This document shows, one piece after another, positions 1 to 48,355 of a stretch of DNA of 48,355 nt. The stretch spans positions 1 through 48,355 of the forward strand of contig JBHIAE010000023.1 of NCBI GenBank assembly GCA_046758445.1, read 5' to 3'. This stretch comes from Candidatus Thorarchaeota archaeon. Its GTDB lineage: Archaea > Asgardarchaeota > Thorarchaeia > Thorarchaeales > Thorarchaeaceae. Numbering within the stretch: the stretch's first letter is position 1; the number at the start of each line of letters is the position of its first letter. The position numbers were made by a program, and so were the translations under genes. A model generated the notes under the pieces. The model worked only from the letters and a program-made list of their open reading frames with translations. It did not search any database and was not told the origin of the DNA.

Positions 1-96
1 ACCCCTCCCACTCTTTCTGTCCGAGTGTTACATCAGTTTTGCAACAGAGCCGCCCAGCTCGTAACGGATTTATTGCCCTCTTGCAACCATGCTGCT

Positions 97-1299
97 ATGA
101 GTTCAAAGACTTCTGATGTGTACTTCGGCTCTGTGCAACATGGAAGGCCGGCGCGGTACGCATCCATTGGGCGCAAGCTTGACAAGATTCTCGAGAAGCT
201 GAATCTCTCCACGATTGAGAAGAAAGACAAGGTCGCAATCAAGATGCACCTCGGATTTCATGAAGGATATCAGACAGTTCCAGTCTTCTTTGTACGCAAG
301 GTAGTCAAAGCAGTGAAGGAGGCAGGCGCGTATCCATTTGTCACTGACAACCCGACTGCCGTCTACAACGCAGTTGATAGAGGATATACCTCAGAAACCT
401 GTGGATGCCCAATCATTCCTGTTGCTGGCGTAAAGGACGGCTACACAAGGACGGTTGAGTTCAACTTTGGCAATGTTGATACTCTTGAACTGGGAGGCGT
501 GTTGCATGATGCTGATGTCCTGATCAATCTCGCACATGCGAAAGGTCACAACTCCTGTGGTTTCGGAGGGGTAATCAAGAACATCGCCCTAGGAGGCTAT
601 CACGGTCCAAGCAGATGGCAGAAGATTCACGGTGTTGAGGCTAGTATTCCATTCTGGGATCCTGACAAATGCACTCCTGAGCATGCGAAGAAACTGGTGG
701 AGAGCTGTGAAGACGAACTAATCAACTATGATAAAGAGAAGCATAAGTTGACGATTGGTTTTGGCATGTGCAACCAATGCATGGAATGTATTGAAGCCGA
801 TACAGATGTTGGCTGTCTTGATATCAAACAGGAGAACTACTCCATGTTTCAAGAGCTAATGGCTAGAGCTGCAAACGAGGTGCTGAAGACGTTTGACGAG
901 AATAAGCAATTCTTCCTTAGCTTTGCAATCGATATCACTGCCACATGCGATTGTTGGGGGATTGGCCAACCGCACGTGGTAAATGACATAGGAGTATTAG
1001 GTAGTAGAGACATAGTGGCCATCGAAACAGCAGCACTCGATCTGATTGGGAAAGAAGGGCTCATTGAAAGCATGATTCCACCCTACTTCAGACATGTCAA
1101 CCTGGACCCTGAAGCAGACCTTCATCCCTTTGCCCGGATACATGGTCCAATGAAGAACCCCTACTTGGTAACTGAGTATTCAGAAGAACTAGGAATGGGT
1201 TCTCGGAAGTACAAGCTCACAGAGGTCCTCCCGGCAGAAGAGATGTTGAAGAAGAAGCCACCCTCAGGAGTATCGGAAGCGGCTCCATCTTTCTTCTAA
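97..1299 (+). CDS. DUF362 family Fe-S protein
   Basis: KVAIKMHLG, HAKGH..GFGGVIKNIALG, CNQCMEC and CDCW..DIGVLGSRDIVAIETA motifs. ATG at 97 preferred over GTG at 25. Confidence 0.85.
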   Translation: MSSKTSDVYFGSVQHGRPARYASIGRKLDKILEKLNLSTIEKKDKVAIKMHLGFHEGYQTVPVFFVRKVVKAVKEAGAYPFVTDNPTAVYNAVDRGYTSETCGCPIIPVAGVKDGYTRTVEFNFGNVDTLELGGVLHDADVLINLAHAKGHNSCGFGGVIKNIALGGYHGPSRWQKIHGVEASIPFWDPDKCTPEHAKKLVESCEDELINYDKEKHKLTIGFGMCNQCMECIEADTDVGCLDIKQENYSMFQELMARAANEVLKTFDENKQFFLSFAIDITATCDCWGIGQPHVVNDIGVLGSRDIVAIETAALDLIGKEGLIESMIPPYFRHVNLDPEADLHPFARIHGPMKNPYLVTEYSEELGMGSRKYKLTEVLPAEEMLKKKPPSGVSEAAPSFF

Positions 1300-1380
1300 G
1301 GCGATTCTGGTGAGCTTAAGTATTGCCAGGTTGACTATGAGATTGGAGCAAACAGAGACGAGAAACTCTGCATACGACAT

Positions 1381-1397
1381 AATAACCTTTAATATAT
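1381..1397 (+). promoter_or_regulatory. Putative archaeal BRE/TATA promoter
   Basis: AATAACCTTTAATATAT in an AT-rich intergenic stretch upstream of the 1424 ORF. Confidence 0.45.
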
Positions 1398-1423
1398 TCT
1401 ACTAACATAGAGTAGATTGAGCG

Positions 1424-1900
1424 TTGCTCAAAGGAGCAGATAGAATAGGTGTGACTCAGTTGACAGAAACCCCAACGCCCGAAGAGAGGCTAAGAAGGTA
1501 CAAGGAGTATCTTGCTAGTCTTCATTCTCTGGCGAACAATGGGCGGCCGCTTGACTCGCGACCTACACCTAACATCTCTAATTCTGCTCCCAAGTCAGCT
1601 CCTGTCAAAAAAGAACTCGTGGATGCCCTTGCCGTTCTTGTCCAAAGTAAGGGGAAGAACCAGACAGGAAATGCGAAGAAGAGTCCAAAAAAGAATGTCA
1701 TTCTCAAGGTGAAGGAGCGCGCAATTGAGTCCTCACTCCAAGAGATACGTGACGAACGAAGACTCCTTGAGAGAAAGCTAGACCGTGGAGTGATTGATCA
1801 GGCAGAATATGAGCGTCAGATTCAGAAGCTGGTCAAGCGAGGCCAAGCGCTGCTGCGAGAACAGGCCCTCGTCACGGATAGGCTGAACGGCAAACCTTAG
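1424..1900 (+). CDS. Hypothetical helical protein with C-terminal SHOCT-like segment
   Basis: LERKLDRGVIDQAEYERQIQKL resembles SHOCT. Real start may be GTG at 1451. Confidence 0.6.
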   Translation: MLKGADRIGVTQLTETPTPEERLRRYKEYLASLHSLANNGRPLDSRPTPNISNSAPKSAPVKKELVDALAVLVQSKGKNQTGNAKKSPKKNVILKVKERAIESSLQEIRDERRLLERKLDRGVIDQAEYERQIQKLVKRGQALLREQALVTDRLNGKP

Positions 1901-1976
1901 TCGTATTTCGTTTCGCTTAGTCCCGCAATTTGTAACGCCATCTCTTTATCTGGGTGTCACTACATCTCAGGAAGGG

Positions 1977-2594
1977 ATGAAGCCAGATAATCCAATCAGA
2001 ATTCTTTGCTTCGGGGATAGCCTCACAGCTGGTACTCCGGGGTACGATCCGGTGTACGGAGGGGACCTGCGTTTCCAATATGGCTACTGGCTTCTTCGGT
2101 TCGCAGAGTCGTTTGGCGTCACCAATCTTAGCTTCAGAAATCATGGAGTTCCCGGAGACCTGGCAGCGGCCATGCCTGACAGGCTTGCTAGGGCTCTTGA
2201 ATCGGGCAAATATGAAGTCATAATCATCTTGGCTGGGTCTAATGATCTTGGTTGGAATTATCCTGCTGAGTCTGTCCATGCATCACTACGCCGCCTTTGG
2301 GACATCGCAAGATCCGGAAACCACGCGTTGGTGACTTGCACTGTCCCGCCAATTGCTGCTGTATATCCACTAATTCAGAAAGGGCAGAGATACCTAAACA
2401 GGATGATTCTGAGTAATGTCAGTGATGAACGGAACACAATCTGTGTCAATGTATTCGCAGTCCTTGCCGACGAAAGAGGACTTCTCCCCTCAGAGTATGA
2501 TTCTGGTGATGGCCTTCACTTCAGCCTAAAGGGGTACAGGCGACTAGGCGAAGTGATTTGGGATGAGGGTGTGAGAAGACTACTAGACGATTGA
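1977..2594 (+). CDS. SGNH/GDSL hydrolase
   Basis: FGDSLTAG, GVPG, GSND and DGLHF blocks. Confidence 0.92.
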   Translation: MKPDNPIRILCFGDSLTAGTPGYDPVYGGDLRFQYGYWLLRFAESFGVTNLSFRNHGVPGDLAAAMPDRLARALESGKYEVIIILAGSNDLGWNYPAESVHASLRRLWDIARSGNHALVTCTVPPIAAVYPLIQKGQRYLNRMILSNVSDERNTICVNVFAVLADERGLLPSEYDSGDGLHFSLKGYRRLGEVIWDEGVRRLLDD

Positions 2595-2604
2595 CCCCAT
2601 TCCC

Positions 2605-3618
2605 ATGAGTCTTGGTGGACTTCTACAGCGCGTCAATGCAATGGAATCACAGAAAAGGGGAAAAGGCGGCCTACTTTCTGCAAGACTAGATTCCGGGAGG
2701 CTGAATGTGCTGTCCAAGCGTCGCTCTGGAAAGACCCGTACGAGGCGCATGTCAGAGCAGGCATACTTGGACAGGGTATGTGATTTGAGCAGGCGCGGGT
2801 CGATGGACGCCATTGCTGAACTCATGAAAGGATACTGGAAAGACAAGAAGGCGCATCCATGGCATCGATTGTACAAGATACTCGACAATGAATGGAAGAG
2901 GACACATGAGAAGGACTCTGTCACTGAGAAGCTGATGCTGCTTAGGGAAGGAGTGTTCGGGGCACTCGGAATTCTCTCGCTCAGCCTGCCTTTGAACACA
3001 CCCACAGAAAGAATCCTACAGGTTCTGACTCGTGCAAAGAGCTGGAAGGAGGGTAGGCGAAACGTCAGGACCGAGTGTGCAAAGATTGTTTCGGATATGA
3101 TATCTTCAAGAGATGTCGCACACTTGATTCCCTCCGCGCTCCAAAGGGACGGATATGGATTCTTGACCGCGGACCTCTCAGAGGCACTCCTAGAAGACTT
3201 AAGGAGAGCGGAACCAAAGGCACGAAAGGGCAGTGTAAGCCTAGGGCGCCTGGCAAAGTCAGTCTTGGGTCGTCGCCTCCTAGAGGAACAAATGATTCAC
3301 GAGAAGAAGATTCCCGAGAAGGATCCTCGCTTCAGCCCTTTGTCTCAGGCATACGACCAGTTGCTCCTGAAGATGGAGTTGGAGGAAACGTCGGCCTTGC
3401 CAAGAAACACCCTCCAAATAACTCTCAATGGTCAGATTGTGCAGGACATCGCAGAAGCCAGATACTCCAGATATTCGACGGCAGCACAGGAGGGCGTGCA
3501 ATCTTCTCTCACTGAGTACTTAAAGGCAAACCAGAAGAAGAAGAGGCGTTCACCAGTCAAGAAGAAGAAACCGAGCCGCGGGCGCAAGAAGAGGTCGACC
3601 AAGGGAGGCAAGAAGTAG
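2605..3618 (+). CDS. Hypothetical basic protein with C-terminal PIP-box-like motif and Lys/Arg tail
   Basis: 337-aa ORF ending QSSLTEYL-KANQKKKRRSPVKKKKPSRGRKKRSTKGGKK. Confidence 0.75.
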   Translation: MSLGGLLQRVNAMESQKRGKGGLLSARLDSGRLNVLSKRRSGKTRTRRMSEQAYLDRVCDLSRRGSMDAIAELMKGYWKDKKAHPWHRLYKILDNEWKRTHEKDSVTEKLMLLREGVFGALGILSLSLPLNTPTERILQVLTRAKSWKEGRRNVRTECAKIVSDMISSRDVAHLIPSALQRDGYGFLTADLSEALLEDLRRAEPKARKGSVSLGRLAKSVLGRRLLEEQMIHEKKIPEKDPRFSPLSQAYDQLLLKMELEETSALPRNTLQITLNGQIVQDIAEARYSRYSTAAQEGVQSSLTEYLKANQKKKRRSPVKKKKPSRGRKKRSTKGGKK

Positions 3619-3619
3619 T

Positions 3620-5125
3620 ATGAGTCCTGCCGCCCCCGACTTTGGAAGCCTTGAAGCAAAGAAGCTCAAAGAAATGCGTGAAGTTGCATGGAACTTGGAG
3701 TCAGTGAACCAAGACAAGATGTACGGGGCGGCTCAGACTCTTTCTATGTACACCGTCAACCGAACCCTTCTACCCAAAGGGATGACACTGCTACAAGTCG
3801 AAGACGTATTTATACGAAAGCTAATGGTCCGCGCAGTTGGTAGGAGTGTCTACGGTGAGTACATCAAGGAGTTCTTTGGTTCAATCTCCTCACTTCCGCC
3901 TGCTGAGGTAGCTCAAGTCCTTCAGAGCATAAGAGAGGCATTCAGGGAGAATGGCTCACCAGTTTCTCCCAGTGAGCAGAAACGATGGATTAAGACGCTC
4001 GAAACACTTGGTCGGGAGCATCAGCCAGGAGTCTTGGAGTTGATGGCAGCACTGGGCAGTGCAGGTGTTCGATGGACCAAGAAGCTGATCAGGGATGACA
4101 TACAGGATCTCAATATCGGAGCAATAGCCAGTATTCAAGAGTTTGACGAGAAGCCCCGTAAAGCAATAGTAGGATTGCTATGTGAGGAAGCCGCCGAGAA
4201 GAAACGTGACCTTCTGGTCTACATCGCAGGTCTTGTAGATACAAAGACAGTGGGCTTCCTCAAATCGTTCCTTAGTGGAGGCAAGTGGCAAGAACGCAAG
4301 GAAGTTGCATCGACAATCGGAAGAGTGGGAGTCACCTCTAGCTCCGGAATCGTAAGAGCCGTGCTGAATGATCCAGATTGGAGAGTCAAGCAAGCACTAA
4401 TCGAGAGCGTTGACATTGGACAGTCGCGTTTCAATAGTCTTCAGAGAATTCTGGAGATCTTCGTTGCTGATTCTCACAAGCGTGTCCATGGTTCCGCAAG
4501 AAGACTGCTGCTAAGACTGGGAAATGAACCCTGTTTGGATTCAGCTGTGGGAGCTCAACGCGAGAGACTGATGAAGCGGTTTAGGGACCAACTTCTGAAG
4601 GCAGCATCTTCGAACAAGGACATTGACTCGACATGGTTGGGAGTTGAACTCCCAGACAAGGGTGTCATACCTTTCATCGAGGCGGAAGACACACTAGATG
4701 TTTCTCAACCGCAGCCAGTCGGTATCCAAGACTTCGAGGTGATAGCGCCTTCAGATTCTGAGGCCCCTAGCTCGGCGGCTGGCATTGACCTTCGAGAAGC
4801 GCTCCTAAGAAAGATGCTGGAATCAAAGGAAAGCTCGGTTCCGCCAATCATAATCGATGAGCCCCAAAGTGCACCAGAACCCACCACTGCTCCCGACGAG
4901 ATTGATTTGGCGCTCCCTCCGCCAGCCAGGTTCCTTGCACTCTTGGACAAACTCTCCGCTAGTCTTGGGAAGTCCGTTCCACTTGTGATAATGCGCGTCA
5001 AGTCTGTAGAGATCCAGATGTCGACAGAGGAGTTTGACAAGATTCAGGAACAGCTGGTGAAAGAAGGAACGGTGTACATGGTAGACGAGGAAACAGTCAG
5101 ACGCGTGGATGTGTCCACCGAGTAG
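3620..5125 (+). CDS. HEAT-repeat protein with acidic/Pro linker and C-terminal winged helix
   Basis: HEAT motifs (KWQERKEVASTIG, LNDPDWRVKQALIE, ADSHKRVHGSA). C-terminus MSTEEFDKIQEQLVKEGTVY resembles RPA32C/MCM-C winged helices. Confidence 0.7.
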   Translation: MSPAAPDFGSLEAKKLKEMREVAWNLESVNQDKMYGAAQTLSMYTVNRTLLPKGMTLLQVEDVFIRKLMVRAVGRSVYGEYIKEFFGSISSLPPAEVAQVLQSIREAFRENGSPVSPSEQKRWIKTLETLGREHQPGVLELMAALGSAGVRWTKKLIRDDIQDLNIGAIASIQEFDEKPRKAIVGLLCEEAAEKKRDLLVYIAGLVDTKTVGFLKSFLSGGKWQERKEVASTIGRVGVTSSSGIVRAVLNDPDWRVKQALIESVDIGQSRFNSLQRILEIFVADSHKRVHGSARRLLLRLGNEPCLDSAVGAQRERLMKRFRDQLLKAASSNKDIDSTWLGVELPDKGVIPFIEAEDTLDVSQPQPVGIQDFEVIAPSDSEAPSSAAGIDLREALLRKMLESKESSVPPIIIDEPQSAPEPTTAPDEIDLALPPPARFLALLDKLSASLGKSVPLVIMRVKSVEIQMSTEEFDKIQEQLVKEGTVYMVDEETVRRVDVSTE

Positions 5126-5194
5126 CGGCTCCAAGAAGTAAGAAAAGACTAATCAGCACCAAACATTTGTACTTCTCCACAGGAGGAAGGCAAC

Positions 5195-6529
5195 ATGTCC
5201 GAGCGCACTCTAATACGACGCGGACTCGTTGTGACCGGCGACGAGAAAGGAAGAGTTTTCTCTAATGGATATGTCCTGTTTGAGGGAAACAAGATCCTGG
5301 AAGTCGGTTCAGGAAAGCCAAGGGAATCTGCCGACAATGTGGTTGATGCAAAGGGTAGTCTTGTGATTCCAGGTCTGATCACTGCGCATACACATCTTTA
5401 CGGGATCCTGCTTAGAGGCGCAACCTTGAACATTGACCCCCCTACAGACTTCGCTCAGATTCTACAGCGAGTCTGGTGGCCTTTGGATGAGAAGCTGACG
5501 CTTGAGGATGCCAAAGCAAGTGCGCTTTCCGCATCTGCTGACATGCTTAGGAACGGGTCCACGTTCTTTGCCGACACTTACTCTGGTCCAAATTCGATAA
5601 AGGGTAGCCTGGATGCAATAGCTGACGCAGCCAATCAAATAGGCATTCGCTCGATGTTGGCATTCGAGATGACTGAGCGTGACAGTCCCAAGAATGGTCA
5701 GCGAGGTCTGAGTGAGAATGTAAGATTTGCGAAACGTGCCATGTCTGAGAACCTAGTTCAAATGATGGTCAGCATTCATGCCTCGTTCACCGTCACCGAC
5801 GAGCTAATTCTCAAGGCGGTGGAGGAAGCACGCAAACTAGAAGTTCCCATTACAATCCACACGTCGGAAGGTCTTGTGGACCTTTACCACAACTTGGAGA
5901 AATACGGAGAGCGGACGGTAGAAAGATTGGCCCGACTAGGAGTGCTTGCTCCTCGAACTGTGCTCGCGCACTGCGTTCATGTAGACGACATTGAGCTCGA
6001 CCTCATCGCCATGCACGGAGCTGCAGTGGCTCACAATCCTATGAGCAATATGCTCAATGCCGTCGGTACTGCGCCAGTCCCGGAGATGCTGAAGAAGGAG
6101 ATTCCAGTTGGCCTGGGGAACGATGGGTGGATCTATGATCCCTTTGAGAACATGAGATGTGCACTCACGGTCCACAGACTTGCGACAAACGATCCCAGCA
6201 TCATAGGTCCCGAAGAAGTGTTCAGAATGGCCACACTCAGTGGCGCGAAGTGTTACGGGCTTGAGAACTCTATTGGCAGTCTCGAGGCTGGCAAGAGTGC
6301 AGACGTCGTGATTCTCGATGCGACAAGAGTCCCAACACCATTGACCCCAGAGTCCGCTGTGGGTCATATCGTGAATACGTTCGGAGGTCGTGACGTCTCT
6401 AAGGTGTTCGTTGACGGAGTCCTTGTTGTTGACGAAGGAAGACTAACTCTGACTCCAGACGAGGAGGTCTCTCGAATATCAAGGGAGGCTTCAGAGAGCC
6501 TTTGGGAAAGACTTACGGGCCCTGAGTGA
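5195..6529 (+). CDS. Amidohydrolase (SsnA/MtaD/AtzA-like deaminase)
   Basis: PGLITAHTH, IHTSE, LAHCVH, GLGND, GSLEAGKSAD; RBS GGAGG upstream. Confidence 0.92.
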   Translation: MSERTLIRRGLVVTGDEKGRVFSNGYVLFEGNKILEVGSGKPRESADNVVDAKGSLVIPGLITAHTHLYGILLRGATLNIDPPTDFAQILQRVWWPLDEKLTLEDAKASALSASADMLRNGSTFFADTYSGPNSIKGSLDAIADAANQIGIRSMLAFEMTERDSPKNGQRGLSENVRFAKRAMSENLVQMMVSIHASFTVTDELILKAVEEARKLEVPITIHTSEGLVDLYHNLEKYGERTVERLARLGVLAPRTVLAHCVHVDDIELDLIAMHGAAVAHNPMSNMLNAVGTAPVPEMLKKEIPVGLGNDGWIYDPFENMRCALTVHRLATNDPSIIGPEEVFRMATLSGAKCYGLENSIGSLEAGKSADVVILDATRVPTPLTPESAVGHIVNTFGGRDVSKVFVDGVLVVDEGRLTLTPDEEVSRISREASESLWERLTGPE

Positions 6530-6614
6530 TAGTGAAGTAGAAAAAGTAGACTTAGCTCCTTCTCCTTACAGCTACCAGACAACAACCGTTTTCAGTGGGA
6601 AAACGTCGGCGAAG

Positions 6615-7559
6615 TTGGTGCTTTCTCTGAACCCGGAATTCACGTACAATCAGCCAATCTTTGACACACATTGTCACATAGTGGATAATGAGTCGTTGGA
6701 CCTCATGGTCCGGATTCAAGAGAAGTACGGTGTCCAGAGGGCTGTACTAATCAGTCACAGCCCGAGCGCCATGAAATATGCCAAGGCCAGGTATCCAGGT
6801 CGTTTCGTCTATGCCAAGTACTTCGCTGGAACAATGCGGTTCACAGAAGGAGTCGAATCTCTGGCACGAGAGATTCGAACTCTCAAGCAAGAGGGATACG
6901 ACCTAGCCAAGATGCAGTCTGCGCCTGTGATGCGAGCGCGTGCCAAAGCCGATACTGATGAACTTAGGCTCCATGAGGTTGCCATGGCGCCCATGTTTGA
7001 TGCTGTGAAAGATGAAGGAATCCCCTTCATACTCCACTTGTCCGATCCTGATACGTACTATGCCACACGGTACAATGATTCAGGGTACTTCGGCACCAAG
7101 GAGAGGGACTTGGAAGAGCTAGAAGGAGTGATCTCCCGATACCCTGAGATTCAGTTTCAGATAGCGCACTTTGCGGCGCAGCCAGAGTTGCACCGCCTTG
7201 ACAACCTTGCTCGATGGTTTGACACATATCCCAACTTCAACGTGGACACGAGCTCAGCTAGATGGATGAGCAGAGAGCTGAGCAAGGACCCTGACAAGGC
7301 ATCCAAGTTTCTGACAAAGTACAGCAATCGCATTCATTTTGGAACAGATTGTGTCGCCTACACGGACGATGTCAGCTACTACCAAGGGCGGTATTCCGCG
7401 CTCAGAATCCTCTTCGAGAGTGATGTCCGCAACACGCCTCTCCCCTTTCGAGACTCTGACACTGTCAGTAGTGGTGGCACAATCATCAACGGTCTGTCAC
7501 TAGACCACTCAGTCCTGAAACAGATATACTGGGACAACGCTTATGGATTCTATGGCTGA
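6615..7559 (+). CDS. Amidohydrolase_2 family protein
   Basis: IFDTHCH, ILH, IAHF, VDTS, FGTD, YWDNA. Confidence 0.85.
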   Translation: MVLSLNPEFTYNQPIFDTHCHIVDNESLDLMVRIQEKYGVQRAVLISHSPSAMKYAKARYPGRFVYAKYFAGTMRFTEGVESLAREIRTLKQEGYDLAKMQSAPVMRARAKADTDELRLHEVAMAPMFDAVKDEGIPFILHLSDPDTYYATRYNDSGYFGTKERDLEELEGVISRYPEIQFQIAHFAAQPELHRLDNLARWFDTYPNFNVDTSSARWMSRELSKDPDKASKFLTKYSNRIHFGTDCVAYTDDVSYYQGRYSALRILFESDVRNTPLPFRDSDTVSSGGTIINGLSLDHSVLKQIYWDNAYGFYG

Positions 7560-7628
7560 TCTCCGTAGCCATCATCTAGTTGTAGAGAAACATAGTTTCT
7601 GATACCACAAGGAAAAGAGGAAGGCCCC

Positions 7629-7685
7629 CCTCCCGCCGGGAACTGAACCCGGGTCCCAAGGTTCACAATCCTGAGTATTGGACCT
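7629..7685 (-). pseudogene. tRNA-like 3' fragment (anticodon GTG, His-like) lacking a matching 5' acceptor strand
   Basis: Minus strand GGTCCAATACT-CAGGA-TTGTGAA-CCTTG-GGAC-CCGGG-TTCAGTT-CCCGG-CGGGAGG: perfect T-stem, imperfect anticodon stem, canonical spacing. Confidence 0.55.
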
Positions 7686-7695
7686 TCCAAGATGT

Positions 7696-8439
7696 TCAGG
7701 TTCGTGCTGATTGGAGTATTCTCCTCTGGAAGAAGAAGCCTATCAGCATGAGATACCAGGCGATTGTGTGTGTGCCGACTATCGCTACACCTGTTTCACT
7801 GAAGAACGAGTTCCAACCGGGCCACTGCAGCATCTGCGAAAGGCCAAGCACTGCCTCCCCGATGAACCAGAACAGAAGACCGATTAGAACAACCCATATC
7901 CACATCACTTGTGGGGATCCACGAATTCTATCCTTTCGAGTGTAGACATATGTGGCATATAGAGGTATCAGGGCCATGTAGAGCACAGCGAGGACTAGTC
8001 CTGTGACCAGCCATGCGGGACCATACATAGTGATGTCAGTAGAGAATGCACTGAACATGAGAGTCTCATAGACGATTGGCCCTATGAGTACGACAATGAT
8101 TGCCCATTTACGCTCGCTGAAGAAGTTAGGAAAGGCCCACATTATCACGTATATTATGAGGAAGGCCAGATAGGCTCCTCTCAATCCGAAATCAACATAG
8201 CGGCCCCAGGCTGTCCAAGCACCTGCGGCGAGCATTCCGTATCGCTCCATTGTGACAGTCAATAGTGTTCCTGCGAAGCACAAGGCGACCAGAAACTGCA
8301 GAAATGAGAGAGTCCTGCTTCTACGAGTGCCGGCAAGGCTGCCCCATAACGTTAGAAGTACTACTAGGACGACCGGAATCATCTCCAAAAGTGATAGGCT
8401 GTTTACTATAAGTTCAAACTGCATCGAAACATCCTCCAT
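7696..8439 (-). CDS. Polytopic (~7 TM) membrane protein
   Basis: About seven hydrophobic segments. Likely start at MQFEL (8424) after GGAGG. Confidence 0.75.
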   Translation of the reverse strand: MEDVSMQFELIVNSLSLLEMIPVVLVVLLTLWGSLAGTRRSRTLSFLQFLVALCFAGTLLTVTMERYGMLAAGAWTAWGRYVDFGLRGAYLAFLIIYVIMWAFPNFFSERKWAIIVVLIGPIVYETLMFSAFSTDITMYGPAWLVTGLVLAVLYMALIPLYATYVYTRKDRIRGSPQVMWIWVVLIGLLFWFIGEAVLGLSQMLQWPGWNSFFSETGVAIVGTHTIAWYLMLIGFFFQRRILQSART

Positions 8440-8646
8440 GCAGGCATGTTGTTGATAACAAGCGTTAATCCAACATCCTCCACGTAGACATCCAGTTGGG
8501 AAACCGATATTTAAGTTGATTCAAAATCGAATCGTACTCCCCTTCTATTCTTCAAAACGCAACTTAGATGCACAAATGCGAATCGAAGCAAGAGAGTCAC
8601 TATACGCTCACGTCTGTCCGGAATCGTGAGAGGGATACATGTCATG

Positions 8647-8946
8647 TCACCTTGGCTTTTTCTTGCGACTTCTGGCGGGCTTCAGAAAGTCAGTCAGTGA
8701 GCTCTGTTGGATCTGACCCAGCTTCCAGCCCCCGCCCTCAGGGTCTCTCTCCACGACGTTCTCCCGTTCCATGTTACGGAGGTGATAGAGGACGGTCCCG
8801 GCAGTCACTCGTACCTGACCGGCAATCTCTGACACTGAGCACCACTTGTCCGTGTTGAGTACTTGGATGATCTCGCTTCGTGTAGCAAGTCCTCTCCTGA
8901 CATTGCGAATCCAATGCAAGTACGCTCTTCGGTCGATGCTCAGCAT
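8647..8946 (-). CDS. Winged-HTH (ArsR-like) protein with C-terminal PIP box/PIP-degron-like motif
   Basis: SVSEIAGQVRVTAGTVLYHLRNMERENVV HTH; ends QSSLTDFLKPARSRKKKPR. Confidence 0.85.
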   Translation of the reverse strand: MLSIDRRAYLHWIRNVRRGLATRSEIIQVLNTDKWCSVSEIAGQVRVTAGTVLYHLRNMERENVVERDPEGGGWKLGQIQQSSLTDFLKPARSRKKKPR

Positions 8947-8996
8947 GTCCTACCCAAGAACGGAAGAACCCAAGCTGAGATTTATGTTTCTCTTAC

Positions 8997-9284
8997 TCAT
9001 GAACGTCTGATGCCGACAAGGGCAAGGAATGCAGCCGGCTCGCTCCCCTCAGTGATTGGTCTTATTCTGTACTTTGGGTACTTGTGACTCAGCCTGGCAG
9101 CCACTCGTGTTCCCATCAGCTTTTTGAAGAGCTGTGCTTTTGCCCCTCTCCAGAGATAGACTGTCTTCTCATCGTGGTCTATGAATACCAAGACCTTCTC
9201 AGAGGCTATGACAGCAGCGCCGGCTTCAGTCTCTGTCATTTTGGCTTCTGAGTCTATCTCAAAGGCTTCTACCATTTCTAACAC
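8997..9284 (-). CDS. Single-domain gelsolin-family protein (Asgard ProGel/1DGel-like)
   Basis: VLVFID..TVYLWRGAKA..K..G..VA..L..ITEGSEPAAFLAL matches the gelsolin repeat signature (WxG, EGxEPxxF). Confidence 0.88.
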   Translation of the reverse strand: MLEMVEAFEIDSEAKMTETEAGAAVIASEKVLVFIDHDEKTVYLWRGAKAQLFKKLMGTRVAARLSHKYPKYRIRPITEGSEPAAFLALVGIRRS

Positions 9285-9466
9285 ACCTTCATGAGTCTTC
9301 GTTCAAAGATGCAGACTCTCTTATGATACTTTTCCAAAGGAATGCACCGCTATTATCAGCTGTGTGTGCGTGATGCTGAGCCATCGTTCGCTAGGCTGAA
9401 CCTGAGTTGGTCCCACTTAACTACAAAAGGCCATTGTTCTAAGACGGTGGAGGACGTGAAGTACAT

Positions 9467-10192
9467 TTGGCCGATGACATTCCTTCAAGTGTCAAGTTCA
9501 TTGACCGGGAGCGACGCAGGATAGAACTGGTGATAAACGACGTCACGCTGTCATTCCCACTAAATGCGATTCCCGATCCACTCTACCTAGCAATGGCCAC
9601 AGTGTATGATGGGGACGAGGATCCCAACTGTAAGCTCTTGAAGGCCTATTATGATACTGTCTTGCAACCAACTGTATGCACGTCTGACCCAGCAAGTATC
9701 TTTCATTCAGCCACCGCGATCAAGACGACCCATCTGACGCTAACCGACGAGGAGATCGAGAACCAGATTGAAGACATTGAGGGGGAGTTTCTGTCATTTC
9801 AAGGACGTTCCTACGAGGACACTCTTGCGGAGAGGATCGAACTATATCGGAGAATCTACCTTGACGACTCCAAGATAGACCGATTCAGACTCGGAGCGGC
9901 AGAATTGTATGGGGACGTCACATACGGGAACATCCGACGAGACCCCCGTGTAGTAATCAATTTCCAGTGGCACAATCCCCGAAAAGACGAGCACAGAGCC
10001 TATCAGGTCAACAGTATTGTAGAGATTGTGTTCCCTGGAGATCCATTTTACAGGTTTATGAGATCCATGCGGTCACTATTCGTCCGCCGTTTCATCGACT
10101 TGCGGGCTTCTGAGTATCTGTGTGCCTACAAGTTCCACGTGTGTGAAACAAAGGACAAGAGCTTATCAGCTCGGCTAGGTTTCGTTCCATGA
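9467..10192 (+). CDS. Putative FMN-binding split-barrel (PNPOx-like) protein
   Basis: TYGNIRRDPRVVINF..AYQVNSIVEIV resembles archaeal PNPOx-like proteins. Confidence 0.55.
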   Translation: MADDIPSSVKFIDRERRRIELVINDVTLSFPLNAIPDPLYLAMATVYDGDEDPNCKLLKAYYDTVLQPTVCTSDPASIFHSATAIKTTHLTLTDEEIENQIEDIEGEFLSFQGRSYEDTLAERIELYRRIYLDDSKIDRFRLGAAELYGDVTYGNIRRDPRVVINFQWHNPRKDEHRAYQVNSIVEIVFPGDPFYRFMRSMRSLFVRRFIDLRASEYLCAYKFHVCETKDKSLSARLGFVP

Positions 10193-10193
10193 C

Positions 10194-12719
10194 CTAGTAG
10201 TCCGTCAGTTTCAGAAGCTTCTCAGGCAACTCCTCTACATCTCCTATGTCCAAGACAACTCCATGAGACTTCTTGGCAAGACTGTCTGCCGCCCTTACGT
10301 CATACGATTCCTTTGGTACAAGGATGATGAGTTTGATCTCATGGTGTTTCATCTTCTCTGCCAGCCTTTCACACTCTCTCTGGTCACTAAGAAATGCGTC
10401 TGTGGCGAAGATGCAGATTCGTTCCTTCGCCCTTGTCTGCTCGAAATTCTCCAGAGCCCACTGGAGTGATACACGGCCTCCTGTTCCACCACCTGCTCGA
10501 ACGTCCAGTAGATCAGACGCGACCTTTTCGACGGACGCCGACTTCTCGTCGACGCGCTTCACAATGTGGCTCACACTGTCGAAGAGGATAACTCCAAAAT
10601 CATCCTTCTGAACTCCGTATAGACCAGCCATGACCGAAATGCTGAGCATCCCTAGCTTGTTTGGAGAGTCCATGGACCCTGATTTGTCAAGAGCCCAGAC
10701 GAACGCACGGTGACCTTGATAGGTTTCACAGATGAGGAAGTCATCCACATTAAGTACGTTGAAGTCAACCCTGCCTTGTGAGAGCAATGAGTCAATGGTT
10801 TCCTCTAAGTCAATCAGATCGATATCATCACCAATCCTGAATGGCCTCACAGCCGTAGATTGCTGAATTCCTCCCAGCATTGACGACCCCATGGTAGCTC
10901 TTGCATACCTCTTTCCAAGGTCAATCAGCAGTCTCTTGGCTATATCTCGAAGTTTCTCCTTGATGTCCTCAGGTAATGCGTCTCTATACGCGTACCAAAT
11001 CTTCACAATGTTTGTGGCAGGTCCAACTAGAAGCCCTCCGAAGACCAAGTCAGTACGGCTGTCGTCAGTCGTTCCAGCACCAGCAGCCGGGGAACTGTAT
11101 GCATATTGTCTGCGTCCAGACCGCGAGTCAATTCCTAGAGCGGCCCCAAGGTTCTCATGAGCTATGGCCCCAAGTGCCGATTGATTCTCCATGTTTGTCG
11201 CTAGGTTTCCCAGTTCCCTCAACTGCTTGGTCGTAAGTTTCGCTGACGATATCAGATTGTGTAGTCTCTCAAAGTCCTCGACACCTGACTCAATCAGTGC
11301 TTTCGCAACTCTATAGGAGGGATTGAGCAACTCCAGAATCTCATCTTCTGACATTCCAAGGCTTTCGCCCGCCTTACATATTCCCTCTATCGACGGCACA
11401 ACATCCTGTCTTGAAAGCTCCCTGACAGTTTCCCTTAGATGTGACTTTGTGGCAGACCTAGCTATTGCCGCATCCGCCAGCTTCTGCTTTGCCTTCTCCC
11501 AACTACTTCTGGGAACTCCATCAGCAACTGCATCATCTAACGCCGACAGGCTTCTTATCATCTGTTTCAAGTAGTCAGCTGGAGAGGACCTTGCATCCGC
11601 GTCATGCACAGTATTCTGGGTCTTCTTCTCCAACAGACTCTTCCAACTGTCTGAATCACGCGACGTATCAGCGAGCTGACGGAAGTCCACGTTGGAAGAT
11701 GCTCCTTCGTCATACTGTCTGTCGTACTCGCTTAACAAGTCATCTAAGAGGTTCTTCTCTGTATGTTGTTGTATTCTCTCCGAAAACTCAGCGGCGTCTC
11801 CCAATTGATAGTGCCGCGCAGCATTCTGAATGTGGTTCCTGATGTGTTTGGGGAGCCTGTCGAGATGTCCTGCATAGTCTGACAAGTCCGCAAGATTTCT
11901 GAGGGCATCCTGAAGCATCTTGTCCATTAGTTCTCTCTGAGCCTTCTTCAGAGCCTTGATGTCCTCAATATGGCGAAGGGCCCGAGATGCTGTCGCAGGG
12001 TCTCTGCTGGCAAGCTGTTTGAAGTCACCCTCGATTCCCTCATCACTTCTTAGCCCACGTGCGGCAAGGCTTTCCGCTGCATTTGGAGAGTTGCAGATCT
12101 GGTCAAGAACTCCCAAGGTCCTAGCATTCTGGATGTCACGCGAGGATAGGCTTCCCATATCCTCAATCAATTCTGACGAGGTCTCCAGTTTCAGCTCTCT
12201 GTTGTTAGTGAGACCTCGAAAGACGATATCCCCGTCCGTCAAATAGTCAGTAGCTGCATTGTAGAGCCTCTTGTCTTTCCGGGCTCGAAGCTTCTGCAGG
12301 TACTCGTACCCCGCCTGTACCTTCTTCCTGACAATCTTGCTAGCTAGTTCTTGTTCACGACGAATCTGGTCCATAACGGCCTGTAGTGCTGCGGTTTCGG
12401 GTTTGACGTCTTTCGCGGGCAGGGGCTGCTCCTTCTTGATTTCCCTTTCCTTATCCCTTCCTAGCACTATGTCTTCAGCGATTGTCCTTGCGAGCTCCTG
12501 ATCACTAGGATACGTAGTTCTGACAGCGGCATCAACAAAGTCGTCCAGAGTCAGATGGCCATTCCTGAAGTAACGGGCTGATAGAAGTTGTGGGATGGCC
12601 TGGGTCTGTCGAACACTTGGTTTTACACGTATCTCAGTCTGCGCCCTCATTCTCTTCACAAATTCGTGAGCGAAGTGGACTGTGTTGCTTGGCTGTGGAC
12701 TGATCCTTGGAGCAGCCAT
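10194..12719 (-). CDS. VWA-domain protein (CoxE/ViaA-like) with N-terminal AAA-lid-like segment
   Basis: MIDAS LDKSGSM, GGGT, ATDA; RPFRIGDDIDLIDLEETI pre-VWA motif. Confidence 0.88.
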   Translation of the reverse strand: MAAPRISPQPSNTVHFAHEFVKRMRAQTEIRVKPSVRQTQAIPQLLSARYFRNGHLTLDDFVDAAVRTTYPSDQELARTIAEDIVLGRDKEREIKKEQPLPAKDVKPETAALQAVMDQIRREQELASKIVRKKVQAGYEYLQKLRARKDKRLYNAATDYLTDGDIVFRGLTNNRELKLETSSELIEDMGSLSSRDIQNARTLGVLDQICNSPNAAESLAARGLRSDEGIEGDFKQLASRDPATASRALRHIEDIKALKKAQRELMDKMLQDALRNLADLSDYAGHLDRLPKHIRNHIQNAARHYQLGDAAEFSERIQQHTEKNLLDDLLSEYDRQYDEGASSNVDFRQLADTSRDSDSWKSLLEKKTQNTVHDADARSSPADYLKQMIRSLSALDDAVADGVPRSSWEKAKQKLADAAIARSATKSHLRETVRELSRQDVVPSIEGICKAGESLGMSEDEILELLNPSYRVAKALIESGVEDFERLHNLISSAKLTTKQLRELGNLATNMENQSALGAIAHENLGAALGIDSRSGRRQYAYSSPAAGAGTTDDSRTDLVFGGLLVGPATNIVKIWYAYRDALPEDIKEKLRDIAKRLLIDLGKRYARATMGSSMLGGIQQSTAVRPFRIGDDIDLIDLEETIDSLLSQGRVDFNVLNVDDFLICETYQGHRAFVWALDKSGSMDSPNKLGMLSISVMAGLYGVQKDDFGVILFDSVSHIVKRVDEKSASVEKVASDLLDVRAGGGTGGRVSLQWALENFEQTRAKERICIFATDAFLSDQRECERLAEKMKHHEIKLIILVPKESYDVRAADSLAKKSHGVVLDIGDVEELPEKLLKLTDY

Positions 12720-12725
12720 CTCAAA

Positions 12726-13640
12726 CTAACTCCCGCCAGAGCCAAGCGCCCGTCTTACCAGGGCGTTGACAGCAGGCTCAGGGTCAATGCCGGGCCTGAA
12801 TCGGAGAGCGCCTGTGAGAACATACGTTGCGGCTTTGGACAGTAACGAGTGGGTGACGTCTTTCTCGCCTTCGCGTTTTGTGATCTCTGAAGACAATCTT
12901 GCGATGGAAATCCCAGCTCGGATTGAGGCCGGAATCTCAATATCCGTGCTCACTCTTGTAGCTGATACCAGACTGTAGATGCTCTCTAGTGTCTTGTCAG
13001 AGAGTCTGTATTCTGGACAATTCATCTTCACTATCTCAATCTCTGTGGCCTTTCTGGGGTACCCAAGTCGAATCCAAACTCGGATGCGGTCTCTCAAGGC
13101 CTCACTGAGGCGATGGGCTCCGCTCATCTCGGCTGGATTGAGTGTCAATACGGGGAAGAAATCATCACATGCCTTTATTCTGCCTAGTCTTGGAACAGTT
13201 GCACTCCATTCCTCAAATGGCTCCAGAAGGCTGTTCTGAACGTATTCAGCAAGTCGGTTGGCTTCATTCAGGCCAAATACACCCCCCAGAATCATCGACT
13301 TCAGTAGTGGGCCTGGGTCAAATGACTCAAGTGTGAAGCCCTTGCTGAGGACCAGACTCGGGTTGAAGGAGCCAATCAAATGTGCCGGTCGAACACCCTC
13401 ATCCCCGGTCAGCCACTCGAAGTCTCGACCACTCTTCTCGGCGTACGCTCTGAGCAGGAGTGTCTTTCCAACCCCTGGGGGTCCGATTAAGCCAGGGATC
13501 AGACCTGAGTTCTCACAGTCCTCAAGGATGTCAAATGCCTCTTTGTATTGCTCTTTGATAACAATCCGGACTTTCTCTTTCTTGGCGGCCTTCAGCCGCT
13601 CGTCGAACTTGTCTGAGAATTCTTTTACTCTCGTTTGCAT
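12726..13640 (-). CDS. MoxR-family AAA+ ATPase
   Basis: GPPGVGKT, LNEANR, QNSLLEPFEE, LSEALRDR, LGYP, SIR sensor-2. Confidence 0.92.
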   Translation of the reverse strand: MQTRVKEFSDKFDERLKAAKKEKVRIVIKEQYKEAFDILEDCENSGLIPGLIGPPGVGKTLLLRAYAEKSGRDFEWLTGDEGVRPAHLIGSFNPSLVLSKGFTLESFDPGPLLKSMILGGVFGLNEANRLAEYVQNSLLEPFEEWSATVPRLGRIKACDDFFPVLTLNPAEMSGAHRLSEALRDRIRVWIRLGYPRKATEIEIVKMNCPEYRLSDKTLESIYSLVSATRVSTDIEIPASIRAGISIARLSSEITKREGEKDVTHSLLSKAATYVLTGALRFRPGIDPEPAVNALVRRALGSGGS

Positions 13641-13764
13641 CCACTTGCCCCCACATCTCTAATTCGTAGTTGAGTGCTACATTAAAGTACCTCGACTGTG
13701 AGCATGCACGGAGCGCCTTCAACAGTGTATCCTTGACGCGTGTCACAAAAAGATTGGGGTCTCT

Positions 13765-14754
13765 CTAGTCCTCTAGGAGCACATCTCCGGTTACGAACGT
13801 TGTAGGTTGTCCCCCTGTGTGCCAGAACAGAGTCGGCGTTTCTGATGACAGCTCGCCAGCCAGTGCCATGCGAAGCAGTGCGAGTCCTGCCTTTCCTGTG
13901 TAGACTGGGTCCAACACAACTCCTTCCATCTTAGCGAACATTTGAATCGCGCTACGTACTCCGTCGTCAAGTATTCCGTAACCCTGGCCCACAAACCGAT
14001 CATCCACAATCACTTTTGGTTCGAAGGAGTCCAACAGGTCGGGGTAATCATGCAAGGTCCGAGAAACCATCTCGCGAACCCTCTTCTCAGTCGTTTGGGC
14101 GTTGTGCAAAACTGTTACACCCACGACATCAAGGTCTAGCTCTGCAACCTTTGTTCCTATCAGCATTCCCGCCAGAGTACCACCAGTACCTATTGCAACG
14201 ATTATCCGTTCAGGAGTGAATCCACTGGCCTCACACTGCTCCTTGAGTTCCACCATAGCATTGATGTATCCAAGAGATCCCACGGGCATGAAGGCACCTG
14301 TAGGGATGCCGTAGGGCTGAAGTCCAAGCTCCTGCAAGGTTTCCATGACTGAGCTCAAGCGGTCATTGAGGTCCATCAAGCTGTCATCCGGAAAGAATTT
14401 GATCTCAGCACCAAAGAGCCGGTTCAGAAGAAGATTGCCAGTATAATCCTGAGGCTCCTCACCTGCCAGCAACAGTATGCATCTGAGCCCCTCGCGTGCA
14501 GCTACAGCCGCAGTCTGTCTGCAATGATTGCTCTGCACGGCACCAACAGTGACAAGTGTGTCTGCTCCTTTGTCCTTTGCATCACCAACTACATACTCAA
14601 GCTTACGAGTCTTGTTGCCTCCAAACGAAATCCCGGTCAAGTCATCTCTCTTTATCCATAGCTCTCTCAAATCAAGAGAGTCACCAAGGTTCTTCATTTG
14701 TTGAAGTGGAGTAGGCAAGTGAGCCAGTCGAATCCTCGGCAGGATGTCAAGCAT
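13765..14754 (-). CDS. dcyD: D-cysteine desulfhydrase/ACC deaminase family PLP enzyme
   Basis: IKRDDLTG..GGNKTRKLEY, QSNH, LDPVYTGKA, FWHTGG. Confidence 0.9.
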   Translation of the reverse strand: MLDILPRIRLAHLPTPLQQMKNLGDSLDLRELWIKRDDLTGISFGGNKTRKLEYVVGDAKDKGADTLVTVGAVQSNHCRQTAAVAAREGLRCILLLAGEEPQDYTGNLLLNRLFGAEIKFFPDDSLMDLNDRLSSVMETLQELGLQPYGIPTGAFMPVGSLGYINAMVELKEQCEASGFTPERIIVAIGTGGTLAGMLIGTKVAELDLDVVGVTVLHNAQTTEKRVREMVSRTLHDYPDLLDSFEPKVIVDDRFVGQGYGILDDGVRSAIQMFAKMEGVVLDPVYTGKAGLALLRMALAGELSSETPTLFWHTGGQPTTFVTGDVLLED

Positions 14755-14757
14755 GTT

Positions 14758-15435
14758 CTATCCCCCGGCCCCAGTGAGAAATGAAATGAAGTACATCAGT
14801 ATCGCTGTCACGATGCCAGCGAGCAGTGTCTTTGCTCCATATCTCCACATGCTCTTCCTGGAAACTCTCCCGAGGAACAACCCCAAGAGGAACAATAGAG
14901 CCATGCAGACGAGAATGGCCGTGTAGAATGCGGTATAGACGTCAATCAAACCAACAGGAACAAGCATCAATGGGATAATGATCACCAAGGCGGCCCCGGC
15001 AGGTGCAAGACCATCAACGATTGCCACGACCGCCGATGTTGTCCGTGTGGCCTTTGCGTACATGGAATCGCTCATGTCAGTGAGCATGGCCCGTCCCATC
15101 TCTTCGACTTCACGATCCCGTTCAGCACTCTCTGCTAGGTAGGACCCACTGAAACCTGAAACTGCCATCGCGATACTTGTCCCGACAGCCGCAAGCAGGA
15201 GTGCATTGAAAACTATCTCGGGCTGCGCAGGGTCAATAGTAATCAGCCCTCCGAGTACTAGGCCCAACATTGTCAGTGCGCCGTCAAAAGCGTTCATAGC
15301 CAAATAGCGACGAGCAATCTCAACACCCTGAGTTAGCTCTAGTGCCCTCATTGTTCGTTCGATAAATCCACGTTCATCGTCAGGGAGTGTTACTTCTTGG
15401 CGATCTGGTTGTTGGTCATCCTCTGGTTCGGTCAC
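14758..15435 (-). CDS. VIT1/CCC1 family transporter
   Basis: RRYLAMNAFDGALT, SGFSGSYLAESAER. GTG at 15435 preferred over 15555. Confidence 0.85.
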   Translation of the reverse strand: MTEPEDDQQPDRQEVTLPDDERGFIERTMRALELTQGVEIARRYLAMNAFDGALTMLGLVLGGLITIDPAQPEIVFNALLLAAVGTSIAMAVSGFSGSYLAESAERDREVEEMGRAMLTDMSDSMYAKATRTTSAVVAIVDGLAPAGAALVIIIPLMLVPVGLIDVYTAFYTAILVCMALLFLLGLFLGRVSRKSMWRYGAKTLLAGIVTAILMYFISFLTGAGG

Positions 15436-15527
15436 GCAATCCGATACTCCGTGAATGATGTCCTCGGTACTCGCACTGTTCGCAGGATATAAGCTATGCG
15501 GAACTAGAAAACAGCTGAAGCGACCGA

Positions 15528-15543
15528 AAGCGGCCGGCCGCTT
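15528..15543. repeat. Perfect 16-bp GC-rich palindrome
   Basis: AAGCGGCCGGCCGCTT in the intergenic region; possible terminator or protein-binding site. Confidence 0.5.
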
Positions 15544-15571
15544 CGAAGCATGCATCCAATGCGCTGTGATT

Positions 15572-15745
15572 CTAGAATAGCAGAATCACTCCAGTAAAGA
15601 CCAGAATAAGGATGAACAAGATGAAGATCAGTATGACAGCGCAAATCGCCTGAATGCTGCACGTGCAGCACTGTTCACAGAAGCCCTTTCTCTCTTCTCT
15701 TCTTGGAGGTTCACCATAATCCTCGGGCATTGGTATCTCAGTCAT
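15572..15745 (-). CDS. Small Cys-rich tail-anchored membrane protein
   Basis: MTEIPMPEDYGEPPRREERKGFCEQCCTCSIQAIC followed by one long hydrophobic C-terminal helix. Confidence 0.55.
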   Translation of the reverse strand: MTEIPMPEDYGEPPRREERKGFCEQCCTCSIQAICAVILIFILFILILVFTGVILLF

Positions 15746-15938
15746 TCGCATCACACATTCAATACTGATGTGCTTCACTAGAAGCCTACCCCGAAACTGG
15801 GTTTATCCCTCTTATGAGGATATCGGGCTTGTCCTCCAAATGCCAACAATGCTGACCCGTAAAGGTGAAAAGCGCCGAATTGACTGTCCATCGCGTATCA
15901 ATAGGAATGCCAAAGTGCACGCTCAGAGGTTCGGAGCA

Positions 15939-17378
15939 TTGTCAGAGAACAATCAAATCGACACAATCTTTGACAGGCCTGTTGGCCTGAGACTAATCGG
16001 CCTTACCCAGATGGCCTTTGGGATATTTGGTCTTCTCGCCGCGATTGGTGTTCTGATTGCCTCCTTTGTAGGCGACCCCACTTTCACTGCAGTAGGTCCA
16101 TTCTACGCACTGGTGATATTCGTAGGAGTTGCACTGCCCTGTCTCATCATCGGCAACTACGTTGATGACCTTCGAAGAAACGCTGTCATTGCTCAGATGA
16201 TATACAGTGCAGTCGCTATTGGACTTACGACGCTGTTTCTGTACAATTGGGGAGTGGGCTATCACTGGACTATTCCTTGGCTTGATTTGAGCTTTGACAT
16301 TGCGATAGGCAATCTTGCTGTGTTCGTCTTGGCAACTCAATCAGTTTTCCTTGTCTATCTGATTGTGAGATGGGGGAAGGTCGCTCCTCCTCCTGGGACG
16401 GTAATTGTGCGAGACCGGCGCAGGGCTCGACTGATTGAGAGAGGTCTCTATCCGAGTCCTTTGACCCCCTCGTTGCTAGCACCTGACGGAGAGCATGAGC
16501 TCTCCCCAGAGGAAACCAAAAGGATCCTTGAAGTCAGAAGAGTCACCACAGATGAAGGAATGGCAATCCTTTGCTCCAACTGTGGTGGTGCAACTCCACT
16601 AACAAAGATAGAAGACAACAACACGATACACTGTGATTTCTGTGGTGTTACACTCGCGGTGAGTAGTGTCTTTGTGCCCTGTGAGAACCATCCAGAGTAT
16701 CTTGCAGCCACGAGCTGCGCTGTGTGCGGCGACCACTACTGCAGAAGATGTCTCACTTCTCAGGATCCTCCTGTGGATGAGAGATGGAAAGGTTCCAGTG
16801 TTTATCTCTGCCGCAAGTGTTTCGAAGGTAGGTACAGGCCGGCTGTCACAACAACGTCTTTGGTGCTTCCGATCGAAGATCTCTTTGGACAAGCGGGAGG
16901 CCGTTTCTCCAGAGTTGGACGTATCTATCGTCGCTTCATTGGTGCGTATGGCAATTCAATGGGATACGTGTTCAGAGCCTCCTTGGAGCTGGCGGGCGCA
17001 TTCGCAAAGGGCGGCGGTCAGGGTGGAGGAGACAACGCCGCAGGCATAATCATCGTTATTATCATTGCTATCATAGCCATACCAATACTTGTTGGAGTCC
17101 TCATGCTCCTTGGAGCAATCGTGATAATCCCAATTCTATTCTACGCCGGATTGGTGGGAGTCACCATAGAGGCCGTTCGAATAATCAGACGGACCGACTT
17201 CATTTCCCTTGAACTGGCCCGGGAGAAGGGCATTCTTGAGGGCCGCCGAGTAGAGGCGAAGGATTCTGTTGTGCGAGAGGAAGCCAGGCCCTGGGAAGAG
17301 AAGGTCAGGCGACGAAAGCCGACAGAAGAAGAGCGAGCAAGATGGCGAGATATGCAACAACAATGGAGTAGATGGTAG
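15939..17378 (+). CDS. Membrane protein with Zn-ribbon and B-box-type zinc finger
   Basis: N-terminal TMs; CSNC..CDFC; CENH..CAVC..CRRC..CRKC; Gly-rich linker and TM hairpin. TTG at 15939 after GGAG preferred over 15768. Confidence 0.8.
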   Translation: MSENNQIDTIFDRPVGLRLIGLTQMAFGIFGLLAAIGVLIASFVGDPTFTAVGPFYALVIFVGVALPCLIIGNYVDDLRRNAVIAQMIYSAVAIGLTTLFLYNWGVGYHWTIPWLDLSFDIAIGNLAVFVLATQSVFLVYLIVRWGKVAPPPGTVIVRDRRRARLIERGLYPSPLTPSLLAPDGEHELSPEETKRILEVRRVTTDEGMAILCSNCGGATPLTKIEDNNTIHCDFCGVTLAVSSVFVPCENHPEYLAATSCAVCGDHYCRRCLTSQDPPVDERWKGSSVYLCRKCFEGRYRPAVTTTSLVLPIEDLFGQAGGRFSRVGRIYRRFIGAYGNSMGYVFRASLELAGAFAKGGGQGGGDNAAGIIIVIIIAIIAIPILVGVLMLLGAIVIIPILFYAGLVGVTIEAVRIIRRTDFISLELAREKGILEGRRVEAKDSVVREEARPWEEKVRRRKPTEEERARWRDMQQQWSRW

Positions 17379-18202
17379 TGGCTTCTAGCGCTGAACACGT
17401 ACTCTGTCCAGTCTGTGGAGGCCACGTCTTGGTTGAACACTCAGACAAGGTCAACCGCTGCGAATACTGTGCCAGTCCTGTTTTGGGTCCCAGTCAAGGT
17501 CGAAACTGCATTAACCACTCAGGAACCCTAGCAAAAGCATCGTGCCACGTATGTGGTGACCTCATTTGCGAGGATTGCATGCAAGTTCGAATCGGTGACT
17601 ATGGGGGGAAGCTCTTCACTGTAGTTCACTGCGAGAAGCCCGAATGTAAGGTGGAGAGTGAGTGGGCTAAACCACTGAATCGTGAGTTCCAGAAGCTGAC
17701 CAACTTCGACTGGTCTGACAGGTCGGACAACATCATTCTCAGAGTCACAGGTCTAGGAGCCATTCTGATGATGCTCTTTGAGCTCTTTTTTATCATAACG
17801 ATGATTTGGGCACAATACTTCACCCCTTGGGGAAGAGCTGACCCGTCACCCATTCAATTCATGTTTCTTCGTGGAGACCTCACTGTGATCCTGAGTATTC
17901 TTGGAAACGTGATGTCGGCAATAATCTTGCAGACATCTCTTCAGGTCTACGTGCATGATAGACAGCTGGCCTCTGGAGCGTTTCTGCTGGTCTTTCTCAT
18001 GGTGGAGGTAGTCTTCTTGCTGTTTAGAGGACTCTTCTTCAACTTGCTGTCGTTCCCAGAGCCCTGGTTGGTCCCATTCTTGCTCATTTCATTCGGAGTA
18101 GCCACACTATTGATCTTCTCCGGATCCCTTGCAGCCACAGTAGTGGGCATGAAGAAGCGCGGCCAAGTTGAAGATGCCAAGATACGACTCGGTCTCAAAT
18201 GA
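17372..18202 (+). CDS. Zn-ribbon/B-box membrane protein
   Basis: CPVC..CEYC; CINH..CHVC..CEDC..C..C; four C-terminal TMs; overlaps the upstream stop. Confidence 0.8.
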   Translation: MVVASSAEHVLCPVCGGHVLVEHSDKVNRCEYCASPVLGPSQGRNCINHSGTLAKASCHVCGDLICEDCMQVRIGDYGGKLFTVVHCEKPECKVESEWAKPLNREFQKLTNFDWSDRSDNIILRVTGLGAILMMLFELFFIITMIWAQYFTPWGRADPSPIQFMFLRGDLTVILSILGNVMSAIILQTSLQVYVHDRQLASGAFLLVFLMVEVVFLLFRGLFFNLLSFPEPWLVPFLLISFGVATLLIFSGSLAATVVGMKKRGQVEDAKIRLGLK

Positions 18203-18224
18203 GTGCCATTTGACAGATGGCACT
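18202..18224. terminator. Hairpin between convergent genes
   Basis: AGTGCCAT-TTGACAG-ATGGCACT perfect 8-bp stem. Confidence 0.55.
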
Positions 18225-18237
18225 TGCTTTCCCGTAG

Positions 18238-19983
18238 TTAGCGATCCCCAATGTCAAACAGATCGATGAAACGGAATCTGTCGACATCCACAAGTCCTTT
18301 GTCTGTGATCTTTAGCTTTGGAATCACTGGTAGAGAGAGGAACGCCATCGTCATGAAAGGCTCACTGAGATTGCTTCCCAAATCTGCGGCTGCAGCCTTT
18401 AGCTCCTGTATCTTTTCACTGACTTCCTCGACTGGCCTGTCAGACATCAAACCTGCAATGGGCAGCGGGAGTGAGGCAAGAATCTTCTCATTTCGAACCA
18501 CTGCTAGACCTCCTTGCATTCTAACTATCTGGACGGCTGCCGCAATGAGGTCGGTGTCATTTGTTGCCACCGCCACGATATTGTGGCTATCATGACCTAT
18601 CGAGCTCACCATTGCACCCTCCTTTATTCCCAGTCCTTTCACAAAGCCGATTGCAGTGACGTCAGATGCGTTGTGCCTCTCAATGATTGCAACTTTGACT
18701 AGGTCTCGGTCAACATCTGCCACTGCAAGGCCTTCGTCAATCTTCGTTGCCTCAACAAGATGCTCTGTGATCACGGTGTCTGGGACGACTCCGATTACAT
18801 TCATTTGATCTCCGCGAGCGCTAATCTGGAAGTCCTTTGGTTCAAGCCATGTTATGTTGACAGATCTTCTAAGACGCGGTGGCTCCTGTTCTCCTATATC
18901 CCAGGCAAGTTCTCCATCCTTGGCGACCAGGGCTCCCTGTTTGTACACCATCTTGACATCGACTTTCTTTAGAGAGCCAAGTACTGCAAAGTCTGCGTGG
19001 TATCCTGGAGCTACCGCTCCGCGATATTGCAGACCATAATGGCGAGCAGTTGAAATTGTGGCCACCTTGATGGCAAGAATCGGATCAACGCCGTATGATA
19101 TAGCTTCGCGAATCATACTGTCTATGTGGCCTTTCTCAATTAGGTCGAGCGTGTTGCGGTCATCCGTGACGAAGCTACAGAACATGGCTGTATGAGGCTC
19201 TATCAATTTGGCAAGATTCTTCAGATCCTTGGTCGTGGAGCCTTCTCTTATGTGAATGTGCATCCCCACAGCCAGCTTCTCCTTTGCCTCTTCCAACGTG
19301 GTACATTCGTGGTCTGACGTCACCCTGGCTGAAGCGTATGCGTTCAAGTCCATCCCGGTCAGACCGGGAGCATGACCGTCTATCTTCTTGCCTATGTCAA
19401 GAGTGACTCTGATCTTCTCCAGGATATCGGGGTCTCTGTAGATTACGCCGGAATAGTTCATCGCCTCAGCCAGTCCCAGCACATTCTGTTCAGTCAAGAG
19501 CGGTTTGATGTCAAGGAAGTCCAATGCCACACCATTGGTTTCAAGGTCCGTAGACGGAACACAAGATGGAAGCATTATGTAGAACTCCAATGGACCGCCT
19601 CTCATCGATTTGGACATGTACATGATTCCCTCCATGCCCAAGACATTGGCTATCTCATGAGGGTCAGCGACTACCGCCCCTGTCCCATGTGGTACTACTG
19701 CACGTGCATACTGAATCGGCATGACCATTGAAGACTCGACGTGAACGTGCCCATCGATGAAAGATGGAACAACAAACTTGCCCTTGAGGTCTACGACCTT
19801 GCTACCCACGTACTTCCCTATTCCGGCAATATAGCCCTCATGAATGGCAACATCGCCTTCTTCAATGTCGCCTGTGAACACATTGACAACCGACGCATTC
19901 TTGAGAACAAGATCCGCACGAGTGCGTCCTGCTGCTACATCTATCATCTCATCGAGCGGATAATCCAAGCGAGGCATAAACAT
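18238..19983 (-). CDS. ade: Adenine deaminase
   Basis: DGHVHVESSM, DPHEIANV, DGHAPG, SDHE, IREGS, VTDD, HDSHN, LPVIPKLKITDKGL. Confidence 0.96.
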   Translation of the reverse strand: MFMPRLDYPLDEMIDVAAGRTRADLVLKNASVVNVFTGDIEEGDVAIHEGYIAGIGKYVGSKVVDLKGKFVVPSFIDGHVHVESSMVMPIQYARAVVPHGTGAVVADPHEIANVLGMEGIMYMSKSMRGGPLEFYIMLPSCVPSTDLETNGVALDFLDIKPLLTEQNVLGLAEAMNYSGVIYRDPDILEKIRVTLDIGKKIDGHAPGLTGMDLNAYASARVTSDHECTTLEEAKEKLAVGMHIHIREGSTTKDLKNLAKLIEPHTAMFCSFVTDDRNTLDLIEKGHIDSMIREAISYGVDPILAIKVATISTARHYGLQYRGAVAPGYHADFAVLGSLKKVDVKMVYKQGALVAKDGELAWDIGEQEPPRLRRSVNITWLEPKDFQISARGDQMNVIGVVPDTVITEHLVEATKIDEGLAVADVDRDLVKVAIIERHNASDVTAIGFVKGLGIKEGAMVSSIGHDSHNIVAVATNDTDLIAAAVQIVRMQGGLAVVRNEKILASLPLPIAGLMSDRPVEEVSEKIQELKAAAADLGSNLSEPFMTMAFLSLPVIPKLKITDKGLVDVDRFRFIDLFDIGDR

Positions 19984-20092
19984 GGAGAGTCACTCCCGAA
20001 ATGAATTGGCTTCTGGAATGAAAAGGCTTTCCTAGCTAGGTTCCCCAACCAGCATGTTTATGAGCGCAATTCACTATAGTTAATTGATTACA

Positions 20093-20206
20093 ATGGACCA
20101 CGCTGAAGAGTTCAAGTGTAAGATTTGTGGGCACAAATCCAAGACGAAAGAAGAGGATCAGAAACACGTCCGAGAGACCCATCCTGAGATGGCAAAGGAC
20201 ATGTAG
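20093..20206 (+). CDS. 37-aa C2H2 zinc-finger microprotein (not in the ORF track)
   Basis: MDHAEEFKCKICGHKSKTKEEDQKHVRETHPEMAKDM = F-x-C-x2-C-x12-H-x4-H; AT-rich upstream region; tandem TAGTAG stop. Confidence 0.8.
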   Translation: MDHAEEFKCKICGHKSKTKEEDQKHVRETHPEMAKDM

Positions 20207-20258
20207 TAGCAGGATTGACATAGAATCTTGGCCCTGATCTTCTCGTTGTCCTAGTGGA

Positions 20259-20299
20259 GCCTAGGTCAGACCTCTTTTTTTGGGGGGGAGGACCTGGGC
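20259..20299 (+). terminator. Hairpin, probable terminator or leader structure
   Basis: GCCTAGGTC...GACCTGGGC arms enclosing a CCTC-T-run-G-run inner stem; T-rich tract downstream. Confidence 0.45.
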
Positions 20300-20398
20300 A
20301 TTCGCTTCATTTTTAACTGAAGTTGTCTGGGTGCGTTGATTGAGAGCTGACGCCGGGCTGACTGGTATTAGGTACTCAAGGACTAAGGAGATACGACT

Positions 20399-21076
20399 TT
20401 GTCGTGGTTCCAAAGATATCCAATTAGGAAGGACTCCAAGAGCATAGCTCTTTTGGCCATCTTCGTATCGATGGTGGTTGCCCTAGAGGTCTACCCAATA
20501 CTGGGTGTGACCGATATCGGAGTGCCAGGAGGCTTCACAATCGACTGGACGGGCATTCCCATCGTTATTGTCTTTCTTGGACTGGGCCTCGTCTACTCAC
20601 TGGTAGCAATCGTTGCCATGTGGATGGCGATCGCCTATCGGAACTTCAGCGGAGCGGCTTTCAAGGGCTTTGCCGAGTTCTACACGATAGTTGGGTTGCT
20701 GGTTGCCAAGCTTCTGACCATGCGATACAACATGGGTAGAGGGACTCGTGTACTTCTCTATCTCGTGTTTGGTTCATTGTTCAGAGTCGTTGGAATGTTT
20801 TTCACGAACATCTACCTGATCCAAGTGTTTTATTCAGCGCTTCCGGATGCTGCTGTCAGTCTATCAGCAACTTTCGTTATTCCAAACCTAGTTCAGGCAA
20901 CCATCAACATATTGGGCGGAGTATTGCTTTATCACCTAATCCCCGAGAATTTGGCACTTCAGGCGGGCCTAGGGGATGACGCCGTCAGCGCGTCTTCTAG
21001 TGTTGAAGAGCTTCCGTCAGAGGAAATTGAGAGTTCTTCGATATCGAGTTCGGGCATAGAGAACGATCAAGGTTGA
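20399..21076 (+). CDS. ECF transporter S-component-like membrane protein
   Basis: IALLAIFVSM, TIDWTGIP, GAAFK, FRV..M, IPNLVQATIN; about 6 TM. Confidence 0.7.
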   Translation: MSWFQRYPIRKDSKSIALLAIFVSMVVALEVYPILGVTDIGVPGGFTIDWTGIPIVIVFLGLGLVYSLVAIVAMWMAIAYRNFSGAAFKGFAEFYTIVGLLVAKLLTMRYNMGRGTRVLLYLVFGSLFRVVGMFFTNIYLIQVFYSALPDAAVSLSATFVIPNLVQATINILGGVLLYHLIPENLALQAGLGDDAVSASSSVEELPSEEIESSSISSSGIENDQG

Positions 21077-21085
21077 TCAGTAAAC

Positions 21086-21841
21086 ATGAAAGTCAGAGAA
21101 CTCAAACTAGTGCCAATTCGGGAGGTTCCCCTGGTGACACAGGGGGATGACCTCCCTTCTATTTTGCTTCAGTCCCTGCAGGCGAGCCGAACCAACCTGC
21201 AACTTGGCGACGTTCTAGTCGTCACACATTCTATTGTGTCGATTGCAGAAGGCAGTCTATATCGACTCTCAGACATTGAAGTTTCTGATGAGGGCAGGAG
21301 AATTGCAGAAGAAAACAATAGACCACCGGAGTACGTTGAGGTAGGACTCCGAGAGGCCAAGAGAATCATTCGTGAGACTCCAGTCTTGATCACTGAGTCA
21401 AAACATGGAATCATCTCGGACTACTCTGGCGTCGATGGTAGTAATGCCCCCAAAGGCACCGTCCTTGTTCTTCCCGATGACCCGGATCTATCTGCCAAGG
21501 GAATCCATGACAGACTCTCCGCTGAGCTTGGATTCAGCGTGCCCGCGATTATCAGCGATACACAAGGTCGCCCGTGGCGGAAGGGCGCTGTCAATGTGGC
21601 CATAGGAGTTGCAGGTTTCTCACCATTCGTTGAGAATGCTGGGAGAGAAGACCTCTATGGAAGACGTCTTCGATCGTCTCTGACTTGCCTTGCTGATGAG
21701 GTCGCGGCGGCTGCAGAGTTGGTCATGGGTCAGGCGGATGAAGGCGTTCCTGCAGTCCTTGTGCGCGGATTGAGGTTCGATGAAATGGACGGACACGCCA
21801 CCGATATCCCTCGACGTGAAGAGAACTTGCTTTTTGACTAG
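21086..21841 (+). CDS. cofE: Coenzyme F420-0:L-glutamate ligase
   Basis: GDVLVVTHSIVSIAEG, SGVDGSN, LPDDPD, ISDTQGRPWRKG, DLYGRRL, GQADEGVP. Confidence 0.93.
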   Translation: MKVRELKLVPIREVPLVTQGDDLPSILLQSLQASRTNLQLGDVLVVTHSIVSIAEGSLYRLSDIEVSDEGRRIAEENNRPPEYVEVGLREAKRIIRETPVLITESKHGIISDYSGVDGSNAPKGTVLVLPDDPDLSAKGIHDRLSAELGFSVPAIISDTQGRPWRKGAVNVAIGVAGFSPFVENAGREDLYGRRLRSSLTCLADEVAAAAELVMGQADEGVPAVLVRGLRFDEMDGHATDIPRREENLLFD

Positions 21842-22557
21842 TAGAATGAAACACCGAAGAATGGCAGTATGAGAATGACGCCAACTATGACAAAGAGAGC
21901 TCCTATCATGATCTCAAGCTTCCTTGCATTCTCTGACGTCATGGTCATCATACGGGTCCTAGCTTCGCCTGTCACGAATGCAATCGTTAGATAGGGAATT
22001 GCCACACCAATGGATGCTACAACGTACATGAGAAGGAGAAGCAGCACATTCGTCTGAGTACTGAAGACTAGGAAAACTCCGAAGAGTAAAGGAGCCGCGC
22101 AAGGTGCAGCCATCAGTGAATAGCCAAGCCCAATAGAGAATACTCCAATAAGACCGGTGGGATTGGTTGGAGGTGTCTTAAGGTTTAGAGAGGACACTCC
22201 GAGTCTTGTCTGCAGAGTATCTGATATTGTCAAGATGCCGAAGAAGACGATGAATCCTCCCAATATAGCCTGAAGGACAGTGTGGTTCTGTATTAAGAAT
22301 AGCCCTATGAACACTGCAATAGCAGCGAAGACGGCCAAAGAAACCAAGATGCCCATAATAAGCGTTGAACTCACAAGAACGCGTCTTCTCCGGCTGTCTT
22401 CTGACTGAAGAGTTCTCATCAGGAATAATGGCAGCATGGGGAAGAGACAGGGCGATATTGCCACGTAGAATCCTGAAAAGAAGGCCACAAGGAGGTCAAT
22501 CAGTGTACCGAATATGTCCTGCATATCGCCGCACCTTCTGATGCCTACCGCTATCAC
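21838..22557 (-). CDS. ccdA: CcdA/DsbD-beta thiol-disulfide membrane transporter
   Basis: ISPCLFPMLP and AAPCAAP conserved Cys motifs. Alternative start at 22524. Confidence 0.88.
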   Translation of the reverse strand: MIAVGIRRCGDMQDIFGTLIDLLVAFFSGFYVAISPCLFPMLPLFLMRTLQSEDSRRRRVLVSSTLIMGILVSLAVFAAIAVFIGLFLIQNHTVLQAILGGFIVFFGILTISDTLQTRLGVSSLNLKTPPTNPTGLIGVFSIGLGYSLMAAPCAAPLLFGVFLVFSTQTNVLLLLLMYVVASIGVAIPYLTIAFVTGEARTRMMTMTSENARKLEIMIGALFVIVGVILILPFFGVSFY

Positions 22558-23093
22558 ATTAGTTGCGTGAGGGTTTCATTCATGCTACTTTCTCCCCAGA
22601 AGCCTTCATGAAACCATCTCAGGTATCCTGCATCATCAATGATTACAATTGAAGGAATGTAGATCACATTGAAGTAGTTGCCGAAGACGCCATTGGTGTC
22701 AAGTCCGTGTGGCCAAGGCAAGTTCTTCTGTGCTTTGTAGTCGGCCATCATGGCTTCAGTTTCAGAGAAGTCAACTGTCAGAGAGATTAACCAAATTGAG
22801 TCTCCCATATTGTCGTATATTGCTTCCAGCTCAGCGTTTTCGGCTTCACATGTAGTGCACCACGTTGCCATGAGATCCACAATTAGGAAACGACCTCTAT
22901 AAGAATGAAGTGAGGTTGTGCTTCCGTCGGACATGGTCAGCGTCCAGTCAGGGGGCTGAATACCACGATCCAGGAGATCAGTATCCTTAACAATCCCTTC
23001 ACCTGGGCTGTTGATGAACAGGAAGCCCACTGCGAGTCCGATGACAACTGTTGACGAGATGACGATGACAATCAGGGCTCTCTCTTTCTGCAT
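22554..23093 (-). CDS. Membrane-anchored TlpA/ResA-like thioredoxin
   Basis: N-terminal TM, PDWTL, DLMATWCTTC, IPSIVIID. ATG at 23093 preferred because the 23492 start overlaps the divergent gene. Confidence 0.88.
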   Translation of the reverse strand: MQKERALIVIVISSTVVIGLAVGFLFINSPGEGIVKDTDLLDRGIQPPDWTLTMSDGSTTSLHSYRGRFLIVDLMATWCTTCEAENAELEAIYDNMGDSIWLISLTVDFSETEAMMADYKAQKNLPWPHGLDTNGVFGNYFNVIYIPSIVIIDDAGYLRWFHEGFWGESSMNETLTQLM

Positions 23094-23241
23094 GACGCAA
23101 CCTCTGCAGAGTCCTCGTGGAGTGGTTCTTCCGCGAAACATAAGAGTCTTCACATTGGTGAAAGGGTTTCGGGTATCAGAACCTTCGACCATCACCAATA
23201 TGCTTAGATGGCTGAACGGTCGACTCAATGCGTGAGATAAG

Positions 23242-24192
23242 ATGGCTGATGAACTGAACAGGTTTCTCCTTCCTCTCGTATTCACAATAGTCGGTTTTAT
23301 GGCCGTAGTGGGCCTTATCATTCGAATACCTGATCTTTCTGGAACGCCGTTGGCTACGTATGACTTAGTGAGCCCGTTTCCCGGAGGTCTGTCTTCAGAC
23401 CTATTCAGCATCCTTCTCCTTGCCATTCCTCTGTACTTTTTTGAGTTCTTTATCCTAGCAGTTCCAGTAGCGGCTCTGATGTTGCTCGTCAACAGACTCT
23501 ATCGAGTCAAGTCATATACACAGAGTGTCATGAGCGTCGGCAGCAGGTTTGGAGCATCACGAATAATCCGTAGGGCGATCGTGCCAGCACTCTTTGCTTT
23601 GTCATTTAGCGGGATTGCACAACAACTCTTTCCGAATCTATTGGTCGGCCGAGTGGACTACGCAAGTGGCATTGCCAACGTACCTATTCTGACAGCAATG
23701 GAGCCTCTGATCTGGCTGATTGGAGCACTGGTTGCAATGTTTGCAGCAATCCTGATATTCGCTCCGACATGGCTGCTAAACGACTCAGGAATCGTATCAC
23801 ACCTGAAGGAAGAGGAGCTGCAGATGCGACGATGTCCTGACACAGAGGGAGTCGGCAAGTGGTATAGCCACTATGTTTCAGGATTTGCCCTGCTGTCATA
23901 TCCCGTGACCACCGCCCACAAATTCATCATAGCGATTCCAACACTGATCATTGAGCGTGGAGGCACCATCGGACCAGTCTATATATCCGAGAGCTTGGTG
24001 TGGATTGTCGGACTGCCGCTGGTGGCGATGGCATTCATAATTCCTCTAATCATCTTGAACGAGCTTCTGCTCTCAAGAACGTCAGGGGTTGTTCGGGGCG
24101 CGGCTCTGCGACTGGGTGCAATTGACACTACGTATGAGGCGATAGAACCTGGACCTGTCGAGGAGGAATCCGGGACTTCTCAGTGGACATAG
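23242..24192 (+). CDS. Hypothetical multi-pass membrane protein
   Basis: About 6 TM; WLLNDSGIV..EGVGKWY soluble loop. Confidence 0.7.
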   Translation: MADELNRFLLPLVFTIVGFMAVVGLIIRIPDLSGTPLATYDLVSPFPGGLSSDLFSILLLAIPLYFFEFFILAVPVAALMLLVNRLYRVKSYTQSVMSVGSRFGASRIIRRAIVPALFALSFSGIAQQLFPNLLVGRVDYASGIANVPILTAMEPLIWLIGALVAMFAAILIFAPTWLLNDSGIVSHLKEEELQMRRCPDTEGVGKWYSHYVSGFALLSYPVTTAHKFIIAIPTLIIERGGTIGPVYISESLVWIVGLPLVAMAFIIPLIILNELLLSRTSGVVRGAALRLGAIDTTYEAIEPGPVEEESGTSQWT

Positions 24193-24787
24193 AAGCATCC
24201 CAGGGCGCACTGAGGAAGAGGATCTTGTGCGGCCTTAGCTTCTTGTTTACTGCGACATGACCTCTCGCCATCAGTGACTTCACATACTTGCGAATCTTGC
24301 CCTTTCCGATATCGCACTCTCTCGAGAGCTCATCATAGGTGGTACTGCCAAGCTGCTGGAGAGTCCTAAGAAGAACGTATTCCGGCATCTCTGCAATTGC
24401 CTCTCTTAGTGCTTGATTCTCACGTCGGAGACCGCTATCATCACTAGCGAGAATTCTTGATACAGTCTCTCTTTGATTGTCAATCGTCTGATTTAGGGCA
24501 AGTCTCTCAGCCTCATATCTAGCGAAGACCCCACTGGATGCGTGAAGAAGCTCAGTACTGAGGTCGTTTGCCAGACCGTCGACAGCTTCCTTGGATGCAA
24601 GTCTTGTCTCCTTAATCAGTCCAGCTATGTCAGCGGAGTCTAGCCATTCTCCATCGATGAGGCGCTCGACTTCCGCAAAGTACGAATCTAGTCTCCTCAT
24701 CCAGACATCCCTAAGTTCTTGAAAGACTCCAGCTACTCGTAGTGTTGCTCTGGCGGCCGCTTCTTCGTGGTGACTCATGCAATTCAC
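24128..24787 (-). CDS. Coiled-coil protein with C-terminal winged HTH
   Basis: Helical N-terminal half; STTYDELSRECDIGKGKIRKYVKSLMARGHV HTH. Confidence 0.7.
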   Translation of the reverse strand: MNCMSHHEEAAARATLRVAGVFQELRDVWMRRLDSYFAEVERLIDGEWLDSADIAGLIKETRLASKEAVDGLANDLSTELLHASSGVFARYEAERLALNQTIDNQRETVSRILASDDSGLRRENQALREAIAEMPEYVLLRTLQQLGSTTYDELSRECDIGKGKIRKYVKSLMARGHVAVNKKLRPHKILFLSAPWDASMSTEKSRIPPRQVQVLSPHT

Positions 24788-24857
24788 CTAAGCGACAATA
24801 GAGCTAGCAAAGATAGGAGCTAGTGTCATCCAGGTATGACCTAGAGAACAAGCGTTT

Positions 24858-25547
24858 CTACACCCACGTTATTCTATCCATCATCTCTTCAATTGGCCGT
24901 GGGAAGTAGTCTCGGTGCTGCAGTTTGGAATTCGCGACCACGACTGTGGAGTCGTCCACGACCAGATGCTCCAGTTGCATTGCATTGAACAACGGAGATA
25001 TGTTGACCATGCTCAAAGAATTGCCATTAAGAAGGACGTACCTGAGGTTTCTGCACCGCTTTAGGGGAGTGAGTCTAATCCTCGAAATCTTGTTGTCCGA
25101 GAGAACTAGGTACTGCAACTTCGTGCAGCGCTCAAGAGGGGTCAGGTCAACGGCCAGAATCTGGTTGTTAGAGAGGTATAGCCATCTCAGATTGGTGCAC
25201 CCTGCAAGCGGTGACAGGTCTATTGTGCCGATCTCGTTCTGAGACAGATCCAGCGCCTCGAGGCTACCGCATCTCGCTATTGGGGACAGATTGACCGCAC
25301 TCAGTTTGTTGTCGGCAAGAATCAACATCTTCAGTTTGATGCATTCGTATATGGGCCCAAGGTCAATCTCAGTCAACTCATTTGATTTCAGGTTCACGGA
25401 TTCAAGTTCTCTCAGTGAGCTCAATGGTGCCAGGTTGATAGAAGCAACTCTCATGTCTTTCAGGCTAAGCTCTGTTTCGTAGACGTCCTTGTCTGTCTGG
25501 AGCTGTTCGCCTGCCGTGGTTGCAAATCTTATGACTACCCTGCCCAG
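24858..25547 (-). CDS. Leucine-rich repeat protein (22-aa repeats)
   Basis: Repeats LxxLxLSxNxIxxIDLSPLxxC. Frame is open upstream to a CTG at 25547 preceded by GGAG; first ATG is at 25454. Confidence 0.88.
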   Translation of the reverse strand: MGRVVIRFATTAGEQLQTDKDVYETELSLKDMRVASINLAPLSSLRELESVNLKSNELTEIDLGPIYECIKLKMLILADNKLSAVNLSPIARCGSLEALDLSQNEIGTIDLSPLAGCTNLRWLYLSNNQILAVDLTPLERCTKLQYLVLSDNKISRIRLTPLKRCRNLRYVLLNGNSLSMVNISPLFNAMQLEHLVVDDSTVVVANSKLQHRDYFPRPIEEMMDRITWV

Positions 25548-25734
25548 TTCAACCGTCTCCTGAAATCCACTCTTGACGTAATGAAGAAACTACCTCATTT
25601 CTTTTACTGTTTTTCGAATCTGAGTCTTCTCAATGATTTGATATCATGACAAGTCTCTCACAAGGGTAATAAGAGTGAGGTATGCACATTTCTTCATCCT
25701 GCGGATGGGAGATTGTGAGGTTCGTCCTCACTGA

Positions 25735-25815
25735 GAAGCACACGCTGGAGGAGCAGCTGTCATCGTTGTTGTAGTGATCATCGTTTCGAGAAGACGGGGC
25801 GGCGGTGGCGAGTAA
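25735..25815 (+). pseudogene. Orphan C-terminal membrane-anchor remnant
   Basis: EAHAGGAAVIVVVVIIVSRRRGGGGE* directly after an in-frame TGA and followed by a hairpin. Confidence 0.45.
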
Positions 25816-25832
25816 GCCTCAAAAGTAGGAGA

Positions 25833-25855
25833 CTGGCGGCCCATTGGGCAGCCGG
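25833..25855. terminator. GC-rich hairpin followed by a pyrimidine tract
   Basis: CTGGC-G-GCCCA-TTGGGC-A-GCCGG then GTTTCATCCTCTCTCTTTT. Confidence 0.5.
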
Positions 25856-25879
25856 GTTTCATCCTCTCTCTTTTCCAAT

Positions 25880-26437
25880 CTAGTATCGCACAACTCGGGT
25901 CTTCTCAATGTGAGCCCATGGGACCGGAACTTGAGTAGTGGCCCGGATTCTGTTGATGAGTTCTAGAGTGCCTTCAGGGTTGTGAAGGTCTGAGAACACT
26001 ATTGTTGGCTTGTCCTTACTCTCTGAAGTGTATATGTTCACGTATCCTAGGTTGATGACCCTCCCTTCTGGATGCGTGGACATCTCCACTGACTCAATCT
26101 CATCATAGAAGACACGAGTGGTCACTCTGTTGTAGAACCCTTTCCTGACTCGGAGGTTCCAGGTTGTCACTATATACAGTGTATAATGACGTTTCGACTC
26201 CCCAATTATGACCAACAACAGACCTAACGACATCGAGGACATGCCAAGCCACCAAGCGAACTCATCATAGGGCACCAGCCCGGCTGACACTGTCACATTG
26301 AACAACCACCCGAAGACGAAGAACACTAGTCCGACTATGTAGTAGTGAAGGTATCTCACTCGAGCAGGATGGCGAATTGCCAACAGCTTCTCACGGTCTT
26401 CTGCTGCGAGCTGATGCGGTTCAATCATGGGGGCCAC
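25880..26437 (-). CDS. 2-TM protein with bacterial PH (bPH_2) domain
   Basis: YIVTTWNLRVRKGF..VFYDEIESVE..LGYVNIYT. Confidence 0.8.
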   Translation of the reverse strand: MAPMIEPHQLAAEDREKLLAIRHPARVRYLHYYIVGLVFFVFGWLFNVTVSAGLVPYDEFAWWLGMSSMSLGLLLVIIGESKRHYTLYIVTTWNLRVRKGFYNRVTTRVFYDEIESVEMSTHPEGRVINLGYVNIYTSESKDKPTIVFSDLHNPEGTLELINRIRATTQVPVPWAHIEKTRVVRY

Positions 26438-26462
26438 AGAGATGCACGCTATGTCTATCTTA

Positions 26463-27119
26463 TCAAGTTGTCGCGCCCGAGTTCAGAGTTATGGTTTCGT
26501 CATCTGATGGCACAATGCATCGGACATTGGGCAACTGCTCTTTCATTTCCCTGCAGAACGCTCCAGGACTCCTATAGAGCCAGTGCATCGGAACTACCGT
26601 TTCTGGTGGACTGTTAAACTGACTGAGTTGCGAGATTGCATTCTTGGGAGAGGTTGACACTGCACCACCAATGGGGACTCCAAAGACACTGAGTTCAAAG
26701 TCAGAGAATCCGAGAAGTGTCCTAGTGTCACCCGGATGGCCAAACGAGAAACCATCCGTTCGGACCACAACACCAACATCGATTACATTCCTGAAGAGAC
26801 CGTGACGACACTCAACGAACTCAAGATTCCAAGGACCGTTCGAATAAGTGTCGCCGGGGTAAACTGTAATCGTGCGTTCTGACCACCTTGAGAATGCTCT
26901 TGCCACTTGGTCGTTTGTGATAAAGATTGCCTTAGGATTTCGTTCGAGAAAGGTGTTGACGCCGCCAGTATGGTCATAGTGCTTATGAGTGCAGTACAGG
27001 ATGTCACCTTCGCGGTCACCTGACTTCTCATCCTTCGGATCAATGACAAAACTGCCTGATTTCAGTAGTATGTGGAACCCGGACTGTCCAAGATAGCGTA
27101 TTTGGGGTACCTTTGCCAA
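26463..27119 (-). CDS. MBL-fold metallohydrolase
   Basis: YLGQSGF, IDP, THKHYDH, HPGDT, VPMHW. TTG at 27119 after AGGAG. Confidence 0.9.
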   Translation of the reverse strand: MAKVPQIRYLGQSGFHILLKSGSFVIDPKDEKSGDREGDILYCTHKHYDHTGGVNTFLERNPKAIFITNDQVARAFSRWSERTITVYPGDTYSNGPWNLEFVECRHGLFRNVIDVGVVVRTDGFSFGHPGDTRTLLGFSDFELSVFGVPIGGAVSTSPKNAISQLSQFNSPPETVVPMHWLYRSPGAFCREMKEQLPNVRCIVPSDDETITLNSGATT

Positions 27120-27156
27120 TTCTCTCTCCTCCTGTTTGCTGGGACATCTCTTGACT

Positions 27157-28998
27157 CTATAGCTCTTTGTAGCAGGGCTTTGCAAGCATGCTCACTAGTT
27201 CCTTTCTCAATCTATGCTCCTGAACATAGCCGCTCAGCTCTACGTCGCAGAGCTTGATATACGGAAGTTCAGGGAGGTCTTGTTCACGAATCTCCACACC
27301 CGGGTCGTCCACGTTTATCGATTGAAGAACGGACTCAGCAATGCTCATCTCCTCCATCATCCGTCTAAGCAGATCATATACGGGCTCGCACCAGAAGCAG
27401 TGATGCGATCTGTAGAACTTGATGCATGCCTCTTCTCCACACGGTAGCTCTGACAAATCACGCCAGGCCGGCAAGAGGCAAACGAACTTGGTTCCCTGGG
27501 TGTGATCTCCTTCTATTCTATCCTCAACCCATATCTCCCCACCAAGATTCCGCACAATGTTGTCAACAAGTGTTAGACCCAGGCCTCTTCCAACAACTTG
27601 AGCGTCGGGACTGCCAGTCCTCTTGAAAATGAACTCCTTCAACTGGTCAGGTATTCCGGGTCCTCTGTCAGAGAACTCAATTCGAATCAGCCTGTTTGCG
27701 TCAATTGCCTGAGCCATGACATCGACTTCAACGTCATCGCCTTCCCAGTACATGACTGAGTTGTGAATGATGTTGAAGAGGACTTGTTCAAGGTAGTCAT
27801 GGCCACGGACGAGAAACTCTCCTTCACCAATATTGGAATTCAATGTAATGTTCTTCCAAGCAAAATCGTCTCGTACTGATTGCAACGCCGCTTCCAAATA
27901 CTTGTGTAGGTCTGTCTTCACTTTCGGTGGTGGATTGTCTCTGAGGCTGATTATGGCTCTCATATTAGCTATCATTCGGGCAGATCTTCTGACATTCCAA
28001 GTTCCCTCTCGAATGATCGAAACTAGGTTCTCAGGAATCTCCAACTGTGACTCCATCAGACCCATCGCGAAGAGAATTGCTTGATTAATACTGTTGAGAT
28101 CATGAGTGGCAACCTCAAGAAGCAAGTTTGCCCTTTCTGCCTCCAATCGCTCTCTTTGCTCAGCGAGTTTGGCCCTATCAATGTCCTGGGCCATGAAACC
28201 GATTCTTCTGGCCCCTTCGCCACGCTCTATCGGGCCGGCTGTCACACGTACCCAGATGGGCTTGCCATCAGCTTTTCTCATCAGCATCTCGATTCCAGTG
28301 ACAGACCCGCCATCAAGCAACCCGGAAACGACGGCACTCCCGGCCTTGAACGCCTCTGGGTCAGTCGGAAGGAACGACTCGATGCTGCGTCTGATCATTG
28401 CCTCTTCTGTATATCCAAGCAGTTCCATCGCAGCTCGGTTAACCTGCAATACGATGCCGCGGGGGCTCAATGTGAAGTAGGCGATAGGTGATGATTGGTA
28501 GAGCTGCCGATACTTCGCCTCTGACCGTTCGATTGCCGCTTCAAGCTTCAGGTGCTTGGTCATGTCTCTTACAATCCCGACAACCGCTGGGCAACCTTCA
28601 TAGGCAAAGTTGGCTGTGCTCATCTCTGTGATGAGTGCCTTCCCAGTCTTAGTCAACATTCGGAGTCTGTAGGCATGTTTCTGTGTTACATCCAGGTCGA
28701 ACTTTTCATACTCTTCTTGGTACACGTGGGACGTCACAGGATCTAGTAGAGTTTCAAACTCCATCCCAATGAGTTCACCCTGCTGATAGCCGAGAATCCG
28801 GGCAAAGGCAGGATTGACCATCGCTATCTTGTTGTCCTGAATTACAACTATCCCGTCATTCGCCATTCGGATTATGCCCTTGTATCTGTCCTGAGAATCA
28901 AGACCGTTTGTGGGCTTATTCTCGCGCAAACCACAGCACATCCGAAATGGCGCTTGCATCCTCGTACTATGTTCGTGCACTTGACTTGTGGACTTCAA
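27157..28998 (-). CDS. PAS-PAS sensor histidine kinase with C-terminal thioredoxin-like CxxC domain
   Basis: Two PAS domains; H-box THDLNS; N-box NIIHNS; DRGPGI; GRGLGL; tail FYRSHHCFWC..INVD..LP. True start probably downstream of 28998. Confidence 0.9.
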   Translation of the reverse strand: MKSTSQVHEHSTRMQAPFRMCCGLRENKPTNGLDSQDRYKGIIRMANDGIVVIQDNKIAMVNPAFARILGYQQGELIGMEFETLLDPVTSHVYQEEYEKFDLDVTQKHAYRLRMLTKTGKALITEMSTANFAYEGCPAVVGIVRDMTKHLKLEAAIERSEAKYRQLYQSSPIAYFTLSPRGIVLQVNRAAMELLGYTEEAMIRRSIESFLPTDPEAFKAGSAVVSGLLDGGSVTGIEMLMRKADGKPIWVRVTAGPIERGEGARRIGFMAQDIDRAKLAEQRERLEAERANLLLEVATHDLNSINQAILFAMGLMESQLEIPENLVSIIREGTWNVRRSARMIANMRAIISLRDNPPPKVKTDLHKYLEAALQSVRDDFAWKNITLNSNIGEGEFLVRGHDYLEQVLFNIIHNSVMYWEGDDVEVDVMAQAIDANRLIRIEFSDRGPGIPDQLKEFIFKRTGSPDAQVVGRGLGLTLVDNIVRNLGGEIWVEDRIEGDHTQGTKFVCLLPAWRDLSELPCGEEACIKFYRSHHCFWCEPVYDLLRRMMEEMSIAESVLQSINVDDPGVEIREQDLPELPYIKLCDVELSGYVQEHRLRKELVSMLAKPCYKEL

Positions 28999-29087
28999 CG
29001 AACAGTTAATGGTCCTTCTAGCTGCACATAATCTTTGTTGGTGTCGGAGCGGTCATCTATCTTCACCTTGGACTTGGTCCAGTCCCA

Positions 29088-29113
29088 AACATTTTAATAC
29101 TTGTTCAAATGTT
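29088..29113 (+). promoter_or_regulatory. SmtB/ArsR-type 12-2-12 operator overlapping a TATA-like element
   Basis: AACATTTTAATA-CT-TGTTCAAATGTT, 10/12 inverted match, directly upstream of the ArsR gene. Confidence 0.8.
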
Positions 29114-29131
29114 AAATTGTTGTGAGAGAAG

Positions 29132-29443
29132 GTGCAAACACAGAAGCGTGGAATGTTAAGCTCCTCAGACGCAGAGAAGACAGCACGGATTTTCCGAGCA
29201 CTGACCGATGAGTCAAGACTAAGAATCGTTCATCTTCTGATGACTGAGAAGCGAATCTGTGTTACCGACATTGCGCAGATGCTTGGACAAAGTATCAGTA
29301 GTGTTAGTCACCATTTGAGAATACTTAGAGACCTCGGCTTCATCAAACGTGAAAGAGAGGGAAAGCGCATCTTTCATTTCTTGGATGATGAGTGCATTGA
29401 TGACATCATGAGGAGAGCGGTAGAACATGTCCGTGGAAAGTGA
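29132..29443 (+). CDS. ArsR/SmtB family metal-responsive repressor
   Basis: IFRALTDESRLRI, ICVTDIA, SSVSHHLRILR, REGKRIF. Confidence 0.93.
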   Translation: MQTQKRGMLSSSDAEKTARIFRALTDESRLRIVHLLMTEKRICVTDIAQMLGQSISSVSHHLRILRDLGFIKREREGKRIFHFLDDECIDDIMRRAVEHVRGK

Positions 29444-31355
29444 CCAAGTGTGCAGTCACTGCGCAAAGAATGAAGAGGAAGACAAGAACTCGAGCATGAA
29501 TGAGAAGTATGTCATCGGCGCCGTATCAACCGTTGCCTGGACACTTGGGCTAGTGTTTGAGTTTCTTCTCTTCAACACTTTCGTAGTCTACATCCTCTCT
29601 TTGGTCACAATGATTCTAGCAGGCAGGTGGATCATTCCTCGTGGACTTCGGGGGGCTGCGAAGATTCACCTCGATATCAATTTCCTCATGACGTTTGCAG
29701 CATTTGCTGCGCTGGTCATTGGAGCCCCTCTGGAAGGGGCATCAGTCATGTACCTCTTCTTCATTGCTAACCTGCTTGAAGACAAAGCGGGAGCCCAGGT
29801 GAGAGATGACATAGGAAGTCTACTTGACTTGGCCCCGAATCAGATCTCAATAAAGACCTCCTCTGGGGTATACTCTTTCCCAGTTGAGTCTGGTAAGATT
29901 GGAGAAACCATGGTCGTGAAGCCCGGAGAGAGAATCGGACTCGATGGCATAGTACTTTCTGGAGGAAGCAATGTCAATCAGAGCCCCATCACGGGCGAGT
30001 CAGTTCCGGCCTCAAAGGGCATTGGTGATGAAGTCTTTGCGGGCACTATCAATCTAGACGGATATCTTGAGGTAGAAATCACTCGTGAATCGCAGGAAAC
30101 CGTTCTGTCTAGGATTGTTAAGCTGGTAGACGAAGCGAGTCTGAAGAGGTCTCCAACAGAGAAGCTTGTATCACGGTTCTCTCATGTCTATACTCCTCTC
30201 ATAGTTGTCGGGTCTCTGATTGTCGTATTACTCACGTTCGTCTTTCTACAGTCAACGCTGGAGGCCGCAATCTATCGAGGACTGACTTTGCTGGTGACTG
30301 CCTGCCCTTGCGCTTTTGTCATTTCCATCCCTGTCAGCATGGTTTCTTCAATCGCAGGCTCGGCGAGAAATGGTGTTCTCGTGAAAGGCTCAGAATACAT
30401 CGAGGCTCTCAGCAAACCGTCATTGGTTGCCTTTGACAAGACAGGTACTCTAACAAGTGGAGAACTCCGGGTTGATCAAGTCATGACCTATAATGGCGCG
30501 ACCAAGACGGATGTACTGGGGATTGCTGCCTCACTTGAGCAGCTGTCCGAGCACCCGATTTCTTCCGCAATCTTGACTGCAGCTACCTCTGATCTTGTGC
30601 CAACCCACGAAATCAGAGAGTTTGAAGTACTGCCCGGAAGAGGAGTGGAAGGGAAACTCGGGGATCAGACCGTCGTCGTTGGCAACGCAGCATTGATGAC
30701 AATCAATGGAATAGCGGTTGAGGACGACGAAGAACTGACTATCGGGACCAAGGTCTTCGTAGCCAAGAATGGACAACACGTCGGTACAATCATACTATCT
30801 GACACTATCAGACCTGTTGCCCGAGTAACGGTCAAGGCATTGAAACACATGGGAATTCGGACTCTTATGATTACAGGTGACACAGAAGCAACTGCGAGGC
30901 ATGTCGCTGAATCGCTAGGCATTGATGAGTACAGAGCAGAGCTTCTCCCACATGAAAAGGTCGCTGTGGTGGAGTCACTTCCTCGCAACGGGACGCGGAT
31001 GATGGTAGGTGATGGGATAAATGATGCGCCTGCAATGGCAGTTTCTGATGTGGCGATTGCGATGGGAGTCATAGGAAGTGACCTGGCTCTTGAAACCGCA
31101 GACGTCGCACTCATGAAAGATGACCTAGAAGAGATTACGCATCTGATAGGGCAAGCCAGGAAGACCATGCAGATTGTGAAGCAGAATGTTGCTCTTTCGA
31201 TCGGCGTTAAGGCTATCATAGCAGTTCTTGCGACAGTAGGCTTGGCAACGCTATGGATGGCAGTGGGTATCGGTGACATGGGTCTTTCTCTGGTAGTTAT
31301 CGCGAATGCTCTCAGACTAGCGATTAGAAGGCAACCGGCTCTCGCCAGAGTCTGA
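29427..31355 (+). CDS. cadA: Heavy-metal P1B-type ATPase (CadA/ZntA-like)
   Basis: TGES, CPC, DKTGT, SEHP, TGD, GDGINDAP; N/K and D residues in the C-terminal TMs typical of P1B-2. Confidence 0.92.
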   Translation: MSVESDQVCSHCAKNEEEDKNSSMNEKYVIGAVSTVAWTLGLVFEFLLFNTFVVYILSLVTMILAGRWIIPRGLRGAAKIHLDINFLMTFAAFAALVIGAPLEGASVMYLFFIANLLEDKAGAQVRDDIGSLLDLAPNQISIKTSSGVYSFPVESGKIGETMVVKPGERIGLDGIVLSGGSNVNQSPITGESVPASKGIGDEVFAGTINLDGYLEVEITRESQETVLSRIVKLVDEASLKRSPTEKLVSRFSHVYTPLIVVGSLIVVLLTFVFLQSTLEAAIYRGLTLLVTACPCAFVISIPVSMVSSIAGSARNGVLVKGSEYIEALSKPSLVAFDKTGTLTSGELRVDQVMTYNGATKTDVLGIAASLEQLSEHPISSAILTAATSDLVPTHEIREFEVLPGRGVEGKLGDQTVVVGNAALMTINGIAVEDDEELTIGTKVFVAKNGQHVGTIILSDTIRPVARVTVKALKHMGIRTLMITGDTEATARHVAESLGIDEYRAELLPHEKVAVVESLPRNGTRMMVGDGINDAPAMAVSDVAIAMGVIGSDLALETADVALMKDDLEEITHLIGQARKTMQIVKQNVALSIGVKAIIAVLATVGLATLWMAVGIGDMGLSLVVIANALRLAIRRQPALARV

Positions 31356-31362
31356 TGATTTC

Positions 31363-32961
31363 CTATTTGTACCTGTCCAGTGCTGAAACTGCAGCTATGA
31401 CAAAGAGGAAGACGAAGGCTAATGTGACTGCGGGCAAGGCAACCACTATGACTAGGCTATCTGCGAGAGCGGCTGCGAGGGCAATCGTGAAGCCCCCTAG
31501 TGTCAAGTTGATTATTGGAAAGGAGAAGGCAAGTGGGACTGGCAGATTGCCCGGTTCGTTCGTCACTACAGGGACATAGGCACCTATTGCCGTGCCAACG
31601 GCTGAAAACAGCAGAATCAACGGAGCAGCCAAGAACATCAGAGCGGTTACGCCCTGTAGTTGAAAGAAGAATCCAATGAAACCCAGAATCGGGATGGCCG
31701 CAATAGCGACTTCCACCACGCTCAAGACATACTTTGCTAGAACGATGTCGATAGGTCGAAAAGGACCTGCTTTCAGAAGGTACACATTCTCACTCTCATC
31801 GACGAAACCAGTAAGAGAAGTCACACTAGTTACTTGGATCATCAGCAGCAGCAATAGTAGGAACGTTGGCAACACAGTCATTCGTGGAGCCGGCGTGATG
31901 TTCAGAGTCAAGAATCCAGGTGGGGCAAACAGACTTAGGTATATAACAAACCCGGTGCCAATCACTGCATAGGCATACTTCAAGATTTGCATTGGACTTC
32001 TCATCCTAGACCAGAAGTCTTTGAGGATTATCCAGAACATGGGGTCATTGAATCTAGTGGACGAGAAGTCGACCTGGCCGCGAAGAATCCTATTGAATCT
32101 TCCTTCAACCTTGTCTTTACCGGCAGAGGCCGCGAACGCCTCGTAGTAATCGCGGTCACAGAGACCGACTAGAACCAGAAACGAAACCACGAAGCTTAGG
32201 TGTAAGAAGTAGATTCCCAGTCCCGGTCCATAGCCCCAGTTGAGTATGTCAAAGGCTTCAGTCAGCACATAGGCGACACTGTTGGGGGGCCAAGACATGG
32301 CTTCGACAAAGTTGTCTGTGAAAAGTGGCAGTGAGGGGAGGAATACCAGCAGTCCCAGGACAAGACTTGTGACATGTCTGGCAACACTCTTGGTTCTCAA
32401 GCTCAATTTGATGCGAAGGTATGCAGCAATCCCCCCCAAGAAGTAGTTCACTTCGAAGAAAATGATGATTGTCACTATTATCATTGAAAGAGGAAGAACT
32501 AGAAGGTTGGCCTCTGTTACCAGAGGGAAAACAGCCAAGACCCCTGTGAAAGCGAAGATCATTTTGCGAGTGAAACGCCTTGTGTATCGACCAATGAAGA
32601 GCTGGTGGGGTTCCACAGGGCTTGTCATAAGAACGGATTCATCGACCTCACTAACTAGCGCTGCTGGTCCTAGTCCAAAGTAGCCTCCGACGACCGAGGA
32701 TGCACTGAGTATTCCAAATGCCGTGAAGACCATTCCTCTGTCAATTGAGGTTTCTAGATTCGATTTCAGTGTAAGAAGAACAGGTCCAAGGCTCAGCATT
32801 GCCGAGATGACCGTGCTGACAAAGTAGACTCCAATAATAGTAATAGAGTAGAACATGAGCATGGAACGATTAGTGGCTGTGCGCTTGAATTGGTTCCACA
32901 TCATCCTGATTTCGTTCAGAATGAGAGTCCTAGTGGTAGCAGCCAATTCGTTCTCCTCCAC
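31363..32961 (-). CDS. ABC exporter permease
   Basis: Duplicated multi-TM architecture (LMTSPV; LLKAGPF..IVLAK); abuts the ABC ATPase. Confidence 0.8.
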   Translation of the reverse strand: MEENELAATTRTLILNEIRMMWNQFKRTATNRSMLMFYSITIIGVYFVSTVISAMLSLGPVLLTLKSNLETSIDRGMVFTAFGILSASSVVGGYFGLGPAALVSEVDESVLMTSPVEPHQLFIGRYTRRFTRKMIFAFTGVLAVFPLVTEANLLVLPLSMIIVTIIIFFEVNYFLGGIAAYLRIKLSLRTKSVARHVTSLVLGLLVFLPSLPLFTDNFVEAMSWPPNSVAYVLTEAFDILNWGYGPGLGIYFLHLSFVVSFLVLVGLCDRDYYEAFAASAGKDKVEGRFNRILRGQVDFSSTRFNDPMFWIILKDFWSRMRSPMQILKYAYAVIGTGFVIYLSLFAPPGFLTLNITPAPRMTVLPTFLLLLLLMIQVTSVTSLTGFVDESENVYLLKAGPFRPIDIVLAKYVLSVVEVAIAAIPILGFIGFFFQLQGVTALMFLAAPLILLFSAVGTAIGAYVPVVTNEPGNLPVPLAFSFPIINLTLGGFTIALAAALADSLVIVVALPAVTLAFVFLFVIAAVSALDRYK

Positions 32962-33900
32962 TTATCGACCAGGAATACCTCCTGTGAGTTCCAAGAAGAC
33001 CTCCTCTAGGTTGGTGGCGCCCTTGGCCTCTGTCAGCAGCTCATCAAGTGTACCTCTGCCGACGACGATTCCTTCGTTCATTATCACAAATCTGTCGCAT
33101 AAACTCTGAGCCACTTCGAGGATGTGCGTTGAGAGAAGAATCGCCGACCCGCTCTCTTTGAGCTCATGAAGATGGGCCTTGAGACTCCATGCCCCTCTAG
33201 GATCAAGCCCGTAGATGGGCTCATCAAAGGCAAGCACGTAAGGCGGTCTTCGAATGAATATGCCTACGAGCAAAGTCCTCTGCAGATTCCCCTTAGACAG
33301 AGTTCCAACGTAGTTGTCCAAGTACTCTCCAAGTTGAAACAGTTCCTGATATTGAGTCATTCTTACTGCGGCCTCTGCGGTAGAAACACCGTGAATTCGG
33401 GCCATGAACATCAGGTATTCGCGAACGGTCAGGTTTGGATAGCATGTTGGCTTCTCAGGAATGTAGCCGATTAGTTTCTTGGCTGAAATCGGCGAACGAA
33501 TGACATCGTGTCCTCCTACGCTCACACTTCCTTTCGTAGGCCTGATAATGCCTGTTACGACTCGGAGGGTCGTAGTCTTTCCGGCTCCATTAGGACCCAC
33601 CAACCCAACTATCTCACCAGGAGAGACCGTCATGGTCAAGTCGTCGACGGCGATTGTCGCGCCGAATCTTTTCGTCAACCCTCGAATGTCAATTGCAGGA
33701 TCGCTCAGAGGCTCACTTGGTCCGAAGGTTTCTTCAGCGTTCTTATCAACGATGTCTAGAATCTTGCCGACCAGCGCGGTTCTTGTGACGGACCGCTGGG
33801 TGAGGGGTATCTTGAGAGCTCGCGCCAGTTTCACGAGCTCATCGCTATTCATCTTCAGCAATGCTTCTTGGTCAAGCGTCAGACACAATTCCTCCGTCAC
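32962..33900 (-). CDS. ABC ATP-binding protein with N-terminal Rho_N/HeH-like extension
   Basis: GPNGAGKTT, LSKGN, FDEP, STH, LEEVFLELT; N-terminal LLKMNSDELVKLARALKI..TRTALVGKIL. Confidence 0.9.
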   Translation of the reverse strand: MTEELCLTLDQEALLKMNSDELVKLARALKIPLTQRSVTRTALVGKILDIVDKNAEETFGPSEPLSDPAIDIRGLTKRFGATIAVDDLTMTVSPGEIVGLVGPNGAGKTTTLRVVTGIIRPTKGSVSVGGHDVIRSPISAKKLIGYIPEKPTCYPNLTVREYLMFMARIHGVSTAEAAVRMTQYQELFQLGEYLDNYVGTLSKGNLQRTLLVGIFIRRPPYVLAFDEPIYGLDPRGAWSLKAHLHELKESGSAILLSTHILEVAQSLCDRFVIMNEGIVVGRGTLDELLTEAKGATNLEEVFLELTGGIPGR

Positions 33901-34011
33901 GATAGTCTGAGTGTAGCTGCTATGTGTCCGTCATGAGTCCCCTTACCATGTTAAGAAGTCAGTGGTATGAGAAGGAATGCACCAAGTTGATGATTCTGAC
34001 TCAGAATTGAT

Positions 34012-34707
34012 TCATGCCTCAAACGGGATTGGACCGATTAGACTCAGTGACCAGTTCTTGACCTCGGTCAATAGAGGTACTACCTCAACGCCTTGTTTGT
34101 GAGCCTCTCTCAAAGCTACACCGAAGTCTGGATCTGTATCATCGTTGGGGGAGAACACAAATGCGTCTGGTCTCTGTATCACAAATACCACAGCGGCCCT
34201 TGAGGCTAACCGTTTCTTTAGGGTTTCGGAGAGGTGCCTCATGTGTCTGGCCCCTCTGACTGTCGGAGCGTCAGGGAACATCGCTCTTCCATTCTTAACA
34301 AGAGTACAGGACTTTACCTCGATGAAGGTGATGCCGCTTTGACCCACCAGTTTGAAGTCAAACCTGCCGCCAAGCATCCTCGGCTCAGGCAAGACTGTTT
34401 CATAGTCGATAAACATTTCCAGTCTTCTGCCTTCTAGTAGGCGCTTCATGAAGCGATTTGGAAGGTTAGAGTCGATGGAAACAAGGGCACCTTCATGCTG
34501 TACGCAAAACATGTCGAAGTCGGTCTTTCTGTGCTTCCCCGGTCTGTATCTCAGGTATACTGTCTTACCTGGCACCATCAGTTCATGCATTCTGCCAGGA
34601 TTTGGGATGAAGGCTTCCACGATGGAATCACCAAGCTTCACCTGTCCAAGGAAACGGTTGGGTCTGTCGATGAGGCTGGCCTTCATTACCTCTCCGACTA
34701 TTGGCAT
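34012..34707 (-). CDS. sfsA: DNA/RNA nuclease SfsA
   Basis: RPNRF, PNPGRM, RFDF, IEVKSCTL, FPDAPTVRGARH, FVIQR. Confidence 0.95.
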   Translation of the reverse strand: MPIVGEVMKASLIDRPNRFLGQVKLGDSIVEAFIPNPGRMHELMVPGKTVYLRYRPGKHRKTDFDMFCVQHEGALVSIDSNLPNRFMKRLLEGRRLEMFIDYETVLPEPRMLGGRFDFKLVGQSGITFIEVKSCTLVKNGRAMFPDAPTVRGARHMRHLSETLKKRLASRAAVVFVIQRPDAFVFSPNDDTDPDFGVALREAHKQGVEVVPLLTEVKNWSLSLIGPIPFEA

Positions 34708-34780
34708 GTCGGTTCTCCTCTTTCAAACGAACGCACATCATCCCCCATTGTTCTTCCGGTGCGACTGTTTCGGATGGGAT

Positions 34781-35882
34781 CTACATGAAATCCACGAGTG
34801 TTGATTGAGATGCATGTTCGCTTAACCCTGAAACCTTCACACCAATCAGCCGCACATACCTATCTGGGTTTCTCTTACGATCGAACAAATCTATGGCAAG
34901 CTGACTGAGCTTCTCTGGATCATTGGTATCAACCGGAATCGACCTGCTCCGTTGGATGGTCGTATAGTCGGCATATCGAAGCTTTATGGTGACGGTCCGG
35001 AACCTGAGTGCCTTCTGATGTAATCTCTCACCAATACGTCGGCACATCTTGCTAATGGTGTTGTGAAGAAAGTTCGTCGCCTCGGGCTCAACGTCTTCCA
35101 TGAACGTATAGTCCTTACTCATTGACTTTCGGACTCTGGGTCCGTTGTCTATCAGCGGTCTTTCATCGATTCCTCTGGCACGGTCATGAATCCACTTGGC
35201 TCCTCTTCCCATGATTGGCATAAGGTCGACAACCGTCATTGATTGGAGCTGGCCAAGAGTCTCTATCCCGTATCGAGCCAGTCTTGCAGCAGTCTTCTTG
35301 CCCACGCCATTGATTGCATCTACACTCAGTGGTCTGAGAAAAGCCTGCACATCATCCGGGTCTAGACCAACAACAGTGATTCCCAAGGGTTTGTTCATCC
35401 CAGTCGCAACCTTGGCTACAGCCATATTGGGAGCCACACCAATAGAGCAGGGCAGTCTGGTTCTCCGCTTCACCTCCCTCTGGATCATGAGTGCGAGTTC
35501 TCTTGGGCTCTCGTACTCCTGTACAAGTTCAGTCACTTCGATGTAGGCCTCATCTATGCTCGCCCGTCGGACTCTCCGTCCGTCAGAGTGATCTCTGAGA
35601 ACCTCCATTACCTCAGTGGAAGCCTCAATGTAGCTTGAGAAGTCGCCGGGAACAAAGACAGCTTCCGGACACAATCTATACGCCTTGGAAACCGGCATTC
35701 CGGAATGGATGCCGTGGTCTCTTGCCTCATATGAGGCTGCTCTCACTACACCTCTTCCGTGGCCCCCCTTCGGATCATGACCGACACATACTGGCTTGCC
35801 AGCCAAGTCCGGGTAGTTTCTATACTGTTCAACGGCGGCGAAAAAAGGCGTCCATATCCACATGCATAATCCATCTATTCAC
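34781..35882 (-). CDS. dinB: DNA polymerase IV (Y family), interrupted by one extra T at 35841-35846
   Basis: N-terminal VNRWIMHVDMDAFF lies in a different frame from AAVEQ..ASYEAR..SIDEAY..KPLG. C-terminal PIP box QSTLVDFM. Confidence 0.93.
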
Positions 35883-36361
35883 AAGTGTGACCCGCCAATC
35901 AATTATGATTGGAATGACTTTTGGGTTTCTCCGTCCTTTTGTCTGATCGAATGTACCATCTATGCGGGGGGAGTTTGCCGAACATAATGAGAGAAGCGTA
36001 AGGCCGCGTATAGTCGACAACAAGGACGTGGATTTGAAGGTCGATTTCCTGCCGCCTTATACTCAGTTTCCGAGTACCAGAACGGCCGAAAGATGGTCAC
36101 CATACCATACTCAGATTGAGTGTATGACTGCTAAGGGAACCAAGAACCGCAACGAAACTAAGGGCGAGAAATGAAGGTTAACAAAGTAACCAAGGTTAGA
36201 CGTGGATTGTCGCACCAGTCCGAGTATTCAGACCCCTTGTAACGAGAAAAGCGGGAGCTGGTCGACAACAACCTGAATATGTGCTGATCTGACTTGAACA
36301 CCGACGAGCTTATGTGAGACCGCTTCCAATCCACGCCATTGCGTGATGTGGAGTCTGGAGG

Positions 36362-39300
36362 ATGTACGAACACTACGAGCCTTCCGACCGGGTGTTTGTT
36401 GACCGAGAGGAGTATCTCGAGTGGATGTCGGAGGCACTGAAGCGATGCAAAGAGCAGAGTGTTATTCTCCATCTTCGAGGAATTGGTGGGATTGGAAAGA
36501 GCTCACTCTTGGACTATTGGAAGAACACAATCGACGAAACGGTCCGTCTTGACTGTGAACAATACACTGAGTTCTTTGACCGCTTGAATGTAATAGCAAA
36601 GGGAGCAGTTCTCCTCGGAGTCAATCTGCGGAGGTTCGACGTCCTCTGGCAGATCAAGCAACGATTTGTCGAAGGAGTTGAGCCCGTCAAAGAGAAGGGT
36701 CGAGAATGGGCAAAAGAAGTGGTGATGGCCATCCCATTCATCGGTTCTTTGGCAAGTATTGGCAACGCGATTGGGGCTGTCGGGGCGAAAGTCAGCCCGA
36801 CGCTCAAGGGAAGATATGGAGAGCTGGGTGACTGGCTGCAGACCCGTCTTGGTAAGGACTACGTCAAGCGATTGCTAGAGATACTCTGGAAAGAACCAAG
36901 GCACGCTGAGTTCTTGTATCTTGATGCGCTGCTTGAAGACTTGAATAACCGCAAGTCAATTGAAAGACCCATTGTGTTCTTGTTCGATCACTCCGAGCAT
37001 GTTGAGAACGAGAGATGCCGTTGGCGCTATCGTGGGAGAGAGATCAATGAAACGGAACTGTGGTACGTTTTCTTGAGTTCGTTGTCCAATTGCGTTGGGG
37101 TAATGGCGAGTAGGCGGCCCATGCCTGAGAAGACAGGTGAGGAACTCGAAGTCGAGGAATCCGAACTCACCGAGCTCGACAGAGAGAGTTGTATAGAACT
37201 GCTGGAATTGAGGGGCATTTCGGATGAAGAAGTTCAGAGCAGTATTGTAAGTGTGAGTGGTGGAAACCCTTTCGTGATGGGTACCCTTTGTGACATGACA
37301 GAGTCTGGCACCATATCGTCAGAAGACCTGGAAGGTCTACGCGGAGATACACTTGAGGAGGTCCGTCTCAAGACGTGGAGAAGACTCTTCAATCAGGCGC
37401 AGGACTTGCTGGGCTTCGTTCAACGTGCAGGACTTATACCGTACTTCAACAGACGAGTGATGGACATAATTGCGCCGGACATGAACCCTGAGCAATGGGA
37501 CCGTCTGATTCGATTGAGTTTCGTTAGAAACAGAGGTGATGGAACCTGGGTGCTACACGACCTTGCAGAGGAACTCGTACTAGCGGAACTTGGTCCGAAA
37601 CTAGGGAATCTGACACGTGAGGTTGGGGAACTTCTCGAGAAGGCATCAGAAGAAGAATCGGACTGCGCCCTGCTTGGACTCTCCCTATCGGTTCAGGCCC
37701 TAGCCGAAGAAAAGGATACATTGACAAAGCTCGCAGATATCGTCTTTGAACTTGTCTGGAGGGGGGATGTTACAAGTGCGTTAGGACTTCTTGATGCCAC
37801 GAGAATTGAAACGAGGGAGAGTCAAGTCGTGCTACAGGGGCTCAAAGGAAGTGTCTTGAGCCGGATGGGAAGGGTTGCAGACGGTGAACAGGAGCTCCAG
37901 GAAGCACTTGAAAGATCCAGAGCAATCAGTGAAAGGGTATCGGACGAACTCTTGGTGCACGTTGGGAGAACTCTACGCGAACTGGGCCGCCTACTTCACA
38001 ACACCGACAAGTCCTCAGAGGCAGAGGAAACTTATCGGGAGGCTCTGAGGGTCTACGGAGACCTAGATCGGAAGACACAGGGTTTTCGTATTGAGGATAT
38101 GGCTTGGACACTCCATTGGCTTGGTTGGGTCCTCGTCAACGATAACAGACTAGAAGAAGCCGAAGAGATGTACAGAAAGGAACACAGACTCCTGGTCGAA
38201 TCTGATCAAACTCCACGATATGACACCTTGCCTTCCATCGCCGAATCACTGTACATGATTGGTATGGTACGCGTCTTCGCTGGTAGCACTTCAACAGCCG
38301 AGCAGAATTATCGAGAAGCTCTTGAACTCTTCAGAGAGCTTGCAGGCAGCAGAACAGATGTTCAAGTTCGCCTCGGGGTAGCTCTGCTGAACTTTGGGGA
38401 GTTCCTTAGAATGACAGGCAGACCGTACGAGGCGGAACAGGCATTCAGGGAAGTGCTTGCGATCGCGAGAGAACGGACCAAGATGGAGCCTGAATCCACG
38501 TGGGCCGCCATGTGGTTAGCAGCAAACCTGGACAACCTAGCGATACCCCTCAAACAGACATACAGATACCAAGAAACGGAAGAGGCCTATGCAGAAGCCC
38601 TCAAACTGGTTAGATACTCAATTGAGAAGGAACCTGATGCCTTCGCGCGCCATCTTGCCTGGGTTCTCATTGATTATGCTGTGCTTTACAGGGAAACTGG
38701 TCAACTAACGGAAGCCGAAAAGGCATGTCGCGAGGCCTTAGAGCTTCACAGAAACCTTGCTGCCAAGTCCCCAAGGAGACACCTGAGCAAGACTGCATGG
38801 AATCTAAACAATCTTGGAGTTCTTCTTAGAAAGACTGCAAGGCTACCTGAGGCCGAAGAAGCCTACCGCGAGGCACTTGAAATTGCAAGAGAGATTGTCA
38901 AAGGGGCTCCAGAAGCTGTCTTCATGAAAGACCTACTCTCCACCGTCCTGAGCAACCTCTCGGTTCTTCTAAGGCGGACTCAAAGAATCACTGAGGCAGA
39001 AGATGCTCTTATTGAAGCGCTCACGATCAGAGAAAGACTTGCCAAGAAGTCTCCCAAGATCTTCCTTCATCGTGTTGCAGCATCGCTCAACAACCAAGGC
39101 GTGATGCTATTCGAAGCTGGCAAGGGAACTGAGGCAGAGGACGCGTTCAATAGAGCACTCCAGCTGCGCAGAGAGCTAAACGAGAAGTCGCCAGACATGT
39201 TTCTGCCAGGTATTGCATCGACTCTATCCAATCTTGGTATCTTGCTTAGACGAACTGGTCGACTCGTGGAATCTGAGAATGCATATCTTGAAGCAATCGA

Positions 39301-39523
39301 GATTGGAGAAGAGTTGGTATCGAAGGCACCAAAGGTCTATCAGAATGACTTAGTGAGGACACTTTGCAACTTTGTCATTCTGGGCTCAGACGCTGCACAT
39401 AAGAGTGAAGACATGAAGAAGGCCAAGGTCCGACTCAAGGGACTTGGGATCAAGAGTCTGCCCGAGAGTGAAGAGTGGTCGGAGGAAGAAAAGGATGAGG
39501 CCAATGCTCCAGGAGGAGTCTAG
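36362..39523 (+). CDS. STAND-type P-loop NTPase with C-terminal TPR array
   Basis: FVDRE, GIGGIGKS, FLFDHSE, SGGNPF, LHDL; many AEEAYREALEI TPR repeats. Confidence 0.88.
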   Translation: MYEHYEPSDRVFVDREEYLEWMSEALKRCKEQSVILHLRGIGGIGKSSLLDYWKNTIDETVRLDCEQYTEFFDRLNVIAKGAVLLGVNLRRFDVLWQIKQRFVEGVEPVKEKGREWAKEVVMAIPFIGSLASIGNAIGAVGAKVSPTLKGRYGELGDWLQTRLGKDYVKRLLEILWKEPRHAEFLYLDALLEDLNNRKSIERPIVFLFDHSEHVENERCRWRYRGREINETELWYVFLSSLSNCVGVMASRRPMPEKTGEELEVEESELTELDRESCIELLELRGISDEEVQSSIVSVSGGNPFVMGTLCDMTESGTISSEDLEGLRGDTLEEVRLKTWRRLFNQAQDLLGFVQRAGLIPYFNRRVMDIIAPDMNPEQWDRLIRLSFVRNRGDGTWVLHDLAEELVLAELGPKLGNLTREVGELLEKASEEESDCALLGLSLSVQALAEEKDTLTKLADIVFELVWRGDVTSALGLLDATRIETRESQVVLQGLKGSVLSRMGRVADGEQELQEALERSRAISERVSDELLVHVGRTLRELGRLLHNTDKSSEAEETYREALRVYGDLDRKTQGFRIEDMAWTLHWLGWVLVNDNRLEEAEEMYRKEHRLLVESDQTPRYDTLPSIAESLYMIGMVRVFAGSTSTAEQNYREALELFRELAGSRTDVQVRLGVALLNFGEFLRMTGRPYEAEQAFREVLAIARERTKMEPESTWAAMWLAANLDNLAIPLKQTYRYQETEEAYAEALKLVRYSIEKEPDAFARHLAWVLIDYAVLYRETGQLTEAEKACREALELHRNLAAKSPRRHLSKTAWNLNNLGVLLRKTARLPEAEEAYREALEIAREIVKGAPEAVFMKDLLSTVLSNLSVLLRRTQRITEAEDALIEALTIRERLAKKSPKIFLHRVAASLNNQGVMLFEAGKGTEAEDAFNRALQLRRELNEKSPDMFLPGIASTLSNLGILLRRTGRLVESENAYLEAIEIGEELVSKAPKVYQNDLVRTLCNFVILGSDAAHKSEDMKKAKVRLKGLGIKSLPESEEWSEEEKDEANAPGGV

Positions 39524-39556
39524 CACACTTGAAGGGAGCACTGGGAGAATTATGGG

Positions 39557-40048
39557 TCAGTACTGTTCACAAGCCCGACGCAGTTCATGAATCTGCTGCC
39601 TCTTCATATAGGCAAGGTACTCAAAGAGCCCACTGACGAGTTCAGACTTTGCCTTCGTCGCCAGCCGCAAGTATATCGTGTACGTATCGACACTCTCCTT
39701 CAGCACTTTGTTGCACACAAAGATTCTCGGATCAGTCTCTTCCCTGGATAGGTCAAAGGGTGATGGATCAGGAACAGAATCTCGGTCTTCAAGACGCGAC
39801 AGTTCCTCAAGCTCATCGACGATTCCAGTTATCATCATATGTTGAAGCCTTTCTATCATCCATGACTCAGATTCAACAAGGTAGGCCAGCAATGACTTCA
39901 CCTCTGGCATCTTTGAGGTGTCGGTCAGGCTCACGAAGAGCTTGTGCTGGGACCTCGCGGTGGAGAGGGCTAGTCTGAGCATCGGTCTAAGAGGGTCTGT
40001 CCTACTCACTGTAATCCTTTCTATGCGACGGCAAGGCAAAGATAGCAC
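39557..40048 (-). CDS. Ferritin/rubrerythrin-like four-helix protein (degenerate)
   Basis: Twofold internal pattern (EVKSLLAYLVESE; YLRLATKAKSELVSGLFEYLA). Start may be GTG at 40009. Confidence 0.6.
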   Translation of the reverse strand: MLSLPCRRIERITVSRTDPLRPMLRLALSTARSQHKLFVSLTDTSKMPEVKSLLAYLVESESWMIERLQHMMITGIVDELEELSRLEDRDSVPDPSPFDLSREETDPRIFVCNKVLKESVDTYTIYLRLATKAKSELVSGLFEYLAYMKRQQIHELRRACEQY

Positions 40049-40162
40049 TTTCTGTCATCAATTCTGGCATAATAGACCTGCCCGGTCCAACTTCCTCAAA
40101 GCGTCCAATCCGGCAAAGTGATATGGACCTCATGTCCGCGCAAACCGAGAGGAGGACCAAAC

Positions 40163-40762
40163 TTGGCAGACCTCGACCGACTAGACAAGCAGATGCGCTT
40201 CATTGTAGAAATCGACAAGCTCAAGCAGATTGATAGACAATCGGCGCTCGTTGACCGGAGCAGACAAGAGAATGACTCCGAGCATTCGTGGCACATCACG
40301 ATAATGGCCATTCTTCTGGCCGAGTACGCCAACGCGGATATTGACCTTCTCAAGGTTCTGAAGATGACACTCATTCACGACCTGGTAGAGATTGATGCCG
40401 GAGACACCTTCGCATACGATACTGAGAATGCCAAGACACAGAATGATAGAGAGACCAGGGCAGCCAAGCGAATCTTCGGGATTCTTCCTGAAGACCAGAG
40501 AGAAGAGCTTTATCATCTTTGGGAGGAGTTTGAGTCGATGTCGACACCAGAGGCTAGATTCGCTGTTGCAATTGATCGACTCCAGCCTCTGATTCAGAGC
40601 TACAACAACAAGGGTTGGTCCTGGGAGAGGCACGGTGTAGTCAAGTCTCAAATCGTTGAGAGCAAACGGAGCATTGGTGAGGGCTCAGAGAGGCTTTGGC
40701 TCTTAGCACAAGACCTGATTGAGAGAGCCGTAGGTGAAGGGTTCCTCAAAGACACGGAATGA
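40163..40762 (+). CDS. HD-domain phosphohydrolase (HD_3/YfbR/HDDC2-like)
   Basis: IDKLKQIDR, ENDSEHSWH, IHDLVEIDAGD, TPEARF, DRLQP. TTG after GGAGG. Confidence 0.93.
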   Translation: MADLDRLDKQMRFIVEIDKLKQIDRQSALVDRSRQENDSEHSWHITIMAILLAEYANADIDLLKVLKMTLIHDLVEIDAGDTFAYDTENAKTQNDRETRAAKRIFGILPEDQREELYHLWEEFESMSTPEARFAVAIDRLQPLIQSYNNKGWSWERHGVVKSQIVESKRSIGEGSERLWLLAQDLIERAVGEGFLKDTE

Positions 40763-40770
40763 CCCGGAGC

Positions 40771-41733
40771 TTACTCAATGATCTTCTCATAGCGTGAAAA
40801 GAACTCCTCAAGATCGACGTTCCCGCCGCTGACCATCACACCAATCTTGCTACCTTTTGCGATTATGCCTCGTACTTTCAAGAGCCCTGCGAGAGAAACT
40901 GCGCCTGACGGTTCAACAACTATCTTCATTCGTTCCCAAAGCAATCTCATTGCCTTCAGTATCTCTTTCTCTGTGACCGTGATGATGTCGTCAACATGCT
41001 TCTGAATGATTGAGAATGTCAATTCGGAGAGTGACGTACGCAATCCATCGGCGAAGGTTTTGGGATCTATTGATGGGACTAGCTTTCCTGACTTGAAGGA
41101 TCGATAGGCATCATCAGCATTCTTTGGTTCCACCGCTATGACCTGTGCTTTCGGTGACATGGCTCTTGATGCGATCGAGGTACCACTAAGAAGTCCACCA
41201 CCTCCGACCGGGCAGAAGAGATAGTCGAGGGGGCCAACTTCGTCAATTAGCTCAAGTGCCGCGGTCCCAGCACCTGCAATGACAACGGGATTATCGTAGG
41301 GATGAACCAGTGTGCACCTGTGCTTCTTGATCAGCTTGTCTGCGGTGCTCTTCCTAGACTCCAAGGTGGGTTCACACAGGACAATATCAGCACCATAACC
41401 CCTGGTAGCTTCTATCTTCACCGCGGGTGAGTTTCTCGGCATCACAATTGTGCAGGGAATTCCCTCCATGAAAGCCGCCAGTGAGAGAGCCTGAGCATGA
41501 TTGCCGGATGAGTGCGTTATTACTCCCCTCTCTCTTTCTTCTTCTGTAAGTAAAGTGACTGCATTGGTGGCCCCTCTGAACTTAAATGCACCAACCCTCT
41601 GGAAGTTCTCACATTTGAAGTAGACACTACATCCAGTCATCTTGTCAATTGTAGTCGAAGTCATTACCGGTGTCTTGACAATGGCATGCGCGATTCTTCT
41701 GTGTGCCTTTCTGATGTCCTGAATGCTCACCAT
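40771..41733 (-). CDS. Threonine/serine dehydratase (serine racemase-like, PLP)
   Basis: FKCENFQRVGAFKFRGA, SSGNHAQA, PVGGGGL, VEPSGA, SGGNVD. ATG at 41733. Confidence 0.93.
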   Translation of the reverse strand: MVSIQDIRKAHRRIAHAIVKTPVMTSTTIDKMTGCSVYFKCENFQRVGAFKFRGATNAVTLLTEEERERGVITHSSGNHAQALSLAAFMEGIPCTIVMPRNSPAVKIEATRGYGADIVLCEPTLESRKSTADKLIKKHRCTLVHPYDNPVVIAGAGTAALELIDEVGPLDYLFCPVGGGGLLSGTSIASRAMSPKAQVIAVEPKNADDAYRSFKSGKLVPSIDPKTFADGLRTSLSELTFSIIQKHVDDIITVTEKEILKAMRLLWERMKIVVEPSGAVSLAGLLKVRGIIAKGSKIGVMVSGGNVDLEEFFSRYEKIIE

Positions 41734-41845
41734 GACAGACGGAGAACACGGACTGACTGAAGAAAGTTCCCATCTCGGGACTTGGGAAAGGCTTAACGCC
41801 TGCCAAGTACGTCGATGTGTGCTTAATCTTGGAGGAAGTGACAAC

Positions 41846-42604
41846 ATGTCTGAGCGATACTTGAGTGCACCATTGGACATACTGCGCGTGATAGTGACAC
41901 TTGGAATCCTGGGTTCGATTGCCATGTTTGTTGCAACAGATGGAACGATTCCCTATCAGTTTCTGACGACATCGGTAGTTCTGGTGTTTCTGGCTCTTCT
42001 GAATCTGGCTGATACACAGATACAGAGAAATGAACAGTGGAATAGGTACACCACGTTTCTCTTCTTCGGTATGCTACTTGGATCCATAGGTGATTTCCTT
42101 ATGGCAGGAGTCTTCTACCTCACGCCTGTGCCTCTCATCAATGGGGTCATTGCCTTCGGAATCGGTCATCTCTTCTACCTTGCAGCACTCAAAGATAGAT
42201 CTCCACTGATCCTCCGAGGAAAACAGGCTGAGGAGGAGTCATCGAAACTCATCCTGAGAAACGTCGTGATTTGGTTAGCCAGCCTGGTTCTGGTTGTAGC
42301 ATTATTCTACATGACCGTATACAATCCATCTGAGCTCGTACTGAGCTATGGAGTACTGGGATACGGCTTCCTGCTGGTCACGGTTGTGGCTTTCTCACTG
42401 ACAAAGTGGTTCGACGAGTTTCCCCTTGCATTCTTCCTGACACTGTTCCTTGGATTCCTGCTGTTCTTCATCTCGGACTGGGTGATTGGAATCAAAGCTC
42501 TCAGAGAACCAGCATTCCTTGGTAACATTGCGGTTGGCTTGACCTACTTGTTGGGACAATTGCTTATCCACTTAACTCCATTTATCGGCTCGAAACAGAG
42601 CTAG
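41846..42604 (+). CDS. YhhN/TMEM86 lysoplasmalogenase-family membrane protein
   Basis: GSIGDFLM, GVIAFGIGHLFY, LFFISD, LTYLLGQ. ATG at 41846 after GGAGG. Confidence 0.85.
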   Translation: MSERYLSAPLDILRVIVTLGILGSIAMFVATDGTIPYQFLTTSVVLVFLALLNLADTQIQRNEQWNRYTTFLFFGMLLGSIGDFLMAGVFYLTPVPLINGVIAFGIGHLFYLAALKDRSPLILRGKQAEEESSKLILRNVVIWLASLVLVVALFYMTVYNPSELVLSYGVLGYGFLLVTVVAFSLTKWFDEFPLAFFLTLFLGFLLFFISDWVIGIKALREPAFLGNIAVGLTYLLGQLLIHLTPFIGSKQS

Positions 42605-42657
42605 CGGCATCACCCTAATAGGGGGGATTGACCCACTCCCGACCTAGGTGATAGAGG

Positions 42658-43014
42658 ATGGCAAGAGTTCCACTGGGTGTCACCATACTAGCAGTATTGA
42701 ATCTTCTAATTGGCCTTCTATTCTTAGTCGGCTCGTTGGCAATTCTTGGTCCCATCTCACAATGGATTGTGGGACGCTTCTTGATGGGAATTGGCGGTAG
42801 CGCGCTACTACTTGGATTACTCTATGTCTTGATAGGAATCGGACTTCTAACGCTGCAAAGCTGGGCTTGGTGGTTGGACATGATCTTTGCAATCATCAAC
42901 ATCATCATCGCCCTTCTGGACTTTCCTCAGATCTCATGGATCGCCTTGGTGCTCAATCTAATCATCGTTATCTATCTGAACCAGCGTGGAATCAGACGAA
43001 GGTTTGGGGTTTAG
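42658..43014 (+). CDS. Small 4-TM membrane protein
   Basis: RVPLGVTILAVL..GLLTLQSWAW..IVIYL..IRRRF; RBS AGGTGA. Confidence 0.8.
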   Translation: MARVPLGVTILAVLNLLIGLLFLVGSLAILGPISQWIVGRFLMGIGGSALLLGLLYVLIGIGLLTLQSWAWWLDMIFAIINIIIALLDFPQISWIALVLNLIIVIYLNQRGIRRRFGV

Positions 43015-43030
43015 GATCTACTCGGATGTT

Positions 43031-43528
43031 TTGAGGGTGAAGGGAATCAGGCGGAAAGAGAAGGAGATCAAGGACCAGAACGAGATCATTAAGATTCTCA
43101 AGGATGCGCAGTACATCACAGTTGCCATGTGTCAAGAGAACGAGCCGTATCTCGCCACATTGAGTCACGGATACGATGCTGATAGGAATTGCATCTACTT
43201 TCATTGTGCCCATGAGGGAAAGAAGATTGACATCCTATCTGAGAACAATCTCGTATGGGGACAGGCGCTGAAGGACTTAGGATATGTCCAAGGTGCGTGC
43301 GACCATTTGTTTGCCACCGTTCAGTTCAGGGGGCGTGTGATCTTTGTCGCTGACATGGAAGAGAAGGAACATGCTCTCAGGGTAATGATTCATGGCCTGG
43401 AGGACGAGCCTGAGAGAGTCATTTCCGAACAGATATCCGAGAAATCTCTCAAGCGCGTGAACATTGGCAGGATTGACATTGACTACATGAGTGGCAAAAA
43501 GGCCAAGGACGTAATCATACAGACATAG
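43031..43528 (+). CDS. Pyridoxamine 5'-phosphate oxidase/NimA-like flavin-binding protein
   Basis: IRRKEKEI, PY, IYFHCAHEGKK, TVQFRG, MSGKK. Confidence 0.88.
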   Translation: MRVKGIRRKEKEIKDQNEIIKILKDAQYITVAMCQENEPYLATLSHGYDADRNCIYFHCAHEGKKIDILSENNLVWGQALKDLGYVQGACDHLFATVQFRGRVIFVADMEEKEHALRVMIHGLEDEPERVISEQISEKSLKRVNIGRIDIDYMSGKKAKDVIIQT

Positions 43529-43532
43529 TGGA

Positions 43533-43934
43533 CTATGCAGTCTGGGAAAGATCCTCCAAAACCTCCAGTGCCAGCTGGGCCTTTCCATGTGGAACAAACA
43601 AATAATCATGATAGTAGGCTGAAACAATATTGACACTGATTCCCGCCCCAGCAAGAGCGGTCGTCAATCTTGCCATGAAACCTACCGCCTCGAGATCGGA
43701 ATGAACTTCCAACGTGATGAGCGCCCAAGTTGGACCATAGGAGATGCCGGAAGCCTCCGCCGTTTGTTTGTCAAGGATTACGGTGATTCCTTCTTTCTCC
43801 ACGTATGTCATTAGTGGTGAAACCTTCAGCTTCTCCAATTCATCCTTCTGCAGCGAGTGGAACACGTACTCTCCATCAACTAGACTGGGTTTCATTGACC
43901 TCAATAAGGTACGTAGATCCTTCTCTCCAACCAC
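43533..43934 (-). CDS. ACT-domain protein (DUF2241 type)
   Basis: GEKDLRTLLRSMKP, EKEGITVI, ITLEVHSDLEAVG, SAYYHDYLFVP. Confidence 0.9.
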   Translation of the reverse strand: MVGEKDLRTLLRSMKPSLVDGEYVFHSLQKDELEKLKVSPLMTYVEKEGITVILDKQTAEASGISYGPTWALITLEVHSDLEAVGFMARLTTALAGAGISVNIVSAYYHDYLFVPHGKAQLALEVLEDLSQTA

Positions 43935-43950
43935 AATCGACGCCTCGTCG

Positions 43951-44463
43951 TTACTTCTTTCCTGCGTATGTTTCCCAAGAAACAATATCCTCTAATGGGA
44001 ATCTGGAGCTCTTTCTTTCTTGTGCTCCATATCCTACAGATACAGAGCATATCACACGAAGGTTGTCAGGGATTCCAAGGAGCTTCTTGAACTTGGGTTC
44101 CATTGGTGTGTCCCTCACACCCATCCAACAAGTGCTCAGGCCCTCGTTGTAGGCGGCCAGTAGCATGTTCTGCACTGCATTGTGCGGGTCAGCAAGATGG
44201 TATTTGGGGTGGCTCTCTGGTCTTCCAAGTACAACTATGACTACTGGCGACTGAGCCATGAATCTCCCATAGCGATGTTCGTCTGCAAGCCAATTCCGCA
44301 TTGCCTGATCTCGCACGACAATGAAATGCCAGGGTTGCCGGTTGGATGCCGAGGGAGCCCATCTGCCTGCCTCGAGGACAGTCATTACCTTCTCCTCCTC
44401 GACTGGCTTGTCCAGGTACTTCCTTATGCTTCTCCGATTCAGAATGACTTCATGAACATCCAT
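43951..44463 (-). CDS. Nitroreductase family protein
   Basis: RRSIRKY, APSASNRQPW, QNMLLAA..GLSTCW. Confidence 0.93.
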   Translation of the reverse strand: MDVHEVILNRRSIRKYLDKPVEEEKVMTVLEAGRWAPSASNRQPWHFIVVRDQAMRNWLADEHRYGRFMAQSPVVIVVLGRPESHPKYHLADPHNAVQNMLLAAYNEGLSTCWMGVRDTPMEPKFKKLLGIPDNLRVICSVSVGYGAQERKSSRFPLEDIVSWETYAGKK

Positions 44464-44601
44464 TTGAACTCCCGTGCGGAACAGTCACGCCCGTTATAAG
44501 AAATCGGATGAGGTACATATCTGGAATCGATGAGTGACAAGATGGTAAAGCTAAAAGGACTCTGATACGGCCCATTGGAGCTAGGAGCGGCGAAACCAAG
44601 A

Positions 44602-46080
44602 ATGCGCATTCAGACCAAACAGAAGCTGTTGACAAGTGTAGGAGTTGACAAAGGCACAACGACTTCACATGCAGTCTTTAGCACCATTCTTCTGGAGAGG
44701 GACCCACTGAGCCGAACAGAAAAGTTCGAGATAAGAGAACGGAAGATACTCCACTCTGGGCCCATTCATCTTACACCATTCGCTGATCCGAATACGATTG
44801 ACTTCCAGAAACTGAGAGGTCTGATATTTGAGGACTATGCAAATGCTGGAATCAAACTCACCGACATAGACACAGGTGCAGTCATCATCACGGGCGAAAC
44901 TGCGCGTAAAGAGAATGCCGAGGAGATCGTTGCAGCCCTGTCAGGTGAAACCGGAAGGTTTGTTGCAGCAACTGCCGGTCCAAACTTCGAATCGGTTCTT
45001 GCGGCTCACGGATCCGGGGCCGTGGCAAAGTCAGCAGACAAAGGACTCACAGTCTACAATGTCGACATTGGTGGTGGCTCCTCAAATATCGCCGTGTGCA
45101 GGAACGGCATGGTGGAGGGGACGGCGGCAATCAATGTCGGTGGGAAACTTGTAGCCACAGATAGCAGCGGAATCATTACCCGTCTTGAACGAACGGGAAA
45201 AATGGTTGCCGAAATGATTGGGCTAGGTCTCGGAATAGGCCGTCACTTGGAAGAGTCTATAAAAAGGAAGATGGCAAGCGCACTTGCAGATGCACTGATT
45301 GCGACTATCCTAGGCGAACCGATGACGGACCTGGGTAGTATGCTGATGATGACTCCGCCTTTGGAGGACAGAGGTAAGCCCGAAGTCTTGATGCTATCGG
45401 GAGGAGTGGCCGAGTATATATTCGGTAGTGAAACGAAAGACTACAATGACCTCGGTATCCCACTTGCAGATGAGGTTCGAAGACAGCTTGAAGAACGCGG
45501 TATACTGCTTTCTCAACCGGAGCATCGCATTAGGGCAACAGTCATTGGGGCTGGGCAATCGACTTTGCAGCTGAGTGGTTCCACCACGTTCCTGACGAGC
45601 GGTCTTGCTTATCCTCTCAGGAATCTGCCTGTGATCACTCCACACATTTCGAAGGTCCGCGGCAATGCCTCAGATGTTTGTCAAGCAGTCGTGTCAGCTC
45701 TCAGGAGGTTTGATCTGGAAGAAGGCAGCGACCGTATGATTCTGGCATTCAACGACGCAGTGCGCCCTTCCTATGAAAGCCTCACTGAGTTTGTCAGAGG
45801 CGTTGCCAGAGGTCTTCCAAATACTGTCGCAAAAGAGCTGCCCATTCTGATGTGCTTCGCCTCTGACATAGGGAACAGTGTTGGAAACGCAATGAAGCGT
45901 GAAACTGAGGTCAAGAGCAAGATATTGTCAATCGACGAGATAACACTTCGCGAGGGCGACTTCGTCGATGTGGGAGAACCTATCATTGAAGGAGTAGTCG
46001 TGCCAGTTGTCGTGAAGACGCTTGTGTTCGAAGACGGGTCGTCAGATTCAAGAAGCGACCTACAACCTAAGAAGAAATGA
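44602..46080 (+). CDS. eutA: Ethanolamine ammonia-lyase reactivating factor EutA
   Basis: SVGVDKGTTT, GAVIITGETARKENA, FVAATAGPNFES, NVDIGGG, SGGV, IRATVIGAG, PVVVKTLVF. Confidence 0.9.
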   Translation: MRIQTKQKLLTSVGVDKGTTTSHAVFSTILLERDPLSRTEKFEIRERKILHSGPIHLTPFADPNTIDFQKLRGLIFEDYANAGIKLTDIDTGAVIITGETARKENAEEIVAALSGETGRFVAATAGPNFESVLAAHGSGAVAKSADKGLTVYNVDIGGGSSNIAVCRNGMVEGTAAINVGGKLVATDSSGIITRLERTGKMVAEMIGLGLGIGRHLEESIKRKMASALADALIATILGEPMTDLGSMLMMTPPLEDRGKPEVLMLSGGVAEYIFGSETKDYNDLGIPLADEVRRQLEERGILLSQPEHRIRATVIGAGQSTLQLSGSTTFLTSGLAYPLRNLPVITPHISKVRGNASDVCQAVVSALRRFDLEEGSDRMILAFNDAVRPSYESLTEFVRGVARGLPNTVAKELPILMCFASDIGNSVGNAMKRETEVKSKILSIDEITLREGDFVDVGEPIIEGVVVPVVVKTLVFEDGSSDSRSDLQPKKK

Positions 46081-46095
46081 GAGAGGCCGCTTGCC

Positions 46096-46961
46096 TTGAA
46101 GATCCGTCCAGCTACCAAAGAAGACAGAGATGACGTCTTGGAGATTGCAAAGCACATCTGGGAAGGTCACGACTATCTACCTCACGTTTTCAACGAGTGG
46201 CTATCTGATTCGGATAGTCACACTGCCTGCCTAGAAATCGATGGCCGCGTTGCAGCTTTGAACAATCTCAGAGTCATAGAGAATGGTGCAACTGGCTGGC
46301 TTGAAGGTTTGAGGGTTCATCCGGACTTCAGAAGGAAAGGTCTGGCACATCTCTTGACTGACCACATCGTAGAAACTGCGTCCAAGCTCGGAGTTGAGAG
46401 ACTTCGATACACTACAGATACTACTAACCTAGCTTCTCTCAAGCTCGCAGAGAAGGCCGGCCTCAAGCCGCTTCTGGAGATGGGAGTTGCATGGAGTCTT
46501 CTCGAAGACCTGAAAGATTGGATCACGGATACTTCCAGTCTGAAAGAAGTGGAACCTGATGAGGTTCATGTACTTCTTCAAAGAGATTCTTCCCTTCTTG
46601 CTAGCAATGTAATCATCTACGATTGGAAGGCTTTGGATGTCACGCGTGAGGCTCTCAGGGAAATCGCCTCCAGCAGTAGATTTGGGCCAGCACTGAAACA
46701 GGACGGCTCAGAGCACTGTCCATAGGAACCGGGCGAAAAGAAGGAGAGCAAGGACGTCTTTGGCTAACCACGGTTTACACCAACAAAAAGGACTTGTTAC
46801 TGCGTCATCTTTCAGAACATGTTAGAATTGCGCGAGATGCCTCTTTCCATTCAATGATGTTTACCTACCCGGTTCAGTTTGAGGGATTGATGGCTCTGCC
46901 TTCTCTAAGCATCACAGAGGACGAGATATTCAGACTGACACTTCTGGAGAAGAAACTCTAG
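46096..46961 (+). CDS. GNAT acetyltransferase, interrupted by a one-base deletion near 46681
   Basis: IRPA, GHDYLP, WLEGLRVHPDFRRKG. An alternative frame continues WASTETG...LLEKKL* to TAG at 46959-46961. Confidence 0.85.
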
Positions 46962-48220
46962 GACGAGTCAGAAGCCGTCGTCATCCCATTTCGGAGAGAG
47001 TCGTTACACCACACATCTTGCTCACGAGCCCATTCGGCCTTATGCGGGTCTGAGTCCTGTACCCCTTGCTTTGACCTGTTCCTAAGGCCACTGATCTTGG
47101 ACCTTAGTAGATACGAGAATGGTATCTTGACGTGAGGAGCTGATTTCTCGCCGTCTTCATCGAACCACATTCTGTCATCACTCACGTCCCAGATACGCTC
47201 ATCTCTTGCAGCTGGACTCTCGCGAAACATAATGAGGAGCCCGAGGACCTGCAGTATGGGTATGGGAAAGACTGTCTGTTCCATGAAGAAGACGGCGCTA
47301 GGTGACAGTAGGTATGGCAACATGTAGACAACGAGCGGGACAAATGCGCCAAGTACACCGTATAGAAACACACGCGTCTTGGAGATCCTCGATTGGAGGT
47401 AGCGGAGGACGCTGTGACCAAAGAGTAGGTTGAAGATGCAAAGGAGAGGCCACAGGAGGAAGAATGCACCAAACATCGGTGACAATGAAATGGGTATTGG
47501 TGCAAGCGAGAAACTGCTGTTGACACTCATCCCATCACTCCACATACTGAAGAACCCCATCCAAGATGGACTCACGAGGTAGAAAGACGCCCCTCCAAAA
47601 CCTGGTCCGAAGGTATGACCAAATAGGGGGAAAAAGAGCGCAACGACGCCAATGCTGAGTCCCAAAACGAGACCCCTGCTGGGACTGTTCAGTAGAGAGG
47701 AGGACTGTACTAATCTTTCAGATTCTGAGTCCTTACGATGACGTGCCGCCTGAAGGAGAGCACCTTCTCTGGTAAAGACCGGGAGCAGAATCAACACGAC
47801 AAGGACCCATATTGTCGAATATTCAACAGATGATGGGGCGTAGAAGCCTACCCAAGGGTCTGTCGGAAATCCCCCAACAACAATGGATGCCATATAGGCC
47901 ACCATAGGGGTAAAGATCATCGCAGCAAGCAGATGCTTCCTTATCGACGTTTCACCGTGCTGCCCGTCGAGCCAATAACTGAAGTAGATTCCTGGGGCGC
48001 ACACTGCTAGTATGGCTGCTAGCATCAAGATATTTGGCCACTGAAACTCTGGATAGGGCATAGGAAGCATGGGACCTGGAACGTTCCCAATTGTGAAGAG
48101 AGGAGATCTATAGTACCACGTCGGTCCGAAGTCTCCAGTCCCGAACATGACTGCCATTGGTAGCGACATGACGACAACTACCTTAGCAGCCATCTTTAGC
48201 CAGAAGCTCTTTGCAAGCAT
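46958..48220 (-). CDS. Hypothetical multi-pass membrane protein
   Basis: 420-aa ORF with about 8 hydrophobic segments and a charged C-terminal tail. Confidence 0.75.
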   Translation of the reverse strand: MLAKSFWLKMAAKVVVVMSLPMAVMFGTGDFGPTWYYRSPLFTIGNVPGPMLPMPYPEFQWPNILMLAAILAVCAPGIYFSYWLDGQHGETSIRKHLLAAMIFTPMVAYMASIVVGGFPTDPWVGFYAPSSVEYSTIWVLVVLILLPVFTREGALLQAARHRKDSESERLVQSSSLLNSPSRGLVLGLSIGVVALFFPLFGHTFGPGFGGASFYLVSPSWMGFFSMWSDGMSVNSSFSLAPIPISLSPMFGAFFLLWPLLCIFNLLFGHSVLRYLQSRISKTRVFLYGVLGAFVPLVVYMLPYLLSPSAVFFMEQTVFPIPILQVLGLLIMFRESPAARDERIWDVSDDRMWFDEDGEKSAPHVKIPFSYLLRSKISGLRNRSKQGVQDSDPHKAEWAREQDVWCNDSLRNGMTTASDSS

Positions 48221-48355
48221 GTGTCCCTCACTTATCCTGAATCAAGAAGCATCTTCATCTGACTTATAGGACCACCCACTGTTGAAGGTTTGCACCCGAC
48301 TAATCCCACAGTCAATGTTTTGAAGCGTAGATTTTGCCCTAAGAAACTTCAGCTG

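Follow-up and report, generated by a model that had tools for sequence, protein, structure and literature searches.

The window, i.e. the whole stretch of 48,355 nt that we analysed, comes from a Candidatus Thorarchaeota archaeon and encodes on its reverse strand two small adjacent genes: a single-domain gelsolin (ProGel) and a protein of 99 residues with a winged helix-turn-helix fold, hereafter the wHTH protein (Table 1). The DNA may come from the metagenome of a hydrothermal-vent study, represented by three DNA runs. The original prediction had described the latter as a winged-helix regulator whose open reading frame, at 8647-8946 (-), ends in QSSLTDFL followed by KPARSRKKKPR (8706-8650). 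Both the translation and the Pfam match to HTH_5 (ArsR), with an E-value of 8.8e-8 and 32.4 bits for a cut-off of 22, agree with this description.

Table 1. Features of the wHTH-ProGel locus, in positions of the window.
Feature	Position	Strand	Evidence
wHTH protein gene (99 aa; putative PIP box and basic tail)	8647..8946	-	ORF list and translation; stop codon 8647-8649
ArsR-type winged helix-turn-helix core, residues 22-66	8749..8883	-	Pfam HTH_5
Putative PIP box QSSLTDFL, residues 81-88	8683..8706	-	Conservation in 76 tails, wing spacing, complex model
Poly-basic tail KPARSRKKKPR, residues 89-99	8650..8682	-	At least 4 K/R after the box in 68/76 tails
ProGel, single-domain gelsolin (92 aa; start codon ATG at 9275)	8997..9275	-	Pfam Gelsolin 8.4e-5; PDB 7C2F chain B
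Promoter-like element GGAAAAGTATCATAAGAG upstream of ProGel	9318..9335	-	Recurs across genera

The AlphaFold2 model of the wHTH protein, built with 42 homologues as input, has a mean pLDDT of 86. It consists of helices at residues 6-30, 38-42 and 49-61 and of wing strands at 65-67 and 74-76, where the folded core stops. Residues 81-99 lie outside this core, in blocks with a pLDDT of 68 and 64, and the lower-confidence tail includes a short helix at 84-88. When we compared the model with the PDB using Foldseek, we retrieved only generic winged-helix regulators (IclR, PapI, CzrA), none with an E-value of 1e-3 or lower, and no NCBIfam family scored above its cut-off. The recognition helix is strongly conserved among the 42 homologues (T51, Y54, H55, L56 and N58-E62). 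A metal-sensing ArsR/SmtB identity is not supported: the metalloregulator family NF033788 scores 29 bits for a cut-off of 55, and the single cysteine of the protein, C36, varies in the alignment.

Two other genes lie close to the pair. The first, at 9467-10192 (+), is divergent from ProGel and encodes a protein of 241 residues with a weak PNPOx-like match; it is usually found beside the pair. The second, at 10194-12719 (-), encodes a VWA-type protein of 841 residues, and in several loci the VWA protein occurs with a MoxR AAA partner.

The C-terminal box and its conservation

The PIP motif is defined as Q-x-x-[LIMV]-x-x-[FYW]-[FYWL...] (PMC4929162, PMC6881253), and QSSLTDFL satisfies it. We scanned the 3544 likely genes of the same genome for the strict pattern in the last 25 residues and found it in six proteins, against seven for the reversed control. 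The bare pattern is thus not beyond chance, and the proteome scan suggested with the original prediction revealed no enrichment at C-termini. It is the conservation among homologues that places the box of the wHTH protein above chance. Q81 and L84 are invariant in the alignment of 42 homologues. We then pooled database homologues, representatives of clusters at 50% identity and genomic loci into a set of 76 distinct tails. All of them have Q at position 1 of the box and L or I at position 4; an aromatic residue occupies position 7 in 97% and a hydrophobic one position 8 in about 95%, while positions 2, 3, 5 and 6 are variable. The spacing between the tryptophan of the wing and the glutamine of the box is six residues in 76 of 79 tails. 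In 68/76 tails, the stretch of 12 residues past the box includes four or more K/R, in no fixed register, and a few family members have no tail or an acidic one (loci L060-L063 and L065). Judged from these sequences, the PIP box of the wHTH protein looks real. Our search of the literature for an archaeal PIP-tailed ArsR or winged-helix protein found no description of one. We file the protein as a putative member of the class of PIP-box clients, with an unusual, non-enzymatic cargo.

The genome encodes one PCNA (contig C24; 253 aa, with the domains PCNA_N and PCNA_C). C-terminal PIP boxes are found in its FEN1 (QSSLTDFF), NreA (QTKVTDFFD) and DinB (QSTLVDFM), and the box of the wHTH protein is nearly identical to the C-terminus of FEN1 (QSSLTDFL versus QSSLTDFF). 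The whole proteome has five TD-type matches to the PIP pattern, three of which are C-terminal: those of FEN1, NreA and the wHTH protein. When 30 genomes of the family are compared, the C-terminus of FEN1 reads QSSL[T/S]DFF, TD being present in 16 of them and SD in 11. Hence, the wHTH protein carries what appears to be the standard strong PIP box of the lineage.

The DinB named above is a Y-family polymerase (DinB/Dpo4-type, 360 aa) and is encoded in the window at 34781-35863 (-). Two further proteins have related motifs. A protein of 337 residues without Pfam or NCBIfam family, at 2605-3618 (+), has QSSLTEYL followed by a poly-basic tail of 30 residues; this protein and the wHTH protein, 5 kb apart, are the only ones in the genome to pair the PIP pattern with a strongly basic flank. 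Elsewhere in the genome (contig C4, 18143-19096 (-), locus L004), a Lrp/AsnC-type regulator of 317 residues carries QISLEEWF at a distance of 15 residues from the C-terminus, which may be a chance match.

We modelled residues 66-99 of the wHTH protein, with their homologue alignment, in complex with the PCNA of the same genome (14-row alignment). The score was 0.62 in three runs out of three, against 0.01 for the best of three controls, a pass that shows likeness rather than binding and may be memory, because many PIP-PCNA complexes have been solved. Of 80 solved complexes, 58 attain the mark used for this score, as do 2 of 110 mismatched pairs. At least 78% of the contacts agree between the runs, and the pLDDT of the partner is at least 54. 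Residues 78-89 of the wHTH protein contact PCNA residues 40, 43-47, 124-128, 226-227 and 243-250. The pocket of human PCNA comprises residues 40-44, the IDCL and residues 230-235 and 251-253 (PMC6881253); in the model, the contacts correspond to the canonical pocket, the IDCL and the C-terminal tail of PCNA. The basic tail had no confident placement.

The formal match to a PIP degron and the ubiquitin machinery

The canonical PIP degron combines a PIP box with TD at positions 5-6 and K/R at +4 (PMC6881253). The end of the wHTH protein fits Q-x-x-L-T-D-F-[L]-x-x-x-R. It has TD at positions 5-6 and Arg at +4 and deviates only by Leu at position 8, so that the pattern match claimed in the original prediction was confirmed formally. 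That prediction had gone further, and seen in this match a possible archaeal forerunner of the CRL4-Cdt2 degron, i.e. of PCNA-dependent, replication-coupled proteolysis. The conservation of the two degron features in the family is of little help to this proposal. TD occurs in 12 of the 76 distinct tails, and all three degron features combined in eight. The prediction was to fall if TD and the Arg at +4 were not conserved, and half of this holds, since TD is not. The basic residue at +4 did recur (53/76 tails), as one would expect from a degron, but +3, +5 and +6 are about as often basic (43, 47 and 61 tails, respectively). Judged from these tails, the +4 residue belongs to a generally poly-basic stretch that has no fixed register. 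In addition, TD is the norm in stable clients, namely FEN1 (16 of 30 genomes) and NreA. It is known to strengthen PCNA binding and, alone, does not cause degradation (PMC6881253). The fallback offered at the outset, in which TD is no more than a means to high PCNA affinity, agrees with the data.

We then searched for the machinery that a degron of this type involves. In the genome, which is 92.7% complete, searches that lack a positive control retrieved no cullin, CPSF_A (DDB1) or zf-RING_2; ubiquitin and UQ_con (E2) were not found in it either. For E2 there is a positive control, because 141 of 201 Asgard genomes, from nearly every sampled family, have a UQ_con match over the cut-off. In the family of the window, it was matched in one of 43 genomes, weakly (E 3e-5). 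Two other Asgard families (f17 and f20) also have few UQ_con matches or none. Cullin was over the cut-off in 0/201 Asgard genomes, again in a search without positive control. Among the components named in the prediction, only WD40 proteins were found in the genome. They could be counted for the degron, although their presence is uninformative because WD40 matches are also found in Thermus, Thermotoga and Methanosarcina. Since the lineage appears to be without ubiquitin machinery, the likeness of the wHTH tail to a eukaryotic destruction signal would be coincidental. The degron reading is close to refuted, and we regard a forerunner of CRL4-Cdt2-type proteolysis at this locus as hardly credible.

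Distribution of the gene and its pairing with ProGel

We identified 41 homologues of the wHTH protein with E-values between 1e-20 and 1e-53, and every named one is from Thorarchaeota. The gene is present in one copy per genome in 32 of the 43 genomes of the family. Four near-complete genomes of the family encode ProGel and have no wHTH gene downstream of it, which argues that the wHTH protein is dispensable and that its link with ProGel is not obligatory. The gene is a lineage-specific accessory that was lost in some genera. A scan of viral contigs revealed no relative. Eight or more other Asgard families have weaker homologues (E 1e-9 to 1e-18; loci L066-L085), and at none of these loci is ProGel a neighbour.

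The distant homologues have a conserved end, W-x-L-T-G-x-G-Q-Q-x-L, mostly without the aromatic pair and the basic tail. Q-x-x-L could therefore be structural and independent of PCNA. This brings in another explanation: a plain small ArsR-like regulator of the ProGel operon, where Q-x-x-L-x-x-F-L would be a structural element, or one for dimerisation or another partner, the tail would be a DNA-binding arm, and PCNA would have no role. The fixed spacing between box and wing is consistent with such a regulator, as are the lack of enrichment of the bare motif at C-termini and the position of the gene beside its likely target, which is typical of small regulators. However, the box lies outside the confident core of the fold (pLDDT 64-68) and is near-identical to the PIP box of FEN1 in the same genome and family. 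The conservation of the aromatic residue at position 7 in the tails of the Thor family is also at odds with it, and the docking model passes whereas all controls score 0.01 or less. Finally, full PIP patterns are found in three other Asgard families (QRLIDKYL, QQTIKKWL and QEEIDSYF). We consider a plain regulator unlikely. We favour a lineage-specific, dispensable and basic ArsR-type wHTH protein that is probably tethered to PCNA by its C-terminal PIP box. The conserved PIP motif, the FEN1-like box and a docking model past its controls lend support in silico to the original idea of a PCNA-tethered DNA-binding regulator.

The product of the upstream gene matches PDB 7C2F chain B, the Thor ProGel bound to actin, with an E-value of 9e-48 over 91 residues. 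ProGel is a single-domain gelsolin that binds and bundles actin, and the paper that describes it mentions neither its gene neighbours nor PCNA (PMC7444086). In 29 of the 30 family loci, which come from many genera, ProGel lies immediately upstream of the wHTH gene on the same strand. The spacers between the two genes range from 13 to 90 nt at 21 loci and share only a faint GAAAAC..TTAG-like element. Further upstream, the pattern GAAAA-N(4-6)-[TC]ATAAG recurs across genera about 45-65 nt before the start of ProGel. It occurs in 34 of 2567 upstream regions of the genome, and is thus not a generic TATA word. We rejected this element as an operator of the wHTH protein, as its form GAAAA-N-TCATAAG persists at ProGel loci that have no wHTH gene; for the same reason, it is probably the promoter of ProGel. 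A scan of 8900-9500 for inverted repeats retrieved only one weak pair of 9 nt. Across this interval, the 21 spacers and the regions upstream of ProGel, we found no conserved palindrome or operator that could be the DNA target of the wHTH protein. A scan for sigma-70 promoters and terminators is uninformative for an archaeon.

The wHTH protein may be co-expressed with ProGel or regulate it. One could go further and see in the gene pair a module by which Thor archaea tie their actin cytoskeleton to DNA replication: the clamp-tethered wHTH protein would ride on, or read, replicating DNA and would control or physically contact the actin-bundling ProGel. We regard such a module as very doubtful. 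If it were real, the coupling would be a primitive link between cell cycle and cytoskeleton in a relative of the ancestor of eukaryotes, and the ProGel-wHTH pair is a concrete candidate for a coupling between replication and cytoskeleton.

Predicted tethering to the clamp and known systems

For the tethered wHTH protein that we favour, we infer binding to PCNA and to DNA along the following lines. The PIP box would dock on the front face of the homotrimeric PCNA, in the hydrophobic pocket below the interdomain connector loop, where the protein would compete with FEN1, NreA and DinB or sit beside them. Competition with FEN1 for the pockets is to be expected because the two boxes are equivalent. 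Since the linker is only six residues long, the fold would have to sit tight against the face of the clamp. The winged helix and the basic tail would thereby be held on clamp-loaded DNA, either replicating or under repair. The basic flank probably strengthens binding to the acidic clamp, contacts DNA, or both: the pI is 5.2 for PCNA and 10.6 for the wHTH protein, and positive flanks increase the affinity of PIP boxes, by orders of magnitude in p21 (PMC6881253). TD and the basic +4 residue would then reflect the strong-PIP habit of the lineage together with a basic flank of generic type, rather than a signal for degradation.

A tight interaction of this type could also serve to block the clamp. 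As in p21 or TIP, the wHTH protein would occupy the pockets of PCNA and restrain FEN1, polymerases or repair factors, and its winged helix would serve to bring it to DNA. The key residues of its PIP box are identical to those of FEN1, and the gain in affinity seen with basic flanks in p21 (PMC6881253) suits a blocker, as does a dispensable and lineage-restricted gene. TIP, a small archaeal inhibitor of PCNA, provides a precedent (PMC4929162). Against this, the conserved recognition helix points to more than the mere occupancy of the clamp, namely to a specific target, either nucleic acid or protein. We find a clamp blocker distinctly unlikely, and continue with a protein that is predicted to be tethered to PCNA.

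Most of what is known of archaeal PCNA concerns its role as a platform for enzymes. Its non-core interactome is poorly charted, and the non-core clients in a 2016 review are NucS, NreA/B and TIP (PMC4929162). In Asgard archaea, to our knowledge, this non-core part is essentially unexplored. If our reading is true, the wHTH protein offers a simple and testable example of a regulator-like protein that a FEN1-grade PIP box tethers to the clamp. The presence of a perfect-looking PIP degron in an Asgard family that lacks E2 would also imply that TD and a basic flank are an affinity feature that predates CRL4-Cdt2 and is independent of it.

Several known systems resemble parts of this arrangement. 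The wHTH protein shares with the ArsR/SmtB metalloregulators the winged-helix fold and the match to HTH_5, but it has the PIP tail in place of the C-terminal dimerisation helix, and its metalloregulator score is below the cut-off. In the late transcription of phage T4, gp33 and gp55 are tethered to the gp45 sliding clamp by short C-terminal peptides. Here only the concept is alike, as the proteins and the clamp are unrelated to the wHTH protein and PCNA. The likeness to the CRL4-Cdt2 degron of Cdt1, p21 and Set8 is a formal match of TD at positions 5-6 and a basic +4 in the protein of the window; the wHTH family differs in having no conserved degron residues and Leu at position 8, and the parts of the ligase were not found. 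The C-terminal region of p21Cip1 is like that of the wHTH protein in having a PIP box with TD and strongly basic flanks, which in p21 give a very high affinity for the clamp (PMC6881253). The wHTH protein has neither the CDK-inhibitor domain of p21 nor homology to it, and p21 is a substrate of CRL4-Cdt2, a machinery that we did not find here. TIP, from Thermococcales, is also a small, lineage-restricted and non-enzymatic protein, and it is thought to use a PIP-like motif on PCNA (PMC4929162); it has no sequence relation to the wHTH protein and lacks a winged-helix DNA-binding domain. Finally, the archaeal clients with C-terminal PIP boxes (FEN1, NreA, DinB/Dpo4 and NucS) have, like the wHTH protein, a box of the form Q-x-x-L-x-x-aromatic-hydrophobic in a flexible tail, for the same predicted pocket (PMC4929162). 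In contrast to these clients, the wHTH protein does not end with its box but continues into a poly-basic tail; it has a linker of only six residues and, as its cargo, a stand-alone ArsR-type winged helix of 80 residues rather than an enzyme.
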